A stretch of DNA of 64,000 nucleotides. It comes from Halorarum halobium. Lineage in GTDB: Archaea; Halobacteriota; Halobacteria; Halobacteriales; Haloferacaceae. Location of the stretch: NCBI RefSeq assembly GCF_032116555.1, contig NZ_CP134949.1:558001-622000 (forward strand), written 5' to 3'. A program made the position numbers and the translations under genes. Below, in pieces: positions 1 to 64,000 of the stretch; positions within the stretch are counted from its first letter, which is position 1, and each line of letters starts with the position of its first letter. The notes under the pieces were generated by a model. The model ran no database searches. It was not told where the DNA came from and saw only the letters and a list, made by a program, of their open reading frames with translations.

Positions 1-940
<940 letters not shown>

Positions 941-1066
941 GCTGAGCCGAGGGCGGCGTGGTCGGCCGGGCGACCCGTTTTTCACCGACGAACGTCAGGC
1001 CGCTCGATCCCTTCGGCCGCTCGGTCGTGTCGACCGCTCGATCGCTCCTGTCCGTCCCCCGATTCC

Positions 1067-1384
1067 CTACGGTGCGCCGACGACGACCATCCGGCTCGGC
1101 TCCGCGAACTCGTAGTTCCGGGTGGCCGCGGGCGACACGCGGACCGCGTCCCCGACGTCGAGCGGGAGGGCCTCGCCGTCGACCGTGATGGTTCCCGAGC
1201 CCTCCAGCAGGAGGTACACCTCCTCCTGTCCGCCGTCCGCGTGGTCGTGTTCCATCCCGGTCCACTCGGAGTCGCCCTCGACGACCGTGATGCCGAGCGA
1301 GTCACAGTCCAGCGCGTCCCGGAGGAAGTGCATGCCGGGCGCTTTCGGTTCGACGTCGCCGTAGTTCTCCTTCGAGTATGCCAC
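1067..1384 (-). CDS. Cupin-domain protein
   Basis: GTG start at 1384 (VAYSKENY); EHDH...QEEVY..LEGSG..VDGE...L..GD cupin motifs. Confidence 0.8.
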   Translation of the reverse strand: MAYSKENYGDVEPKAPGMHFLRDALDCDSLGITVVEGDSEWTGMEHDHADGGQEEVYLLLEGSGTITVDGEALPLDVGDAVRVSPAATRNYEFAEPSRMVVVGAP

Positions 1385-1500
1385 GTCGGAGGGTGGGCGG
1401 AGCGGGCCAAAAGCGTTCGGCCGGGCCGCCGTCGGAACGAGTCCGCCGTCGGAGCGCCCGGCTTCGATACGCACTTCACCCGCCGCCCGCTGGTTCGGAT

Positions 1501-1983
1501 ATGGAGATCCACGTCGCCGGCGGCAGCGGGCGGGGCCCGACCGCCATGGCGGCTTACGACGCCGCGCTCGCGGACGCGAACCTCCACAACTACAACCTCG
1601 TGACGGTGTCCTCCGTCGTCCCCGCGGACGCCACGGTGCGGGCCGTCGAGGCGGTGCCGGACCTCGGCCCCGCGGGGAACCGCCTGACCGTCGTGCAGGC
1701 CCGCGCGGCCGCCACCCCGGCGGACGCACGCGAGACCGAGGAGGTCGTCGCCGGACTCGGCTGGGCGACCGGCCCCGGCCCGGGGCTGTTCTATGAGGCC
1801 GACGGCACGGATCCCGAGTCGGTCCGGACCACGGTCGAGGAGGGGCTTCGAGCGGGCGCGGCCCTCCGGGACTGGTCAATCGTGGACGAGCACACGCTGG
1901 TCGAGCGCGCCGACACCAGCGAGGACGCCTACACCTCCGCGGTCGTCCTCGCGGCCTACGGCGAGAGCGAGCCCATCGCGTGA
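1501..1983 (+). CDS. pdaD: Pyruvoyl-dependent arginine decarboxylase
   Basis: AYDAALADANLHNYNLVTVSSVVP with the Ser-Ser self-cleavage site; ATG at 1501. Confidence 0.88.
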   Translation: MEIHVAGGSGRGPTAMAAYDAALADANLHNYNLVTVSSVVPADATVRAVEAVPDLGPAGNRLTVVQARAAATPADARETEEVVAGLGWATGPGPGLFYEADGTDPESVRTTVEEGLRAGAALRDWSIVDEHTLVERADTSEDAYTSAVVLAAYGESEPIA

Positions 1984-2049
1984 GGGGACTCCGCTTGCGG
2001 CCGCCGACGGCTTTATACACGCCACACGCCAATCCCGCCTACATCCTCA

Positions 2050-2430
2050 ATGAACGGCAACAACCCGTACGCGGGGGCCCCTGGCGTCGTCGATGCCGGT
2101 CGACCGGAGGAGGTCGACCTCTCGATCGAGCAGAAGGACGCGCTGAGACGGGCGGTCGCCGGCATCGTCTCCCGGACCGAATCGTACCTCCCCGACGGCT
2201 ACGCCGTCGGCTCGGAACTCTCCTACGGGACGGAGGGTCCCCAGGCAACCGTCGCGGTCCGGCCGCCCGTGGGCCACGCCGTCAGCGCCGGCTTCACGCC
2301 CGATCTGGACGACCTGGAGGCCGGACTCGACGAGACCGACCACGGCGAGGTTGCCCGTGGGCTCGCTGCGAGTGCCGCGGCGCAGGTGATGAACGCCGTC
2401 GGCGACGACATCGAACCGACGGCTCGCTAG
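2050..2430 (+). CDS. Conserved haloarchaeal hypothetical protein (DUF5811-like)
   Basis: MNGNNPYAG...VAVRPPVGHAVSAGF...PTAR; acidic; TATA-like TTTATA near 2012. Confidence 0.7.
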   Translation: MNGNNPYAGAPGVVDAGRPEEVDLSIEQKDALRRAVAGIVSRTESYLPDGYAVGSELSYGTEGPQATVAVRPPVGHAVSAGFTPDLDDLEAGLDETDHGEVARGLAASAAAQVMNAVGDDIEPTAR

Positions 2431-2611
2431 GGGCGACTTTCGGATTGCGACTCGTCGAGTACCGTTTCGTGGTTTTCTCGTGGTTATTCGTCGGTTTTGC
2501 GTAATGAAGTGGCTGAATAGGGGTCTCAACCGTCGGCTCTTCCGTTGATCCGGTCGTCTTACGAGCCACTACGGCTGTCGTCCCCGTCAGTTTAGTCGTC
2601 GCTTCGACCGC

Positions 2612-2748
2612 CTCGAAAGCCCCCGGCTGGCTCCGCTCCCGCGAACCACGCTGCGCTCCTCGGTTCACTCGCTGCGCTCGTTCACCTGCGGTGCTCGTCC
2701 CTCGCGCGCGTCGACTCACCCCACGAGGGGGTTCGCGTCACGCGCGCC
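2612..2748 (+). repeat. Palindromic modular repeat, short recombinant copy (copy 1)
   Basis: CTCGAAAGCCCC terminus, GCTGCGCTCCTCG...TGCGGTGCT module, CGTCCCTCGCGCGCG...CGCGCGCC end, all shared with other copies. Confidence 0.85.
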
Positions 2749-2789
2749 ATCCGGCTGGGTCCCGGTCGACCCGACGAAAAATCGTCCCT

Positions 2790-4604
2790 CTACTTGCCCC
2801 AGAACGGATCCGACTTCCGGCGCGCGTTCAGGTAGGCGTTCAGCGCCTCCAGTTCGTCGGCTGGGATGTCCTCCGAGAGCTCCTGTTCGAGGATCTTCGC
2901 GTGCTTCTCGGGCAGTTCGATCCACAGTTCGTCGCCCTCCTCGATCTGTCTGCCCACCGTCGGCCCGTCGATGGCGATCGAGACGCGCTCGCCCGCTCGG
3001 GCCTCGTCCACGTCGTCGCCCTGGTGCTGGATGCCGGAAAGCTGGCCGACGCGCTTCGGGTCGTTCCCCTCGAACTTCGCCACGTGGCGGTTGTTCTGCA
3101 CGGTTCCCGAGACCACCTCGACGCCGACGACCGCGGGGTCGTTCTGCCGGAACGTGTGGTCCTCCAGGATTCGGAAGCGGGCGGGGCGGACGATGCGGTC
3201 GAGCACGGTCTCCTGCTGGGCGCGCTCCAGTTCGTCGACGTACTCCTCGTACTCCTCCACGAGCTGATAGATCACGTCGTCGGTGAACAGTTTCACCTCG
3301 CTCTCCTCCAGTTCGCGCTCAGCGTTCGAGAGGACGTCCACGTTGAACCCGAGGACGACCCGGTTCGTCTCCTCGTTCGCGGTCTCGGCGACCGCGACGT
3401 CCCGCGGCGCGACGTCGCCGACCTCGGCCCGGAGGATCGGGATCTCGGCCTCGTCCAGCGCGTTCGCCATCGCCTCCAGGCTCCCGAGCGTGTCGGCCTT
3501 GACGACGACGCCGTCCTCGGCGGTCTCGACTTCGATCCGGGCCAGTTCCTCGCGCACCTCCGCGAGAACCTCCGCCTCGGGCCGGTCGCGGACGACCCGC
3601 ACCGGCGCGCCCGCCATCGCCTCGTCGAGGTCCGGCGCGGCGATCTTCACCCCGGCCGCGGCCGAGACCGACTCGACCGTCTCGAACCGCTTTTCGGTCC
3701 GGATCTCGGCGTTCGGCCGCGGCTGGAGGAGCGCCCGAACCTCCGTGACGATGGGCTCGTTCTGCCCGCCGACGACGATGGTGTCGCCCGTCCGGATGAC
3801 GCCGTCGTACAGCACGACGTCCAGCGTCGCGCCGAACCCGCGTTCCTCCTTCACCTCGAGCACCGTCCCCTTCCCTGGGCCGGTCGCGTCCACCGACATC
3901 TCCGATTTCAGGTAGCGCTGTGAGAGCCCCATCAGGACGGTCAGCAGGTCCGGAATCCCCTCGCTCGTGAGCGCCGAGAGCGGGACGACGCCGATGTTCG
4001 CCTGGAAGTCCTGGACGCGCCAGTAGAAGTCCGCCGAGAAGCCGGCGTCCGAGAGGTCGCCGATGAGTTCGTAGAGGTTCTCGTTCAGCCGCGACTCCGC
4101 GCGGTCAGACTGGGCCTCCAGCGACCGCTGGATCGGCTCGCCCTCCTGCGGGTTCCACCCCGGCGTCGTGTCCACCTTGTTGGCGGCGACGACGAACGGC
4201 GTGCCCGTCCGCTTCAGGATGTCGATGGCTTCGACCGTCTGTGGCTGGAACCCGTCGTTCACGTCGACGACGAGCACCGCGATGTCCGCGAGCGCGCCGC
4301 CGCGGGCCCGGAGCGTCGAGAAGGAGTGGTGGCCCGGCGTGTCGATGAACAGCAGGCCCGGCAGGTCGAAGTCCGACGGGTCGACGAGCGCGCCGGCCAT
4401 CTCCGAGACGGTTTCGAGCGGGACGGCGGTCGCGCCGATGTGCTGGGTGATCGCTCCGGCCTCGCCCTCCTGGACTGCCGAGCCGCGGATGCGGTCGAGC
4501 AGCGTCGTCTTCCCGTGGTCGACGTGGCCCAGCACGGCGACGATGGGCGTGCGGAGGGCGTCGGCGTCCTCGTCCGTGGTCGTGTCGGCGTTAGTGTCTG
4601 ACAT
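2790..4604 (-). CDS. infB: Translation initiation factor aIF5B (IF-2)
   Basis: LRTPIVAVLGHVDHGKTTLLD, DTPGH and NKVD GTPase motifs; C-terminal PFWGK. Confidence 0.97.
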   Translation of the reverse strand: MSDTNADTTTDEDADALRTPIVAVLGHVDHGKTTLLDRIRGSAVQEGEAGAITQHIGATAVPLETVSEMAGALVDPSDFDLPGLLFIDTPGHHSFSTLRARGGALADIAVLVVDVNDGFQPQTVEAIDILKRTGTPFVVAANKVDTTPGWNPQEGEPIQRSLEAQSDRAESRLNENLYELIGDLSDAGFSADFYWRVQDFQANIGVVPLSALTSEGIPDLLTVLMGLSQRYLKSEMSVDATGPGKGTVLEVKEERGFGATLDVVLYDGVIRTGDTIVVGGQNEPIVTEVRALLQPRPNAEIRTEKRFETVESVSAAAGVKIAAPDLDEAMAGAPVRVVRDRPEAEVLAEVREELARIEVETAEDGVVVKADTLGSLEAMANALDEAEIPILRAEVGDVAPRDVAVAETANEETNRVVLGFNVDVLSNAERELEESEVKLFTDDVIYQLVEEYEEYVDELERAQQETVLDRIVRPARFRILEDHTFRQNDPAVVGVEVVSGTVQNNRHVAKFEGNDPKRVGQLSGIQHQGDDVDEARAGERVSIAIDGPTVGRQIEEGDELWIELPEKHAKILEQELSEDIPADELEALNAYLNARRKSDPFWGK

Positions 4605-4799
4605 GGCGAAATCCCCGAAGAACGGTCCTTGTCACCCTTCGTCCGGGCGGAGCCCTAAGCGCTTCGACTCGGCGGGGCCGCCGCTTCCGACCGACTGCTC
4701 TCCGATTCGACTCGCAGTCGGGTGGTTTCGGACACGCTCCGGGCCGGCATCGCTCCGGTGGCCGGGACCCGTGCGCCTCGCGTCAGACGTTGGCGTGGC

Positions 4800-4807
4800 G
4801 TTTATTG
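4800..4807 (+). promoter_or_regulatory. Probable TATA box for a leaderless PRC-barrel/nob1 transcript
   Basis: TTTATT about 25-30 nt upstream of ATG 4831. Confidence 0.45.
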
Positions 4808-4830
4808 CGCCGCACCGAAATTGGCGATGT

Positions 4831-5079
4831 ATGGCCGATATCCTCGCCGAGAACCTCTCGGGCAAGGCAGTCATGGGTTCGGACGGCACCGAGCTCGGCA
4901 TGCTGTACAACATCACGATGGACCTGAAGACTGGGGCGCTCTCGGACCTGCTGGTCACGCCCAACGAGAACGTCTCGCCGGGCCGCATCCCGTTCGAACG
5001 AGACGAGGCCGGCCGCGTCCACATCCCCGTCTCGACGGTGCAGGCGGTGAAGGACTACATCGTCGTCGACACGTCGTAG
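4831..5079 (+). CDS. PRC-barrel domain protein, probable cell-division protein CdpB2
   Basis: MADILAENLSGKAVMGSDGTELGMLYNITMD...VQAVKDYIVV; position between infB and nob1 matches the recalled Haloferax volcanii arrangement. Confidence 0.82.
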   Translation: MADILAENLSGKAVMGSDGTELGMLYNITMDLKTGALSDLLVTPNENVSPGRIPFERDEAGRVHIPVSTVQAVKDYIVVDTS

Positions 5080-5080
5080 G

Positions 5081-5539
5081 ATGCGAGTGCTCGATTCGTC
5101 GGCGTTTATCCACGAGTATCACACCGACGAGCCGACGGCTTCGATCCCGAGGGTCCACGAGGAACTCGAGGGCGAGGCCGCGTTGCGCTTCGACGCGAAC
5201 GAGGGCGCGGGGATGCACATCCACGTCCCCGACGGCCAGACGGTCGATCAGGTGCGGCGCGCCTCCGGCGAGACGGGCGACGAGGAGACGCTCTCGGAGA
5301 CGGACACGCGCCTGCTCGCGGCCGCGTTCGAACTCGACGCGACGCTCGTGACCGACGACTACGCGATGCAGAACGTCGCCGGAAAGCTCGGCGTCGACGT
5401 CGAGGTCATCGCCCGCGACGGCATCGAGGAGCAGCGCGACTGGACGTTCCAGTGTGCGGGCTGTGGCCGCGAGTTCGACGAGGACCGCGACCGCTGTCCG
5501 GTCTGTGGCAGCGACCTCTCGCGGAAGAACCCGGCCTGA
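5081..5539 (+). CDS. nob1: NOB1-family PIN endonuclease with Zn ribbon
   Basis: VLDSSAFI, LSETD, LVTDDYAMQNVA, CAGC...CPVCG. Confidence 0.93.
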   Translation: MRVLDSSAFIHEYHTDEPTASIPRVHEELEGEAALRFDANEGAGMHIHVPDGQTVDQVRRASGETGDEETLSETDTRLLAAAFELDATLVTDDYAMQNVAGKLGVDVEVIARDGIEEQRDWTFQCAGCGREFDEDRDRCPVCGSDLSRKNPA

Positions 5540-5685
5540 CTCGGCCCACGGATTCTCCGATTCCTCACACAGTACTGCGATTCCTTCGAGAATCCCTCGT
5601 CCCGCCGGAACCCGGGGACGACGCGGGCAGACTCTCAGTCTCGGGGTTCGATCCACGGCACGACTCTCGGTCTCCGGATTTCGAT

Positions 5686-6519
5686 TCACAGCATCCCGGT
5701 CGCGCCGCCGTACTGGATGGCGTACAGCGCGGCGTTGTACAGGCCGTGTGCGAGCGCGGGGACGACGAGGTTGCCGGTGTACTCGTAGAGGTAGCCGAGC
5801 GGGAGCGCGAGCAGCGTGACGACGAGGACGTAGGCCGACTGTTCGAGGACGGTGCCCGTGCCGGCGATGAAGTGGATGGAGCCGAAGAGGAACGCCGCCA
5901 GCGAGACGGCCGGGGCGGCGGGCAGCGCCTTCCTGAGTTCCCCCTGCACGACGCCGCGGAACACCAGTTCCTCGGCCGGGCCGACGACGAGGATCGACAC
6001 CGGGATCATGTAGAGGAAGTAGATCGGCGCGTCCCGGCCCGGCCCGAGCGCCCGGTTCGTCGCCACCTCGACGCCGACCGCCCCGAGCACGAGCAGCAGA
6101 GCGAACTGCGCGAGTACCATCCCGACGGCGGTCACCGATCCGAGGCTCCACCCGCGTGCGTCCGGGAGCCACGCCGTCACGAGCCCCCGGTCGTTCGCCG
6201 ACGTCATGAACGCGGCCGCCGCGAGCGCGAAGCCGACGAACTGCCCGACGTTCCGGATCGCCGCCAGTTCGGGCGATTCCGGCGCGACGCCGACCGCCAG
6301 CGCGAGGCGCTCGGACCAGGGGAGCACGGCCGCGGCCGCCAGATACGCCGCGACGACCATGAGGAGCGACTGGCCGAGCCTGATCGCGACCGCGTTCCCG
6401 TCCACCTCGGACGTCCTCGAGGTCGTCCCGCCCGCCGCGCTCCCCTCGCTCGTTCCGCTCCCCTCGCCCGTCCTGTTCCCCTCACTCGTCCCCCTTGGTC
6501 CCGACGCCCCCGACATCAT
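5686..6519 (-). CDS. CPBP/CAAX intramembrane metalloprotease
   Basis: PAEELVFRG, FGSIH and AHGLYN motifs; multiple TM segments; overlaps the pgi stop. Confidence 0.88.
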   Translation of the reverse strand: MMSGASGPRGTSEGNRTGEGSGTSEGSAAGGTTSRTSEVDGNAVAIRLGQSLLMVVAAYLAAAAVLPWSERLALAVGVAPESPELAAIRNVGQFVGFALAAAAFMTSANDRGLVTAWLPDARGWSLGSVTAVGMVLAQFALLLVLGAVGVEVATNRALGPGRDAPIYFLYMIPVSILVVGPAEELVFRGVVQGELRKALPAAPAVSLAAFLFGSIHFIAGTGTVLEQSAYVLVVTLLALPLGYLYEYTGNLVVPALAHGLYNAALYAIQYGGATGML

Positions 6520-7799
6520 TCGACCTCCAGCCGGCGCTTGCCCCGGACAGCCTCGGCCTCGGTGAACTCCCCGCCGCCCAGCAGCCCCCGCGCCGCCTTC
6601 TTGCCCCACTCGACGGCCGGCTGTGTAAACGTCGAGACGTCCGCGAGTTCGCCGTACAGCACGCAGGCGGCCTCCGTCGCGTACAGCAGTTCGCCGAGGC
6701 CGCGCTCGTCCACCCGGTCGATCTCGAGGCGGACGTTCTCGCGCCCGGCCGCCGCGAGGCTGGCCTCCGTCGCCCGGAACTCCGCGTCGAGCAGGTCGCC
6801 CAGCGTCGAGCCGCCCAGGTACGAGAGCCCCGCCAGGTCCGTCTCCGGGATGCTCGCGTCCGTCGATTCGCGCGGTCGGACGAGCGTGACGAGCTTGTCG
6901 GTGGGGCCGGCGCGGTACAGCTGGAGCTGGGAGTGCTGGTCGGTCGCGCCGAGCGCCCGCGCGGGGGTCTGCCCGCGGCCGTCCTTCCCGAGCGACTCGG
7001 CCCAGAGCTGTGCGTACCACTCGGCGAACCGTTCGAGCGACTCGGCGTACGGCATCATCGCGTTCACGGCCGCGCCGCGCTCGGCGAGGGCGTACGAGAC
7101 GGCGCCGTAGGCGTACGCGGGCGAGTCGTACAGCGACCCGGAGAGCTTCTCGGCCTCCGACGCGGCGCCCGCCAGGAGCGCGTCGAGGTCGTGGCCGGCC
7201 ACCGCCGCGGCGAACAGCCCCACGGTGGAGAGCGCGGAGAAGCGGCCGGGGACGCCGTCGGGGACGGTGAGGGCGGGCAGGTCGTGTCTGTCGGCCATCG
7301 CCCGCAGGTTGCCGGACTCGCCGGTGGTGACCACCGTCCGCTCGGTCCAGTCGACGCCCGCCGACGCCATCGCCTCGCGGACGACGAGGAAGTTCGCCAG
7401 CGTCTCGGCGGTCGTGCCCGAGCGGGAGACGACGTTCACGACCGTCTCGGAGAGGTCGAGGCCGCCGACGAGGTCCCGGACCCAGGCGGGGTCGACGTTG
7501 TCGAGATAGCGGGCCTCGACGGGCGAGTCGAGCGCGTCGGTGATCGTGGCCGCGCCGAGCGCGCTCCCGCCGATGCCGACCGTCAGGACGGTCTCGGGAT
7601 CGAAGCCGGCGGCCGCTCGGCGGACCGGCTCCGGGTCGCAGGTCTCGGGGAGATTCAGCGCGGCGTAGCCGTGCTCGGATTCCCGTCGCCCGCGTGCGAT
7701 CGTCTCGTGGGCGTCGGCGACGCGGTCGTCGAGGTCGTCGAGGGCCGCGCGGTCGAGGCCGAGTGCCCCGTCGAGCGCGTTCCCGATGTCCGCCTGCAT
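6516..7799 (-). CDS. pgi: Glucose-6-phosphate isomerase
   Basis: GIGGSALG, SRSGTTAET, VPGRFSALS, QLWAESLGK, DQHSQLQ, QPAVEWGK; ATG at 7799. Confidence 0.95.
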   Translation of the reverse strand: MQADIGNALDGALGLDRAALDDLDDRVADAHETIARGRRESEHGYAALNLPETCDPEPVRRAAAGFDPETVLTVGIGGSALGAATITDALDSPVEARYLDNVDPAWVRDLVGGLDLSETVVNVVSRSGTTAETLANFLVVREAMASAGVDWTERTVVTTGESGNLRAMADRHDLPALTVPDGVPGRFSALSTVGLFAAAVAGHDLDALLAGAASEAEKLSGSLYDSPAYAYGAVSYALAERGAAVNAMMPYAESLERFAEWYAQLWAESLGKDGRGQTPARALGATDQHSQLQLYRAGPTDKLVTLVRPRESTDASIPETDLAGLSYLGGSTLGDLLDAEFRATEASLAAAGRENVRLEIDRVDERGLGELLYATEAACVLYGELADVSTFTQPAVEWGKKAARGLLGGGEFTEAEAVRGKRRLEVE

Positions 7800-7898
7800 G
7801 GTCGTGTGGCGGGGCCGGGGGCCGAAAACGATTGCCCCCTCATTCTGGGTGTTCGGCCTGGCCCTCCGGATGATGGGTAGTTTTGCTTCGGGGAACGG

Positions 7899-8244
7899 CT
7901 CGAAAGCCCCCGCGGCTCTCGACTCGGTGCGGCCGCTGCGCTCCTCGCTCCCTTCGGTCGCGCTGTCGTTCGAAAATCGAAGATTTCGTGATGACGAGAG
8001 AGCTCCGCTCTCTCGAACCACGGTGCTTGTCGGTCCGCGCCGTTCACGAGAGCAAAGCTCTCGTGAGCTCACGAGACGCCGTGCGTCTCGTGAACGTCGT
8101 CGAGAGCCACGGCCCCTTTCAGTCCCACCCGCCGCAACCGCCCCGCATCCACGGCCTCTCCAGCCGACGAGGTCCCGACCGGAGGGAGGGACCTCGTCCC
8201 TCGCGCGCGTCTGCTCGCCTTCCGGGCTCGCCGTCACGCGCGCC
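7899..8244 (+). repeat. Palindromic modular repeat, full copy with two inserted double-hairpin cassettes (copy 2)
   Basis: All four scaffold motifs present; cassettes at 7966-8020 and 8043-8094. Confidence 0.9.
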
Positions 8245-8269
8245 ACGGCGTTGACCGACCGAGCCACGT

Positions 8270-8577
8270 GGCGCGCGGCGGCCGCGCTCCGCGCGGCCGC
8301 TCGTGCGAGGCTCACGCGAGCGCAGCGAGGGTGAGTTTCGAGGAGCTCGCTCCGAGAAAAGACGAGCACCGCAGGCGAACGAGCGAAGCAGTGAGCCGAG
8401 GAGCACAGGAGGCTGGGGAGGGTGAGGTTCGGGGCGGTGGTGTGGGTGGGACTGAAAGGGGCCACGGCGCTCGGCGAACCCCGAGGCCTCAAGCACCGCA
8501 GGAGGGAGGCCGCAGGCCGACCGACGAGGAGCGCAGAGCGTCTCGCGGGAGCCGAGCGCCGTGGGGGGGCTTTCGAG
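8270..8577 (-). repeat. Palindromic modular repeat, full copy inverted relative to copy 2 (copy 3)
   Basis: GGCGCGCG...GGCTGGGGAGG...GGTGGGACTGAAAGGGGCC...GGGGCTTTCGAG on the + strand. Confidence 0.9.
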
Positions 8578-8732
8578 GCGGTTGGAACGGTCCAACTCGC
8601 GGCTCGATCGACGTTGACGAGGACGGGGGCGTTCGAGACAGTCGCACCACGGTTGTCGCGAGGAGGACGACACCGACGATCACTGCGTCGAATGACGGGG
8701 TGCTTAACAGCCGCCACGCCCAAGCCCGGCCA

Positions 8733-9296
8733 ATGCCCGCGGAGACGAGCACCGAGGACCCCAAACCAACCGAGAAAGACACGTATCGGGGCCTGTTCGG
8801 CGCGTTCCCGTACGCGTTCCGCGCGAGCGACTCGTGGCTCTTCCGGAGCTACGTCGTCGTCGGCGGCCTCGCGGCGCTGCTCCTCTCGGTCGTGTTCGCG
8901 CTCGCGCTGATTCGGCTGTTCGGCGCGACCGCCCGCGCCCGCTTCTCGGTCGTCCGGGCGTTCTTCTTCCTCGTCGGCCTCGCAGCCGTCGCGCCGACTA
9001 TCGCGCCCGTGCTGCTGGTCGCCCGGTCACGCCGCCGGGAGATCGCCCGCGCCCCCGGCTACGAGGCGGGCCTCGCGCTCGCCGGCTACCTGTTTCTCGC
9101 CTCGCTGTACCTCGGACTCGTCGCGGCGATGCCCGAGACGTTCACGCTCGACGGCGAGACGATCACCCGCCCGCCGCCGACGGGCGCGTTCGCGCCGGCC
9201 ATCAGCTTCCTCTACGGCGTCCCGCAGGCCGTGGGAGCGCTGTTCCCGGTGCTCGGTGCGGCGCTGATCGCGCTGGTCCACCGGCTCCGCGGCTGA
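8733..9296 (+). CDS. Hypothetical membrane protein
   Basis: ATG 8733; YRGLFGAFPYAFRASDS..FRSY start followed by about four hydrophobic segments. Confidence 0.75.
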   Translation: MPAETSTEDPKPTEKDTYRGLFGAFPYAFRASDSWLFRSYVVVGGLAALLLSVVFALALIRLFGATARARFSVVRAFFFLVGLAAVAPTIAPVLLVARSRRREIARAPGYEAGLALAGYLFLASLYLGLVAAMPETFTLDGETITRPPPTGAFAPAISFLYGVPQAVGALFPVLGAALIALVHRLRG

Positions 9297-9383
9297 AGTC
9301 CCGGCCGGCGACCCGCCGAGCGGCCCGAACCACGTTCGCCCGGGAGCGAAACCCCGAAACCGCCCCGCCGCCTACCGGGTCCA

Positions 9384-9947
9384 ATGACCGACGACGAGTT
9401 CGACGTCGACGCGCTCGAACGGGCCCTGTCCGAAGCGGGGGAAGCCCCCGGGTCGAGCGAGACTGCGCAGGGAGCCGATCCCGAGCGGACGGAGGGAACG
9501 TTCCTCGTCACCCACGCCGAGGAGGAGTCGGCGGTCCTCCGGGAGGTGTCCACCGGGCGGGTGCTCACGCTCTCGGAGAACCCCGGCGTCGAGGCCGAGG
9601 AGGCGATCGAGGGCGTCCTCGCGCCCGAACCGCCGATGAACGTCACCTGGGAACTCGTCGAGGTGGCGGAGCGCCGGACGCTCTCGCTGGCGGAGGGCGA
9701 GGAGCCGCCGACGCGCGACAGCCTCGACACCGCGGCCGAACAGGAGGTGGGCGAACTGACGCGGACCGAACGGGCCGGCGTCGGCGAACTCCACGTCGTC
9801 ACCGTTCCCGAGGAGCGGACGGAACGGGCGGTGGCCGACGTGCTCGGGGACCGCGAGGCGACGCTCGCACGCGCCGCCCGTCTCGGGGTCAACCGCGTCG
9901 AGGTCCGGTCCGCGCCCGGCGTCGTCGTCGTCCGGTATCTGCCCTGA
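9384..9947 (+). CDS. Conserved haloarchaeal protein (DUF5812-like)
   Basis: GTFLVTHAEEESAVLREV...PPMNVTW...VRYLP; acidic composition. Confidence 0.7.
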   Translation: MTDDEFDVDALERALSEAGEAPGSSETAQGADPERTEGTFLVTHAEEESAVLREVSTGRVLTLSENPGVEAEEAIEGVLAPEPPMNVTWELVEVAERRTLSLAEGEEPPTRDSLDTAAEQEVGELTRTERAGVGELHVVTVPEERTERAVADVLGDREATLARAARLGVNRVEVRSAPGVVVVRYLP

Positions 9948-9986
9948 CCGTCCGGACGGCGACGGTTCGTCCGCCCGTGGCGGGCC

Positions 9987-10388
9987 TCAGTCTCGGGGCT
10001 CGTGGAGCTCTGCGAGGACGATGCGGTTCCCGTACGGGTCTTCGAAGTGGACGTTCGAGCCGGACGGCCCGGCTTCCGGCTCGCCGCTGAACTCGACGCC
10101 GCGCTCGGCCAGCGTCTCGTACGTCTCCCGGATCTCATCGGTGTAGAGCACGAACGCCGGCTGACTGCCCGTCTGGTTCCCGATCAGGGCGCGCTCCTCC
10201 TCCCCGGTCGCTTCCATGAGCCAGAGTCCCGAACCGGATTCGCCTGCCGGTCCGACGTGGAGTGCTCGAAAGCCGCCGTCGAGTTCCACGTCCGCGATCA
10301 CGTCAAACCCGAGCGTCCCCGTGTAGAACGCCAGCGCTTCCTCGTACTCCTCCACGAGCACGGTCGTCCGGCCGATCTGAGTGATCAT
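9987..10388 (-). CDS. VOC/glyoxalase family protein
   Basis: ALAFYTGTLGF, GVEFSGEP, FEDPYGNRIVL. Confidence 0.88.
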   Translation of the reverse strand: MITQIGRTTVLVEEYEEALAFYTGTLGFDVIADVELDGGFRALHVGPAGESGSGLWLMEATGEEERALIGNQTGSQPAFVLYTDEIRETYETLAERGVEFSGEPEAGPSGSNVHFEDPYGNRIVLAELHEPRD

Positions 10389-10499
10389 CGACTTCCACGA
10401 GACGGTACACGACGATAACCGCACAGGTTCCGGTCCCGCCCGGTGTTAACTGTTCGGTCGCCGAACTCGACGTCGTCCATCGAGTCTCGCGGCCCCGAG

Positions 10500-10811
10500 C
10501 TATCGAGGTCCGCCGGCGCTCTGGACCCGCCAGCCGCCCTCCACCTCACCCACGCGCGTGACGAGGTCGACGTCGGTGTCCTCCCCGACGCGCCCTCCGG
10601 CCTCGACTGCTTCGACGCGGAAGGTGAGATCCAGCGAACTCCCACAACAGCCGACGTCGACGAACTCCTCGCGCTCGTCGCCGACCGCCGGCGTCTCGAA
10701 GACGCGCCGGAGGTACCTGCGGTAGCGGCCCGTCTCGATCTGGTCGCGCCCCCACTCCGAGAGTCCGCTCGGGTACGAGAGCACGAGTCTGGTCGCCGTC
10801 TCACTGCTCAT
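10500..10811 (-). CDS. Conserved hypothetical protein (VGCCG motif)
   Basis: Acidic 103-aa ORF; EEFVDVGCCG and GWRVQS segments. Confidence 0.65.
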   Translation of the reverse strand: MSSETATRLVLSYPSGLSEWGRDQIETGRYRRYLRRVFETPAVGDEREEFVDVGCCGSSLDLTFRVEAVEAGGRVGEDTDVDLVTRVGEVEGGWRVQSAGGPR

Positions 10812-11306
10812 GTGTCCACGGAGGAGTGGGAACTACATCGACCTGTCGCCGGCGGCGGCGGATTTAATCCGAAGAATAGAAGGGAGGAAAGCATTGGCTA
10901 AACGTCGATATTGTGGTTGCAGGAGGCTCGAACCGCTCGAATCGGCATTTCCCATTCCTCGTAGTAATGAACTGCAAGACGCTATATCGAATACTCGGGG
11001 GCGGCTATTTCACGACCACTTCTGGTGAATCAAATTCGAAAACTACGAAACAAGCTGGAGAAGAGTTCTACTGCCGAGAATGGCGGCTTGAGGGCTCGAG
11101 TGCACGTTCGGTGCGCCCGGTCATCGGCCGGGCGAGTCCGGCCACCGGCTGACCTGGCTCGTCCGGGGGGAGCGTGCTGGCCGGCGGACGGCCCGCCATC
11201 GGCGAGGGCAGGCTCGGGCCTCCTCTGGCGAGGACGAGCGACGTGGCCGCGCCGGCCGTCCTCGAACATAAGAAGGCTTATTCGGGCCGCGGGGGGAGTC
11301 GGCCCC

Positions 11307-12176
11307 ATGGCTCGTTTCGAGGTACCGGAGGTCGATTACACCCGGTACACGAACCGACAACTCGCGGCGGTTCCCCTCGCCGTGCTCGCGGTCGCCCTCC
11401 TCGTCATCGGGGGGTTCTACGCCACGACGGGCTCGCCGGTCACGCCCGGCGTCGAGTTCACCGGCGGGACCGAACTCAGGGTCGCCGTCGACGGGGGGAA
11501 CGCCCAGGAACAGATCGACTCGGCGTTCTCTGCCGAGCCGGACAGCGTCCAGTCGGTCGTCGACAGCGACGTCTACATCCTGACGTTCAAGGAGGCCGAC
11601 GCCACGACCGCGGAGCTCGAATCGCAGGCGGAGGCGGCGGACTTCACCGTCCGGTCGACCAGCGACGTGTCCGCAAGCTTCGGCGAAGACACGCAGTTGC
11701 TCGCGCTGCTGGGTGTCGGCGTGGCGTTCGCCGGGATGGCGGTCCTCGTGTTCGCCCTGTTCCGGTCGTTCGTCCCCAGCATCGCGGTCGTCATCTCGGC
11801 GTTCTCGGACATCGTCATCCCGGTCGCGATGATGAACCTGTTCGGCATCGAACTGACGCTCGGGACCGTCGCCGCGCTCCTGATGCTCATCGGGTACTCG
11901 GTCGACTCGGACATCCTGTTGAACAACCACATCCTCCGGCGGTCGGGTGACTTCTACGAGTCGACCCACCGCGCGATGCGGACCGGCGTGACGATGACGC
12001 TCACCTCGCTCGCGGCGATGGCCGTGATGGCGCTCACCGCGTCGCTGTTCGGCATCGGCCTGCTCTCCAGCATCGGCATCATCCTGGTGTTCGGGCTGGC
12101 TGCCGACCTGATGAACACGTATCTGCTCAACCTCAGCCTGCTGCGCTGGTACCAGTTCGAGGGGGTGGCGCGATGA
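11307..12176 (+). CDS. secF: Protein translocase subunit SecF
   Basis: GVEFTGGTELR, LMLIGYSVDSDILL, ADLMNTY. Confidence 0.95.
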   Translation: MARFEVPEVDYTRYTNRQLAAVPLAVLAVALLVIGGFYATTGSPVTPGVEFTGGTELRVAVDGGNAQEQIDSAFSAEPDSVQSVVDSDVYILTFKEADATTAELESQAEAADFTVRSTSDVSASFGEDTQLLALLGVGVAFAGMAVLVFALFRSFVPSIAVVISAFSDIVIPVAMMNLFGIELTLGTVAALLMLIGYSVDSDILLNNHILRRSGDFYESTHRAMRTGVTMTLTSLAAMAVMALTASLFGIGLLSSIGIILVFGLAADLMNTYLLNLSLLRWYQFEGVAR

Positions 12177-13726
12177 GCGTCCTCGACTCGGTGCGCGACA
12201 ACTGGCGCGTCGCGCTGCTCGTGGTCGTGCTGGTGCTCTCGGCGGGGTTCCTCTTCGCGCCGGGCTTCGGCCAGCAGGGCTCCTCGGCCCCCGACACGGC
12301 GACGAACCTGAAGTACGGGCTCGGGCTCTCGGGCGGCACCCAGGTCCGGGCGCCGGTGGTCGGCATCACCGCCGAGGACGTTCGCTTCGGCGGCGATAGC
12401 CTCTCGGAGGTCGAGATCGCCGTCGCGGGGAACCTCGAGGGCGTGGAATCGACCGACGTCATCGCCCGACAGACCACGGGCACGAACGGCACCGTCGAGG
12501 TCGTCAGCCGGAACGCGACGACCGACGAACTGGCGACGGCACTCGACGAAGCCGGCTATGCCCACGGCGAGGTCAGCGACGGCGTGACCCAGGCCACCAT
12601 CGACGACATGGTCAGCACGCTCGAGTCGAAGATCAACGCGGCCGGCCTCTCGGGCGGGAGCGTGACCGACACCACGACCGCCGGCGGCGAGACGTTCATC
12701 CTCGTGGAGGTGCCCAACGAGGACCGCTCGGAGGTGCTCGACCTGGTCAGCTCGCGCGGGAGCGTCAGCGTCGTCGCCTACCACCCCGCCGCGAACGGCT
12801 CCGGCTACACGAACACGACCGTCATCCGCCAGGAGGACTTCCAGCGCATCGGCAGCGCCCAGCGCGGCGAGCAGGGGCCCGGCCCGCACGTTCAGGTCTC
12901 GGTGCGGGCGGACCAGGCCGAACGCGTCCAGCGCCAGTTCGAGGAGACGGGCGTCGCCCAGCAGGGCGGCACCGTCTGTACCTTCGAGTCGAGCCCGCAG
13001 AACACCCAGCCGTGCATCCTCGTCGTCCGTGACGGGGCCGTGGTCTCCTCGTTCGGCATGGACGGGGACCTCGCCGGGTCGATGCGCTCGGGCGAGTGGG
13101 CCGAGAACCCGACGTTCATCCTGGTGACCGGGAACTACTCGGACGCACAGCAGGTCGCGGTCGACCTCGACGCCGGTGCGCTCCCCGCGCCGCTGGCGAT
13201 CGACCAGGGGACGACGACCTCGATCACGGCCGCCCAGGGTGAGACGTTCCGGACCGACTCGCTCATCATCGGCATCGTCGCCGTGCTCACGGTGAGCATC
13301 GTCGTCTTCTTCCGGTACGGCGACCTGCAGGTGGCGGCCCCGATGGTCGTCACCGCGATGTCCGAGGTGTTCGCGCTGCTCGGCTTCGCCGCGCTCATCC
13401 AGTACCCGCTGGATCTGGCGGTCATCGCCGGCTTCATCGCGGTCATCGGGACCGGGGTCGACGACCTGGTCATCATCGCCGACGAGGTGATGAGCGAGGG
13501 CGAGGTGAACTCCCGCCGGGTGTTCCAGTCGCGCTTCCGCAAGGCGTTCTGGGTCATCGGCGCGGCCGCCGCGACGACCATCATCGCCATGTCGCCGCTC
13601 GCGGTGCTCTCGCTGGGCGACCTGCAGGGGTTCGCCATCTTCACCATCCTCGGCGTGCTCGTCGGGGTGCTCATCACCCGGCCCGCCTACGGCGACATCC
13701 TGCGGGCGCTGCTGACCGAGCAGTGA
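12173..13726 (+). CDS. secD: Protein translocase subunit SecD
   Basis: NLKYGLGLSGG, AGALPAPL, IGTGVDDLVIIADE, ITRPAYG; ATGA overlap with secF. Confidence 0.95.
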   Translation: MSVLDSVRDNWRVALLVVVLVLSAGFLFAPGFGQQGSSAPDTATNLKYGLGLSGGTQVRAPVVGITAEDVRFGGDSLSEVEIAVAGNLEGVESTDVIARQTTGTNGTVEVVSRNATTDELATALDEAGYAHGEVSDGVTQATIDDMVSTLESKINAAGLSGGSVTDTTTAGGETFILVEVPNEDRSEVLDLVSSRGSVSVVAYHPAANGSGYTNTTVIRQEDFQRIGSAQRGEQGPGPHVQVSVRADQAERVQRQFEETGVAQQGGTVCTFESSPQNTQPCILVVRDGAVVSSFGMDGDLAGSMRSGEWAENPTFILVTGNYSDAQQVAVDLDAGALPAPLAIDQGTTTSITAAQGETFRTDSLIIGIVAVLTVSIVVFFRYGDLQVAAPMVVTAMSEVFALLGFAALIQYPLDLAVIAGFIAVIGTGVDDLVIIADEVMSEGEVNSRRVFQSRFRKAFWVIGAAAATTIIAMSPLAVLSLGDLQGFAIFTILGVLVGVLITRPAYGDILRALLTEQ

Positions 13727-13902
13727 CCGGCTCGGGCTGACGCCCCGGGGTTCTTCGAGTTCGGATACGCTTCGAGAAATCACCGTACGGGAGCGGAGTT
13801 CGGAACGGACGCCCTCGACGTCCTCTGGACCCGGAAGCCGCCGGGCCGTCCGACCGCCGCGACGAAAACGACTACCGGACCGCCTTCCGTAGCGTGTGGT
13901 CG

Positions 13903-14373
13903 ATGGACGACCTCGAGGTCCGGCCGGCGCGGACGGCCGACGCCGACCGGCTCGCCGCGGTGTATCGGAGCGCCTACGAGCGGAATCGCGAACTCGGGTT
14001 CCCCGCAAAGGCTGAGTCAGCCACCGGGGCCGAGGTCGCCGAGTGGATCAGCGAACGTCGGGTGTACGTCGCCACGGTCGGGGACGACCCGGTTGGCGGG
14101 GTCAGGCTCGAGGAGACCGACCCCGGTCGCGTGAAACTGGGTCGGCTGGCGGTCCACGACCGCTGGAAGGGACGGGGAATCGGAGGGCGGCTGTTAGACC
14201 ACGCCGAGGAGGCGGGCCGCGACCTGGGTGCCGAAACCGTCCGGCTCACGACGCCCGAGGGCCACCCGTTCCTGCCGGCCCTGTATCGGGATCGTGGCTA
14301 CGAGAAGACGGGCGAGTACCCGCTGGCGTACCGCGAGTACGACGAAATCGTGCTGGAGAAACAGCTCCGGTAA
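13903..14373 (+). CDS. GNAT-family N-acetyltransferase
   Basis: LAVHDRWKGRGIGGRLL acetyl-CoA motif A; LYRDRGY. Confidence 0.88.
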   Translation: MDDLEVRPARTADADRLAAVYRSAYERNRELGFPAKAESATGAEVAEWISERRVYVATVGDDPVGGVRLEETDPGRVKLGRLAVHDRWKGRGIGGRLLDHAEEAGRDLGAETVRLTTPEGHPFLPALYRDRGYEKTGEYPLAYREYDEIVLEKQLR

Positions 14374-14467
14374 CGGAACGCGTACCGTCCGTTCACTCCC
14401 CCGTGGCCTCACGCGCCGGATCGGTGGCCGCAGGCGCGACCACGCGCGTCACGTCGCGGTCGCCGGT

Positions 14468-14779
14468 TCAGTCGTCGGCGGGGGTGCTCGGCGTCTCGAC
14501 CGTGCTCGCTGCCGTCGGAGTGACGGTGACCTCCCCCGCCGCGTGGACGCGGACCTCGTGTTCGGCGAACCCGAACTGCACGAACGCGTCGGTCCCACGT
14601 CCCTCGCTCCCGGGCGTGTCGAACAGCGACTCGATCGCGTCCGGGTCGACGGCGTCGTTCAGTCGCGTGTCCAGTTCGGTCGGGTCCGTCCGCTTCGCCG
14701 CCGCGACCGCGTCGACGATCGTCCCCACGAGCGTGTCGGTCCCCACTTCCCGCGTGATTTCGCGTGCCTCCGATGTCAT
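14468..14779 (-). CDS. HalOD1 (halobacterial output domain) protein
   Basis: IVDAVAAAKRTDPTEL..L.DAVDPDAIESLF...VQFGFAEHEVRV pattern. Confidence 0.8.
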   Translation of the reverse strand: MTSEAREITREVGTDTLVGTIVDAVAAAKRTDPTELDTRLNDAVDPDAIESLFDTPGSEGRGTDAFVQFGFAEHEVRVHAAGEVTVTPTAASTVETPSTPADD

Positions 14780-15083
14780 CCACCGACGGTACGACCCACG
14801 GGAGTTTTCGGCTTTCACCTATCAGGATGTGCCGCCCCGAACTCGGTCCCTATCCAGATTTGGGCCGCGGCGTGACCCCGGCGGCTTCGCTCGGTTTCCT
14901 CGATCGCCCGAGTTCCCCGGGCGGCCGGTTTCCTCGATCACGTCCTCGCCGTTCCGTGACGGTCGCCGGTGGAAGCGTTCGTCCGCCCGGGTTCGGGACG
15001 CGCTCGCAAGCCACTCGCTAGTAGGTGGGGCGTGCTCCTTTTCAGCGTTCGGCGATAACGGGGTGGAGAGGCTTATTCGTTCG

Positions 15084-17564
15084 ATGTCCCACAACTCACA
15101 GTCCGAGCCGACCGATGGCGACCCCGTCGGGACGGAGCCGAACGGCCCCGGCTCCCCCGGTCCCGCCCGACAGGGACACGAGCACGGACCGGACGGCGAC
15201 GGCGGCCCGGAGAACCACCGGGCGCTCATCTACGAGACCCGCGCCGAACAGCTCTCCGCGGTCGTCCCCTTCGTCCGACAGGGGCTCGAACGGAACGAGC
15301 GGGTGATGTACGTCCTCGACGAGAACTCGCGGGCGGACATCGTCGACGCGCTGGCGCGGGGCGGCGTCGACGTCGATGCGGCGCTCGAGTCGGGAGTGCT
15401 CACCTTCCACTCGAAGGCCGACACCTACGGGCGGAACGACGAGTTCGACGCCGAGGAGATGATCGAGTACGTCGACGAGACTGCCCGGGAGGTGATCCAC
15501 GACGAGGGCTACGACCGCTTCCGGATCACGGGCGAGATGACGTGGGCGCTCGAGGAGGACACCGACACGCTGGACCGGATCGTCGAGTACGAGGGAAAGC
15601 TCAACGACTACTTCCCCGAGAACCCCGTCATCGGCCTGTGCCAGTACGACCGGACCCGGTTCCCCGCGGACCTGCTGTACGACATCGTCCGGGCACACCC
15701 CCATCAGGTGTACAACGCCACCGTCACGCAGAACTTCGCGTACCTCCCGCCCGAGGAGTTCTTCGCAGCCGAGACCCCCTCGGCCGGCGTCGAGGAGTTC
15801 GTCGACGCTCACCTCGACCGGGTCCGGGCCCACGGCCGCCTGGAGGAACGGGAACGGACGCTCTCGGCGCTGGCCGACTCCGGCCGGGACCTGGTTCACG
15901 GCGACACGGACACCATCGTCGACCGGACGGTCACGACCGTCGACTGCGGGCTCTCCCCGTCGGTCGCGGCCGTGTTCTCCTACGACGAGGAGGCCGACGA
16001 ACTGCGCCCCGAGCGCGTGGCGCTCTCGGGGCGGGCGGACGCGGACGCCGTCTCGCTGCCCGGGAGCTACCGCGACCTCCTCCGGAACACGTTCGAGGCC
16101 GACGACGCGCGGGTGTTCTCGAACTTCCAGTCCGACGACGAACTCACGGAACTGAACGCGGTTCTCCAGAGCGGGATGGCGTTCCCGCTCGACCGCTACG
16201 GCGTCATGTTCGTCGGCTCCACGCGGGCGTACGCCTTCGACGAGGCCGACGTGGAGTTCGCGCGCACCGTCGCGCTCTCGGCTCACACCGCGCTCGAACG
16301 GGCCGAACACGAGCGCACGCTCGAACGCCGAAACGAGGAACTGCGCCACCTCGACGGGATCAACCGGACGATCCGACGGATCGATCAGGCGCTCGTCCGC
16401 GCCTCGAACCGCGAGGAGATCGAACGCGTCGTCTGTGACCGCCTGGCCGACGCCGACTCCTACCGGTTCGTCTGGATCGGCGACCGGGACCCGCTCTCGG
16501 AGCACGTCACTCCCCAGCAGTGGGCCGGCGACGGCGAGCAGTACCTCGACGAACTCTACTCGACGGCCGGCGCGGCGAGCGGGGCCGACGGATCGACCGA
16601 CGACCGCGACGTCGTCGAGCGTCCCGAACGCCGGGCGATGAACTCGGGGCAGGCCTGTCCGGTCCCGAACGTGTTGACGACCACCGAGTTCGACGACTGG
16701 CGACGGGTCGCACTGGAGAACGGCTTCAACTCGGCCATCAGCGTCCCGCTCGTGTACGAGGGGACCGAGTACGGCGTCCTGAACGTCTGTGCCGGGGATG
16801 CGAACGCGCTGACCGAGATGGAACGGACCGTGCTCGAGGAGCTCGGGGCGACCATCGCGTACGCCATCGACGCGACCGAGACGCGGGCGGGGCTCCAGGC
16901 GGACAGGCTGACGGAGGTTGGGCTACGGATCACCGACTCGCGGAGCCGCCTGCTCCGCTTTGCGGACCGGATCGGAGGCCCGCTCGACGTCGAGACCGTC
17001 CTGCCGGCGTCCGACGACGAGCTTCGGCTGTTCTTCACGGTCGCGGACGTGCCCTCCGAGACGGTGCTCTCGGTCGCCGACGAGTCGGTGAGCGTGACGT
17101 CGGCCCGGCTTGTCGCGGACCGCGAGGGGGCGTCACTGTTCGAGGCGGTGTTCAGCGTCGATTCGAGCGTCCTGACGACGGTGCGGTCGTTCACGGGCTC
17201 GGTGACCGAGTTCACCGTGAGCACCGACGCGGTCGAACTCGTCGTGGCCGTCCCGCAGACCGCGGACGTGCGCTCGTTCGTCGACCGGTTCCGGGAGGCG
17301 TACCCCGGGACTGCGGTGACGTCCGTCCAGTGGGTGACCGAGCGGTCGCCGACCCACGAGTCGTTCTACGAGGAGGTCGAGGACCGACTGACCGAGCGAC
17401 AACTGGAGTCGCTCCGGCTCGCGTACCACAGCGGCTACTTCGAGTGGCCACGCGAGAGCTCGGCCGAGGACGTCGGGCGGTCGCTCGGCGTCTCACAGCC
17501 GACGTTGAGCGGCCACCTCCGGGTCGGCCAGCGGAAACTCCTCTCGCTGCTGTTCGACGACTGA
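15084..17564 (+). CDS. MEDS-GAF-GAF sensor with Bat-type/HTH_10 DNA-binding domain
   Basis: HRALIYE, RITGEMTW, EYEGKLN, LCQYDRTRF (MEDS); GAF regions; LTERQLESLRLAYHSGYFEWPRE...HLR (HTH_10). Confidence 0.9.
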   Translation: MSHNSQSEPTDGDPVGTEPNGPGSPGPARQGHEHGPDGDGGPENHRALIYETRAEQLSAVVPFVRQGLERNERVMYVLDENSRADIVDALARGGVDVDAALESGVLTFHSKADTYGRNDEFDAEEMIEYVDETAREVIHDEGYDRFRITGEMTWALEEDTDTLDRIVEYEGKLNDYFPENPVIGLCQYDRTRFPADLLYDIVRAHPHQVYNATVTQNFAYLPPEEFFAAETPSAGVEEFVDAHLDRVRAHGRLEERERTLSALADSGRDLVHGDTDTIVDRTVTTVDCGLSPSVAAVFSYDEEADELRPERVALSGRADADAVSLPGSYRDLLRNTFEADDARVFSNFQSDDELTELNAVLQSGMAFPLDRYGVMFVGSTRAYAFDEADVEFARTVALSAHTALERAEHERTLERRNEELRHLDGINRTIRRIDQALVRASNREEIERVVCDRLADADSYRFVWIGDRDPLSEHVTPQQWAGDGEQYLDELYSTAGAASGADGSTDDRDVVERPERRAMNSGQACPVPNVLTTTEFDDWRRVALENGFNSAISVPLVYEGTEYGVLNVCAGDANALTEMERTVLEELGATIAYAIDATETRAGLQADRLTEVGLRITDSRSRLLRFADRIGGPLDVETVLPASDDELRLFFTVADVPSETVLSVADESVSVTSARLVADREGASLFEAVFSVDSSVLTTVRSFTGSVTEFTVSTDAVELVVAVPQTADVRSFVDRFREAYPGTAVTSVQWVTERSPTHESFYEEVEDRLTERQLESLRLAYHSGYFEWPRESSAEDVGRSLGVSQPTLSGHLRVGQRKLLSLLFDD

Positions 17565-17610
17565 TCGCGGGAACTCGGAACGCGCTCGCGGCGAAGGGTG
17601 CCGCGCGGGG

Positions 17611-18270
17611 TCAGAACTCCTCCAGTGCCGACTGCTCCGCGGCGGCGAGCACGTCCGCACACGTCGCCCACGAGCGCCGGGCGCAGTCGGGCAGGTCACC
17701 GGTCGCACCGACGTACTCGCGCAGGAACTCCCTCGTCGCCGGATCGGACGGGTAGCCGCTGCCGACGCCCCCGTAGTCGGCGTACTCCTCGTCGATGGCT
17801 GCGACCCGGCTGTCGCGCTCCACCTTGGCGACGATGCTCGCGGCCGCGACGACCGGGTACGACTCGTCCGCGCCGTGCTCGCCGCGGACCGCGATGTCGA
17901 CGCCCGGGTCCGCGTCGGCGACGCCCTCCCGGACCCGTCGCGCGAAGCGCGTCTCGCTCACGTCGCCGGCGTCGACGACGGCCTCCTCGCCGGCGTCCGC
18001 GACCTGGGCGAGCGCTTCGGCCTGCCCGGCGGCGGTGAGCCGGTTCATGTCCGTCTCCGGGGCGTCGATGCGCGTCGGCGTGACGAGAGCGACCCCGACG
18101 GACACGTCCGGGTGCTTCCGAAGCGCCGCGTCGAGTCGCTCGCGTCGCTCCGCGGGGAGGCGTTTCGAGTCGTCGACGCCGTCCGGGATGGCCTCCTCGG
18201 GCGCGCTGACCGCGGCCGCGACCATCGGCCCGAGCGCGGGTCCCTTGCCTGCCTCGTCGGCGCCGAGCAT
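17611..18270 (-). CDS. rnhB: Ribonuclease HII
   Basis: GADEAGKGPALGPMV, DDSKRL, VAAASIVAKVERD, GSGYPSDP. Confidence 0.96.
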   Translation of the reverse strand: MLGADEAGKGPALGPMVAAAVSAPEEAIPDGVDDSKRLPAERRERLDAALRKHPDVSVGVALVTPTRIDAPETDMNRLTAAGQAEALAQVADAGEEAVVDAGDVSETRFARRVREGVADADPGVDIAVRGEHGADESYPVVAAASIVAKVERDSRVAAIDEEYADYGGVGSGYPSDPATREFLREYVGATGDLPDCARRSWATCADVLAAAEQSALEEF

Positions 18271-18390
18271 GGGCGGGTGGTCGACGGGCGACGACTAAGC
18301 GGTTGTCATGCGGGCGCGGCTGCGACGTGGGATCCGGGCGGTGCGGCGAAAAACGGGGCTGGGTCCGATTCCGGGCGGCGTCCGGACCGC

Positions 18391-18588
18391 TCAGTCGCCG
18401 GCCGGCGACGTCGGCACGTCGGGCACCTCGGACTCCTCGCGCTCCTCCTCGGCATCCGGCGCTGTCTCCTCCGGTTTCGCCGGCTCGTCGGTCGGTTCCG
18501 CCGCCGGCTCGTCGGTCGGTTCCGCCGCCGCCTCGTCGAGCCGTTCCCGGATCGCCTCCCACTCCTCGATTTCACTGTGATGGCACAT
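18391..18588 (-). CDS. Small acidic hypothetical protein with a 24-bp tandem duplication
   Basis: MCHHSEIEEW...; AAEPTDEP twice (18478-18525). Confidence 0.55.
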   Translation of the reverse strand: MCHHSEIEEWEAIRERLDEAAAEPTDEPAAEPTDEPAKPEETAPDAEEEREESEVPDVPTSPAGD

Positions 18589-18755
18589 GGTATCTCCCCA
18601 CATGGCGTTCGGGAGTGTGGGTGAAAAAATCGGGGGTTTTCTCGGGCCTCAGTGGCTGATTCGGTTGAATTTGGTTACCAGAGGATGTCCGAGTGGGTGT
18701 CGGGATCCGTCGGGTTCGTCGGCTCTTCCGTCGACACGTTCCGTGCTTCGACTGC

Positions 18756-18880
18756 CTCGAACGCCCCCGTTCAGTCCCACCTGACCGCCACCGCACCCTC
18801 CCCAGCCGATTCGCTCCCTTCGGTCGCTCGTCCCTCGCGCGCGTTTGCTCGCCCCTGCGGGGCTCGCCGTCACGCGCGCC
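18756..18880 (+). repeat. Palindromic modular repeat lacking arm A (copy 4)
   Basis: CTCGAACGCCCCCGTTCAGTCCCACC...CCTCCCCAGCC...CACGCGCGCC. Confidence 0.85.
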
Positions 18881-18909
18881 GTGGCGGCTCTCGGTATCGA
18901 CGCCCCCGG

Positions 18910-20193
18910 TCAGTCCAGGAAGAACGCCTCGTCCTCGAACGGTTCCTCCTCGCCCTCGACGGCCAGCACGTCGAGCGCGGTCACGACCGCGTCGACGCCG
19001 AGCAGGCCCGCCAGGCTCGGCTCCGTCCGGCCCTCGTCGCCGGAAATCAGCTCCTTGATGTACAGTCCGCCCTCGCCGTGGACGTCGACGGTCGCGTGCC
19101 GGGCGTCCGCGAGTTTGCCCTCGACGTCGTGGACGACGCGTGTCCGGGTCTTGGCGGCACGGCGGTGGTCCACCCGGTTGGGCGTGTACTGCTCGATGGT
19201 GGCCCCGTCGAGGCTGTCGAGCGCGTCCGCGAGTTCGTCGGCGGTCACGTCCCCGCCGAACTCGACCGCGGCGCGGTAGCGCTTGCTCGCGTCGTGCCGC
19301 TTCACGCGCTCGACCATCCCGTGGCCCGCGAGCCGCAGGCCCTCAACCTCGACTTTCCCCTCCGCGAGGGCGTTGACGTCGGCCTCCAGCCGCTCCACGT
19401 CGACGTCGCGCCGGCGGGGCTCCTCCACCTCGACGACGAACGGGCGGCCGGTGCCCAGCATCAGCGCGTCGACGTCCTCGCGGCCCGCGCCGTGGAACAC
19501 CGAGTCGACGCCGTCCATCACGTCCTCGACGACCGGCGCGGTGAGCTGCTGGACGCTCTCGGGGTACAGGAACCCCGTCCCCTCGCACGTGGGACACGGG
19601 TCCGCGCCGTCGCGTCCCGAGCCGCGGCAGTCCGAGCAGGGCCACTCAGTCTGGGGGATGTCCCGCTCCAGTTTCCGGTAGCGACCGTAGACGAACGCCG
19701 AGTTGACCTCGACGTCGACGCGGTCGGCCTCCAGGTCGAGGAGGAACTGCACGTCGGGCCGGCCCAGGTCGACCTCGGTGTCGGTGAGTCGCCCGAACCG
19801 CTTGCCGACCTCGCGGTTGCACTCCTTGCGCAGCGGCTCGCCGGCCTCGGGGTCCATGCCCGCGTCCTCGCGGAGCAGGGCCTCGTTCTCCTCCAGCAGC
19901 GGGGGGACGCGCGTGCCGACCTGGTAGGTGGCGAACTCCACGCCCTCGACGGCATCGACGGCGCGCTCGGCCCACTCGTCGAACCGGGCGGTCGCGCCCT
20001 CACAGACCCAGCACTCCGCGGGGTCGGGCGCGTCGTAGTCCTCGTCGTCGGCCAGCGCCAGCGCGACCCGGAGCCCGCGGCCGCGGTCGGCGTTGCCGAG
20101 GCCGAACGAGCGGTCGGCGAACGGCCGGCCGAGGCAGTGATCACAGAGCGGCCCGGTCGCGAGCAGGCCGCGGGCCGGCGAGAGAACGTCCAT
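18910..20193 (-). CDS. pus10: tRNA pseudouridine(54/55) synthase Pus10
   Basis: LCDHCLGR, YGRYRKLERDIPQTEW, FHGAGREDVDALMLG.GRPF, GGLYIKELISGD.GRT.PS. Confidence 0.95.
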   Translation of the reverse strand: MDVLSPARGLLATGPLCDHCLGRPFADRSFGLGNADRGRGLRVALALADDEDYDAPDPAECWVCEGATARFDEWAERAVDAVEGVEFATYQVGTRVPPLLEENEALLREDAGMDPEAGEPLRKECNREVGKRFGRLTDTEVDLGRPDVQFLLDLEADRVDVEVNSAFVYGRYRKLERDIPQTEWPCSDCRGSGRDGADPCPTCEGTGFLYPESVQQLTAPVVEDVMDGVDSVFHGAGREDVDALMLGTGRPFVVEVEEPRRRDVDVERLEADVNALAEGKVEVEGLRLAGHGMVERVKRHDASKRYRAAVEFGGDVTADELADALDSLDGATIEQYTPNRVDHRRAAKTRTRVVHDVEGKLADARHATVDVHGEGGLYIKELISGDEGRTEPSLAGLLGVDAVVTALDVLAVEGEEEPFEDEAFFLD

Positions 20194-20312
20194 GCGGGCC
20201 ACTCCTCGGGGCGGCCACTACCGTCTTTCGTTCCGCGGGCTACGGGGTCGGCGTCGCCGAAAAGACCGCGTCGGCTGAACCGCAGTCGTGCTTGCGTCGG
20301 CTGAACCGCGGG

Positions 20313-20660
20313 TCAGGCCGCGTCGGCGGCGGTGCCGTCGGCAGCCTCGGCGGCGTCGGGCGGGACGCCGCGCGTCGCGTCGACGGTGACCGCCGAGACG
20401 CCGAAGGCGTCCTCGAAGTCGGCGGCCAGCGCCGCCGGCTCGTCGGGCAAGTCGGCGTCCAGCGCGAGCGTGGTCTCGACCTCGACGGTGAGGTCGTTCA
20501 GGCCGGGCTGGAGGCCGCACAGCTCGAGCGACTCCACGGCGCGGACGCCGTCGAGGCGGGCGAGCTTCGTTTCGACGCCCGCGGCGAGGTCGCCGGGGGC
20601 GGCACGGGACACCGCGACTGTCATGCTGGCATCGGCCAGTCGGGCCAGTTGGACCGACAT
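20313..20660 (-). CDS. Hypothetical protein
   Basis: Acidic ORF with haloarchaeal codon usage from ATG 20660; GLQPGLNDLTV segment. Confidence 0.6.
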   Translation of the reverse strand: MSVQLARLADASMTVAVSRAAPGDLAAGVETKLARLDGVRAVESLELCGLQPGLNDLTVEVETTLALDADLPDEPAALAADFEDAFGVSAVTVDATRGVPPDAAEAADGTAADAA

Positions 20661-20843
20661 AGGCTCCCCGCGCGAGTCGAACGCGCGTCGGGCCACTCCG
20701 CGTGGGTGCGGTTCGTGCACCCCGATGCGGTTCCGTGGGAGTGGCCGCGGGAACGTGGACGTCGCCGGGACGATGACCCGAACGGTAGGAAGGACAGGGA
20801 GAGTCCGCCTCCGTTCGGGCGTTCGCCCGAAGCGTCGTCGCGT

Positions 20844-20990
20844 TCACGCGGCGATGGAGGCGGACCGTACGTCGAACCGGAGTCCGTCCGCGTTCCCCTT
20901 CGGATTCGCCATCGGGGAATCGGACCGCCACTCGCCATAGCCGGCACTGGTCGCGTGAGCGAGCGTGCCGGTGGTGGTAGTGGCGGTCAT
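20844..20990 (-). CDS. Possible 48-aa small protein or leader peptide
   Basis: MTATTTTGTLAHATSAGYGE...LRFDVRSASIAA; TTAAGT TATA-like box about 50 nt upstream on the minus strand. Confidence 0.4.
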   Translation of the reverse strand: MTATTTTGTLAHATSAGYGEWRSDSPMANPKGNADGLRFDVRSASIAA

Positions 20991-21126
20991 CGGAGTCCGG
21001 CCGACTTGCGTCGGTACCTGCCACGTTCGTGGGTGTTCACTTAACGATTCTCCCGCCGTGTTGCGGTGTGGCATGGGTTCGAGTGTGGGTCTGTGGTGGA
21101 TTTCCTTCCGCCGGGAGTACGGCTAC

Positions 21127-21617
21127 CTCGAAAGCCCCCGCGGCTGTCGGCTCGGGGGACCACGCCTGCGCTCCTCGCGCTCGCTTCGCTCGCGCTGTCG
21201 TTCGAAAATCGAAGATTTTCGTGATGCTGTCGGATTCCGACGGAATCCGACCGCTGACGGGGAACCGTCGGTTTCCCGTACTGACGAAAGACGCCCTGGC
21301 GTCTTTCGAACCACGAGGGTGCGTTCCGAGGAGCTCGCTCCGAGGTAAGACGAGCATCGCAGGCCAGCGAGCGGAGCGACCGAGGCGAGAAGCACAGGAG
21401 GCTGGGGAGGGAGAGGTGCGGTGCGGTGCCGTGCGGTGGGTGGGACTGAAAGGGGCCGCGGCGTTCACGGGCGCTTGCGCCCGTGAATTCGGGAGAGCGT
21501 GCTCTCCCGTAAGTCGACGCGGGCGCGGACCGACAAGCACCGCAGCCGAACGAGCGAAGCGAGTGAGGCGAGGAGCACAGCGGCCGCACCGAGTCGAGCG
21601 CCGCGGGGGCTTTCGAG
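21127..21617. repeat. Palindromic modular repeat, fused inverted pair with nested cassettes (copy 5)
   Basis: Inverted termini CTCGAAAGCCCCCGCGGC / GCCGCGGGGGCTTTCGAG; cassettes at 21198-21313 (containing 21227-21283) and 21464-21512. Confidence 0.9.
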
Positions 21618-21682
21618 GTGTTCGCGTCGCCGAAAACCCTTCCACCGAACTCGAAACTCCGGGAAACCGAAACGAACCGACG

Positions 21683-22548
<866 letters not shown>

Positions 22549-22552
<4 letters not shown>

Positions 22553-23694
22553 TGGTTCACCTCCTCGGCGTTCGCGACCGCACGCTGGACGGCGTCCTCC
22601 AGCGTCGATTCGACCTGCACCAGGTCGGTGTTCAGGATCTCCATCCCCTCCTCGGCGTTCGTGCCAGCGAGGCGGACGACGACCGGCTTCGGGATCTCGT
22701 CGAACTGCTCGAGCGCCTCGTTGATCCCCTTGGCGACCTCGTCGCCGCGGGTGATGCCCCCGAAGATGTTGAACACGACCGAGTCGACGTTCTCGTCGGC
22801 GAACACCATGTCGAGCGCGTTCGCCACGCGCTCGGCCTTCGCGCCGCCGCCGATGTCGAGGAAGTTCGCGGGCGACCCGCCGTAGTGGTCCACGAGGTCG
22901 AGCGTCGTCATCACCAGGCCCGCGCCGTTGCCGATGATGCCGACGTTGCCCGAGAGGCGGACGTAGTCGAAGCCGTACTCGTTCGCCTTCGCCTCGAGGT
23001 CGTCCTCGGCGGCCTCCTCCTCCATCTCGGCCAGTTCGGGCTGGCGGAACAGCGCGTCCTCGTCGATGTTCATCACCGCGTCGGCCGCGACGACCTCGCG
23101 GTCGGCGGTGATCATGACGGGGTTGATCTCGATGTCCGCGGCGTCCTTCGCCTCGTAGAGATCGTAGAGCGTCGAGACGATGGAGGCGACGTCGCCGGCG
23201 ACGTCGCGCGGGATTCCGGCCTCGTAGACGACCTTCCGGGCCTGGTACGGGTGGAGCCCGAACGCGGGGTCGACGTGCTCGCGTGCGATGGCCTCCGGGG
23301 TCTCGGCGGCCACCTCCTCGATGTCGACGCCGCCCTCGGTCGACACCATGGCGACTGGCTCGCCCTCGCCGCGGTCCATCGTGATGCCGACGTACAGCTC
23401 GTTCTCGAAGTCGACGCCGGCCTCGACGAGGACCTTCTCGACCGTGTAGCCCTTCAGGTCCATGCCGAGGATGTCCTCGGCTGCCTCGCGCGCCTCGGCC
23501 TCGCTGGTCGCGATCTTGATCCCGCCGGCCTTGCCACGTCCCCCGACGTGTACCTGCGCCTTGATGGCGGCCGGGTAGCCGATCTCCGCGACCGCGTCCA
23601 CGACCTCCTCGACGGTGGACGCGAGCCGCGAGTCCGGGGTCGGAATCCCGGCGTCGGCGAAGACCTCCTTCGCCTGATACTCGTGAAGTTTCAT
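22549..23694 (-). CDS. sucC: Succinyl-CoA synthetase beta subunit
   Basis: [41 protein letters not shown]. Confidence 0.98.
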
Positions 23695-23802
23695 CCGTTT
23701 CGAAACCGGGTCCTCGCGCGCTTAAATCCCGACGATTCGGTCACGTGCTGCCGCGGCAGCGCGGTCGATTACGGGGGGAGCCGTCACCCCAGCTCCGACC
23801 CG

Positions 23803-24096
23803 CTACTCCGTTCCGAGCGACGCCCGGACGTGGCCGGCCGCCGCGACGACGAGGCCGAACAGCGCGAGGAGGTACGCGAGCGCGAACGTCGGGTCGAGCG
23901 TCCTGGCGTTACAGCCGTTCGAGTAGAACACGCGCGGCGGCCAGACCTGCACGCCCTGGAGGACGTACTCGGAGAGCGACCGCTGGCCGGGACAGAACGC
24001 CTCGGTGGTGGCGAGAACCGGGTCGAGCACCAGCAGCACCGTTCCGACGAACAGCGCGGCCGCGAACGTCGTGAACCCGACCCGTCGGAGGGACAT
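23803..24096 (-). CDS. Small hypothetical membrane protein
   Basis: ATG 24096; two hydrophobic segments flanking a loop with two Cys. Confidence 0.55.
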   Translation of the reverse strand: MSLRRVGFTTFAAALFVGTVLLVLDPVLATTEAFCPGQRSLSEYVLQGVQVWPPRVFYSNGCNARTLDPTFALAYLLALFGLVVAAAGHVRASLGTE

Positions 24097-24186
24097 GAGA
24101 CGCCCGTCTCGCGCACGGGAAATCAGTCCGTCGGTCCACCTCGCCTCGGCGGCCGGTTTTATGCCCGCTCCGCGGGAGGAGTGACC

Positions 24187-25152
24187 ATGCGCGCAGTCCG
24201 CTTTCACGAGCACGGCGACGAATCGGTGCTGGGGGTCGACGAGGTGGACCGACCGGATCCGGGTCCCGACGAGGTGCTCGTCGAGGTTGCCTCGGCCGGC
24301 GTCAACCCGGTGGACACGTACTTCCGCGAGGGGTCGTACACGCCGTACGCACTGCCCGCGGTTCCGGGCGTCGACGCCGCCGGCAAGGCGGTCGAAGTCG
24401 GCGAGGGAGTCGAGGGGATCGCCGAGGGGGACCTCGTGTACGCGACGGGGCTGAGCATGGCGATGCCCGGCGGCTACGCGGAGTACGTCGCGGTGCCGAC
24501 GGACCGTCTCGCGGTGCTCCCGGACGACGCGGACCTCCGGGCGGCCGGCGGCGCGGGCGTCGCCGCCGTCACGGCCTGGCGGGCGCTGATCGAGCACGCG
24601 GACCTCCGCCCCGCCGAGACCGCGCTGATCCACGGCGGCTCGGGCGGCGTCGGCCACGCCGCGGTCCAGGTCGCGGCGGCGACCGGCGCGCGGGTCCTCA
24701 CCACCGCCTCGCCGGCGTACCACGACCGGCTCCACGAACTCGGCGCGGACGCGGCGTTCGACTACGACCGCGACGACCTCGCGGACGCGGTGACGGACGC
24801 GACCGACGGCGACGGCGTCGACGTCGTCCTCGACCACCGGCTCGACGACTACCTCCAGTTCGACGCCGACGTCGCCGCCCACGGCGCCCGCGTCGTCGGC
24901 ATCGGCGAGAACGAGCAGGCGATCGGGTTCGACAGTTCGGCCGGCGCCCGTTCGAAGGACCTGCGGCTCCAGCTCATGTCGATGTTCAACACGCCGAGCC
25001 TCGCGGACGCGCTGGCCGAGCTGGCGACGCTCTGGGAGGCGGGCGACCTGACGGTCGAGGTGGATCGGAGCTACGACCTCGCGGAGGCGGGCGAGGCCCA
25101 GCGGGACGTGATGGCCGACAGCTTCCTCGGAAAGCTGGTCATCGAACCGTAG
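24187..25152 (+). CDS. NADPH:quinone reductase (MDR family)
   Basis: AGVNPVD, GGYAEY, IHGGSGGVG, GKLVI. Confidence 0.9.
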   Translation: MRAVRFHEHGDESVLGVDEVDRPDPGPDEVLVEVASAGVNPVDTYFREGSYTPYALPAVPGVDAAGKAVEVGEGVEGIAEGDLVYATGLSMAMPGGYAEYVAVPTDRLAVLPDDADLRAAGGAGVAAVTAWRALIEHADLRPAETALIHGGSGGVGHAAVQVAAATGARVLTTASPAYHDRLHELGADAAFDYDRDDLADAVTDATDGDGVDVVLDHRLDDYLQFDADVAAHGARVVGIGENEQAIGFDSSAGARSKDLRLQLMSMFNTPSLADALAELATLWEAGDLTVEVDRSYDLAEAGEAQRDVMADSFLGKLVIEP

Positions 25153-25231
25153 CCGGTTCGGAACCGTTCGCGGGGCGTCGGAGCGGCCCACCGACGGTAC
25201 CTTTGTGGTCGGTCGCGCCGAACCACGCCCC

Positions 25232-25936
25232 ATGCACGCCGAGTTCGACTTCACGGATCGAGTCGCGCTGGTCACCGGCGCCTGCGGCGCGCTCGGCAGC
25301 GCCGTCGCGGAGGCGTTCGCCGACGCCGGCGCGACGGTCGCGGCCTGTGACGTGATCGACGTCGACGACGAGGACAGCCTGCTCGACCCCGGCGAGGACA
25401 CGACGTTCCACCGGGCGGACTTCACCGACGAGGCCGAGGTCGAGGCGACGATCGAGGACGTGATCGACCGACACGGTCGCCTCGACTGCCTGTTGAACGT
25501 CGCGGGCACCTGGCGCGGCGGCGATCCGGTCGGCGAGACGGACGGCGACCAGTTCGGGATGCTGTTCGACGTGAACCTGAAGACGGCGTTCCTCGCGACC
25601 AAGCACGCGCTGCCGCACCTCCGGGAGACGGAGGGGTCGATGGTGGCGGTGTCGGCCCGATCCGGGCTGGAGGGCGGCGAGGGCGACGCGCTCTACCGGG
25701 CGAGCAAGGCCGGCGTGCGCATCTTCACCGAGTCGGTCGCCGAGGAGAACCTGGGAACGGTACGTGCGAACTGCGTCATGCCGTCGGTGCTCGACACGCC
25801 GACGAACCGCGAGATGATGGAGTACAGCGACGAGTGGGTAAAGCCCGCGGAGGTGGCGCGGGTGATGCTGTTCCTCTGTTCGGACGCCGCGACGCCGACG
25901 AGCGGGGCCGCCGTTCCCGTGTACGGCGAGGCGTGA
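25232..25936 (+). CDS. SDR-family oxidoreductase
   Basis: TGACGALG, NVAG, YRASK. Confidence 0.9.
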   Translation: MHAEFDFTDRVALVTGACGALGSAVAEAFADAGATVAACDVIDVDDEDSLLDPGEDTTFHRADFTDEAEVEATIEDVIDRHGRLDCLLNVAGTWRGGDPVGETDGDQFGMLFDVNLKTAFLATKHALPHLRETEGSMVAVSARSGLEGGEGDALYRASKAGVRIFTESVAEENLGTVRANCVMPSVLDTPTNREMMEYSDEWVKPAEVARVMLFLCSDAATPTSGAAVPVYGEA

Positions 25937-26127
25937 TCGCTAGCCGGCCGACCGGAGGCGAGGCCACCGATAGCGATCGCGTCTCGTTCGAAGCGTAGGT
26001 GCCAGCCGGCCGAACGGAGGTGAGGCCATCGCTTACACCTACGCTTCAGAGAGGCGTGACCCGAACCCTGCGAGCGGATGCGAGCCCCCGGTCGGAGTCA
26101 GGCTTCAGAGAGGTGTGATCGCTGGCT
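25928..26127 (+). repeat. Tandem array of about 60-bp hairpins (three full, one partial)
   Basis: Units start GARGYGT at 25928, 25990, 26051 and 26109; self-complementary stems; shared GGCCGA.CGGAGG.GAGGCC core in units 1-2. Confidence 0.65.
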
Positions 26128-26137
26128 GCCCACCCTG

Positions 26138-26635
26138 CTACCGTGAGGATTCGGTCTCGCGCCGTCGCGTCCGGGACCCCTCCCGACGGTCGGGTCCGGG
26201 TCGTCGGTCGTCGGCGTCGAACAGCGCGTCGAGCCGTTTCTCGAACTCCTCGCGCGAGATCTCGCCCTTCGCGTAGCGGCGCTTCAGCGTCGCCTCGGCG
26301 TTCTCGGCGGCCTCCCGGCGCACGTCGAACGACCGCTCCTGCTCGGGGTACGCGTCGGGCGACTCCACGTTCCCGATGAGCGAGAGGTAGACGGGCCAGA
26401 GGCAGACGACGCCGAGGAGGAGACTGAACGGCGACGCGAGCAGGAAGAGCAGTCCCATGAGGAAGACGAGAAGCGAGGTCGGCCCGCCGAGCATGGCGAA
26501 GCCGCCGATGAACAGAACCGGCGCGAGGGCGAGCATCGGAAGCCCGAGCAGTACTCTGCCGAGCAGGCCGTCGGGGGTGTAGTGTTCGAGGAGGCGATGG
26601 AGGCGTCGTGGGGTGGAGGCGTCGGGACCGGACAT
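26138..26635 (-). CDS. SHOCT-domain membrane protein
   Basis: LKRRYAKGEISREEFEKR motif after TM segments. Confidence 0.85.
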   Translation of the reverse strand: MSGPDASTPRRLHRLLEHYTPDGLLGRVLLGLPMLALAPVLFIGGFAMLGGPTSLLVFLMGLLFLLASPFSLLLGVVCLWPVYLSLIGNVESPDAYPEQERSFDVRREAAENAEATLKRRYAKGEISREEFEKRLDALFDADDRRPGPDRREGSRTRRRETESSR

Positions 26636-26698
26636 GATTCGAGAGTGTCAGACCGAGCGGCAAAGCCGTTCCGGTCCAGCCGCTGTCACGAGTCGGGC

Positions 26699-26845
26699 TC
26701 AGTTCTTCTTCGCGCGAACCGTCTTCCCGCGACGAACCATGTCCTCACAGTGCGGGCACGCCCGGGGGCTGGTGATCCCCTCGGGTTCGAACACCTTGAC
26801 GTACCGTTCCGTGACGAACGACTCGCAGTTCTGGCAGGTAGGCAT
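26699..26845 (-). CDS. 48-aa CxxC/CPxC zinc-finger microprotein (absent from the ORF track)
   Basis: Manual translation MPTCQNCESFVTERYVKVFEPEGITSPRACPHCEDMVRRGKTVRAKKN*; GGAGGTG SD-like site and TTTAT upstream. Confidence 0.85.
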   Translation of the reverse strand: MPTCQNCESFVTERYVKVFEPEGITSPRACPHCEDMVRRGKTVRAKKN

Positions 26846-27082
26846 ACCACCTCCGCGGGCCGACCCGGATAAACCGTTTGTGGTCCACGGCGGGGGTGTG
26901 ACGAAGTTGCTTGGGGACCGTTCGCACGACGAGTACGGGTCGTGACTGGCGGATCTATCACTGACGTTTCACTCCCGACCCGGTGGCGCCCCGATCGGCC
27001 GGCTCGGCGATCGCCGCCGGGCACACGGTCGAACGATCGCCCCGTCCCAAGGTCTATGCGAGCCCTCGCCGTTGCCGATGGC

Positions 27083-28150
27083 GTGAACGCAATCGACGCT
27101 CGCAACGTCGAGTTGACGTACGCCGACGGGACGGAGGCGGTCGAGGACGTGACCCTCGAGATCCCCGAGGGCGAGTTCTTCGGCTTCCTCGGCGCGAACG
27201 GCGCGGGAAAGACGACGACGATCAAGACGCTTGTCACGCTCCTGAAACCGACCGGCGGGGCGATCACGGTCAACGGCTACGACGTGGTCTCGGAGTCGCG
27301 CTCGGTCCGGGAGTCGATCGGCTACATGGCCCAGGAGACGAGCATCGACCCGGAGCTCACCGCGCGCGAGAACGTCCGGTTCGCCTGCGAGGCGTACGGC
27401 GTCCCCGCCGGACGGCGCGCCGACCGCATCGACGAACTGCTCGAACTGGTCGATCTCGCCGACGTCGCCGACAAGCAGGCGAAGGACTTCTCGGGCGGCA
27501 TGAAAAAGCGGCTCGACGTCGCGACAGCGCTTGCCCACGAGCCGCCGATCGTATTCCTCGACGAGCCGACGACCGGTCTCGACCCGAAGGCGCGCAACCG
27601 CCTCTGGGAGTACTTCGAGCGCATCAACGACGAGGGGACGACCGTGTTCCTCACGACCCAGTACCTCGAGGAAGCCGATCACCTCTGTGACCGAATCAGC
27701 GTCATCAGGGACGGCCGGATCGTCGCCTCCGGCTCCCCCGCGGAACTCAAGTCCCGGGTCGGGGGCGACGTCCTCGAGGTCACCCTCGCCGACCCCGACG
27801 AGGACTCGATCGAGCGCGCACGCGAGGTCGCGCGCGAGTCGGGGCTCTTCGACGCCGGGGAGCCCGTCGAGCCGATCGAGCAGGGGATCAGCGTTACGTC
27901 GGGCGACGCGAGGCGGCTGGGCACCGACCTGCTCGTCGCGCTGCGGGACGCGGGCTTTACCGTCACCGGGTTCAACGTCCGGAGCCCGACGCTCGACGAC
28001 GTGTTCCTGGCCGTCACCGACGAGGGGCTCGGCGACGACGGCAGCGGTCCCGACGACGGCGGTCCGGATGACGAGGGAGCGGCCGACCCTGCCGGCGAGG
28101 GATCGACGGGGGACTCGTCCGCGGAGACGGCCACGGAGGCAACGAAATGA
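27083..28150 (+). CDS. ABC exporter ATP-binding protein (DrrA-like)
   Basis: GANGAGKTT, FSGGMKKRL, FLDEPTTGLDP; start uncertain (GTG 27083 or ATG 27056). Confidence 0.92.
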   Translation: MNAIDARNVELTYADGTEAVEDVTLEIPEGEFFGFLGANGAGKTTTIKTLVTLLKPTGGAITVNGYDVVSESRSVRESIGYMAQETSIDPELTARENVRFACEAYGVPAGRRADRIDELLELVDLADVADKQAKDFSGGMKKRLDVATALAHEPPIVFLDEPTTGLDPKARNRLWEYFERINDEGTTVFLTTQYLEEADHLCDRISVIRDGRIVASGSPAELKSRVGGDVLEVTLADPDEDSIERAREVARESGLFDAGEPVEPIEQGISVTSGDARRLGTDLLVALRDAGFTVTGFNVRSPTLDDVFLAVTDEGLGDDGSGPDDGGPDDEGAADPAGEGSTGDSSAETATEATK

Positions 28151-29040
28151 GCGCCGGGACCGGAGGCGGTCGGACGGCACCCGGGACCGGGTTCCTCTCG
28201 GACACGTGGGTGAACCTGAAACGCTGGGTGCTGAAGACGACGCGGAACCCGTTCGTGATGACGGTCTCGCTGCTGAACCCGGTCATCTTCCTCGTCCTCT
28301 TCACCGAGGTGTTCGGCCAGATCACCGGCGCCGCCATCGGGCGGAGCCTCGGCGCGGACGTGAGCTACGTCACCTACCTCGTCCCCGCCATCGTCATCCA
28401 GGTGGCGCTCATCGCCGCGACGACGTCGGGCATCGGGCTGGTCGACGACATCGAGAACGGGATGTTCGAGAAGGTGCTCGTCTCACCGATGCACCGCGGC
28501 GCGGTGTTCCTCGGCAAGTCGCTCTCGGAGGTGCTGCGGGTCGTCGTCCAGATCTGTATCATCCTCACGCTCGGCTACGTGCTCCTCTGGTTCGACACCG
28601 GCGCGAGCCCCGGCGAGTACGTCGCCACCGGCCTCGCCGGCGCGGTCGGCATCGTCGCGGTCGGCATCGTCTTCTCCGTCTGGTTCACGGCGTTCTCGAA
28701 CATCACGGCGCTTTTGACCCGCGACCAGGAGTCGACCATCATCGCGGTGAACCTGCTCCAGTTCCCGCTGCTGTTCCTCTCGAGCGCGTTCCTCCCGCTC
28801 GACATCCTCCCGGGGTGGGTCCGGACGGTCGCCGCCCTCAACCCGATCACGTACGGCGTCGACGCCGCGCGGGCGCTGATGTTCGGGCAGGACGTCATGA
28901 CCGTCATCGAGGTCACCGTCTTCGGCGGGATGTGGAACACGCTCGTCCCGGCGCTCGCCGTGCTCGGCGCGCTCGACCTGGTGCTCGGCGCGGTCGCCGT
29001 CTACTTCCTGAACCGGGCGTCGAGTTCCGAGGTCGCGTAG
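28147..29040 (+). CDS. ABC-2 type permease (DrrB-like)
   Basis: FLSSAFLP..LPGW...NPITYGVDAAR; six TM segments; ATGA overlap. Confidence 0.92.
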   Translation: MSAGTGGGRTAPGTGFLSDTWVNLKRWVLKTTRNPFVMTVSLLNPVIFLVLFTEVFGQITGAAIGRSLGADVSYVTYLVPAIVIQVALIAATTSGIGLVDDIENGMFEKVLVSPMHRGAVFLGKSLSEVLRVVVQICIILTLGYVLLWFDTGASPGEYVATGLAGAVGIVAVGIVFSVWFTAFSNITALLTRDQESTIIAVNLLQFPLLFLSSAFLPLDILPGWVRTVAALNPITYGVDAARALMFGQDVMTVIEVTVFGGMWNTLVPALAVLGALDLVLGAVAVYFLNRASSSEVA

Positions 29041-29043
29041 GGT

Positions 29044-29961
29044 TCAGCGGCGAAGCGTCGCCACCGTCTCCCCGTCGCGCTCGGCCAGTTCGACCAGCCC
29101 GTCGTCGGCCAGATCACTGAGCAACCCGCGGAGCCACTCCTCCCCGGTGTCGCCGCCGTAATCGACGCGGACGCGGGGTCCCAGTTCCGAGAGCGCGAGC
29201 GCGTCGTGTTCGCCGAGCGTCCCCACGACCCGGCCGCGGAACTGCCGCCTGCTCCCCTCGAAACTCGGCTGTTCGGGCACGTCGGGAGCGGTGAAGTCGC
29301 CCGTCTCGTAGGCGTGACACCAGCGCCGCCACGGACAGCCCGCCTCGTCACAGCGCGGGGTCCCGCCGCACGCGACCCCGCCGAGTTCCATGACGGCGTT
29401 GTTCCAGACGCGCGACTCGCCCTCGGGCATGAGAAACGTCGCGGCCTCCTCGAACGCCGCGTCGTCGTCGGGGACGCCGAACGCGCGGTGGAGCACGCGC
29501 TTTACGTTCGTGTCCACCACGGCGTCGCCGGCGTTGAACGCGAACGAGGCGACCGCGTTCGCGGTGTACGGGCCGACGCCCATCAGCTCCTGCAGTTCGT
29601 CGGGCGATTCGGGGAACTCGCCGTCGTACTCCGAAACGACTTGCCCGGCAGCCTCGTGGAGGTACTTCGCGCGGTTGTTGTAGCCGAGCGAGTGGTCCGA
29701 CCAGAACGCCACGACGTCGCCCCGGTCGGCGGCCGCGAGGTCGTCGACCGCGGGCCAGCGGTCGAGGAAGTCGGCGTAGGCTTGCTCGACCCGCGAGAGC
29801 TGCGTCTGCTGGCTCATCACCTCCGAGACGAGGATGCGGTACGGATCGTCGGTCCGCCGCCACGGGAACGCGCGGTGGTCGGCCTCGTACCACGACACCA
29901 GCGCCTCGCGGACGGCGTCCGGGTCCGCGTCGGCGGCCAGTTCCGGGAGGCGCTCGCTCAT
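29044..29961 (-). CDS. mutY: A/G-specific adenine glycosylase
   Basis: PWRRTDDPYRILVSEVMSQQTQ, LGYNNRA, GVGPYTA, VVDTNVKRV, four-Cys cluster. Confidence 0.92.
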   Translation of the reverse strand: MSERLPELAADADPDAVREALVSWYEADHRAFPWRRTDDPYRILVSEVMSQQTQLSRVEQAYADFLDRWPAVDDLAAADRGDVVAFWSDHSLGYNNRAKYLHEAAGQVVSEYDGEFPESPDELQELMGVGPYTANAVASFAFNAGDAVVDTNVKRVLHRAFGVPDDDAAFEEAATFLMPEGESRVWNNAVMELGGVACGGTPRCDEAGCPWRRWCHAYETGDFTAPDVPEQPSFEGSRRQFRGRVVGTLGEHDALALSELGPRVRVDYGGDTGEEWLRGLLSDLADDGLVELAERDGETVATLRR

Positions 29962-30118
29962 CGTGGGAGCCTGGGGGGAGCGGGCGTTTATGGCTCCCGG
30001 TTGTCCGGCGTGACGAGCGTCGGGCCGGGGTCGCGCCGCGGCCCCGGACGTGTCGTCGCCCGGACACCCCGCGGACCAGCACGGAAGACTTACAACCGTC
30101 ACCCGGTTTCCCCCGCCC

Positions 30119-30271
30119 GTGTCCCGCTCCGCAGTGACCCTCGGTGCCGGCGTCGGCGTCGTCGCGGTCCCGCTCTCGCTCGTGGCCGGGTCGTCGTTCG
30201 GCGCGACGGCCGCCGTCGCCGCCATCGCCCTGATGGGAACGGCCGTCGCGGCCGCCATCAAGACGGCGTAG
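30119..30271 (+). CDS. Possible 50-aa hydrophobic small protein
   Basis: GTG 30119; two hydrophobic stretches; CTTACAA TATA-like box upstream. Confidence 0.4.
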   Translation: MSRSAVTLGAGVGVVAVPLSLVAGSSFGATAAVAAIALMGTAVAAAIKTA

Positions 30272-30308
30272 CGTAACTGGTATCCCGCGCTCGACCCTCG
30301 CGCTCCAC

Positions 30309-30629
30309 ATGGGACTCGACGACCTCGAGGACGCCGTCGGCGACGCCTACGCCGACCTGGACGAGGAGACGACCGTGGAACTCGACCGACAGAGTCGCAA
30401 CGAACTCGCGCTGCTGGCGGCCGCCTTCGACGCCGACCGCGACGAACTGGTCCGGCGCGGCATCCACGCGCTGTTCCGGCAGACGGTCGACACCGCGGAC
30501 CTGGATTTCAACCTGCGCGAGGGGTTCGACGTCACCTACGACGAGTATCTCGCGGGGATGACCTACGACGAGATGACCGGGCAGGACCAGTACCCGCAGC
30601 GCGACGACGAGCGACGGTACCAGATGTAG
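30309..30629 (+). CDS. Conserved haloarchaeal hypothetical protein
   Basis: Acidic 106-aa ORF, LDFNLR...VTYDEYLAGMTYDEM. Confidence 0.75.
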   Translation: MGLDDLEDAVGDAYADLDEETTVELDRQSRNELALLAAAFDADRDELVRRGIHALFRQTVDTADLDFNLREGFDVTYDEYLAGMTYDEMTGQDQYPQRDDERRYQM

Positions 30630-30827
30630 GAACGAACCACGACCTCTTTTCCGGGGGTCCTCCTCGCTCGGCCGTCGAACCCCCGCAAAACCCGTCGATG
30701 CCAAAATGCCGCGAGCCACGGTCGGCGCGGCTTCGCCGCGCTTCCCTCGCTCGCGGTACTGATGCTGGTGACTCCGCAGTCGGTTGGTCGGCAGTTGCGC
30801 GGAAACGGGGTTCGGCCCGATTCAGTT

Positions 30828-32177
30828 CTACGCCGCGTCCTCGATCGCGTCGAGCAGCATGTGTGCGCCGACGTCGATCTCGCGCTCGGTGACGTCCAGC
30901 GGCGGGAGGATGCGCAGGACGGTGGTGCCACAGGCGAGCGTGAGCAGGCCCGAGGTGAGCGCCTGGTGCTGGACGTCGTCCCGGCGCTCGGTCGACTCGA
31001 ACTCGACGCCGAGCATCAGCCCCTTCCCGCGCACGTCGACCACGCCGTCCGGGTCGGCGTCGCGCAGCGTCTCCATGAACTGCTCGCCGCGGGCCGTCGC
31101 GTTGTCGAGCAGGTCGTACTCGTCGATGGCCTCCAGCGTGAAGGTGCCCTGCATCGACGCGACGACGTCGCCCGCGCCCCACGTCGAGGAGAGCCGGGAT
31201 CGCTCGTCCGGGAACAGTTCGTCCCTGCCGATCGTCGCGCCGACGCGGGCGCCCTTCGCGGCCGTGATGACGTCCGGTTCGATCGGGTAGTGGTCCGAGC
31301 CCCACAGCTCGCCCGTCCGGCCGATGCCCGACTGGATCTCGTCGGCGACGAGCGGGATGTCGTACTCGCCACACAGGTCCGCGACCTCGCGCATGAACGC
31401 CGGCGAGGGGAACCGATAGCCGCCCTCGCCCTGGATCGGCTCCATGATGAGGTAGGAGACCTCCTCCGGGTTGATGTGGCCGCGCTTGGGGTGGAGTTTC
31501 TCGCGGAGGACGGAGGTGTCGCCGCCGTCGACGAAGAAGCCGCAGTCGCAGGCGGCGGGGTCCTCGCCCGCGTCGTCACAGAACGGGACGTCGTGAACCC
31601 CCTGGATCTCGGGGAACCGCTTGCGGTAGACGGACTTCGACCGGTTGAGCGAGAGCGCGCCGAGCGTCCGGCCGTGGAACGCGCCGTCGAACGTGATGCC
31701 GTACTTCCCGCCGCCCGAGTCGTCATAGCAGATCTTGATGGCGTTCTCGACGGCCTCCGCGCCGGAGTTCGAGAGGAACACCGTGTCCATCCCGTAGTGG
31801 GACGTGACGTCGGTGAGGCGGTGCATCAGGTCGGCGGGGCCGGGGAGCGTCGAGTCGCCGGGGTCGCTGCCGTCCGAGACGTAGAAGTCCTGCCCGGCGA
31901 TCTTCGTCGGGTCGACGAGGTCGAACTCGGCCATCCGGTCCATGATCTTCGGGTTGTTGTACCCGAGCGGGGCGGCGGCGACGTGGGAGGTGAAATCCAG
32001 CAGGACGTTGCCGTCGACGTCGGTGACGAACGGTCCCTCGGCGTCGGCGGTGATGTCCCAGACGAAATCGTAGACGTACGTGCTCGTCGCGGCCGCGTCA
32101 CGGTGGTACTCGGCCCACTCCCGTGCCCGCTTTCCGGGCACGGTCGTGACGCTGGGTTCGACGGTGTCGCGGTCCAT
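30828..32177 (-). CDS. Class III PLP aminotransferase (4-aminobutyrate aminotransferase-like)
   Basis: DVDGN..LDF, NSGAEAVENAIK, FHGRT, EPIQGEGG, DEIQSGIGRTG. Confidence 0.92.
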   Translation of the reverse strand: MDRDTVEPSVTTVPGKRAREWAEYHRDAAATSTYVYDFVWDITADAEGPFVTDVDGNVLLDFTSHVAAAPLGYNNPKIMDRMAEFDLVDPTKIAGQDFYVSDGSDPGDSTLPGPADLMHRLTDVTSHYGMDTVFLSNSGAEAVENAIKICYDDSGGGKYGITFDGAFHGRTLGALSLNRSKSVYRKRFPEIQGVHDVPFCDDAGEDPAACDCGFFVDGGDTSVLREKLHPKRGHINPEEVSYLIMEPIQGEGGYRFPSPAFMREVADLCGEYDIPLVADEIQSGIGRTGELWGSDHYPIEPDVITAAKGARVGATIGRDELFPDERSRLSSTWGAGDVVASMQGTFTLEAIDEYDLLDNATARGEQFMETLRDADPDGVVDVRGKGLMLGVEFESTERRDDVQHQALTSGLLTLACGTTVLRILPPLDVTEREIDVGAHMLLDAIEDAA

Positions 32178-32297
32178 GTCGGCGGGACGGCAGGCCCGGA
32201 AATAAACTCGTTGTAATCGTTTCCCTCCCGACAGTGATTGCCGGGCGGGCGCGCCGTCGTCGTCCGTTTCGTCGGGGCTCGCGCCCACCCCGCGCGG

Positions 32298-33584
32298 TCA
32301 GACGATCGCCAGCACGACGGTCGCGCCGCCCGCGACGACGAGCAGCGTCGCGCTCCATCCCGCGACCCGCCGCCCGAACCCTGGCGGGCCGGCCAGCGCC
32401 AGCCCCGCCTTGACGGCCACGCTCGCGGCGGTTGCGAGCAGGATGGCGACGACGGCCGCCTCCTCGCCGATGCTGCCCGCACGGTAGAGGAGCACGGCCG
32501 AGGTCGTCGCGCCCGCCGAGGAGACGAGTCCCGAGACGAACGCGGTGATGTAGAGCCCGGCGGTGCCCAGTTGTGCCTGTGCCACGCTGCTCCCGGCGAG
32601 GATGAACAGGAACACCGAGCCGAACGCGAGCGCGTTCTTCAGCGAGAACGGCGACTCCAGGTCCACGTCGACGTGCTCGGTCCAGTCTGCGGTCAGCCCG
32701 GCGACGGCGAAACTACCCAGCACGAGCAGCCCGAGCGGGACGAACACCCCGGTCAACATCGGCCCGTCGTGGCCGACCGTGAACGCCACGGCGATGGCGA
32801 GGTTCCGCACGGCCATCGCGGCGTTGGCGAGCAGCACCGCGGCGACGGCGTAGGACGCCCCGGTCGACTGGTCCCGGACGTAATCGAGCATCGTGCCGAC
32901 GACGGCCGTCGAGGAGGCGAGCCCGCCCAGGAACCCCGTGACCGCGATGCCGCGGCCGCCGTACGTCCGGACGAGCGCGTAGTTCACGATGCCGATGCCG
33001 GCGACGGTCACCACCATCAGCCAGGCGACGCGCGGTTCGAACGTGATCCCGAGGACCGTCTGGCTGCCGGCCGGAAGCAGCGGGTAGACGACGAACGCGA
33101 GGATGGCGAACTCGATCATCGAACGGAGCTCCTCGCGGGAGAGGTCGCCGGCGAACGAGTGGAGTTCCCGCTTCAACACGAGCAGCGCCGAGGAGACGAA
33201 CGCCACGGTCACGCCCTCGAGCACGTAGCCCGCGGCGACGAGCGCGCCGACGCCGTACGCGGCCATCAGCGACACGGAGGTCGTGAGCGAGAGCGACTCG
33301 TCCTCGCGGTCCCTGCGCAGACCCCGCACCGCCAGCAACACCCCCTGGACGATGACGAGCACGCCCCCGACGGCGAGCAACGCCTCGCCGAAGCGGGTCT
33401 GCAGGGCGAACAGCGTGAACACCGCGGCGACGAGGCTCGTCAGCGAGAACGTCCGGATGCCGGCGGTCTTCTGTGACCACTCGCGTTCCAGTCCGAGGAA
33501 CAGCCCGAGGACGGCCGCGAGCACCAGCCGGACGACGGGCTGTGAGAGCGAGCCGGCGAGGGCGTCAGCCTGCAGGGGGACCAT
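32298..33584 (-). CDS. MgtC/SapB plus DUF4010 membrane protein
   Basis: GLEREW...AGIRTF, GGLASSTA. Confidence 0.88.
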   Translation of the reverse strand: MVPLQADALAGSLSQPVVRLVLAAVLGLFLGLEREWSQKTAGIRTFSLTSLVAAVFTLFALQTRFGEALLAVGGVLVIVQGVLLAVRGLRRDREDESLSLTTSVSLMAAYGVGALVAAGYVLEGVTVAFVSSALLVLKRELHSFAGDLSREELRSMIEFAILAFVVYPLLPAGSQTVLGITFEPRVAWLMVVTVAGIGIVNYALVRTYGGRGIAVTGFLGGLASSTAVVGTMLDYVRDQSTGASYAVAAVLLANAAMAVRNLAIAVAFTVGHDGPMLTGVFVPLGLLVLGSFAVAGLTADWTEHVDVDLESPFSLKNALAFGSVFLFILAGSSVAQAQLGTAGLYITAFVSGLVSSAGATTSAVLLYRAGSIGEEAAVVAILLATAASVAVKAGLALAGPPGFGRRVAGWSATLLVVAGGATVVLAIV

Positions 33585-33717
33585 GATGGCTATGTAGTAC
33601 TCAATAGCACTCCTTAAATCTCTCCCCGGACGGCGGTTCGTTCGGCTCGGGCTTGCGGCCGGTTCGTTCCGATCACGTCCACGACACGCTTTTGTCGGTT
33701 CCGCGACGGAAGGGGGT

Positions 33718-34932
33718 ATGGGAATCTCGGCGATCGACCGCGGCCGCGCGACCTGGTGGGGCGTCGGTGCCGTCCTGGCCGCCGCGGTGCTGTTCGTCGT
33801 CTACTCGTTCGTCGGGACGTTCGTCTTCGGGGTGTTCATCTACTACTCGACCCGGCCGGTCTACAGGCGGATCCGCCGACGGATCCCCCAGCCGAGCATC
33901 GCCGCCGGGGTCGCCATCTTCGCGCTCGCGCTCCCGGCGATGGTGCTCGTCGCCTACGCGCTGCTCATCGTCGCAGACCAGGTGTCGACGCTGGCGGGCA
34001 ACGGGGTGTTCGACCCCACGGACCTCCCGGGCGTCGATCGGGAGCTACTCGAGTCCGTCTCCGACCCGGAGGTGCTGCTGGCGATGGACTGGCAGCAGTA
34101 CATGACGGCCGACACGCTCCAGAGCGTGCTGGACTCGCTGTCGGGGGCGATCGACACGATCGCGCTGCTGGGCACGGCCCTGATTCACCTGTTCGTGATG
34201 CTCGCGCTCGCGTTCTACCTGCTCAGGGACGGAAGTCGGCTGTGGCGGTACGTCGTCCGGTACGCGGACCAGGGCGGCGTCGCCGAGGCGTACGGGCGAG
34301 CGATCGACAGGGACTACAACAGCATCTTCTTCGGCAACATCCTGAACGCCGTCCTCACGGGAACCATCGGCGTCATCGTCTACTCCGTGCTCAACGTGGT
34401 CGCCCCGCAGGGCGCGGCGATCCCGGCCGCGGCGCTGGTCGGCCTGCTCGCGGGCGCTGCGAGCCTCATCCCCATCGTCGGCATGAAGCTCGTCTACTTC
34501 CCGGTCGGCATCTTCATGGCCGGCCGCGCGGTAGCGCTGGGTGCGACCGAGACGCTCTGGTTCGTCCTCCTGTTCGCGCTCGCCTCGTTCGTCGTCGTCG
34601 ACACCATCCCCGACCTCGTGCTTCGCCCCTACGTCTCGGGACGGTCGCTGCACGTGGGCGCGGTGATGGTCGCCTACACGCTCGGACCGCTGCTGTTCGG
34701 CTGGTACGGCATCTTCCTGCTGCCGATGCTGCTCGTGCTCGTGGTCCACTTCGTCAGGATCGTCCTCCCGGAGCTGATCTCCGGGACCGAGATCAAGCCG
34801 TACGCGGTCGACCCGTCGTACCTGACGGTCGATGAACCGTTCGTCTACGGGGACGTAGAGAGCGCCGACGGGGGAACCGCGGACGGCCCGTCGGACGCGT
34901 CGGTGGGGTCAGGCGGGCAAGAGGAGGCGTGA
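33718..34932 (+). CDS. AI-2E family transporter
   Basis: FYLLRDG, SLIPIVG, LRPYVSG, FGWYGIFLLP; many TM segments. Confidence 0.88.
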   Translation: MGISAIDRGRATWWGVGAVLAAAVLFVVYSFVGTFVFGVFIYYSTRPVYRRIRRRIPQPSIAAGVAIFALALPAMVLVAYALLIVADQVSTLAGNGVFDPTDLPGVDRELLESVSDPEVLLAMDWQQYMTADTLQSVLDSLSGAIDTIALLGTALIHLFVMLALAFYLLRDGSRLWRYVVRYADQGGVAEAYGRAIDRDYNSIFFGNILNAVLTGTIGVIVYSVLNVVAPQGAAIPAAALVGLLAGAASLIPIVGMKLVYFPVGIFMAGRAVALGATETLWFVLLFALASFVVVDTIPDLVLRPYVSGRSLHVGAVMVAYTLGPLLFGWYGIFLLPMLLVLVVHFVRIVLPELISGTEIKPYAVDPSYLTVDEPFVYGDVESADGGTADGPSDASVGSGGQEEA

Positions 34933-34954
34933 GCCCCGCCTCCCGACCGGGTCC

Positions 34955-35236
34955 TCACTCCTCGAGGTCGACGTACTGGTCCTCCCACTCGCGACGGGCC
35001 TCGATCTCGCGGCGGCCGCGGCGCGTGAGGGTGTAGTAGTTCGTTCGGCGGTCGCGCTCGCCCTTCTCGACGAGCCCCTTGTCGACCAGCGTGTCGAGGT
35101 TCGGGTAGAGTCGGCCGTGGTGAATCTCCTTCTCGTAGTAGTCCTCGAGTTCGTCCTTGATCGCCAGCCCGTGCGGCTCCTCCTGTCCGGCGATGGTGTA
35201 CAGCAGGTCCCGCTGGAACCCGGTCAGGTCGTACAT
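34955..35236 (-). CDS. PadR-family transcriptional regulator (haloarchaeal)
   Basis: LTGFQRDLL...HGRLYPNLDTLV..GLVEK...DRRTN.Y.LT.RG. Confidence 0.92.
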   Translation of the reverse strand: MYDLTGFQRDLLYTIAGQEEPHGLAIKDELEDYYEKEIHHGRLYPNLDTLVDKGLVEKGERDRRTNYYTLTRRGRREIEARREWEDQYVDLEE

Positions 35237-35439
35237 TGGTAAGTTCTGTACGACGGTTATTGTCGGTTCGAAATAAACATATCGGCCTCCCGCCGGAAGC
35301 CGGCCGTCCGTGGCTGATTTCGGAGGGTTCCACCCGCCGAGGACACGTAATCCGACTGTAACGTTCGCCGATCGGACCGTATCCGCCTGCCGACAGGCCG
35401 GCGGGGGGCTTATGCCGGTCCGGAGCGTAAAACCGTCCC

Positions 35440-35715
35440 ATGCCCGAGGAAGTCATCTTCGAGACGGAGCGTCGCCGGAGCAGAGCCGACGTCGCCGCAC
35501 TGTTGCGCGACGTTGCCGACAAACTCGACGGCGGTGGGGACCTCACCCTCTCGGCCGGCGAGGAGTCGCTCACGCTCGACGTTCCCGCGGAGGTGACGTT
35601 CGAGGTGAAAGCCGAGCGGGAGACGGGCGGCGGGGAGGACGAGTTGAGCGTCGAGTTCGAGCTGGAGTGGGACGAGGGCGACCACACCGCTGACGGCGCG
35701 TTCAGCGTCGAATAG
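35440..35715 (+). CDS. Amphi-Trp domain protein
   Basis: SRADVAALLR..AD.L...FEVKAERE...SVEFELEW. Confidence 0.85.
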   Translation: MPEEVIFETERRRSRADVAALLRDVADKLDGGGDLTLSAGEESLTLDVPAEVTFEVKAERETGGGEDELSVEFELEWDEGDHTADGAFSVE

Positions 35716-35741
35716 CGTCGTCAGAGGTAGTCACGTCGTCA

Positions 35742-35895
35742 AAAAGATGGCGCCGCGTGAAATCCGACGCCGCGGTCGTCGACGGCGCCGTGGCTCACGA
35801 ATCTGAGAAACCAGGGGCGGCGGGCCGCAAAAACGCGGCCGGCCGCCCGTGAATTGGTCCCCGCTGACGCTTCGGCCCTCCAGACGAAGCGTCAC
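35742..35895 (-). ncRNA. Candidate structured small RNA (three hairpins)
   Basis: TTTAAG at 35923-35918, about 25 nt upstream; three consecutive stems; ends in a T5 run. Confidence 0.55.
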
Positions 35896-35946
35896 CTACC
35901 GCTATCGGAGTATTCCACTTAAAGCTACCGGGCCATCATGGTCGGT

Positions 35947-36093
35947 CTATATGTACTCTTCCTCAAGCACCCAGCCCAGCGCCCGCTTGTAGTAGGTGAA
36001 CATCCCCCTGATCCGCTCGTGGCGCATCTCGTCGGACTCTAGCTGTTCGGCCAGGAACTCGTACTGCTCGCGGATCTCCTCCTCGTCTCGCAT
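35947..36093 (-). CDS. 48-aa small protein
   Basis: MRDEEEIREQYEFL...YYKRALGWVLEEEYI; TATA-like TTCAAG upstream. Confidence 0.7.
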   Translation of the reverse strand: MRDEEEIREQYEFLAEQLESDEMRHERIRGMFTYYKRALGWVLEEEYI

Positions 36094-36163
36094 GCCTTCG
36101 ACTACGGGCGTGGAGAACTTGAAAGGGGAGCCACTCGGGTCGCCCGGCGTGCCGGACCGGCGC

Positions 36164-36928
36164 TCAGGCGGACGCGTTCGCCGACGTCGCGTTCTGGTTC
36201 GACAGGAACGACTGGTAGTCGTCCTGCGGGACGACGACGACGCTGAAGTACATCTGGGAGTGGGCGACGCCGCAGTACTCCGCACAGTAGCCCTGGTAGA
36301 CGCCGGTGTCGAGGGTGTGGGTCTTGATGGTGTTCGTCTGGCCGGGGACCGCGTCCTGTTTCAGCCCCATGTCAGGGACGTGGAGCGCGTGGATGACGTC
36401 CTGGGACGTCACCGAGATGTAGACGTCGCGGTCGGCCGGCAGGACGATCACCGGTCCTTCCACCCCGTCGGCCTGTGCGAGTTCGACGTCACCCGCCGTG
36501 AGCGCGCTGACGTTCTCCTCGGGGTAGTTCATCTCCCAGTTCCACTGGTAGGCGTCCGCCTGGACGTGGACGTCGCTCTCGTTGGGCGCGATCTCGTCGC
36601 CGGTGTAGGTGACGTCCTCGTGGGCCAGCACGCCGTAGGAGGCGACGCCGACGAACAGGAGGATGATGGCCGTCGCCACCGTCCAGGTGATCTCGAGTCG
36701 ACGGTTCTCGCGGGTCGGTTTCGCCTCGTCGGCGTCCTTGAAGTTCAGGACGGTGTAGATGAGGATGACCTCGACCAGCAGCGTGATGGGAACCCCGATG
36801 TAGAGGAGCCGATCGTTGAGCTGATTGATGAGCTCGGCTGTGGTGGACGGCTGGGCCGCCGCCGTTCCGACGAACAGCGTGAGGCCGCCCAGCGTCGCAA
36901 GGAGGGTCCCGAGACGCGTGCCCTTCAT
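36164..36928 (-). CDS. coxB: Cytochrome c oxidase subunit II
   Basis: LEITWT, AYQWNW, DVIHAL, CuA motif CAEYCGVAHSQM. Confidence 0.95.
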   Translation of the reverse strand: MKGTRLGTLLATLGGLTLFVGTAAAQPSTTAELINQLNDRLLYIGVPITLLVEVILIYTVLNFKDADEAKPTRENRRLEITWTVATAIILLFVGVASYGVLAHEDVTYTGDEIAPNESDVHVQADAYQWNWEMNYPEENVSALTAGDVELAQADGVEGPVIVLPADRDVYISVTSQDVIHALHVPDMGLKQDAVPGQTNTIKTHTLDTGVYQGYCAEYCGVAHSQMYFSVVVVPQDDYQSFLSNQNATSANASA

Positions 36929-37175
36929 GTGTTCCCGGGTTCGGCCAGGCGACGTAAATACCTGCTGTCTTCCGTCGAATCCGACCGCGTCCGTGCGGTT
37001 TCGCCACCCCCGCCGAGCCGCCAGTTCGCGCGTCTCACACCCGTTCGCGGCTCGCTGGCTCCCGCCCGTCCCGGTAGCGCTTCCCGCCGGCTCCCGCTCG
37101 TGTACCCGCTTGTCCGCGACCGCGACGTTCCCCGAAGCGGGGGGTTGATATGCGACGCGTGGATACCCCCCGCTA

Positions 37176-38612
37176 GTGCACACGAAGCGGCTCCCCGCCC
37201 TGCTCGCCGCGACGGCGATGGGGGTGTACCTCCTGCTGGTCGTCGGTGCCACGACGGCCGTCACCGACGCGGCGGCGGCCTGTAGCGCCTGGCCGGCGTG
37301 TGGCGACGGGCTCGCGGCACCGACCTCGCTCGCGGGGTGGGTCGCGCTCGGCCACCGCGCGGTCGCGCTCGCGGTCGGGGTGCTCGTCCTCGCCACCGGC
37401 GTCCTCGCGCTCCGCGAACGTCCGTCCGGCCGCGTCGCCGTCTCGCTCCTCGTTGCCGTCCTGCTCTACCCCCTCCAGTCGACGCTCGGCGCGTCGATCG
37501 CGCTCGGCGGCGGCGGCACGGTCGGCACCCTCGCGGGCGTCACGCTCTCGACCTCCGGGCTCCACCTCGTCGTCGGCCTGTTCATCTTCGGCGGCCTGCT
37601 CGCCGCGCTCGCGTGGCAACTGGAGGCCGAGACGGGCGAGCCGGACGGGGTCGCCGACACCCCATCCGACGGCCCGAAGCCGGCCGCCGAACCGATCGCC
37701 TCGACCGGCCGACCGACCCCGCCGACGTGGCGCGAGGCCCCGGTCCGGCGCGCGCGACTCACCGTCGGGGCGTACTTCCGGCTGATGAAGCCGCGGCTGA
37801 TGTGGCTGCTCTGTCTCGTCGCCTCGGCGGCGATGGCGCTGGCCGGCGGTGCGGACCTCTCGCCCGCCGTCGTCGTCACGACGCTCACGGCGGGCGCGCT
37901 CTCCATCGGCGCGTCGGGGACGTTCAACCACGTGCTCGAACGCGACGTGGACCGGAAGATGCAGCGCACGAGCGACCGACCGCTCGCGGTCGACCTCGTC
38001 TCGGTACGGAACGCGACCGCGTTCGGCCTGCTGCTCACGGTCGTCTCGGTCGGCCTGTTCGCCTCGGTGAACCTCCTCGCGGCGGCGCTCGGGCTGACGG
38101 CGATCCTGTTCTACTCGGTCGTGTACACGCTCGTCCTGAAGCCGAACACGGTCCAGAACACGGTGCTCGGCGGCGCGGCCGGCGCGCTTCCGGCGCTCAT
38201 CGGCTGGGCCGCGGTGACGGGGACGGTCGGGCTGGGCGGCGTCGCCCTGGCGACGTTCATCTTCCTCTGGACGCCCGCGCACTTCTACAACCTCGCGCTC
38301 GCGTACCGCGACGACTACGAGCGCGGCGGCTTCCCGATGATGCCGGTCGTCCGCGGCGAGACGGCGACCCGCCGGCACATCCTCTGGTACTTCGCGGGCA
38401 CGCTCGCGGTCGGCGCGGCCCTCGTGGGGTTCGCCAGCCTCGACTGGCTGTACGCGCTCTCGGGGGTCGCGGTCGGCGCGGTCTTCCTCTGGACCATCGT
38501 CCGCCTCCACTACGAGCGCGACGAGTCGGCCGCGTTCCGCGCGTTCCACGCCTCGAACCTCTATCTCGGCACCGCCCTGCTCGCCATCGTCGTCGACGCG
38601 CTCGCCGTCTGA
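37176..38612 (+). CDS. ctaB: Heme o synthase with N-terminal CtaA-like half-domain
   Basis: LMKPR, D.KMQRT..RP, NTVLGGAAGA.P.LIGW, LWTPAHF, DDYERGGFPM.P; N-terminal AC..WPAC...HR. Confidence 0.93.
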   Translation: MHTKRLPALLAATAMGVYLLLVVGATTAVTDAAAACSAWPACGDGLAAPTSLAGWVALGHRAVALAVGVLVLATGVLALRERPSGRVAVSLLVAVLLYPLQSTLGASIALGGGGTVGTLAGVTLSTSGLHLVVGLFIFGGLLAALAWQLEAETGEPDGVADTPSDGPKPAAEPIASTGRPTPPTWREAPVRRARLTVGAYFRLMKPRLMWLLCLVASAAMALAGGADLSPAVVVTTLTAGALSIGASGTFNHVLERDVDRKMQRTSDRPLAVDLVSVRNATAFGLLLTVVSVGLFASVNLLAAALGLTAILFYSVVYTLVLKPNTVQNTVLGGAAGALPALIGWAAVTGTVGLGGVALATFIFLWTPAHFYNLALAYRDDYERGGFPMMPVVRGETATRRHILWYFAGTLAVGAALVGFASLDWLYALSGVAVGAVFLWTIVRLHYERDESAAFRAFHASNLYLGTALLAIVVDALAV

Positions 38613-38613
38613 G

Positions 38614-39294
38614 ATGGCTGTTCGGCTGGCGGGCCGTCGGGTCGACGTCTCCCGGGCGGACCTCCTGACGGCGACGCTCGTCGTCAACCTCGAACTCGCG
38701 CTGGCGGTCGCCTACTTCGCGGTCACGAACGCGAGGCTCACCTCGCCGCTGTTCACGCTCTACGGGCTGGTCTGGGTGAACGCCGCGCTGCTGGTCCTCG
38801 CGCGGTACTCGCCACCCGGCGGCACGGCCTCGGAGCGACGTCGTGCCGGCGTCGTTGCCGTCGGCTACCTCGCGCTCCTGGCCACGTTCGGGGGCGTCGT
38901 CGGCCCCCCGACGCCCACGACGCCGACCGGCCTCGGCGTCGCGCTCCTCCCGCCCGGCTGGGGGCCGGCACTCACCTACGGCGGGACCGTCGTCGCGGCG
39001 GTGTTGATGCCGGCGAAGGTGCTCGGCTACGCGGCGCTGGCGTACCTGCTGTACGGGACGGTCGTGGAAGCCTCCGGCGCGGGCGTCGCCGGCCTGCTCG
39101 GAATCTTCTCGTGCGTCTCCTGTGCGCTCCCCATCCTCGCCACGGTCGTCGCCTCGACGCTGGGCGGTGGCGGCGCGCTGCTGGCGGCCGCCGCGGGCGT
39201 CGGCTACGGCCCCTCGACGCTGGTGTTTCTGGTGACCGTGGCGCTGCTGTGGTGGCGGCCGGGGTTCGATGCGATCGCTGCGTGGCGGTCCTGA
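38614..39294 (+). CDS. Membrane protein with a CxxC motif
   Basis: Multiple TM segments; LPPGWGP and FSCVSC; starts 1 nt after ctaB. Confidence 0.75.
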   Translation: MAVRLAGRRVDVSRADLLTATLVVNLELALAVAYFAVTNARLTSPLFTLYGLVWVNAALLVLARYSPPGGTASERRRAGVVAVGYLALLATFGGVVGPPTPTTPTGLGVALLPPGWGPALTYGGTVVAAVLMPAKVLGYAALAYLLYGTVVEASGAGVAGLLGIFSCVSCALPILATVVASTLGGGGALLAAAAGVGYGPSTLVFLVTVALLWWRPGFDAIAAWRS

Positions 39295-39442
39295 GCGACT
39301 GGACGCGGTACTGCTGGCTCGGGGATGAATCGACAGCATGGGGCTTTCGAGGCGGTCACAGCAGCAGTGGCTCGGGCGCTTCGATCCGATCCCCCGAATG
39401 TGCCACGAGCTTTAGGGCGTCCCGCGACAACACGAGAACGGA

Positions 39443-39685
39443 ATGACCGAAGTCGAAATCGAGTACTGCGTCCCCTGCGGGATGCTCGGCCGCGCACAGG
39501 ACATCCAGCAGGATATCCTCGAGGAGTTCGGCGAGGAGGTCGACCGCGTCGCGCTCGTCACGGGCGACGCCGGGGTCTTCGAGGTGCGCGCGAACGACGA
39601 GGTCGTCTTCGACAAGGAGGCCGACGAGTTCGATCGGGCCGCCATCGTCGACGGCGTCCGCTCGCACGTCGGCGCGACCGCGTAG
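39443..39685 (+). CDS. Rdx/SelW-like protein
   Basis: VEIEYCVPCG, GVFEV...VFDK. Confidence 0.88.
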   Translation: MTEVEIEYCVPCGMLGRAQDIQQDILEEFGEEVDRVALVTGDAGVFEVRANDEVVFDKEADEFDRAAIVDGVRSHVGATA

Positions 39686-39714
39686 GGACGACCCGCAAAC
39701 GCCCCACCGTCGTC

Positions 39715-40353
39715 TCACTCGCCCCGCTTCTGAGCGGTCAGAAACAGCCAGGCTGCGTCGTCGTCTCCCTCGGCCAGTTCGTCCGCCACCAGTTCCTCCT
39801 CGACCACCTCGAAACCGGCGGCCCGGAGCTGTTCGCGGGTCTCCTCGACGCCAGGAAACGACCACTCCATGCGCGCGCCTCCCCCGAGCCAGTCGTCGTT
39901 CGCGCCCGCCCACCCGTCAGAGTTCGCGGTGAGCAGCAGTTTCGCGTCCGGGCCCGTGATGCGCCCGAACTCCCGAACCACGGCGGGATGCTGCTCGGTC
40001 GGGACGTGGATGAGCGAGTGGAGCGCGGTGAGGGCGTCCGCGCTATCGTTCGCCACGGGGAGCGCGGTCATGTCCGCCTGCAGGAGGTCGGCGTCGGTGG
40101 CCTCGCGGGCGTATCGAAGCTGTTCGATCGAGAAGTCGAGCCCCGCGGCGTCGACGGCGTCGGGGAGGCGATCGAGCACCGGAGACCCCTGTCCGCAGCC
40201 GACGTCGAGCAGTCGGCTCCCGTCGGGCAGCGAGTCGAGGAACGACTCGACGAGTGGGGCCTCCGGGGGGTCGCGCGACTTTCCGTAGTCTCCGGCCAGC
40301 GCGTCGTAGCCCTCGCGGACCGTCCGCCGCTGGGCGTCGTCGTCGTCGGTCAC
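39715..40353 (-). CDS. Class I SAM-dependent methyltransferase
   Basis: LLDVGCGQG, GLDFS..QL, ADMTALP; GTG start at 40353. Confidence 0.88.
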   Translation of the reverse strand: MTDDDDAQRRTVREGYDALAGDYGKSRDPPEAPLVESFLDSLPDGSRLLDVGCGQGSPVLDRLPDAVDAAGLDFSIEQLRYAREATDADLLQADMTALPVANDSADALTALHSLIHVPTEQHPAVVREFGRITGPDAKLLLTANSDGWAGANDDWLGGGARMEWSFPGVEETREQLRAAGFEVVEEELVADELAEGDDDAAWLFLTAQKRGE

Positions 40354-40455
40354 TATCCGTCCCTGGACGAGTGTCGACAAGTGCCTTCGGGTGGTCCGTC
40401 GGTCGATGACACCGGCGGGGAGCCCCGCCACGACGCGACCGCTCGGCGGGGGACG

Positions 40456-41463
40456 CTACTCGACGTCCGGTTCCGCTTCCCGCGCGTCGGTGATTCGTCC
40501 TCGCTGGTCGTCCGAGAGCGAGATGGTGACGGCGCCGAGGTTGTCCTCGAGCTGGTCGACCGTCCGAGCGCCGACGATCGGGATGCAGGCGTAGTCCGGG
40601 CGCTCGACCAGCCAGCGGAGCGCGACCTGGGGCGGCGTCGCGTCGAGTTCGTCTGCGACCGACCGGATCTCGTCGAGGACGCGCCAGCTTCGCTCGTCGA
40701 CGTAGTACTCCTGGAACGAGTCGACGAGGTCGGCGCGCGAGCCCTCCGGGCCGACCGCGGAGCCGTCCTCGGCGCGCTCGTACTTCCCGGTGAGGAAGCC
40801 GCCGGCGAGCGGGGAGTACGGGCAGACCGCCAGATCCTGATCGGCTGCGACGTCGAGGTACTCCTCCGTGTCGCGGTAGGCGGCGTGGAACAGCGGCTGG
40901 GTCACCTCGAACCGTTCGAGGTCGTGGACCTCCGACTTCCAGAGCATCTTCGTCAGCTGCCAGGCGGCCATCGAGGAGGCGCCGAGGTAGTTGACCCGGC
41001 CGTCCTCGACCAGCCCGGAAAGCGTCGAGAGCGTCTCCTCGACGGGCGTCTCCTCGTCGAACCGGTGGACGTAGTAGACGTCGAGGTAGTCCGTGCCGAG
41101 CCGGTCGAGCGTGCCCTCGATCTGCCGGCGGATGTGCGTGCGCGAGAGGCCCGAGCCGTTGGGGTTCTCGGGGTCGAAGCCGAAGTACACCTTCGAGGCG
41201 AGGACGAACTCGTCGCGGTCGCGCCCGGCGAGCCAGTCGCCGACGTACTCCTCGCCGGTGCCGTTCGGGTCGCCGTACACGTTCGCCGTGTCGATGAAGT
41301 TCCCGCCCGCGTTCGCGTAGGCGTCGAGCAGGTCGTGGGCCTCTCCGCGGTCGGTCTCGACGACGCCGTCCGAGCGCTTGCCGAAGCGCCAGGTGCCGAA
41401 ACAGAGCTGCGAGACCTTCGTTCCGGTCGAGCCGAGTCGTCGGTACTGCATGTCGGTGGTCAT
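40456..41463 (-). CDS. Aldo/keto reductase
   Basis: NFIDTANVYG, LASKV, LGTDYLDVYYVHRFD, YSPLAGGFLTGKY. Confidence 0.93.
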   Translation of the reverse strand: MTTDMQYRRLGSTGTKVSQLCFGTWRFGKRSDGVVETDRGEAHDLLDAYANAGGNFIDTANVYGDPNGTGEEYVGDWLAGRDRDEFVLASKVYFGFDPENPNGSGLSRTHIRRQIEGTLDRLGTDYLDVYYVHRFDEETPVEETLSTLSGLVEDGRVNYLGASSMAAWQLTKMLWKSEVHDLERFEVTQPLFHAAYRDTEEYLDVAADQDLAVCPYSPLAGGFLTGKYERAEDGSAVGPEGSRADLVDSFQEYYVDERSWRVLDEIRSVADELDATPPQVALRWLVERPDYACIPIVGARTVDQLEDNLGAVTISLSDDQRGRITDAREAEPDVE

Positions 41464-41604
41464 CGGTTTCCGGTTGGGTTCGCGGTGACTAAAACGCGGG
41501 TGCTCCGGCGAGATGGGTGCTCCTCGGAGAGTCCTCGGACCGTCGTGCTTGCAGTGGCTGTGACGGAGTCGAATCACTACCCCTGGCGGTGATTTCTGCC
41601 TCGC

Positions 41605-41829
41605 CCTCCCCAGCCGATTCGCTCGCTGTCGGCGCGCCACAGGGGCGCGCCGGCTCGCTCACCCCTCGCGCGCGTCGACTCACCCCACGAAGGGGGTTTG
41701 CGTCGCGCGCGCCACCCGCCAGCACGCGTCGACCACTCACCTGCTGCCAACTCACCCGCCGGCTGACCGGGCGACCGTCACGGCCGACCAACCGATGGGT
41801 GGGACTGAAACGAGCCGCGGGGGCTTTCG
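41605..41829. repeat. Partial repeat copies (copy 7): arm B forward at 41605-41713, collapsed arm A inverted at 41798-41829
   Basis: CCCTCCCCAGCCGATTCGCTC...CGCGCGCC; GGTGGGACTGAAA...GGGGCTTTCG. Confidence 0.8.
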
Positions 41830-41997
41830 CGGTCTACACCACGGCGTTCTCGGGCCCGCGAACGACCAGCTACCGTTCCGGCTACTGGAGTTCCCGCACG
41901 AAATTCCGACGAACGCTGCTCCACACCGAACCGAAGCCGATGGGCGACATCGGCCCCGAGCGGTACGCCTTTCACCGGCGACGCCGACCGCTCGCGT

Positions 41998-42408
41998 ATG
42001 ACAGTCACACTCGGACTGGTGGTGGCACGCTTCAACGCGTCCGTCACCGAGCCGATGGCCGAAACCGCCCGGGAGGCGGCCGAGGACCGCGGCGTCGAAC
42101 TCGCCGAGACCGTCGAGATACCGGGAGTGTACGACGCGCCGCTCGCGGCCGACCGCCTCGCGCGCCGGGACGCAGTGGACGCCGTCGCCGTCGTCGGCGC
42201 CATCGTCTCGGGCGACACGGACCACGATCGGGTCATCGGCCACGCGACCGCGCGGAAACTGACCGACGTGAGCCTGGAGCGGGACAAGCCGGTCACGTTC
42301 GGCGTCTCGGGGCCGGGCCAGAGCGGGGCCGTCGCGCGCGAACGGATCCACAAGGGTGCGGAGGCCGTCGACGCCGCGGTCGACCTCGCGGAGGGGCTCC
42401 CGGCATGA
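41998..42408 (+). CDS. ribH: 6,7-dimethyl-8-ribityllumazine synthase
   Basis: VVARFN, PGVYDAP, GAIVSGDTDH, KPVTFGV. Confidence 0.95.
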   Translation: MTVTLGLVVARFNASVTEPMAETAREAAEDRGVELAETVEIPGVYDAPLAADRLARRDAVDAVAVVGAIVSGDTDHDRVIGHATARKLTDVSLERDKPVTFGVSGPGQSGAVARERIHKGAEAVDAAVDLAEGLPA

Positions 42409-43556
42409 CGGCGTTCGACTTCTCCGCGCGCGTCGAGCGCGTCGAGCCGTCGGCGACGCTGGCGATCAGCAACGCCGCGACGGAACTGGAGGCCGACGGG
42501 ATCGACGTCGTGAACCTCTCGGTGGGCGAGCCCGACTTCCCGACGCCCGAGAACGTCGTCCGGGCCGGCAAGGAGGCGATGGACGCCGGGAACACCGGCT
42601 ACACCTCCTCGAACGGGATCCCGGAGCTGAAGGGCGCGATCGCCGACAAGCTTCGCGCGGACGGCGTGGCGGCCGACGCGGACGACGTGATCGTCACGCC
42701 CGGCGCGAAGCAGGCGCTCTACGAGGTCGTCCAGACCCTGATCGACGACGGCGACGAGGTGGTCCTGCTGGACCCCGCGTGGGTGTCCTACGAGGCTATG
42801 GTGAAACTCGCCGGCGGCGACCTCGGCCGCGTCGACCTCGCGCCCCACGACTTCCAGCTCGAACCCGCGCTCGACGCGCTCGGCGAGGCGGTCTCGGACG
42901 ACACCGAACTGCTCGTCGTGAACTCCCCGGCGAACCCGACGGGCGCGGTGTTCTCCGAGGCCGCGCTGGAGGGCGTCCGCGACCTCGCGGTCGAGCACGA
43001 CGTCGCCGTGATCTCGGACGAGATCTACGAGCAGATCACCTACGGCGTCGAGCCGACGAGCCTGGCGAGCCTGGACGGGATGGCCGACCGCACGATCACC
43101 GTGAACGGCTTCTCGAAGGCGTACTCGATGACCGGCTGGCGGCTCGGCTACTTCCACGCGACGGGCGACCTCGTCTCCCAGGCCGGCAAACTCCACAGCC
43201 ACTCCGTCTCCTGTGCGACGAACTTCGTCCAGCACGCCGGCGTCGAGGCGCTCTCGAACACGGAGACCGCCGTCGACCAGATGGTCGAGGCGTTCCGCGA
43301 CCGGCGCGACCTCGTGCTCGACCTGCTTGCCGACCACGGCGTCGAACCCCCGGAACCGGACGGCGCGTTCTACGTGATGCTTCCGGTCGACGAGGACGAC
43401 GCCGCCTGGGCCGAGTCCGCCATCCAGGACGCCCACGTCGCCACGGTCCCCGGCTCCGCCTTCGGCGCGCCGGGCTACGCGCGCATCTCCTACGCCGCGA
43501 GCGAGGAGCGCCTCCGCGAGGGCGTCGAACGACTCGCGGAGCACGGCCTGTTCTGA
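42405..43556 (+). CDS. Class I PLP aminotransferase (aspartate aminotransferase-like)
   Basis: GEPDFPTP, GAKQAL, NSPANPTG, SDEIYE, FSKAYSMTGWRLG. Confidence 0.93.
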   Translation: MTAFDFSARVERVEPSATLAISNAATELEADGIDVVNLSVGEPDFPTPENVVRAGKEAMDAGNTGYTSSNGIPELKGAIADKLRADGVAADADDVIVTPGAKQALYEVVQTLIDDGDEVVLLDPAWVSYEAMVKLAGGDLGRVDLAPHDFQLEPALDALGEAVSDDTELLVVNSPANPTGAVFSEAALEGVRDLAVEHDVAVISDEIYEQITYGVEPTSLASLDGMADRTITVNGFSKAYSMTGWRLGYFHATGDLVSQAGKLHSHSVSCATNFVQHAGVEALSNTETAVDQMVEAFRDRRDLVLDLLADHGVEPPEPDGAFYVMLPVDEDDAAWAESAIQDAHVATVPGSAFGAPGYARISYAASEERLREGVERLAEHGLF

Positions 43557-43704
43557 AGGCGGGCGACGAATGGCTCCGCCGTCGGTCTTTCGTGTCCCCC
43601 GTGACCGGGGGCTTTCGCGGTCGTGGTGGCGGTTGCGGTCGGGGTTCCGTTGACCGTGCCAAGAGTTGACAACGTTTTAGACCGGACGGCGCGACGAACC
43701 GATC

Positions 43705-44379
43705 ATGGACGGCATCCACGACGTCGGCGGGATGGACACCTTCCACGACCTGCCCGCCGACGAACCCGACGACGCCAGCCCGTTCCACCACGAGTGGGAG
43801 GGCGTCGTTCAGGCGCTCTACCTCGCCGGCCTGGGGTCGGACACGTTCGAACTCGACCGCTTCCGGTACGAACTGGAGAGCCTCGACCCGGAGTACTACC
43901 TCGGGACGCCGTACTACGAGCGCTGGTTGACTGCGGCCGAATCGCTGTTCGCAGAGGCCGGCGTCGTCGATGCCGACGAACTGCTCGAACGCGCTCGCGC
44001 CATCGAGGCGGGCGAGGCCGAGGCGACCGAACGGACCGACCCCGAGCGCCTCCCGGAACTCCTCGAGGGCGTCCGCGAGGTGTACATGAGCGGGCGCGAC
44101 GGCGGGGAGCCAGCGTTCGAGGTGGGCGACCGGGTTCGGGTTCGAAAGGAGCACCCGAAACGGCACACCCGCTGCCCGCGCTACGTCCGCGGCGCGGAGG
44201 GCGAGGTCGTGGCGTATCGCGGGTCGTACGTCTACCCCGACGCGAACGCACACGGCGAGGAGCGGGCCGAGCCACTGTACAACGTCCGCTTCGGTTCTGG
44301 TGAGTTATGGGGCGAGGCCAACACTGACGGGGACTGGTTGCACGTCGAACTCTGGGAACCGTACCTGGATTCGGTCTGA
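43705..44379 (+). CDS. nthB: Nitrile hydratase beta subunit
   Basis: MDGIHDVGG, FHHEWE, YYERW, F.VGDRVRV...HTRCPRYVRG..G, PDANAHG, LYNVRF...LWG, LWEPYL. Confidence 0.95.
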   Translation: MDGIHDVGGMDTFHDLPADEPDDASPFHHEWEGVVQALYLAGLGSDTFELDRFRYELESLDPEYYLGTPYYERWLTAAESLFAEAGVVDADELLERARAIEAGEAEATERTDPERLPELLEGVREVYMSGRDGGEPAFEVGDRVRVRKEHPKRHTRCPRYVRGAEGEVVAYRGSYVYPDANAHGEERAEPLYNVRFGSGELWGEANTDGDWLHVELWEPYLDSV

Positions 44380-44510
44380 GTTCTCCGTCCGGCGGACTAC
44401 GAAACCTCCCCAACTGTCAGCTCCTGCGTCGGTTCATTCATCGTTTCGACCGCCTCGCCAGACCCCGTGGCGCTATCTATTGGAACTTGTTCGGTTGTCG
44501 TGACCACCGC

Positions 44511-44911
44511 CTCGAAAGCCCCCGTGGCGCTGGACTCGGTGCGGCCGCTGCGCTCCTCAGTCGCTCGCTTCGCTCGCTCCCTGCGGTGCTTGACGGTCCG
44601 CGCCGTTCACGAGAGCAAAGCTCTCGTGAGCTCACGAGACGCCGTGCGTCTCGTGAACGTCGTCCAGCGCCGCGGCCCCTTTCAGTCCCACCCACCGCAC
44701 CCGCACCGCAGCCACGGCCTCCCCAGCCGACGAGGCCCCTCCCTCCGGTCGGGACCTCGCCTTACCTCGGAGCACGCTCCTCGGAACTCACCCTCGTGGT
44801 TCGAAAGACGCCAGGGCGTCTTTCGTCATCACGAAAATCTCCGATTTTCGAACGACTGCGCTCGCGTGAGCCTCGCACGAGCGGCCGCGCTCCGCGCGGC
44901 CGCCGCGCGCC
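44511..44911 (+). repeat. Palindromic modular repeat, full copy between nthB and nthA (copy 6)
   Basis: All scaffold motifs present; cassettes at 44606-44657 and 44797-44855. Confidence 0.9.
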
Positions 44912-45015
44912 AGGCGGCTGATCTCGTATCGACGCCCCGAAGCGTCCACGTTCGCGGCCGTTCGCGGACCACCCCGAGGCCAACGGCTAAGTCCGCGCGA
45001 CCGCCACCGACTCAC

Positions 45016-45651
45016 ATGAAAGAGGACGCGGGAGAACGAACGAGCACCGCCGCGCGTGACCTCCGCGACGTCGACCCACAGGCGCGGGCGCGGGCGCTCC
45101 AGTCGCTGCTCGTGGAGGAGGGCATCCTGAGCACCGACGCCGTGGACGAGGTCGTCTCCACCTACGAGAGCGAGGTGGGACCGATGAACGGCGCGCGGGT
45201 CATCGCGCGGGCCTGGACCGACCCCGACTACCGCGAGCGGCTGCTCGAGGACGGCATCTCGGCGGTCGCCGAACTCGACATCGGCGTCAACGACGAGGTG
45301 ATGGAGCTCCGGGTCGTCGAGAACGCGCCCGACGTCCACAACGTCGTCGTCTGCACGCTCTGCTCGTGTTACCCCTGGGCCGTGCTGGGCCTCCCGCCGA
45401 CGTGGTACAAGTCGCCGGCGTACCGCTCCCGCGTCGTCGACGAACCGCGGGCCCTCCTGCGCGAGGAGTTCGACACCGACCTCCCGGATTCGGTCGACGT
45501 GGAGGTGTGGGACTCCAACTCGGAGATCAGGTACATGGTGCTTCCACAGCGCCCCGGGGGGACCGACGACCTGAGCGAGGACGAACTCGCCGACCTCGTC
45601 ACGCGGAACGCGATGATCGGCGTCGAACGGCTCGGGGGTGTCGAGGCGTGA
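45016..45651 (+). CDS. nthA: Nitrile hydratase alpha subunit, cobalt type
   Basis: GPMNGARVIARAW.DP, VCTLCSCYPW.VLGLPP.WYKS..YRSR, VWDS.SEIRYMVLP.RP. Confidence 0.96.
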   Translation: MKEDAGERTSTAARDLRDVDPQARARALQSLLVEEGILSTDAVDEVVSTYESEVGPMNGARVIARAWTDPDYRERLLEDGISAVAELDIGVNDEVMELRVVENAPDVHNVVVCTLCSCYPWAVLGLPPTWYKSPAYRSRVVDEPRALLREEFDTDLPDSVDVEVWDSNSEIRYMVLPQRPGGTDDLSEDELADLVTRNAMIGVERLGGVEA

Positions 45652-46160
45652 GCGCCGGGGACGACCGGCGAGGCGCGGGCGAGCGGGACCACCGACGACC
45701 GCTCGGCGACGGCGATTCGGACGGCCCGACGTTCGCGGAACCGTGGCAGGCCCGCGCATTCGCGCTCGCCGTGGCGCTCACCGACGAGGAGGAACGGGAC
45801 CGGAACTGGGACGACTTCCAGGGGGAACTCGTCGCGGAACTCGACCGGACGCCCGGCGCCGACGACGGCGACGAGGACGACTACTACGGCGCCTGGCTCG
45901 CGGCGCTCGAACGGTTCCTCGTGGAGCGCGACCTCGTCGACCCCGACGCGTTCGCCGAGCGCGCGGCCGAGTTCGCGGGCGGCGACCGCGACGCCCACGA
46001 GTTCGTCGAGGGCGACCCGCACGCACACGCCGACGGCCTGCCGGACGGCCACGCCGACGGGTCGGACCACCATCACGAGCACCTCCAGCACGGCGGCGAC
46101 GGACACCACCACGTCGACCATCGGCGCCACGGCGACGGCCACGCTCACGAGGGCCACTAG
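45648..46160 (+). CDS. Nitrile hydratase accessory (activator) protein with His-rich tail
   Basis: GTGA overlap with nthA; FAEPWQARAFALAV.L, W..F...L, YY..WL.ALE motifs. Confidence 0.9.
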   Translation: MSAGDDRRGAGERDHRRPLGDGDSDGPTFAEPWQARAFALAVALTDEEERDRNWDDFQGELVAELDRTPGADDGDEDDYYGAWLAALERFLVERDLVDPDAFAERAAEFAGGDRDAHEFVEGDPHAHADGLPDGHADGSDHHHEHLQHGGDGHHHVDHRRHGDGHAHEGH

Positions 46161-46236
46161 CGCCGTCTCGGTCGCGACCACTGACGCCACGGTCCACGAC
46201 ACGTTTTTACCCGATACCGACCCAGTACCGCCAACC

Positions 46237-48228
46237 GTGCGCGTCGACTCCCTCCCGCTCGCTCCCCAGTTCGTCGACCACTTCCGGGAGGAGGGTATCG
46301 AGGAACTGTACCCGCCGCAGGCCGCCGCCGTCGAGGCCGGCGTCTGCGAGGGCGACAACGTCGTCGCCGCCATCCCGACCGCCTCGGGCAAGACGTTCGT
46401 CGCCGAACTCGGCCTGCTCACCGCCGACGGCCCCGGCCTCTACATCTGCCCGCTCCGCGCGCTCGCCCGCGAGAAGTACGAGGAGTTCGACGCCCTGCCC
46501 GGCGTGGACGTCGGCATCTCGACGGGCGATTACGACTCCGCGGCGAGCGACCTCGCCGACCACGACGTCGTCGTCGCCACCTCCGAGAAGGTCGACTCGG
46601 CCATCCGGAACGGCGCCGACTGGGTCGCCGACCTCGCCTGCGTCGTCGTCGACGAGGTCCACCTGCTCGGCGAGGCCGAGCGCGGCCCGACCCTGGAGGT
46701 GACGCTCGCGACGCTCCGCCGCCGCGCGGGCGACGCCCAGGTCGTCGCGCTGTCGGCGACCGTCGACAACCCCGAGGCCGTCGCGGCGTGGCTCGACGCC
46801 GAACTCGTCGAGTCCGAGTGGCGACCCGTCGACCTCCGGACGGGCGTGTACGCCGAGGCGTCCGTCCGGTTCGACGACGACACCGAACTCGCGGTCGACG
46901 GCATCGACGTCGACGACCCCGCGAGCGAGGCCGACGCCGAGGCGACCGCCGCGCTCGTCCGCGATGCGGTGGCCAACGGCGGGCAGGCGCTCGCGTTCGT
47001 CCGCTCGCGGCGGGAGGCCGAACGGCTGGCCGACCGTCTCCGACAGGCGGGGCTCGCCGAGGCGGCCGGCATCGGGGTGGAAGCGGCCGCCGTCGCCGAG
47101 GAGGTCCGGGACGCCGGCGGCACCGACGTCGGCGAACGGCTCGCCGAGAGCGCCGCCTGGGGCGTCGCGTTCCACCACGCGGGCCTCCGCTCGGAACACC
47201 GCGCGGTCGTGGAGAACGCGTTTCGGGACCGCCGACTTGCGGTCATCTGCGCGACGCCGACGCTCGCCGCCGGGGTAAACGTCCCCGCGCGCCGGGTCGT
47301 CGTCCGGGACCAGCAGCGCTACACCGGCACGGGGACCGAGTGGCTGCCCGTCCTCGAGGTCCACCAGATGTGCGGGCGCGCCGGCAGGCCGCACCTCGAC
47401 CCCTACGGCGAGGCGGTGCTCGTCGGCGACGCGGACGACCGCGACGAGCTCTGGACGCGCTACGTCGAGGGCGAATCCGAGGCCGTCGAGTCACAGCTTC
47501 GCGACCGGGCCGCGCTCCGGACCCACACGCTCGCGCTCGTCGCCACCGGCATCGCCGGCTCGCAGGCCGGCGTCCTCGACGCGCTCGGCGGGACGTTCTA
47601 CGCCTCGCGGACGCCGAACCCGGATCTGGGGGGCGTCGTCGGCGACGTGATCGCCGAACTCATCGACATGGACATGCTCGAACCCGACGGCGACGGCATC
47701 GCCGCGACGCCGCTCGGCTCGCAGGTGTCCAGACAGTACGTCAAGCCCGCCACCGGCCGCGACCTGGTCGCCGGCATCCGAACCGCGGCGGCGATGGACC
47801 CCGGGGACGTGACCGCGCTCACCGCGCTGGAACTCGTCTGTTCGACCCCGGACATGCACGACACGTACCTCGGCGAGCGCGAGCGGGCCGCCATGTACCA
47901 GTTCGCCCGCGAGCATGACGCCGAGTTCACGACGGGGATGCGGGAGGCAGACGACTTCGAGGCGTGGCTCGAGTCGGTGAAGACCGCGAGAATCCTCGCC
48001 GAGTGGGTCGAGGGCGCCACCGCCGAGGAACTGGTCGAGGGGTACCGCATCGGCCCGGGCGACCTCGAATCACGAATCGAGCGCGCGGAGTGGCTCCTCG
48101 GCGCCGCCGAGGCCATCGCCGACGTCGTCGACGTCGAACTGCCGGCGCTCGAGTCGACGCGGGAACGGCTCGTTCCCGAGGGTGCCGCGCCCGATGAAAC
48201 GGTCGAGTCGGTCGACCCGAACAGCTAA
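46237..48228 (+). CDS. Ski2-like DExH helicase, short Hel308 paralogue
   Basis: LYPPQ, PTASGKT, DEVH, LSAT, FHHAGL, TPTLAAGVN.PA, QMCGRAGRP. Confidence 0.92.
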   Translation: MRVDSLPLAPQFVDHFREEGIEELYPPQAAAVEAGVCEGDNVVAAIPTASGKTFVAELGLLTADGPGLYICPLRALAREKYEEFDALPGVDVGISTGDYDSAASDLADHDVVVATSEKVDSAIRNGADWVADLACVVVDEVHLLGEAERGPTLEVTLATLRRRAGDAQVVALSATVDNPEAVAAWLDAELVESEWRPVDLRTGVYAEASVRFDDDTELAVDGIDVDDPASEADAEATAALVRDAVANGGQALAFVRSRREAERLADRLRQAGLAEAAGIGVEAAAVAEEVRDAGGTDVGERLAESAAWGVAFHHAGLRSEHRAVVENAFRDRRLAVICATPTLAAGVNVPARRVVVRDQQRYTGTGTEWLPVLEVHQMCGRAGRPHLDPYGEAVLVGDADDRDELWTRYVEGESEAVESQLRDRAALRTHTLALVATGIAGSQAGVLDALGGTFYASRTPNPDLGGVVGDVIAELIDMDMLEPDGDGIAATPLGSQVSRQYVKPATGRDLVAGIRTAAAMDPGDVTALTALELVCSTPDMHDTYLGERERAAMYQFAREHDAEFTTGMREADDFEAWLESVKTARILAEWVEGATAEELVEGYRIGPGDLESRIERAEWLLGAAEAIADVVDVELPALESTRERLVPEGAAPDETVESVDPNS

Positions 48229-49604
48229 TCGGACCCGTCCGGGCGGTCGTACTCGTCGGCCGCACGACGCTCCCCCACGCGGCCCAGCACGGCCGGCGTC
48301 CGGCAGACGCCGGCCTCGCCGGCGGCCTGCGGGACGACGCAGTTGTTGCAGTTCTCGCAGGCGACCGCCACCTGGCCGTCGGTCGCGTCCCCGGACCCGC
48401 CCGTCCCGTCGCGTGCTGCTGCACCGGATCCGGTCGCCCGGTCGAGCAGGCGGGCGGGCAGCCGCGGTTCCGCGTAGAACGGTCGTCCCATCCCGACGGC
48501 GTCGCAGGCGTCGCCGAGGAGTCGGTCGATCGTGGCCCCGTCCCGGACGCCGCCCTCACAGAGCACCGGCACGTCGACGCGCTCGCGGACCCGCCGGCAG
48601 AGCGCCTCGTTCCACGCCGGGTCGAACCCGTAGCCCAGCGACTCGACCCAGTTCGCCAGCGCGACGAGCGCCGCGCGCGGCCGGGAGCCGAAGGCGGCGG
48701 CGTACCCCTCGCGGAACCGCTCGTCGCGCCAGGACCGGGCCGGAAACTCGCCCCTGACGATGCTCATGTCCCAGAAGACGGAGCCGGAGACGGGGACGAG
48801 CGCGTCGTAGCCGGCGGCGTCGAGCCGCTCGCAGAGCCGGACGCAGTCGTCGGCCGAGAGCCGGCGGCGGACGAACGGCGGCGCGTCGGTCTCGGCGGGC
48901 ACCTTGGTCATCACCGGGACGTCGCCGGCACGGTCGCCGATCTCCTCGCGAACGAGTTCGAGGAAGCGCGCGCCGTCGCCGAACTCGTCGTCGCGCCGGT
49001 TGTAGAACGGGGAGAGGAACTGGTGGACGATGCCCATGTTCGCGCCGGCGAGGTGAATCAGGTCGTAGCCGGCGTCGACCGCCATCGCCGCGGAGCGGCC
49101 GAAGTCGGCCGCCAGGTCGTACACCTCGCTCGTGGAGAGCACGTGCGGGTCGTACGAGAGGAGTCCCGCCCCGTCGAGTGCGCGAAGGACGAACGGCGGC
49201 TCCGAGACGGCGAGCTGGTGCAGGTCCGGATTGGCTCGGCGGAACTCGCGGTGCCACGTCTCCATCGAGCGCAGCCCGCCGTGTTCGAGCTGGACGGCGA
49301 TCTTCCCGCCGTGGGCGTGGATCGCATCGGTGAGCCGCTCGAGTTCGGCGACGAACTCCGGGTCGTGGACGCGGGTCATCCCCGGCGCGGCACAGCCGCC
49401 CTCGGGCCGGACGATGGTCGCCCCCTGGCAGACGAGCCCCGCTCCGGCCGCGGCGGCCGGCTCCAGTTCGGCGACGAGCGCGTCGACCGCGCCGGGGCCG
49501 TTCCCGGCGCACTCGAGCAGCGGGGCGCGGTAGAGCCGGTTCGGGACGGTGACCCCGCCGATCTCGAACGGCGTGTCGAGCGCCGGAGGTCGCGCGTTTG
49601 CCAT
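48225..49604 (-). CDS. NADH:flavin oxidoreductase (Old Yellow Enzyme family)
   Basis: PNRLYRAP, QLEHGG, AGYD, QFLSPFYNRRDD.FG, MGRPFYAEP. Confidence 0.88.
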   Translation of the reverse strand: MANARPPALDTPFEIGGVTVPNRLYRAPLLECAGNGPGAVDALVAELEPAAAAGAGLVCQGATIVRPEGGCAAPGMTRVHDPEFVAELERLTDAIHAHGGKIAVQLEHGGLRSMETWHREFRRANPDLHQLAVSEPPFVLRALDGAGLLSYDPHVLSTSEVYDLAADFGRSAAMAVDAGYDLIHLAGANMGIVHQFLSPFYNRRDDEFGDGARFLELVREEIGDRAGDVPVMTKVPAETDAPPFVRRRLSADDCVRLCERLDAAGYDALVPVSGSVFWDMSIVRGEFPARSWRDERFREGYAAAFGSRPRAALVALANWVESLGYGFDPAWNEALCRRVRERVDVPVLCEGGVRDGATIDRLLGDACDAVGMGRPFYAEPRLPARLLDRATGSGAAARDGTGGSGDATDGQVAVACENCNNCVVPQAAGEAGVCRTPAVLGRVGERRAADEYDRPDGSD

Positions 49605-49728
49605 CGGCCCTCGTTCGGACCGACGACGGTTCAAGCCACCTGTGGTCCGTGCGGGAAGCCACGCGGTCGTCGCGGTACCCCCGCGACCGGCCCACCGAAT
49701 TAACCCGCCTCGCGGCGAATTCGTCCCC

Positions 49729-50574
49729 ATGGACTCGGCCGACTCGTCGGACGAGAGCGACCCGTCCGGGGCCACGCTCTCGTATCGGAACATCCTCGAG
49801 CGGGAGATGGAGAACGCGCTCCGGGAGATGGACCGCCCCCTGTCGGGGCTGTTCCTCTCGGGCGTCTCGGCGGGGTTGAACCTCAGCTTCGGGGCGCTGT
49901 TCATGGCGCTGGTGCTGACGCTCTCGGGCGGGTTCGACTCGGCGCTGGTTCGACAGACCGCGCTCGCGGCCGCCTCCTCGGTCGCGTTCCTGTTCGTCGT
50001 CGTCGGGCAGACGGAGCTGTTCACGGCCCACTCCACGCTCGGCGTGCTGCCGGTGCTCGACGGGCGCTCCTCGACCCGCGACCTCGGTCGGCTGTGGGCG
50101 GTCACGTACGCGTCGAACCTCGTCGGCTGTGCCGTCTTCTCCGTGCTGCTTGCCGGCGTCGTCGCCTCGCGTGACGTCGTCTCGGCCACGGCGTTCGGCA
50201 CGCTCGCCGGGGCGCTCGTGCCGCTATCCTGGTGGGCGATACTGCTGAGCGGCGTGCTCGCGGGCTGGCTGATGGGGCTCGTGACGTGGCTCTCGGCGGC
50301 CAGCCGCGACACCATCGGTCGCGCGGCGTTCGTCCTACTCGGCACGGGCGCCATCGGGTTCGGCCCGTTCCACCACAGCATCCTCGGCACGACGGAGGTG
50401 CTGACCGCGCTGCTGCTGGGGCAGGGAATCACGGCCGGGGGCTTCGGCCACTTCCTGCTCTGGACGACGCTCGGGAACGTCGTCGGCGGGACGGTGTTCG
50501 TCGGACTGCTCAACTACGGCCACGTCGCGCTGGTCGGCCGCGACGTCGATCTCGAACCCGAGGAGGAGGCGTGA
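49729..50574 (+). CDS. Formate/nitrite transporter (FNT) family channel
   Basis: ELFT, NLVG, HSI, TLGNVVGG; about six TM segments. Confidence 0.88.
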   Translation: MDSADSSDESDPSGATLSYRNILEREMENALREMDRPLSGLFLSGVSAGLNLSFGALFMALVLTLSGGFDSALVRQTALAAASSVAFLFVVVGQTELFTAHSTLGVLPVLDGRSSTRDLGRLWAVTYASNLVGCAVFSVLLAGVVASRDVVSATAFGTLAGALVPLSWWAILLSGVLAGWLMGLVTWLSAASRDTIGRAAFVLLGTGAIGFGPFHHSILGTTEVLTALLLGQGITAGGFGHFLLWTTLGNVVGGTVFVGLLNYGHVALVGRDVDLEPEEEA

Positions 50575-50641
50575 CCGAGGACCTGAGAGATGGCCGCCGG
50601 AGCCGGGTCGGTGAGCGGCCCGCGACGGGTCCCGTGGCGAC

Positions 50642-51874
50642 CTACCCCAGATAGCGGTTCCGGAGGTACTTCGCCAGTAGCGGCGCGTCGCCCGGCCTCA
50701 GCAGGTTCAGGATGGCCCGGACGTTCCCCTGGTTCGCCTTCGTGAGCGTGTCCGGTCCGAGCCGGTTCAGGTCCGCGACCAGCCGGTCGTACCGGTCGTT
50801 CGAGGCGAGATAGAGCAGTTCCGTCATGACCAGCCGCGTCCGGGCCTTCGGCGCGACCTCGTCGTGCCAGAGCCGGTCGTACACGGAGACGGCCTCGGCG
50901 CTCGTGTCCGGCTCTTCGGGGGTGAGGCAGGCGTCGACCGTGGCCGCGGCGGCCCGGCCCGAGCGCATGCACTTGTCGATTCCCTCGCCCCACAGCGGGT
51001 CGAGCGTGGGCACGGTGTCGCCGATGGCCATGAAGCCGTCCGTCGACATGCTCGTCGGCGGCTGGATGTGCGCGGAGCCGCGGTGCTGCTTCCCTTCGAG
51101 GCGCTCCGCGTCCGCGAACCGGGGGTCCGAATCGACCCAGTTGGTGAGGTAGTCGTCGATGGTGAAATCCTCGCGGGCGTTCTCCCGGTGGGCCGCGTTC
51201 TGGATGTAGCAGACGCCGACCTTCGCGGTGTCCCCGCCCGTGTGGAACAGCCACGAGTAGCCGCCGGGCGCCATCCGATGGTCGAGCCTGAGCATCATCG
51301 CGTCGGTCAGGTTGGCGTAGCCGTCCGGGTCCACGTCGACGCCCTCGTACTCGTACTCGACGCCGATGGCCTGCTTCTCCCGCTGGAGGTCGACGACGCC
51401 GAGTTTCTTCGCCAGCGGGGCGCTCGGCCCCGTGGCGTCGATGATCACCTCGCCGCGCACCTCCTCGTCGCCGTCGTAGACGACGCCCACGATCTCGCCG
51501 CCCTCCATCAGCGGCTTCGAGACGCGCGCGTCGAAGCGGTACTCGGCCCCGTCGGCGCGACCCTCCTCGACGAGCCAGTTCTTGAAGTCGGCGAACTCCA
51601 GGACTGCGCCCGACTGCGTCCGGTCGAAGTGACCCGTCGGGGACTCGATGACGACGCTGTCGGTGAAGTTCATCACCACGTCGTCCGGCACCCCGAACGA
51701 GGTCATGGTGGAGGGGAACGTCCCCGCCGTGGACTTGTTGCTCCTGCTCGGGAACTCGTCTTCGCCCTCGGTCTCGAGGACGACCACGTCGTAGCCGCGT
51801 GCGGCGATGTCGCGGGCACACTGGGCCCCCGCTGGCCCCGCGCCGGCGATCACCGCGTCGTATGTCTCACTCAT
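50642..51874 (-). CDS. Digeranylgeranylglycerophospholipid (geranylgeranyl) reductase
   Basis: GAGPAG, IIDATG, APGGYSWLF, IGD....DPLWGEGI. Confidence 0.88.
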   Translation of the reverse strand: MSETYDAVIAGAGPAGAQCARDIAARGYDVVVLETEGEDEFPSRSNKSTAGTFPSTMTSFGVPDDVVMNFTDSVVIESPTGHFDRTQSGAVLEFADFKNWLVEEGRADGAEYRFDARVSKPLMEGGEIVGVVYDGDEEVRGEVIIDATGPSAPLAKKLGVVDLQREKQAIGVEYEYEGVDVDPDGYANLTDAMMLRLDHRMAPGGYSWLFHTGGDTAKVGVCYIQNAAHRENAREDFTIDDYLTNWVDSDPRFADAERLEGKQHRGSAHIQPPTSMSTDGFMAIGDTVPTLDPLWGEGIDKCMRSGRAAAATVDACLTPEEPDTSAEAVSVYDRLWHDEVAPKARTRLVMTELLYLASNDRYDRLVADLNRLGPDTLTKANQGNVRAILNLLRPGDAPLLAKYLRNRYLG

Positions 51875-51976
51875 GGATATGGCTGCGGACTGGACGCCCG
51901 CGACGCTGGATTAGCGGCTTCTTCTCGTCGGCCCCTGTAAGGTATTCCCATTTGTCCGTCGGTGCCCGAGTGGCGA

Positions 51977-52477
51977 TCAGTTCGTCCCGACCGAGTTCCG
52001 AATCGTCCGATGCTCCCCGTCCGAGTACGCGATGAACCGGACGTCGCGGAGCGAGTCGGGGTCGAACCCGCGGATCTCCTCGGCGATGAGCCGCGCCCCC
52101 TCCCGGAGGTCGAACCCCGCGACGCCACAGCCGAGCGCCGGGAGCACCAGCGACTCACAGCCGCGTTCGTCGGCCGCGGCGAGCGCGTTCCGCGTCGCCT
52201 CGCGGATGCTCCCCTCGGTTGCCTTCCCGTCCCCGTAGTGGGGCATCGCGGCGGCGTGGATCACGTACCCGGCGTCGAGGCCGAACGCGTCGGTGACGGC
52301 GACCGCGCCGAGGTCGACCGGTCCCAGTTCCATCGCGGCCTCGTTCAGTTCCTCGCCGCCCCGTTCTCTGAGCGCGCCGGCCACACCGCTGCCCATCCGG
52401 AGGCTCGTGCCGGCCGCGTTCACGAGCGCGTCCGCCGACTGGTCGGCGATGTCGCCCCGGACGACGGTGAACTCCAT
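51977..52477 (-). CDS. Macro domain protein
   Basis: GDIA...DALVNAA...GSGVAGAL, VIHAA, PALGCGVAG. Confidence 0.92.
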   Translation of the reverse strand: MEFTVVRGDIADQSADALVNAAGTSLRMGSGVAGALRERGGEELNEAAMELGPVDLGAVAVTDAFGLDAGYVIHAAAMPHYGDGKATEGSIREATRNALAAADERGCESLVLPALGCGVAGFDLREGARLIAEEIRGFDPDSLRDVRFIAYSDGEHRTIRNSVGTN

Positions 52478-52637
52478 GCCTGTCGTGTTTGGACGTCGGG
52501 CGGAAAATCGTATCGTCGGTTGGGTGTGGTGCAGTTCTGGATCGGATGTCGGTTCTGGTAGCTAGATCCGGTGGCACCGTCTCGAAAGCCTCCGCGGCGA
52601 CCGCTCCAGGAGCTAGTTCGGCCGTCGTGACGCACTC

Positions 52638-52781
52638 CTCGAAAGCCCCCGCGGCCCCGCTCAGTCCCACCCGACGCACCGCATCCGCACCACGGCCTCC
52701 CCAGCCGACGAGGACCCTCCCTCCGGTCGGGACCTCGTCCCTCGCGCGCGGCTGCTCGCTTCGCTCGCCGTCACGCGCGCC
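52638..52781 (+). repeat. Palindromic modular repeat with collapsed arm A (copy 8); extra terminus at 52581
   Basis: CTCGAAAGCCCCCGCGGCCCCGCTCAGTCCCACC...CCTCCCCAGCC...CACGCGCGCC. Confidence 0.87.
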
Positions 52782-52808
52782 GGAGAGAAAAATCGACCGC
52801 GCCGCGTC

Positions 52809-54977
52809 CTACTCCTCGTCGGCCCGTCCGTGCGGATCCGTCGCGTCGGCCGAATCCACTGCGGGGTCGTGGCGCTCGTACCACGCGGTCAGTTCCTCCA
52901 GGCGGTGGATCGCCCGGTCGGGCGTGCCGATGTCGTGGTGCTCGTCCTCGTAGAGAATCAGTCGCGCGTCGACGCCCTGGGCCTTCGCCGCGACGTAGAG
53001 CTGTTCGGACTGCGAGGGCGGGCAGCGCCAGTCCTCCCCGCCCGCCGTGACGAGCAGCGGCGTCTCGATGTTGCCCGCGTCGGTGATGGCCGAGGAGGCG
53101 TCGATCTCCTCGGGCACCTCCCACGGGTAGCCGTACTCGTTTTCCATCCAGAGGTGCGCGTCGTCGGTGCCGTACGCCGACCGGAGGTCGTAGATGCCGT
53201 GCTCGGGCGCGGCGGCGGTGAACAGCTCCGGCTCCTGGGTGACGAGGAAGCCCTGCGCGATGCCGCCGTAGGAGAAGCCGTAGCCGAACACGCGTTCGGG
53301 GTCGACCCAGCCCCGCTCGACCATCGACGCCACGCCGTTGGCGACGTCGGTCACCTCGTGGGTGCCCCACTGGCCGTGGAGCGCCTCGCAGAAGTCGCGG
53401 CCGAACGAGGAGCCGCCGCGGTAGTTCGGCCGGAGGACGACGTACCCCCGCGAGGTGAGCACCGCGTGGTCGAACGAGAAGACCGGCTCGTCGTAGCTCA
53501 CCGGCCCGCCGTGGATGGCGACGACGAGCGGGTGGTCGCCGTCGGCCGGGTCGACGTCGGGGTCGTGGTACACGATTCCCGAGATGGACTCGCCGTCGCT
53601 CTCCCACTCCACGCGCCGCGCCTCGGGCATCGCGTACTCGTCGGTGAGGCCGGCGTTCACCGCCGAGAGCCGGACGAGCGAGTCGGGCTCCTCCCCCGCG
53701 CCGGCGTCCAGGTCGGTGGCCGAGTCGGCCCCGGAACCACCGGCGAGGTCCGCGGTGTCGACCGCGTACACGTCCTGGCCCTCGCCCGGGTGCGAGAAGG
53801 TGAACGCGGTCCGCTCGTCGCCCACGTCGACGGTCGCCAGCGCGCGACCGTCGCCCTGCGCCTCGAACGTGCGGTCGACCGCGCCGTCGGTCGAGACCCG
53901 CACCAGCCGGGTCCGGGCCTCGTCGCCGATGGTCGTGTACAGCGTGTCGTCGTCTGCCCAGTCGAGCGGCGCGCCGCGGGCGAGCGTCCGGTCCAGGTCG
54001 GCCGTCAGCGACTCGGAGCCCGCGTCAGCCTCGTCGGCGGTGACGTGCGCCTGCGTCGGGATGCACCAGTTCACCGGGTCGCCGCCGGCGAACGCCAGCC
54101 GTTCTCCCGAGGGCGACCACGAGGGGGAGTCCACCGAGAGCTCCGAGTCCGTGAGTTTCCGCAGGTCGCCCCCGCCGGGGTCGACCGTGAACAGGTCCGT
54201 GACGAGCGTCGCGTCCCCGTCCTCGCCGTGGTACGCGCAGAAGGCGATGCGGTCGGTCGGCCCCCAGGCCGGCTGGAGTCCACTCAGGTCCGCGAACGCG
54301 CCGCCGTCGTGGGCGCCCTCGAGTTTCTCCGCCTCGCCGGAGTCGACGTCGACCATGTGGAGGTACGTCCGGACGGTGTCGGTGTAGCCGACGCCGTCGA
54401 GCTTGTGCTGGAGGCGCTCGGTCTCGAGCGGGCCGCCCTCCGTCCGCTCGTCGAGGTAGGCCGACTCCTCGTCGGTCGGGTCGCGCGCGGCGACGACGAG
54501 CCGCTCGCCCTCGGGGCCCCAGTCGAACTCCTTTGCACCCTCCTCGAACTCGGTGACCTGGCGGGCGTCGCCGCCGAGCGCGAGGTCGAACAGCCACACC
54601 TGCTGTTTCGGCTCCTCGTCGTCGCCCGCCTGCCCGCCCGGCTCGTCCCCGGCGTCGTCCCCGTCCGTCCCGTCATCCGCGTCCGATTCCGCGTCGTCCC
54701 CGCCGACGCGTCGTTCGGTGTCCTCCTCGCGCGGGGCGAGGAACGCGAGCCGGTCGCCGTCGGGCCCCCACGTCGGGCTTCCCGCGCCCGGGACCCGGGT
54801 GAGCCGGTGGGGCTCGCGCGAGCCGTCGGCCGGAACGACGAACAGGGAGGCGACGCGCTCGTCCGCGTCGGCGTCGAACTCGTCGGCCAGGTACGCGACC
54901 CGGTCACCGTCCGGGGAGAGGACGACGTCGAGGACCTGCGTCAGGTCGTAGTAGGCGTCGATGGGGAGTTCGCTCAT
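52809..54977 (-). CDS. S9-family (acylaminoacyl/prolyl oligo-) peptidase
   Basis: Beta-propeller WSP repeats; IHGGP, NYRG, GFSYGG, DWRCP, catalytic His. Confidence 0.93.
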   Translation of the reverse strand: MSELPIDAYYDLTQVLDVVLSPDGDRVAYLADEFDADADERVASLFVVPADGSREPHRLTRVPGAGSPTWGPDGDRLAFLAPREEDTERRVGGDDAESDADDGTDGDDAGDEPGGQAGDDEEPKQQVWLFDLALGGDARQVTEFEEGAKEFDWGPEGERLVVAARDPTDEESAYLDERTEGGPLETERLQHKLDGVGYTDTVRTYLHMVDVDSGEAEKLEGAHDGGAFADLSGLQPAWGPTDRIAFCAYHGEDGDATLVTDLFTVDPGGGDLRKLTDSELSVDSPSWSPSGERLAFAGGDPVNWCIPTQAHVTADEADAGSESLTADLDRTLARGAPLDWADDDTLYTTIGDEARTRLVRVSTDGAVDRTFEAQGDGRALATVDVGDERTAFTFSHPGEGQDVYAVDTADLAGGSGADSATDLDAGAGEEPDSLVRLSAVNAGLTDEYAMPEARRVEWESDGESISGIVYHDPDVDPADGDHPLVVAIHGGPVSYDEPVFSFDHAVLTSRGYVVLRPNYRGGSSFGRDFCEALHGQWGTHEVTDVANGVASMVERGWVDPERVFGYGFSYGGIAQGFLVTQEPELFTAAAPEHGIYDLRSAYGTDDAHLWMENEYGYPWEVPEEIDASSAITDAGNIETPLLVTAGGEDWRCPPSQSEQLYVAAKAQGVDARLILYEDEHHDIGTPDRAIHRLEELTAWYERHDPAVDSADATDPHGRADEE

Positions 54978-55122
54978 CGCCCGTGGGTGGGCCGCGCCGT
55001 CGAAAATAGCTTCCCCAAGCGGCCGTCGCGGCCGCTTCGGCCGTGCGTCCGACGTCGCCCCGTCAGCGTCGTCCGCCCGCGCTCACCGTTCGCCCACGAC
55101 CGCCATCGCTTCTCCGCGACCG

Positions 55123-56010
55123 CTACCGGATGTCGGGTCCGCGCAGGTACAGCGCCACGACGGCGACGGCGGGAATCCCGACGAGCATGGCGTACGGCAG
55201 CGCGTACGCCGAGAACACCACGAGCGAGCGGACCAGCACGACGACGCCGTTCACCGACGCGAGGAACGCCTGGAGCAGCGGCGTCTCGTGGAACTCCGTC
55301 CGTTCGAGCGGCTGGGGGTCGGGTCGGGGCTCCTCAAGCCGAACCGTGATGGTGCTGTAGGCGACCTGCCGTTCGAGGCTCTGTAGCTGCGCCTCGGTGC
55401 GTTCGATCTCGGTCTGGACGTCCGAGAGCTCCCGCTGGACGGCCAGCACGTCCTCGGTGTCGTTCGCCCGCTCGTACAGTTCCCGGAGGCGGTCCCGCTC
55501 GGCGCGGAGGCTCTCCAGTCGCGCCTCGAGGTCGACGATCCGGTTCGTCACGTCGTTCGTGTCCTCGGTCGAGCGGAGCACCGTGCCGGTGCCGTTCACC
55601 GCCGCCATCGCGCCCGAGTAGTTGCCGGAGGGCACCCGCAGGGTCACCGTGCCGACGGTGTACGTGTCGTTGCCGCTGCCCCGGACCTCGCGGCTCGCGT
55701 CGCCGACGTAACCGCCCCGCTCCTGGACGGCCCCGGTGAGTCGCTCGCGGGCCGTCCCGTAGTCGTCGACCCGCAGGGTCACTTCGGCGGTGTAGATGAT
55801 CTCGCGGTTCTGGATGTTGGCCTGGACGCCCGCGCCCGCGTCCTCGGCCTCGCCCCCGGACCCGCCGTCGCTCGCGGGCGTCGACTCGGGCGCGCCGGTC
55901 GTGCCGCCGGCCTGGGGACCCATCCCGGCGTCGCCGCTTCCGGCACCCGAACAGCCGGCGAGGACGACCGCGAGGACGCAGACGACCGCGAGGAGGTGTC
56001 TTCGGCGCAT
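55123..56010 (-). CDS. DUF4349-like lipoprotein
   Basis: LAGC lipobox; TLRVP, DVT....DLEARL coiled coil, VAYSTITV; C-terminal TM segment. Confidence 0.85.
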   Translation of the reverse strand: MRRRHLLAVVCVLAVVLAGCSGAGSGDAGMGPQAGGTTGAPESTPASDGGSGGEAEDAGAGVQANIQNREIIYTAEVTLRVDDYGTARERLTGAVQERGGYVGDASREVRGSGNDTYTVGTVTLRVPSGNYSGAMAAVNGTGTVLRSTEDTNDVTNRIVDLEARLESLRAERDRLRELYERANDTEDVLAVQRELSDVQTEIERTEAQLQSLERQVAYSTITVRLEEPRPDPQPLERTEFHETPLLQAFLASVNGVVVLVRSLVVFSAYALPYAMLVGIPAVAVVALYLRGPDIR

Positions 56011-56156
56011 ACCCCCCAGTCCAGTTCGACCGTCCTAATGATTCGGAAATATGAAAGAGCCGTTTGACCCATCGTGCGCGCGTCGGTGGTACGCCCGCGG
56101 GGGTCGGCGTGGCACCCGTCTCCGGCCGTCCTCGACGCGCGCAAGCCGGTCGCCGA

Positions 56157-56510
56157 TCAGCCCAGCGAACCGTCGTCCGCGAGGAACGTCTGGAACTCCG
56201 CGGTCCGGCCGTCCGGGTCGTCCGCGAAGAACTGGTAGATGTCGTACGTCTCGTTGACGTGGGGCCCCTCGCGGGCGGCGTCGCCGACGCGGTCGTGCAT
56301 CCGGTCGACGCCCTCCCGGTCAGGGTACACGAACGTGAGGATGCCACAGTTTTCCGTCCCGTCGGCGTCACAGAAGCCGAACCGGAAGCCGTCGAACGAG
56401 CAGATGGTGCAGCCGGGCTGTTCGAGCCACACGTCCGCGCCGACGACGTCGGCGTACCACTCGACGACCGCCGGGCGCGACTCGGTGCGGAAGAAGACGA
56501 TGCCGGACAT
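56157..56510 (-). CDS. VOC family protein
   Basis: GIVFF.T, YQFFADDPDGRTAEFQ. Confidence 0.8.
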   Translation of the reverse strand: MSGIVFFRTESRPAVVEWYADVVGADVWLEQPGCTICSFDGFRFGFCDADGTENCGILTFVYPDREGVDRMHDRVGDAAREGPHVNETYDIYQFFADDPDGRTAEFQTFLADDGSLG

Positions 56511-56518
56511 CCGGCCCG

Positions 56519-57151
56519 CTACCGCGCGTCCTCGATGACGCCGCGGAACGTCCGGGCGCGCTCGGTGATCGCCCCGAACTCGCCGGCCTCGACCGCCTCG
56601 CGGTCCACGAGCGCTGAGCCGGCACCGACGGCGACCGCGCCGGCCTCGACGTAGGCCCCGGCGTTGTCCGGCGAGACGCCGCCGGTCGGGAGCATCGGGA
56701 TCTGTCCGAGCGGCCCCTTCATCGCGGCGACGTGGTCAGGACCGAGCGTCGTGGCGGGGAACACCTTCACCACGTCCGCGCCGGCCTCGTAGGCCTCGAC
56801 GGCCTCGGTCGGGGTCATGACGCCGGGCGCGACGAGGACGCCGTAGCGGTTGCACGTCGCCACCACGTCCTCGTGGAACGACGGCGAGACGACGAACTCC
56901 GCGCCGGCGGCGATGGCCGACTGGGCGGTCGCCGCGTCGAGCACCGTGCCCGCGCCGACGAGCACGTCGTCGTCCAGTTCCGCCGAGAGCGTTCGGATCA
57001 TCTCGGCCGAGCCGTCGGTGTCGGCCGTCACCTCCAGCGCGGTGACGCCGCCCTCCACGAGCGCCCTCGCGGTGTCCACGACCGTCTCCGACTCCGCGCC
57101 GCGCAGCACGGCGACCACCCCGCTCTCGCGCAGCGTTTCGAGCGTACTCAT
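56519..57151 (-). CDS. eda: KDPG/KHG aldolase
   Basis: VVAVLR, LEVT, VGAGTVLD, FVVSP, PGVMTPTE, VKVFPA, PTGGV. Confidence 0.93.
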   Translation of the reverse strand: MSTLETLRESGVVAVLRGAESETVVDTARALVEGGVTALEVTADTDGSAEMIRTLSAELDDDVLVGAGTVLDAATAQSAIAAGAEFVVSPSFHEDVVATCNRYGVLVAPGVMTPTEAVEAYEAGADVVKVFPATTLGPDHVAAMKGPLGQIPMLPTGGVSPDNAGAYVEAGAVAVGAGSALVDREAVEAGEFGAITERARTFRGVIEDAR

Positions 57152-57245
57152 ACGCGAGTGAACTCTCGCGCCGGCCATAAACTCGGGGGTTGCGGGCCAC
57201 GTTTTGCCCGAAGTCGGCACGAGAAGAAGGGGGGAGTTCCCGGAC

Positions 57246-57470
57246 GGCGCGCGGCGGTCGCGCGCCAGCGCGACCGCTCGTGCGAGGCTCACGCGAGCGC
57301 AGTCGTTCGAAAATCGAAGAGTTTCGTGATGCTGTCGGATTCCGACGGAATCCGACCGCTGACGGGAAACCGTCGGTTTCCCGTACTGACGAAAATCCAC
57401 GATTTTCGAACCACGAGCGGGAAGCGCACAGCAGCTGTCGCGGAAGCCGAGCGCCGCGGGGACTTTCGAG
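57246..57470 (-). repeat. Palindromic modular repeat, internally deleted, with doubly nested cassette (copy 9)
   Basis: GGCGCGCG...TCGTGCGAGGCTCACGCGAGCGCAG + cassette 57303-57413 + GGGGACTTTCGAG. Confidence 0.88.
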
Positions 57471-57578
57471 ACGGACGAACCGACGACCGGCCCGACGGAC
57501 GAACGGTTTCGAAAACCCACACCCATCAGCATCGCCGCGGGGGGTAGGGTTTAGTCCCCGGCCGCGTCAACACGACCC

Positions 57579-58619
57579 ATGCAGGCAGTCCAGTTCTCGG
57601 AGCACGGCGACCGCGACGTGATCGAGTACGGCGAGTTCCCGGACCCGGAACCCGGGCGAGACGAGGTGCTCGTCGACGTGAAGGCGGGCGCGCTGAACCA
57701 CCTCGACGTCTGGACGCGAAAGGGCCTCCCCGGCGTCGACCTGGAGATGCCACACATCCCCGGCAGCGACGGGGCCGGCGTCGTCCTCGAGACCGGCGAG
57801 GACGTGACCCGGTTCGAGGAGGGCGACCACGTCGCCGTCAGCGCCGGCGTCTCCTGTGGCGTCTGTGAGTTCTGCCGCGACGGCGAGGAGTCGCTGTGTG
57901 TCCGCTACAGCATCATCGGCGAGCACCAGCGCGGCGTCCACTCCGAGCGGACCGTCGTGCCCGAGGACAACCTCGTCCCCGTTCCCGACCACGTCGACTG
58001 GGAAATCGCCGGCTCCGCGTCGCTCGTGTTCCAGACCGCCTGGCGGATGCTGCTCCACCGCGGCGGGCTCGAACCAGGCGAGAAGGTCCTGGTGCTCGGC
58101 GCCTCGGGCGGCGTCGGCCACGCTGCCGTCCAGATCGCCGACCACGCCGGGGCCGAGGTGTACGCGACCGCCTCCACCGACGAGAAACTCGCCTACGCCG
58201 AGGACTGCGGCGCGGAGCACGTCATCAACTACGAGGCCGAGGACTTCGCCGCGGAGATCCGCGAGCACACCGGCCGCCGCGGCGTCGACATGGTCGTCGA
58301 CCACGTCGGGGCGGCGACGTGGCGCGACTCGCTGAAGTCGCTGGCGAAGGGCGGCCGCGTCGTCACCTGCGGGGCGACCACCGGCGGCAATCCGGAGACG
58401 GACATCAACCGCATCTTCTGGAACCAGCTGTCGGTCATCGGCTCGACGATGGCGACGCCGGGCGAGGTCGACGACGTGCTCGAACTCGTCTGGGACGGCA
58501 CGTTCGAACCACGCATCCGCGAGGTGCTGCCGATGTCCGAGGCCGCACGGGCCCACGAGCTGCTCGAAAACCGTGAGGGCTTTGGCAAGGTGGTCGTAAG
58601 ACCGGACAGTGAGCTCTGA
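57579..58619 (+). CDS. Zinc-binding alcohol dehydrogenase/MDR family protein
   Basis: LNHLD, CGVCEFC..G.ESLC structural Zn site, GASGGVG, GKVVV. Confidence 0.92.
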   Translation: MQAVQFSEHGDRDVIEYGEFPDPEPGRDEVLVDVKAGALNHLDVWTRKGLPGVDLEMPHIPGSDGAGVVLETGEDVTRFEEGDHVAVSAGVSCGVCEFCRDGEESLCVRYSIIGEHQRGVHSERTVVPEDNLVPVPDHVDWEIAGSASLVFQTAWRMLLHRGGLEPGEKVLVLGASGGVGHAAVQIADHAGAEVYATASTDEKLAYAEDCGAEHVINYEAEDFAAEIREHTGRRGVDMVVDHVGAATWRDSLKSLAKGGRVVTCGATTGGNPETDINRIFWNQLSVIGSTMATPGEVDDVLELVWDGTFEPRIREVLPMSEAARAHELLENREGFGKVVVRPDSEL

Positions 58620-58953
58620 GCGCGCGAGGACCGGACGCGCCGTCGGCGACGGCGCGGGAGCCGGGAACGGCGAGGAGGGGACCGGGGACGACGAGTTCGC
58701 GGTCGACGCCGACGGCGGCTACGTCCACCGCCCGGACGGCCCCCCGGAGTCCCCCGACGGGGTCGGCTGGACGCTCGTCGCCGTCGTCGTCCTCGCGTTC
58801 CTCGTGATCCCGGGCGTGATCTACCTCCGGCCCGCGACGCCGGGCGAGTTCGGTTTCGGCTTCCTCGTCTCCATGCTCGTCCTGCCGATGGTGCCGGCGG
58901 CCCTGCTCGGCGCGACCGCGGTCTGGAGCGCCGTTCGGGACCGCGGGGACTGA
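58609..58953 (+). CDS. Small two-TM hypothetical protein
   Basis: GWTLVAVVVLAFLVIPG...LPMVPA.LLG.TAVW. Confidence 0.7.
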   Translation: MSSERARTGRAVGDGAGAGNGEEGTGDDEFAVDADGGYVHRPDGPPESPDGVGWTLVAVVVLAFLVIPGVIYLRPATPGEFGFGFLVSMLVLPMVPAALLGATAVWSAVRDRGD

Positions 58954-58981
58954 TCGACGGGCGTCCCGGCGGTACGTTTTC

Positions 58982-59833
58982 GCCCCCGGCGAGGCCCGGT
59001 ACGTCGAGGCGAACGACCGCCGGTTCCACGTCGTCGAGGCGGGCCCCGCCGACGGCGACCTGCTCCTCCTGCTCCACGGGTTCCCCGAGTTCTGGTACGG
59101 CTGGCGCGACCAGATCCGGCCGCTGGCGAACGCGGGCTACCGCGTCGTCGTCCCCGACCAGCGTGGCTACAACCGCAGCGAGAAGCCCGACGGGGTGCGC
59201 GAGTACGACCTTGGAGCGCTCGCGGCCGACGTCACCGGATTCATCGACGCCTACGGCCGCGAGACCGCCGCACTCGTCGGCCACGACTCGGGCGGCGTCG
59301 TCGGCTGGTGGGTCGCCATCCACCACCCCGAGCGGCTCTCGGCGTTCGTCGCCGCCAACGCCCCGCACCCGACGGTGATCCGGGACACCCTGCGTAGTGA
59401 TCCGGAACAGCTGCTGAAGAGCTCCTACGCGGCGTTCTTCCCGCTCCCGGCGCTCCCCGAGGTCGTCAGTCGCGCGCTGAACTGGCGGCTCCCGACCCGC
59501 ATGATGCGCGCGTCGGCGATGCCGGGCACGTTCTCGACGGCCGACTTCGACCGCTACCGTGCGGCCTGGTCGCGGCCGGGCGCGTTCACGGCGATGCTGA
59601 ACTGGTACCGGGCCGCCGCCCGGGAGCGTCCGAAGCCGAACTCGCCCCGCGTGAGCGTGCCGACGCGGATCATCTGGGGGACCGGCGACGGGTTCCTCAA
59701 GACGCGCATGGCCCACGACAGCCTCGCGTACTGTGCCGACGGCCGGTTCTCGCACGTCGACGAGGCGACCCACCGGGTCCAGCACGAGCAGCCGGTCGCG
59801 GTGGCGGACCTCATCCTGGACGAACTGGCGTGA
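58982..59833 (+). pseudogene. Alpha/beta hydrolase (epoxide hydrolase-like) with no canonical start codon
   Basis: In-frame FHVVEAGP...LLHGFPEFWYGW...PDQRGYN lies upstream of the first GTG (59195); GHDSGG; no ATG/GTG/TTG before these motifs. Confidence 0.55.
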
Positions 59834-59887
59834 TCGCCGAGGGGTCGCGGCGGGCCGCGGCGCGGGGAGGAACCCGAGCGCCCGGGT

Positions 59888-60529
59888 TCAGAGCTCGAAC
59901 TGCAGCACGTCGCCCGCCTCGACCCCGCGCTCGGTCGTCCAGTCGTAGTTGACCTCCAGCACGTACTGCCCGCGACCGGGGTACCGCTGGTCGTTGCCGT
60001 CCTCGTTCGGCCCGGGCGCCTCTGCGTGGTGAATCTTCGTGATCGTCCCGTCGGCGTCCGCGTAGACGATGTCGATGCCGAAGTCCATCCGCCGCATGAC
60101 GAAATTCCGGTCCCCCACCCCCCCGAAGACGAACAACATCCCGCGGTCCTCGGGGAGCGACTCCGTGTCGCTGAGTCCGAGACGCCGGAGTTCGGACGTG
60201 TCCGCGATCGCAGCGGCGACCGCCCCCAGCGTCTCGCCGTCCGCGGTCACCCGGACCTCCGTGGTCTCGTATCCGGGGTGGACCGGCGTGGACTCGGTTC
60301 CCGCGGCGTCGGTTCCGGTCGAGTCCGTCCCGGTCGGGTCGTCGGTCCCGGACGAACCGTCGGTCGCGTCCGGCGATCCGGTTCCCGTGGGATCGGCCGA
60401 CCGTGTCGGTTCCCGCGTCGCCGTCGCTCGCTCGTCGGCCGAACAGCCGGCGAGCCCGGCGGCGAGGGCAGCGCCCAGCCCTCGCAGGTACCGCCGTCGG
60501 CTCCGGGCGGAACGTCGTCGATCACTCAT
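59888..60529 (-). CDS. DUF192-domain Tat lipoprotein
   Basis: SRRRYL Tat motif, LAGC lipobox, GLS...LPEDRGMLFVF, IDIVY, YVLEVN. Confidence 0.88.
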   Translation of the reverse strand: MSDRRRSARSRRRYLRGLGAALAAGLAGCSADERATATREPTRSADPTGTGSPDATDGSSGTDDPTGTDSTGTDAAGTESTPVHPGYETTEVRVTADGETLGAVAAAIADTSELRRLGLSDTESLPEDRGMLFVFGGVGDRNFVMRRMDFGIDIVYADADGTITKIHHAEAPGPNEDGNDQRYPGRGQYVLEVNYDWTTERGVEAGDVLQFEL

Positions 60530-60583
60530 TCGGTAGCCGGGTACGGCTCCGGCCGTGAAAAACTCGCGCCCGGAGCCGGGGAG

Positions 60584-62422
60584 TCACTCGCCCCGCACGT
60601 CGCTTCCCTCGCCGGCCTCGCCGACCTCCGCGCGGTTCGAGGCCCCCGGGAGCATCGTGCCGTCGCCGCCGTTTCCGCCCGGCCCGTCTCCGCCGTACCC
60701 ATCACCGCCGTACCCGTTTCCGTCCCCGACATCGTCGGCGGGCGGCCCCCGTTCGCGCATGCTCTGTCGGGTGAACTGCGGCCGGGCCTGGATGCCGCGG
60801 CGCTTCGTCCGGAACGAGCGGTAGAGGAAGAACGCCATCGGGAGCGTGAGGAGGACGATGCCGACGGCGAGGTACGTCTCGAGCGTCGTGTCGCCGAAGG
60901 AGTAGATGATGGAGGCGGACAGCAGGCCGACCGCGGTGAGGATGGAGTAGGCGAGTCGCTTGGCCAACTTGTCGATGATGCTGCTCTCGTCGGTCAGCGT
61001 GACGTTCACCGTCAGGTCCTCGCGCTGAACCGAGTCGAGCACGGAGTCGAGCTTCGGCGGAACGGTGACGGCGGCCTCCGCGCTCTCTCGGATCCGGTTC
61101 ACCGCGTCGCGCACGAGCCGCTCTGCGGTCTCCTCCAGATAGCCCTGCTTCTGGAGGAAGTCAGTCGCCACCTCGATGAAGTCGAAGTTCGAGTCGAGCG
61201 TGACACAGACCCCCTCGACGACGGTGGCGACCCGGAGGACGAGCGCCATGTTCTGGGGGAGCCGCAGCGGGAAGTCGTAGATGGTCGACTCGACCTGTTC
61301 GATCACCTGCTGGACGCGGTACTGCTCGATTTCCTCCCCGCGCACGTCGGCGATGGCCAGTTCCATCACGTCGGCCATGACGGCGCGGTCCGCCTCCGGC
61401 GAGAGCGTCCCCATCGCCACCAGCGCGTCGAGGATGCCGTCGATGTCCTGGTTGGCGATGGCGACGTAGAAGTCGACGATGCGGTCCTGGACGAACGGGT
61501 CGACGTGGCCCGACATGCCGAAGTCGTAGAAGATGATGCGCCCGTCGTCGGTGACCGAGAGGTTCCCCGGGTGCGGGTCGGCGTGGAAGGTGCCGTCCTC
61601 GATGATCATCTGGAGGTACACCTCCTGGAGCGTCCGCGCGAGGTCGGTGCGGTCGATGCCGGCCCGGTCGAGCGCCTCGACGTCGCTGATCTTGATGCCC
61701 GGCCGGTACTCCATCGTGAGCACGCGCGGGCCCGAGGCCTCGCCGACCGTCCGCGGGATGACGATGCGGTCGTCCTCGGCGAAGTTGGCGCGGATGGTTT
61801 CGAGCATCGCCCGCTCGCGCTCGTAGTCCATCTCCTGGTTGATCGTCCGGTCGAACTCCTCGGCGAGGTTCTCCAGCGAGAACGACTGGCCCTGTCCGAC
61901 GAACCGCGAGATGACCGGCAGGGACCACTTGATCACCCGCAGGTCGGCGTTCACGAGCGCTTCGATGCCGGGCCGTCGGACCTTCACCGCGACCTCCCGG
62001 CCCTCGTAGGTGCCGACGTACACCTGGCCGAGGCTCGCCCCGGAGATTGGGTCGGCGTCGAACTCGTCGAACGTCTCCTCGACTGGACCGAGTTCCGATT
62101 CGAGCACCGTCCGCGTCTCGTCCCACGGCGCGGGCGGCACCTCGTCCTGGAGCGTCGACAGCACGTCGATGTACTCGGGCGGGAGCACGTCCGGCCGGGT
62201 CGAGAGGATCTGGCCGAGCTTGATGAACGTCGGTCCGAGCGTCAACAGCGTGTCGAGCAGCACCCGGGCGCGCTCGCGGCGCATCCCGGGCGAGACGTCG
62301 CGGGACCCCCCGAACAGGAGGAAGCGGCGGCGGTCGCGTGCGTAGGCGACGATGAGGGGGAGAAAGCGATACACCACCAGCGGGAACCGCCAGTAGGCGC
62401 GGGGAGAGACCAGCGTGACCAC
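60584..62422 (-). CDS. ABC1/UbiB (AarF) family atypical kinase
   Basis: LGPTFIKLGQILSTRPD, ASLGQV, VAVKV, FHADPHPGN, DFGM. Confidence 0.94.
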   Translation of the reverse strand: MVTLVSPRAYWRFPLVVYRFLPLIVAYARDRRRFLLFGGSRDVSPGMRRERARVLLDTLLTLGPTFIKLGQILSTRPDVLPPEYIDVLSTLQDEVPPAPWDETRTVLESELGPVEETFDEFDADPISGASLGQVYVGTYEGREVAVKVRRPGIEALVNADLRVIKWSLPVISRFVGQGQSFSLENLAEEFDRTINQEMDYERERAMLETIRANFAEDDRIVIPRTVGEASGPRVLTMEYRPGIKISDVEALDRAGIDRTDLARTLQEVYLQMIIEDGTFHADPHPGNLSVTDDGRIIFYDFGMSGHVDPFVQDRIVDFYVAIANQDIDGILDALVAMGTLSPEADRAVMADVMELAIADVRGEEIEQYRVQQVIEQVESTIYDFPLRLPQNMALVLRVATVVEGVCVTLDSNFDFIEVATDFLQKQGYLEETAERLVRDAVNRIRESAEAAVTVPPKLDSVLDSVQREDLTVNVTLTDESSIIDKLAKRLAYSILTAVGLLSASIIYSFGDTTLETYLAVGIVLLTLPMAFFLYRSFRTKRRGIQARPQFTRQSMRERGPPADDVGDGNGYGGDGYGGDGPGGNGGDGTMLPGASNRAEVGEAGEGSDVRGE

Positions 62423-62428
62423 CCCGCC

Positions 62429-62785
62429 TTACGCGTCCGAGATCGGGATGGTTCGTTCCGTGGCGGCGGCCCGCTTGCGGAGTCGGACCTCCAGCACCCC
62501 CCTGTCCATCGACGCGTTCGCGTCCTCGTCGGTCGCGTCCGGCGGGAGCGGGAGGTCGGCGTCGAGAAACAGCGTCCGGTCCTCGTCGACGTACTCGAAC
62601 TCGGCCGGGACGTCCTTCTCGCGGCGCGCTTCGACGTGCAGGCGACCGCCCTCGAAGGTCACCTCGGTCGTCCCGGCGGTCGCGCCGGGCAGGTCGACCA
62701 CGAGGAGGTACTCGTCGTCGCTCTCCAGCACGTCCGCGAACACGGCCGCGGGAAGTTCCTTCAGCGCCTCGCGCAGTGTCGACAT
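62429..62785 (-). CDS. Hsp20/alpha-crystallin family protein
   Basis: DVLES..EY..VVDLPG, A.MDRGVLEV.L.K. Confidence 0.9.
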   Translation of the reverse strand: MSTLREALKELPAAVFADVLESDDEYLLVVDLPGATAGTTEVTFEGGRLHVEARREKDVPAEFEYVDEDRTLFLDADLPLPPDATDEDANASMDRGVLEVRLRKRAAATERTIPISDA

Positions 62786-63078
62786 GGATGGGAGTAGGGG
62801 TGGACGGTCGAAAAAGGCCGCGGTCACTTCCGGGCGGGATCGCTCGTGAAATCTCCGAACGCGATCGTCGCCGACGACGCCGTCCGTGTCGGGACAGGGG
62901 CTCGAAACCGGACGGTCGAGAGCAACCGGGGATTTCGAGGCGTCCGGCACGACGGCCGGACACGTTTCCGATCACGACCGCCGAACGGGCCAGCGGTCAC
63001 CGCACGTCCCGACACTCGACTCGAATCCAGATCACCGGGACCCCCATCGTTTAGCGTTCCTCGGACACACTCTCGTCC

Positions 63079-64000
63079 ATGGAGATCGCACCGTTCGAAC
63101 TCGAACGATGGTTCGCCGAGTACGAGCACGAGGCGGATATCATGCTCGCCGAATCCGGCATCAGATCGCTGCACGCCGACCGGTTCGACCTCGACGTGGG
63201 CGAACTGGGGTACGTCATCCCGACGAACGGCGACCCGGACCTGCGGGCCGACCTCGGGGCGCGCTACGACCGGAGCGCGGACGAGGTGCTGTTCACCTGT
63301 GGCACCCAGGAGGCGAACTTCCTGACGTTCATGGCGCTGCTGGGCTCCGAACACGGCGACGAGGCGGTCGTCGTCACGCCGACGTACCAGGCGCTCGACG
63401 GCCTCCCCGAGGCGTTCGGCGAGGTGACCCGCGTCGGTCTCGAACCGCCCGAATGGGAACTCGACGTCGACGCCGTCGCCGAGGCCGTCACCGACGACAC
63501 CGCGGTCGTGGTGCTGGCGAACCCGAACAACCCGACCGGGCGCTACCATCCCGAGGCGACCGTGAGAGAGCTCTACGACGTGGCGGCCGCCCACGACGCC
63601 TACCTGCTCTGTGACGAGGTGTACCGACTGCTCACGGAGGACCCGCTCCCGCCGGTCGCGTCGTTCGGCGAGCGGGGGCTCTCGACCGCGAGCCTCACGA
63701 AGGCGTACGGGCTCGCGGGCACCCGGTTCGGCTGGCTCGTCGGCGACGGGTCGGTCGTCGATGCGGCCTGGGAGTGGAAGGACTACACGACCATCTCGCC
63801 CTCGGCGTTCGGCCAGCACCTCGCGCGGCAGGCGCTGGGCGAGCAGGAGGACGAAATCTTGCGTGAGAACCGCCACCTGGCCCGGAAACACCACGACATG
63901 GTCGCGGCGTGGCTCGACGAGCACGGCCTCGACTGGCACGACCCGGTCGGCGTCAACGGGTTCGTCACGGTGCCGGACGGGTTCGACGGGTCCCGCGAGT
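63079..64000 (+). CDS. Class I/II PLP aminotransferase (3' end outside the window)
   Basis: MEIAPFELERWF, NPNNPTG, DEVYR, SLTKAYGLAGTRFGW. Confidence 0.9.
   Translation, partial: MEIAPFELERWFAEYEHEADIMLAESGIRSLHADRFDLDVGELGYVIPTNGDPDLRADLGARYDRSADEVLFTCGTQEANFLTFMALLGSEHGDEAVVVTPTYQALDGLPEAFGEVTRVGLEPPEWELDVDAVAEAVTDDTAVVVLANPNNPTGRYHPEATVRELYDVAAAHDAYLLCDEVYRLLTEDPLPPVASFGERGLSTASLTKAYGLAGTRFGWLVGDGSVVDAAWEWKDYTTISPSAFGQHLARQALGEQEDEILRENRHLARKHHDMVAAWLDEHGLDWHDPVGVNGFVTVPDGFDGSRE

Follow-up and report, generated by a model that had tools for sequence, protein, structure and literature searches.

A two-hairpin cassette inserted at G|C without target duplication in Halobacteria, and a candidate single-stranded route for its movement

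Cassettes and host repeats in the window

The window (the whole 64-kb stretch of DNA analysed here) contains a gene-less hairpin repeat beside a phosphoglucose isomerase gene. Further copies of this host repeat lie near 21124-21620 and 44508-44920, and there are roughly 100-150 related loci in the genome. The three window repeats are mosaics of tandem G.A-type stems and GNA triloops, and the orthologous regions of congeners hold different sets of host-repeat modules. A nitrile hydratase beta-subunit gene (43705-44379) adjoins a host repeat. Inserted into these repeats and elsewhere in the window are copies of a small two-hairpin cassette. The features are as follows, the bar marking an insertion point.

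7896..8580, no strand assigned: host repeat, a gene-less mosaic hairpin repeat; neighbour, the phosphoglucose isomerase gene; no mobile gene upstream
7966..8020, forward: cassette of subtype I (linker TGATGA, end AACCA), 55 nt, in site D, CTG|CGGTGCT; hairpin 1 short by one base
8041..8094, forward: sibling 54-nt two-hairpin module TTCA...TGAA; empty alleles elsewhere; 2-base ambiguity; boundaries read off the sequence
8311..8360, forward: 50-nt two-hairpin module F, present or absent in the host repeat with no ambiguity; a cassette target; boundaries approximate
8325..8326, forward: empty site F, GCGCAG|CGAGGG, directly 3' of a C-GCA-G triloop motif; 13 empty and 7 filled in the genome
21198..21313, forward: cassette, 116 nt; hybrid with the site D flank on the left and the site F flank on the right
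21225..21281, forward: nested 57-nt two-hairpin cassette of another family, in mid-linker; 2-base TG ambiguity
44583..44584, forward: empty site D; 21 empty and 7 filled in the genome
44797..44855, reverse: cassette, 59 nt; filled allele of site F; folding z -4.6
57303..57413, forward: cassette, 111 nt; nested 57-nt cassette at 57330-57386; same hairpin type in both slots

A preliminary description of this DNA had placed cassettes at 7966-8020, 21198-21313, 44797-44855 and 57303-57413, and all four were found there. The length that it gave, 55-59 bp, is right for two of them; the other two measure 111 and 116 nt and have a 57-nt cassette nested in the linker. The comparison of alleles on which it relied was confirmed. 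The empty site at 8325/8326 and the filled site at 44797-44855 share 17 identical flanking bases on one side and 10 on the other, with the cassette between G and C and no base repeated. The second empty site, at 44583/44584, and the three hairpin-2 stems were likewise as described. A 13-mer matched six times in the window against 1.2 matches expected, a count reached in 0 of 100 shuffles. The second cassette family, which enters the linker centre, can also stack in tandem elsewhere, with three units at locus L069 and two at L316.

Across the 3.68-Mb genome (99.9% complete), a relaxed pattern gave 34 matches, one of them a chance match (about 33 copies), and none in the reversed genome; 32 of the 34 have G as their left and C as their right neighbour. 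When present/absent modules of the host repeats were sought in an unbiased way, the cassette emerged as the top indel class, with 18 copies in 12 six-base contexts and no ambiguity at the junctions. Both alleles exist at four host sites (empty/filled 13/7, 21/7, 15/6 and 2/2), which account for 22 of the approximately 33 copies. Two copies are hybrids, with the left flank from one site and the right flank from another; for the hybrid at 21198..21313 we infer recombination between cassettes. After a small number of insertions, most copies in this genome were probably carried along as the host repeats multiplied. The cassette is absent from two congeners at two orthologous intergenic regions, and site D in another genus carries its own version. 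At G000:C1:1575062-1575090, site D holds a single-hairpin remnant with intact outer ends. The most frequent repeat of the genome is a different one, a 30-base sequence present 93 times that is probably a CRISPR repeat.

Scaffold, range and host sequences

The cassette has the scaffold G|TCGTT-hairpin-TGATSA-hairpin-RACSA|C, 52-66 nt long. The scaffold is constant and the hairpins are free: the two slots hold 38 and 74 different sequences, with loops mostly of 3 bases in either orientation. The element consists of two inverted copies of one unit, giving inverted ends of 8-9 bp. Subtype I combines linker TGATGA with end CCA, and subtype II linker TGATCA with end CGA, so that the variable linker base is complementary to the second-last base in 132 of 134 parsed cassettes; the two others are uncompensated. 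A search for A or T at this position revealed a third subtype with a T:A combination (20 places in 18 genomes), together with eight uncompensated single copies and three chance matches. This covariation stems from few events, namely three subtypes and one TGG case. A variant right unit occurs at L255, L264 and L267, where the insertion point is T|C and the surrounding sequence, from a Haloquadratum assembly, resembles tnpB; there the linker TG still pairs with the terminal CA.

An exact 29-base pattern was found at 76 loci among approximately 185,000 species, all of them in Halobacteria, Haloquadratum assemblies included. When the hairpin sequences were left free, the scaffold matched 267 of 401 Halobacteria genomes, representing 72 of 89 genera, with none in the reversed control; one genus is nearly devoid of it (1 of 22 genomes). 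Cassettes are also present on 21 plasmid records, all haloarchaeal going by their names. A scan of viral sequences gave no real cassette among the at least 120 loci listed, and the phage records had no match. Metagenome contigs diverge at the right end of the cassette into mixed flanks (13-22 contigs per run). Of the 134 parsed cassettes, 130 with full flanks fall into 42 flank clusters, which lie in mosaic repeats, in an IS605 end hairpin (in both orientations), in tnpB 3' regions, in tnpA and tnpB reading frames and in tRNA-associated repeats. At L017 and L084, cassettes lie within hairpin repeats joined to the ends of tRNA genes.

These contexts bear on the central claims of the preliminary description. 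Independent mobility with precise ends and without duplication extends far beyond the window, as seen in the 42 flank clusters and in exact empty alleles; the tabulation of flanks that had been suggested yields about 40 insertion contexts, none with a target duplication. The alternative raised there, a single ancestral site with slippage deletions, is refuted by the many flank clusters in unrelated hosts. We are nearly certain that the cassette is mobile as a unit. The cassette is not specific to the larger repeat that was named there as its target; it enters IS200/IS605 ends and tnpA and tnpB frames as well.

Within IS605 tnpB, the third subtype is present as 18 additional codons (54 nt), and the frame is uninterrupted in most loci. 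Relatives of about 90% identity provide exact empty alleles without duplication. Between hosts the tnpB cassette is 91-98% identical, and the flanks at these loci are 68-75% identical. A tnpB tree places a filled and an empty allele as sisters (99/96) and requires two to three changes; it is poorly resolved (3 of 18 branches starred), with loss and gain indistinguishable. Among 120 TnpB relatives, 17 have inserts of at least 12 residues, 13 of them at the same codon, and 103 have none; the 35-residue insert of two relatives fits a nested cassette at the protein level.

A distinct 51-nt two-hairpin insert keeps the reading frame of IS200/IS605 TnpA, to which it adds 17 residues at the PK|YR motif (L298, L299, L334, L346, L348, L350, L351, L359 and L300). 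Close relatives have empty alleles, and a sibling insert occupies the same codon of a distant TnpA. Often one and the same element carries the tnpB cassette and the 51-nt insert in tnpA.

Target site, fold and search for the enzyme

The target consensus is CGNNG|C. In 30 loci found without imposing them, the flanking G and the flanking C are each present in 28. CG stands at -5/-4 in 24 of 34 subtype I contexts compared with 13% of other nearby GC sites (p 2e-14), and is absent from the other 10; the contexts are partly non-independent, so that this p value and the next are overstated. On the far side, CG occurs in 1 of 34 subtype I contexts but in 7 of 21 of subtype II (p 0.003), which is near-symmetric, with both ends starting TCG. 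CG stands 5' of whichever end begins TCG. Forms that start with TGG are rare (five pattern matches in 401 genomes, one of them fully compensated). The one-sided CG preference and the rarity of TGG-start forms indicate that the element has a working strand. The target CG could be recognised by base pairing with element positions 2-3. Targeting of hairpin loops was not supported, since insertion points lie no nearer to predicted loops than control sites do (48% near loops compared with 54% of other GC sites, p 0.57).

The preliminary description regarded the cassette as Y-shaped. In the predicted linear strand this applies to subtype II only; subtype I forms two loose hairpins, with a mean Y-stem probability of 0.04, and each of the window copies of 55 and 59 nt forms a pair of separate hairpins. 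We rejected the Y as a conserved structure. Imposing a two-arm fold on the linear strand gave a structure of lower stability than the Y for 114 of 116 cassettes (probability of the two-arm fold 0.01-0.16). In the predicted circular fold, by contrast, the central GATS of the linker pairs across the joined ends in subtypes I and II, with four pairs of mean probability 0.6-0.85. Ensemble probabilities are given here since only 56 of 116 cassettes kept the register strictly in the circular minimum-energy fold, subtype I being able to pair either C. The circularised dumbbell is the only predicted fold that would explain the covariation of linker and end in both main subtypes.

With regard to the enzyme, this genome contains no Y1 TnpA, RAYT, IS200 or IS110. 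It has one tnpB and nine tyrosine-recombinase matches, and a scan of its 3,576 called ORFs for HUH motifs gave five matches, none convincing. Y1 TnpA is present in 14 of 18 cassette-rich genomes compared with 13 of 22 without a scaffold match, some of which hold the third subtype; by these counts Y1 presence is not tied to the cassette. The only recurrent gene neighbour is TnpB (15 of 60 loci), and 7 of 30 unbiased loci lie within 500 bp of a TnpA or TnpB match. No autonomous version with the cassette ends was found: the ends of 30 TnpA loci lack them, and they occur only inside two IS bodies. Among the joints listed, which belong to contigs of other organisms, none connects a cassette end to its start, and no circle or excision product was seen. 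In IS608, a tetranucleotide located 5' of each hairpin acts as a guide that specifies where the cut falls; with this rule applied by eye to the cassette consensus, the left guide gives CG one base off and the right guide misses the end.

The preliminary description had favoured single-stranded HUH chemistry over DDE transposition. Its case against DDE agrees with the lack of a target-site duplication at the junctions examined. A single-strand route draws indirect support from target polarity and linker-end pairing. The HUH chemistry itself is a weaker candidate, since this genome has neither a Y1 nor a RAYT gene, the cassette is not tied to Y1 and its right end departs from the IS608 guide rule.

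Possible mechanisms and relation to known elements

We propose that the cassette is a non-autonomous 52-66-base element of Halobacteria, made of two inverted hairpin units back to back and inserted exactly at G|C, which probably moves as a closed single-stranded dumbbell circle. The linker is complementary to the last two bases of the element, and in the circle its central GATS would pair across the joined ends and act as a splint. Cutting and joining would be performed by a borrowed HUH-type transposase, most likely TnpA of IS200/IS605, and CG at element positions 2-3 may serve as a DNA guide that reads the CG of the target. The targets would be DNA that is often single-stranded or folded, such as IS200/IS605 elements and hairpin repeats. 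We favour a borrowed TnpA because insertion leaves no duplication, the target motif is one-sided and the sites are biased towards IS200/IS605 DNA, although neutral DNA may simply retain insertions. We assign this explanation as a whole a probability of about one half. Judged separately, movement as a single-stranded circle, as the modelled fold suggests, appears fairly likely, whereas an HUH mover is an even call, and the enzyme is the weakest step of the explanation.

Among the alternatives, the least unlikely is that the dumbbell is integrated into double-stranded DNA by a single strand exchange of the kind known from integron attC sites, with a tyrosine recombinase of the host or a comparable enzyme as catalyst and the four-way junction resolved by replication. 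A dumbbell joined to a duplex at one phosphodiester would form a perfect four-way junction, nested cassettes enter the linker centre, opposite the junction, and this genome has nine tyrosine-recombinase matches while HUH enzymes are absent. Against this, no recombinase gene recurs beside cassettes, and the four junctions (G|T, A|C, G|C and A|T) lack the common core base that tyrosine recombinases normally need. Somewhat more doubtful is movement as double-stranded DNA in the manner of a MITE, in which a cut-and-paste enzyme would read the 8-9 bp terminal inverted repeats and cut bluntly at G|C. Inverted ends, a palindromic G|C target kept on both sides and the occurrence of both orientations in one IS605 hairpin site agree with it. 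It does not account for the missing duplication, the one-sided CG preference, the near absence of a TGG/TGG form or the covariation of the internal linker with the end, and no transposase with such ends was found.

It is improbable that a few ancient insertions spread solely as passengers of host repeats and insertion sequences by gene conversion, with empty alleles arising by deletion. The concentration of 22 of about 33 genome copies at four sites and the two hybrids, which show recombination between cassettes, fit such a history, and conversion could explain a tnpB cassette 98% identical between flanks of 68-75% identity. However, there are about 40 contexts in unrelated hosts with identical ends, the junctions offer no repeats for slippage, and 103 of 120 TnpB relatives have no insert of at least 12 residues. 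Passenger spread accounts for amplification, not for origin, and is already largely refuted by the unrelated sites. Least probable, to the point of being a poor candidate, is a function or a route of movement at the RNA level. In its favour, many sites are close to tnpB 3' ends, for which transcription into non-coding RNA is reported in the parts of that study considered here (PMC4615843). Yet the loops are mostly three bases long and occur in both orientations, no Rfam family matched the cassette at threshold, and copies in reading frames are in frame and free of stops, as if translated. As read from the sequence, both 3-base loops lie on one strand, which rules out a bulge-helix-bulge splice motif.

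Among known elements, the SMR-A of Haloquadratum walsbyi (HqIRS42, HqIRS43 and HqIRS55) come closest; passages of PMC3119063 describe them as approximately 110 bp long with inverted ends, no duplication and an enigmatic mechanism, and as entering IS605-type elements and the near-terminal palindromes of these. Like them, the cassette is haloarchaeal and transposase-free, has inverted ends unrelated to known transposons, makes no duplication and enters an IS605 end hairpin in both orientations, with many other sites in mosaic repeats. Beside the approximately 110 bp of SMR-A, the cassette unit measures 52-66 nt and reaches 107-116 nt only when nested. Those passages do not mention a scaffold of hairpins, a consensus for the target, pairing of linker and end, or insertions that keep a reading frame. 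The cassette may be the basic unit of SMR-A, a likeness drawn by description. A literature search conducted largely outside the subscription journals returned no description of the cassette beyond PMC3119063.

Other comparisons, several drawn from excerpts of the cited papers, are more distant, and identity with PATEs, REPINs or MITEs was rejected on account of the inverted ends, the lack of RAYT or GTAG and the missing target-site duplication, respectively. IS200/IS605 elements and their non-autonomous derivatives (PATEs, PMC3119063; SMN1 of Sulfolobus, PMC3718332) resemble the cassette in that they make no duplication, carry a hairpin close to either end, have a short target motif on the 5' side of the left end and are mobilised in trans. 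PATEs, as described in part, lack the inverted ends of the cassette; its hairpins are unlike IS605 ends, and the base 3' of the cut is also conserved. REP doublets, REPINs and BIMEs with RAYT (PMC3116915, PMC8266576, PMC6006769) share a mobile inverted hairpin doublet, nested mosaics and compensatory stem changes. Unlike these, the cassette has the tag TCGTT/TCGTC rather than GTAG, no RAYT is flanked by copies, the junction dinucleotides on the left and right differ from that of the target, and both ends are exact; the portions of the REPIN/RAYT literature consulted report only IS200-type Y1 in Archaea. CGTC-tagged REPs and Rickettsia RPEs (PMC3733652, in part) likewise are short palindromes with CCA tails, no dedicated transposase and in-frame insertion into proteins, but they are bacterial and have another scaffold, and the resemblance is a lead only.

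In conclusion, the Haloquadratum paper of 2011 (PMC3119063), in the passages concerned, left open how small repeats without duplication are mobilised, and the cassette provides a minimal, sequence-defined substrate with testable rules, comprising a scaffold, a target motif, a strand polarity and linker-end pairing. A broader reading, which we advance tentatively and hold to be doubtful, is that it is among the smallest mobile elements, an approximately 55-nt single-stranded dumbbell circle whose linker splints the ends, whose first bases guide it to the target and which would depend on an undescribed strand-exchange activity. It would then found a superfamily of two-hairpin cassettes that parasitise IS200/IS605, leaving 17-18-residue inserts in TnpA and TnpB, and build haloarchaeal mosaic repeats. 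The cassette is common in Halobacteria, where it remodels the repeats between genes and gives TnpB and TnpA additional stretches of peptide. Should the circle prove real, an enzyme able to place approximately 55 nt of folded DNA, without a scar, at a target defined by a loose five-base motif would be interesting both for its mechanism and for practical use.
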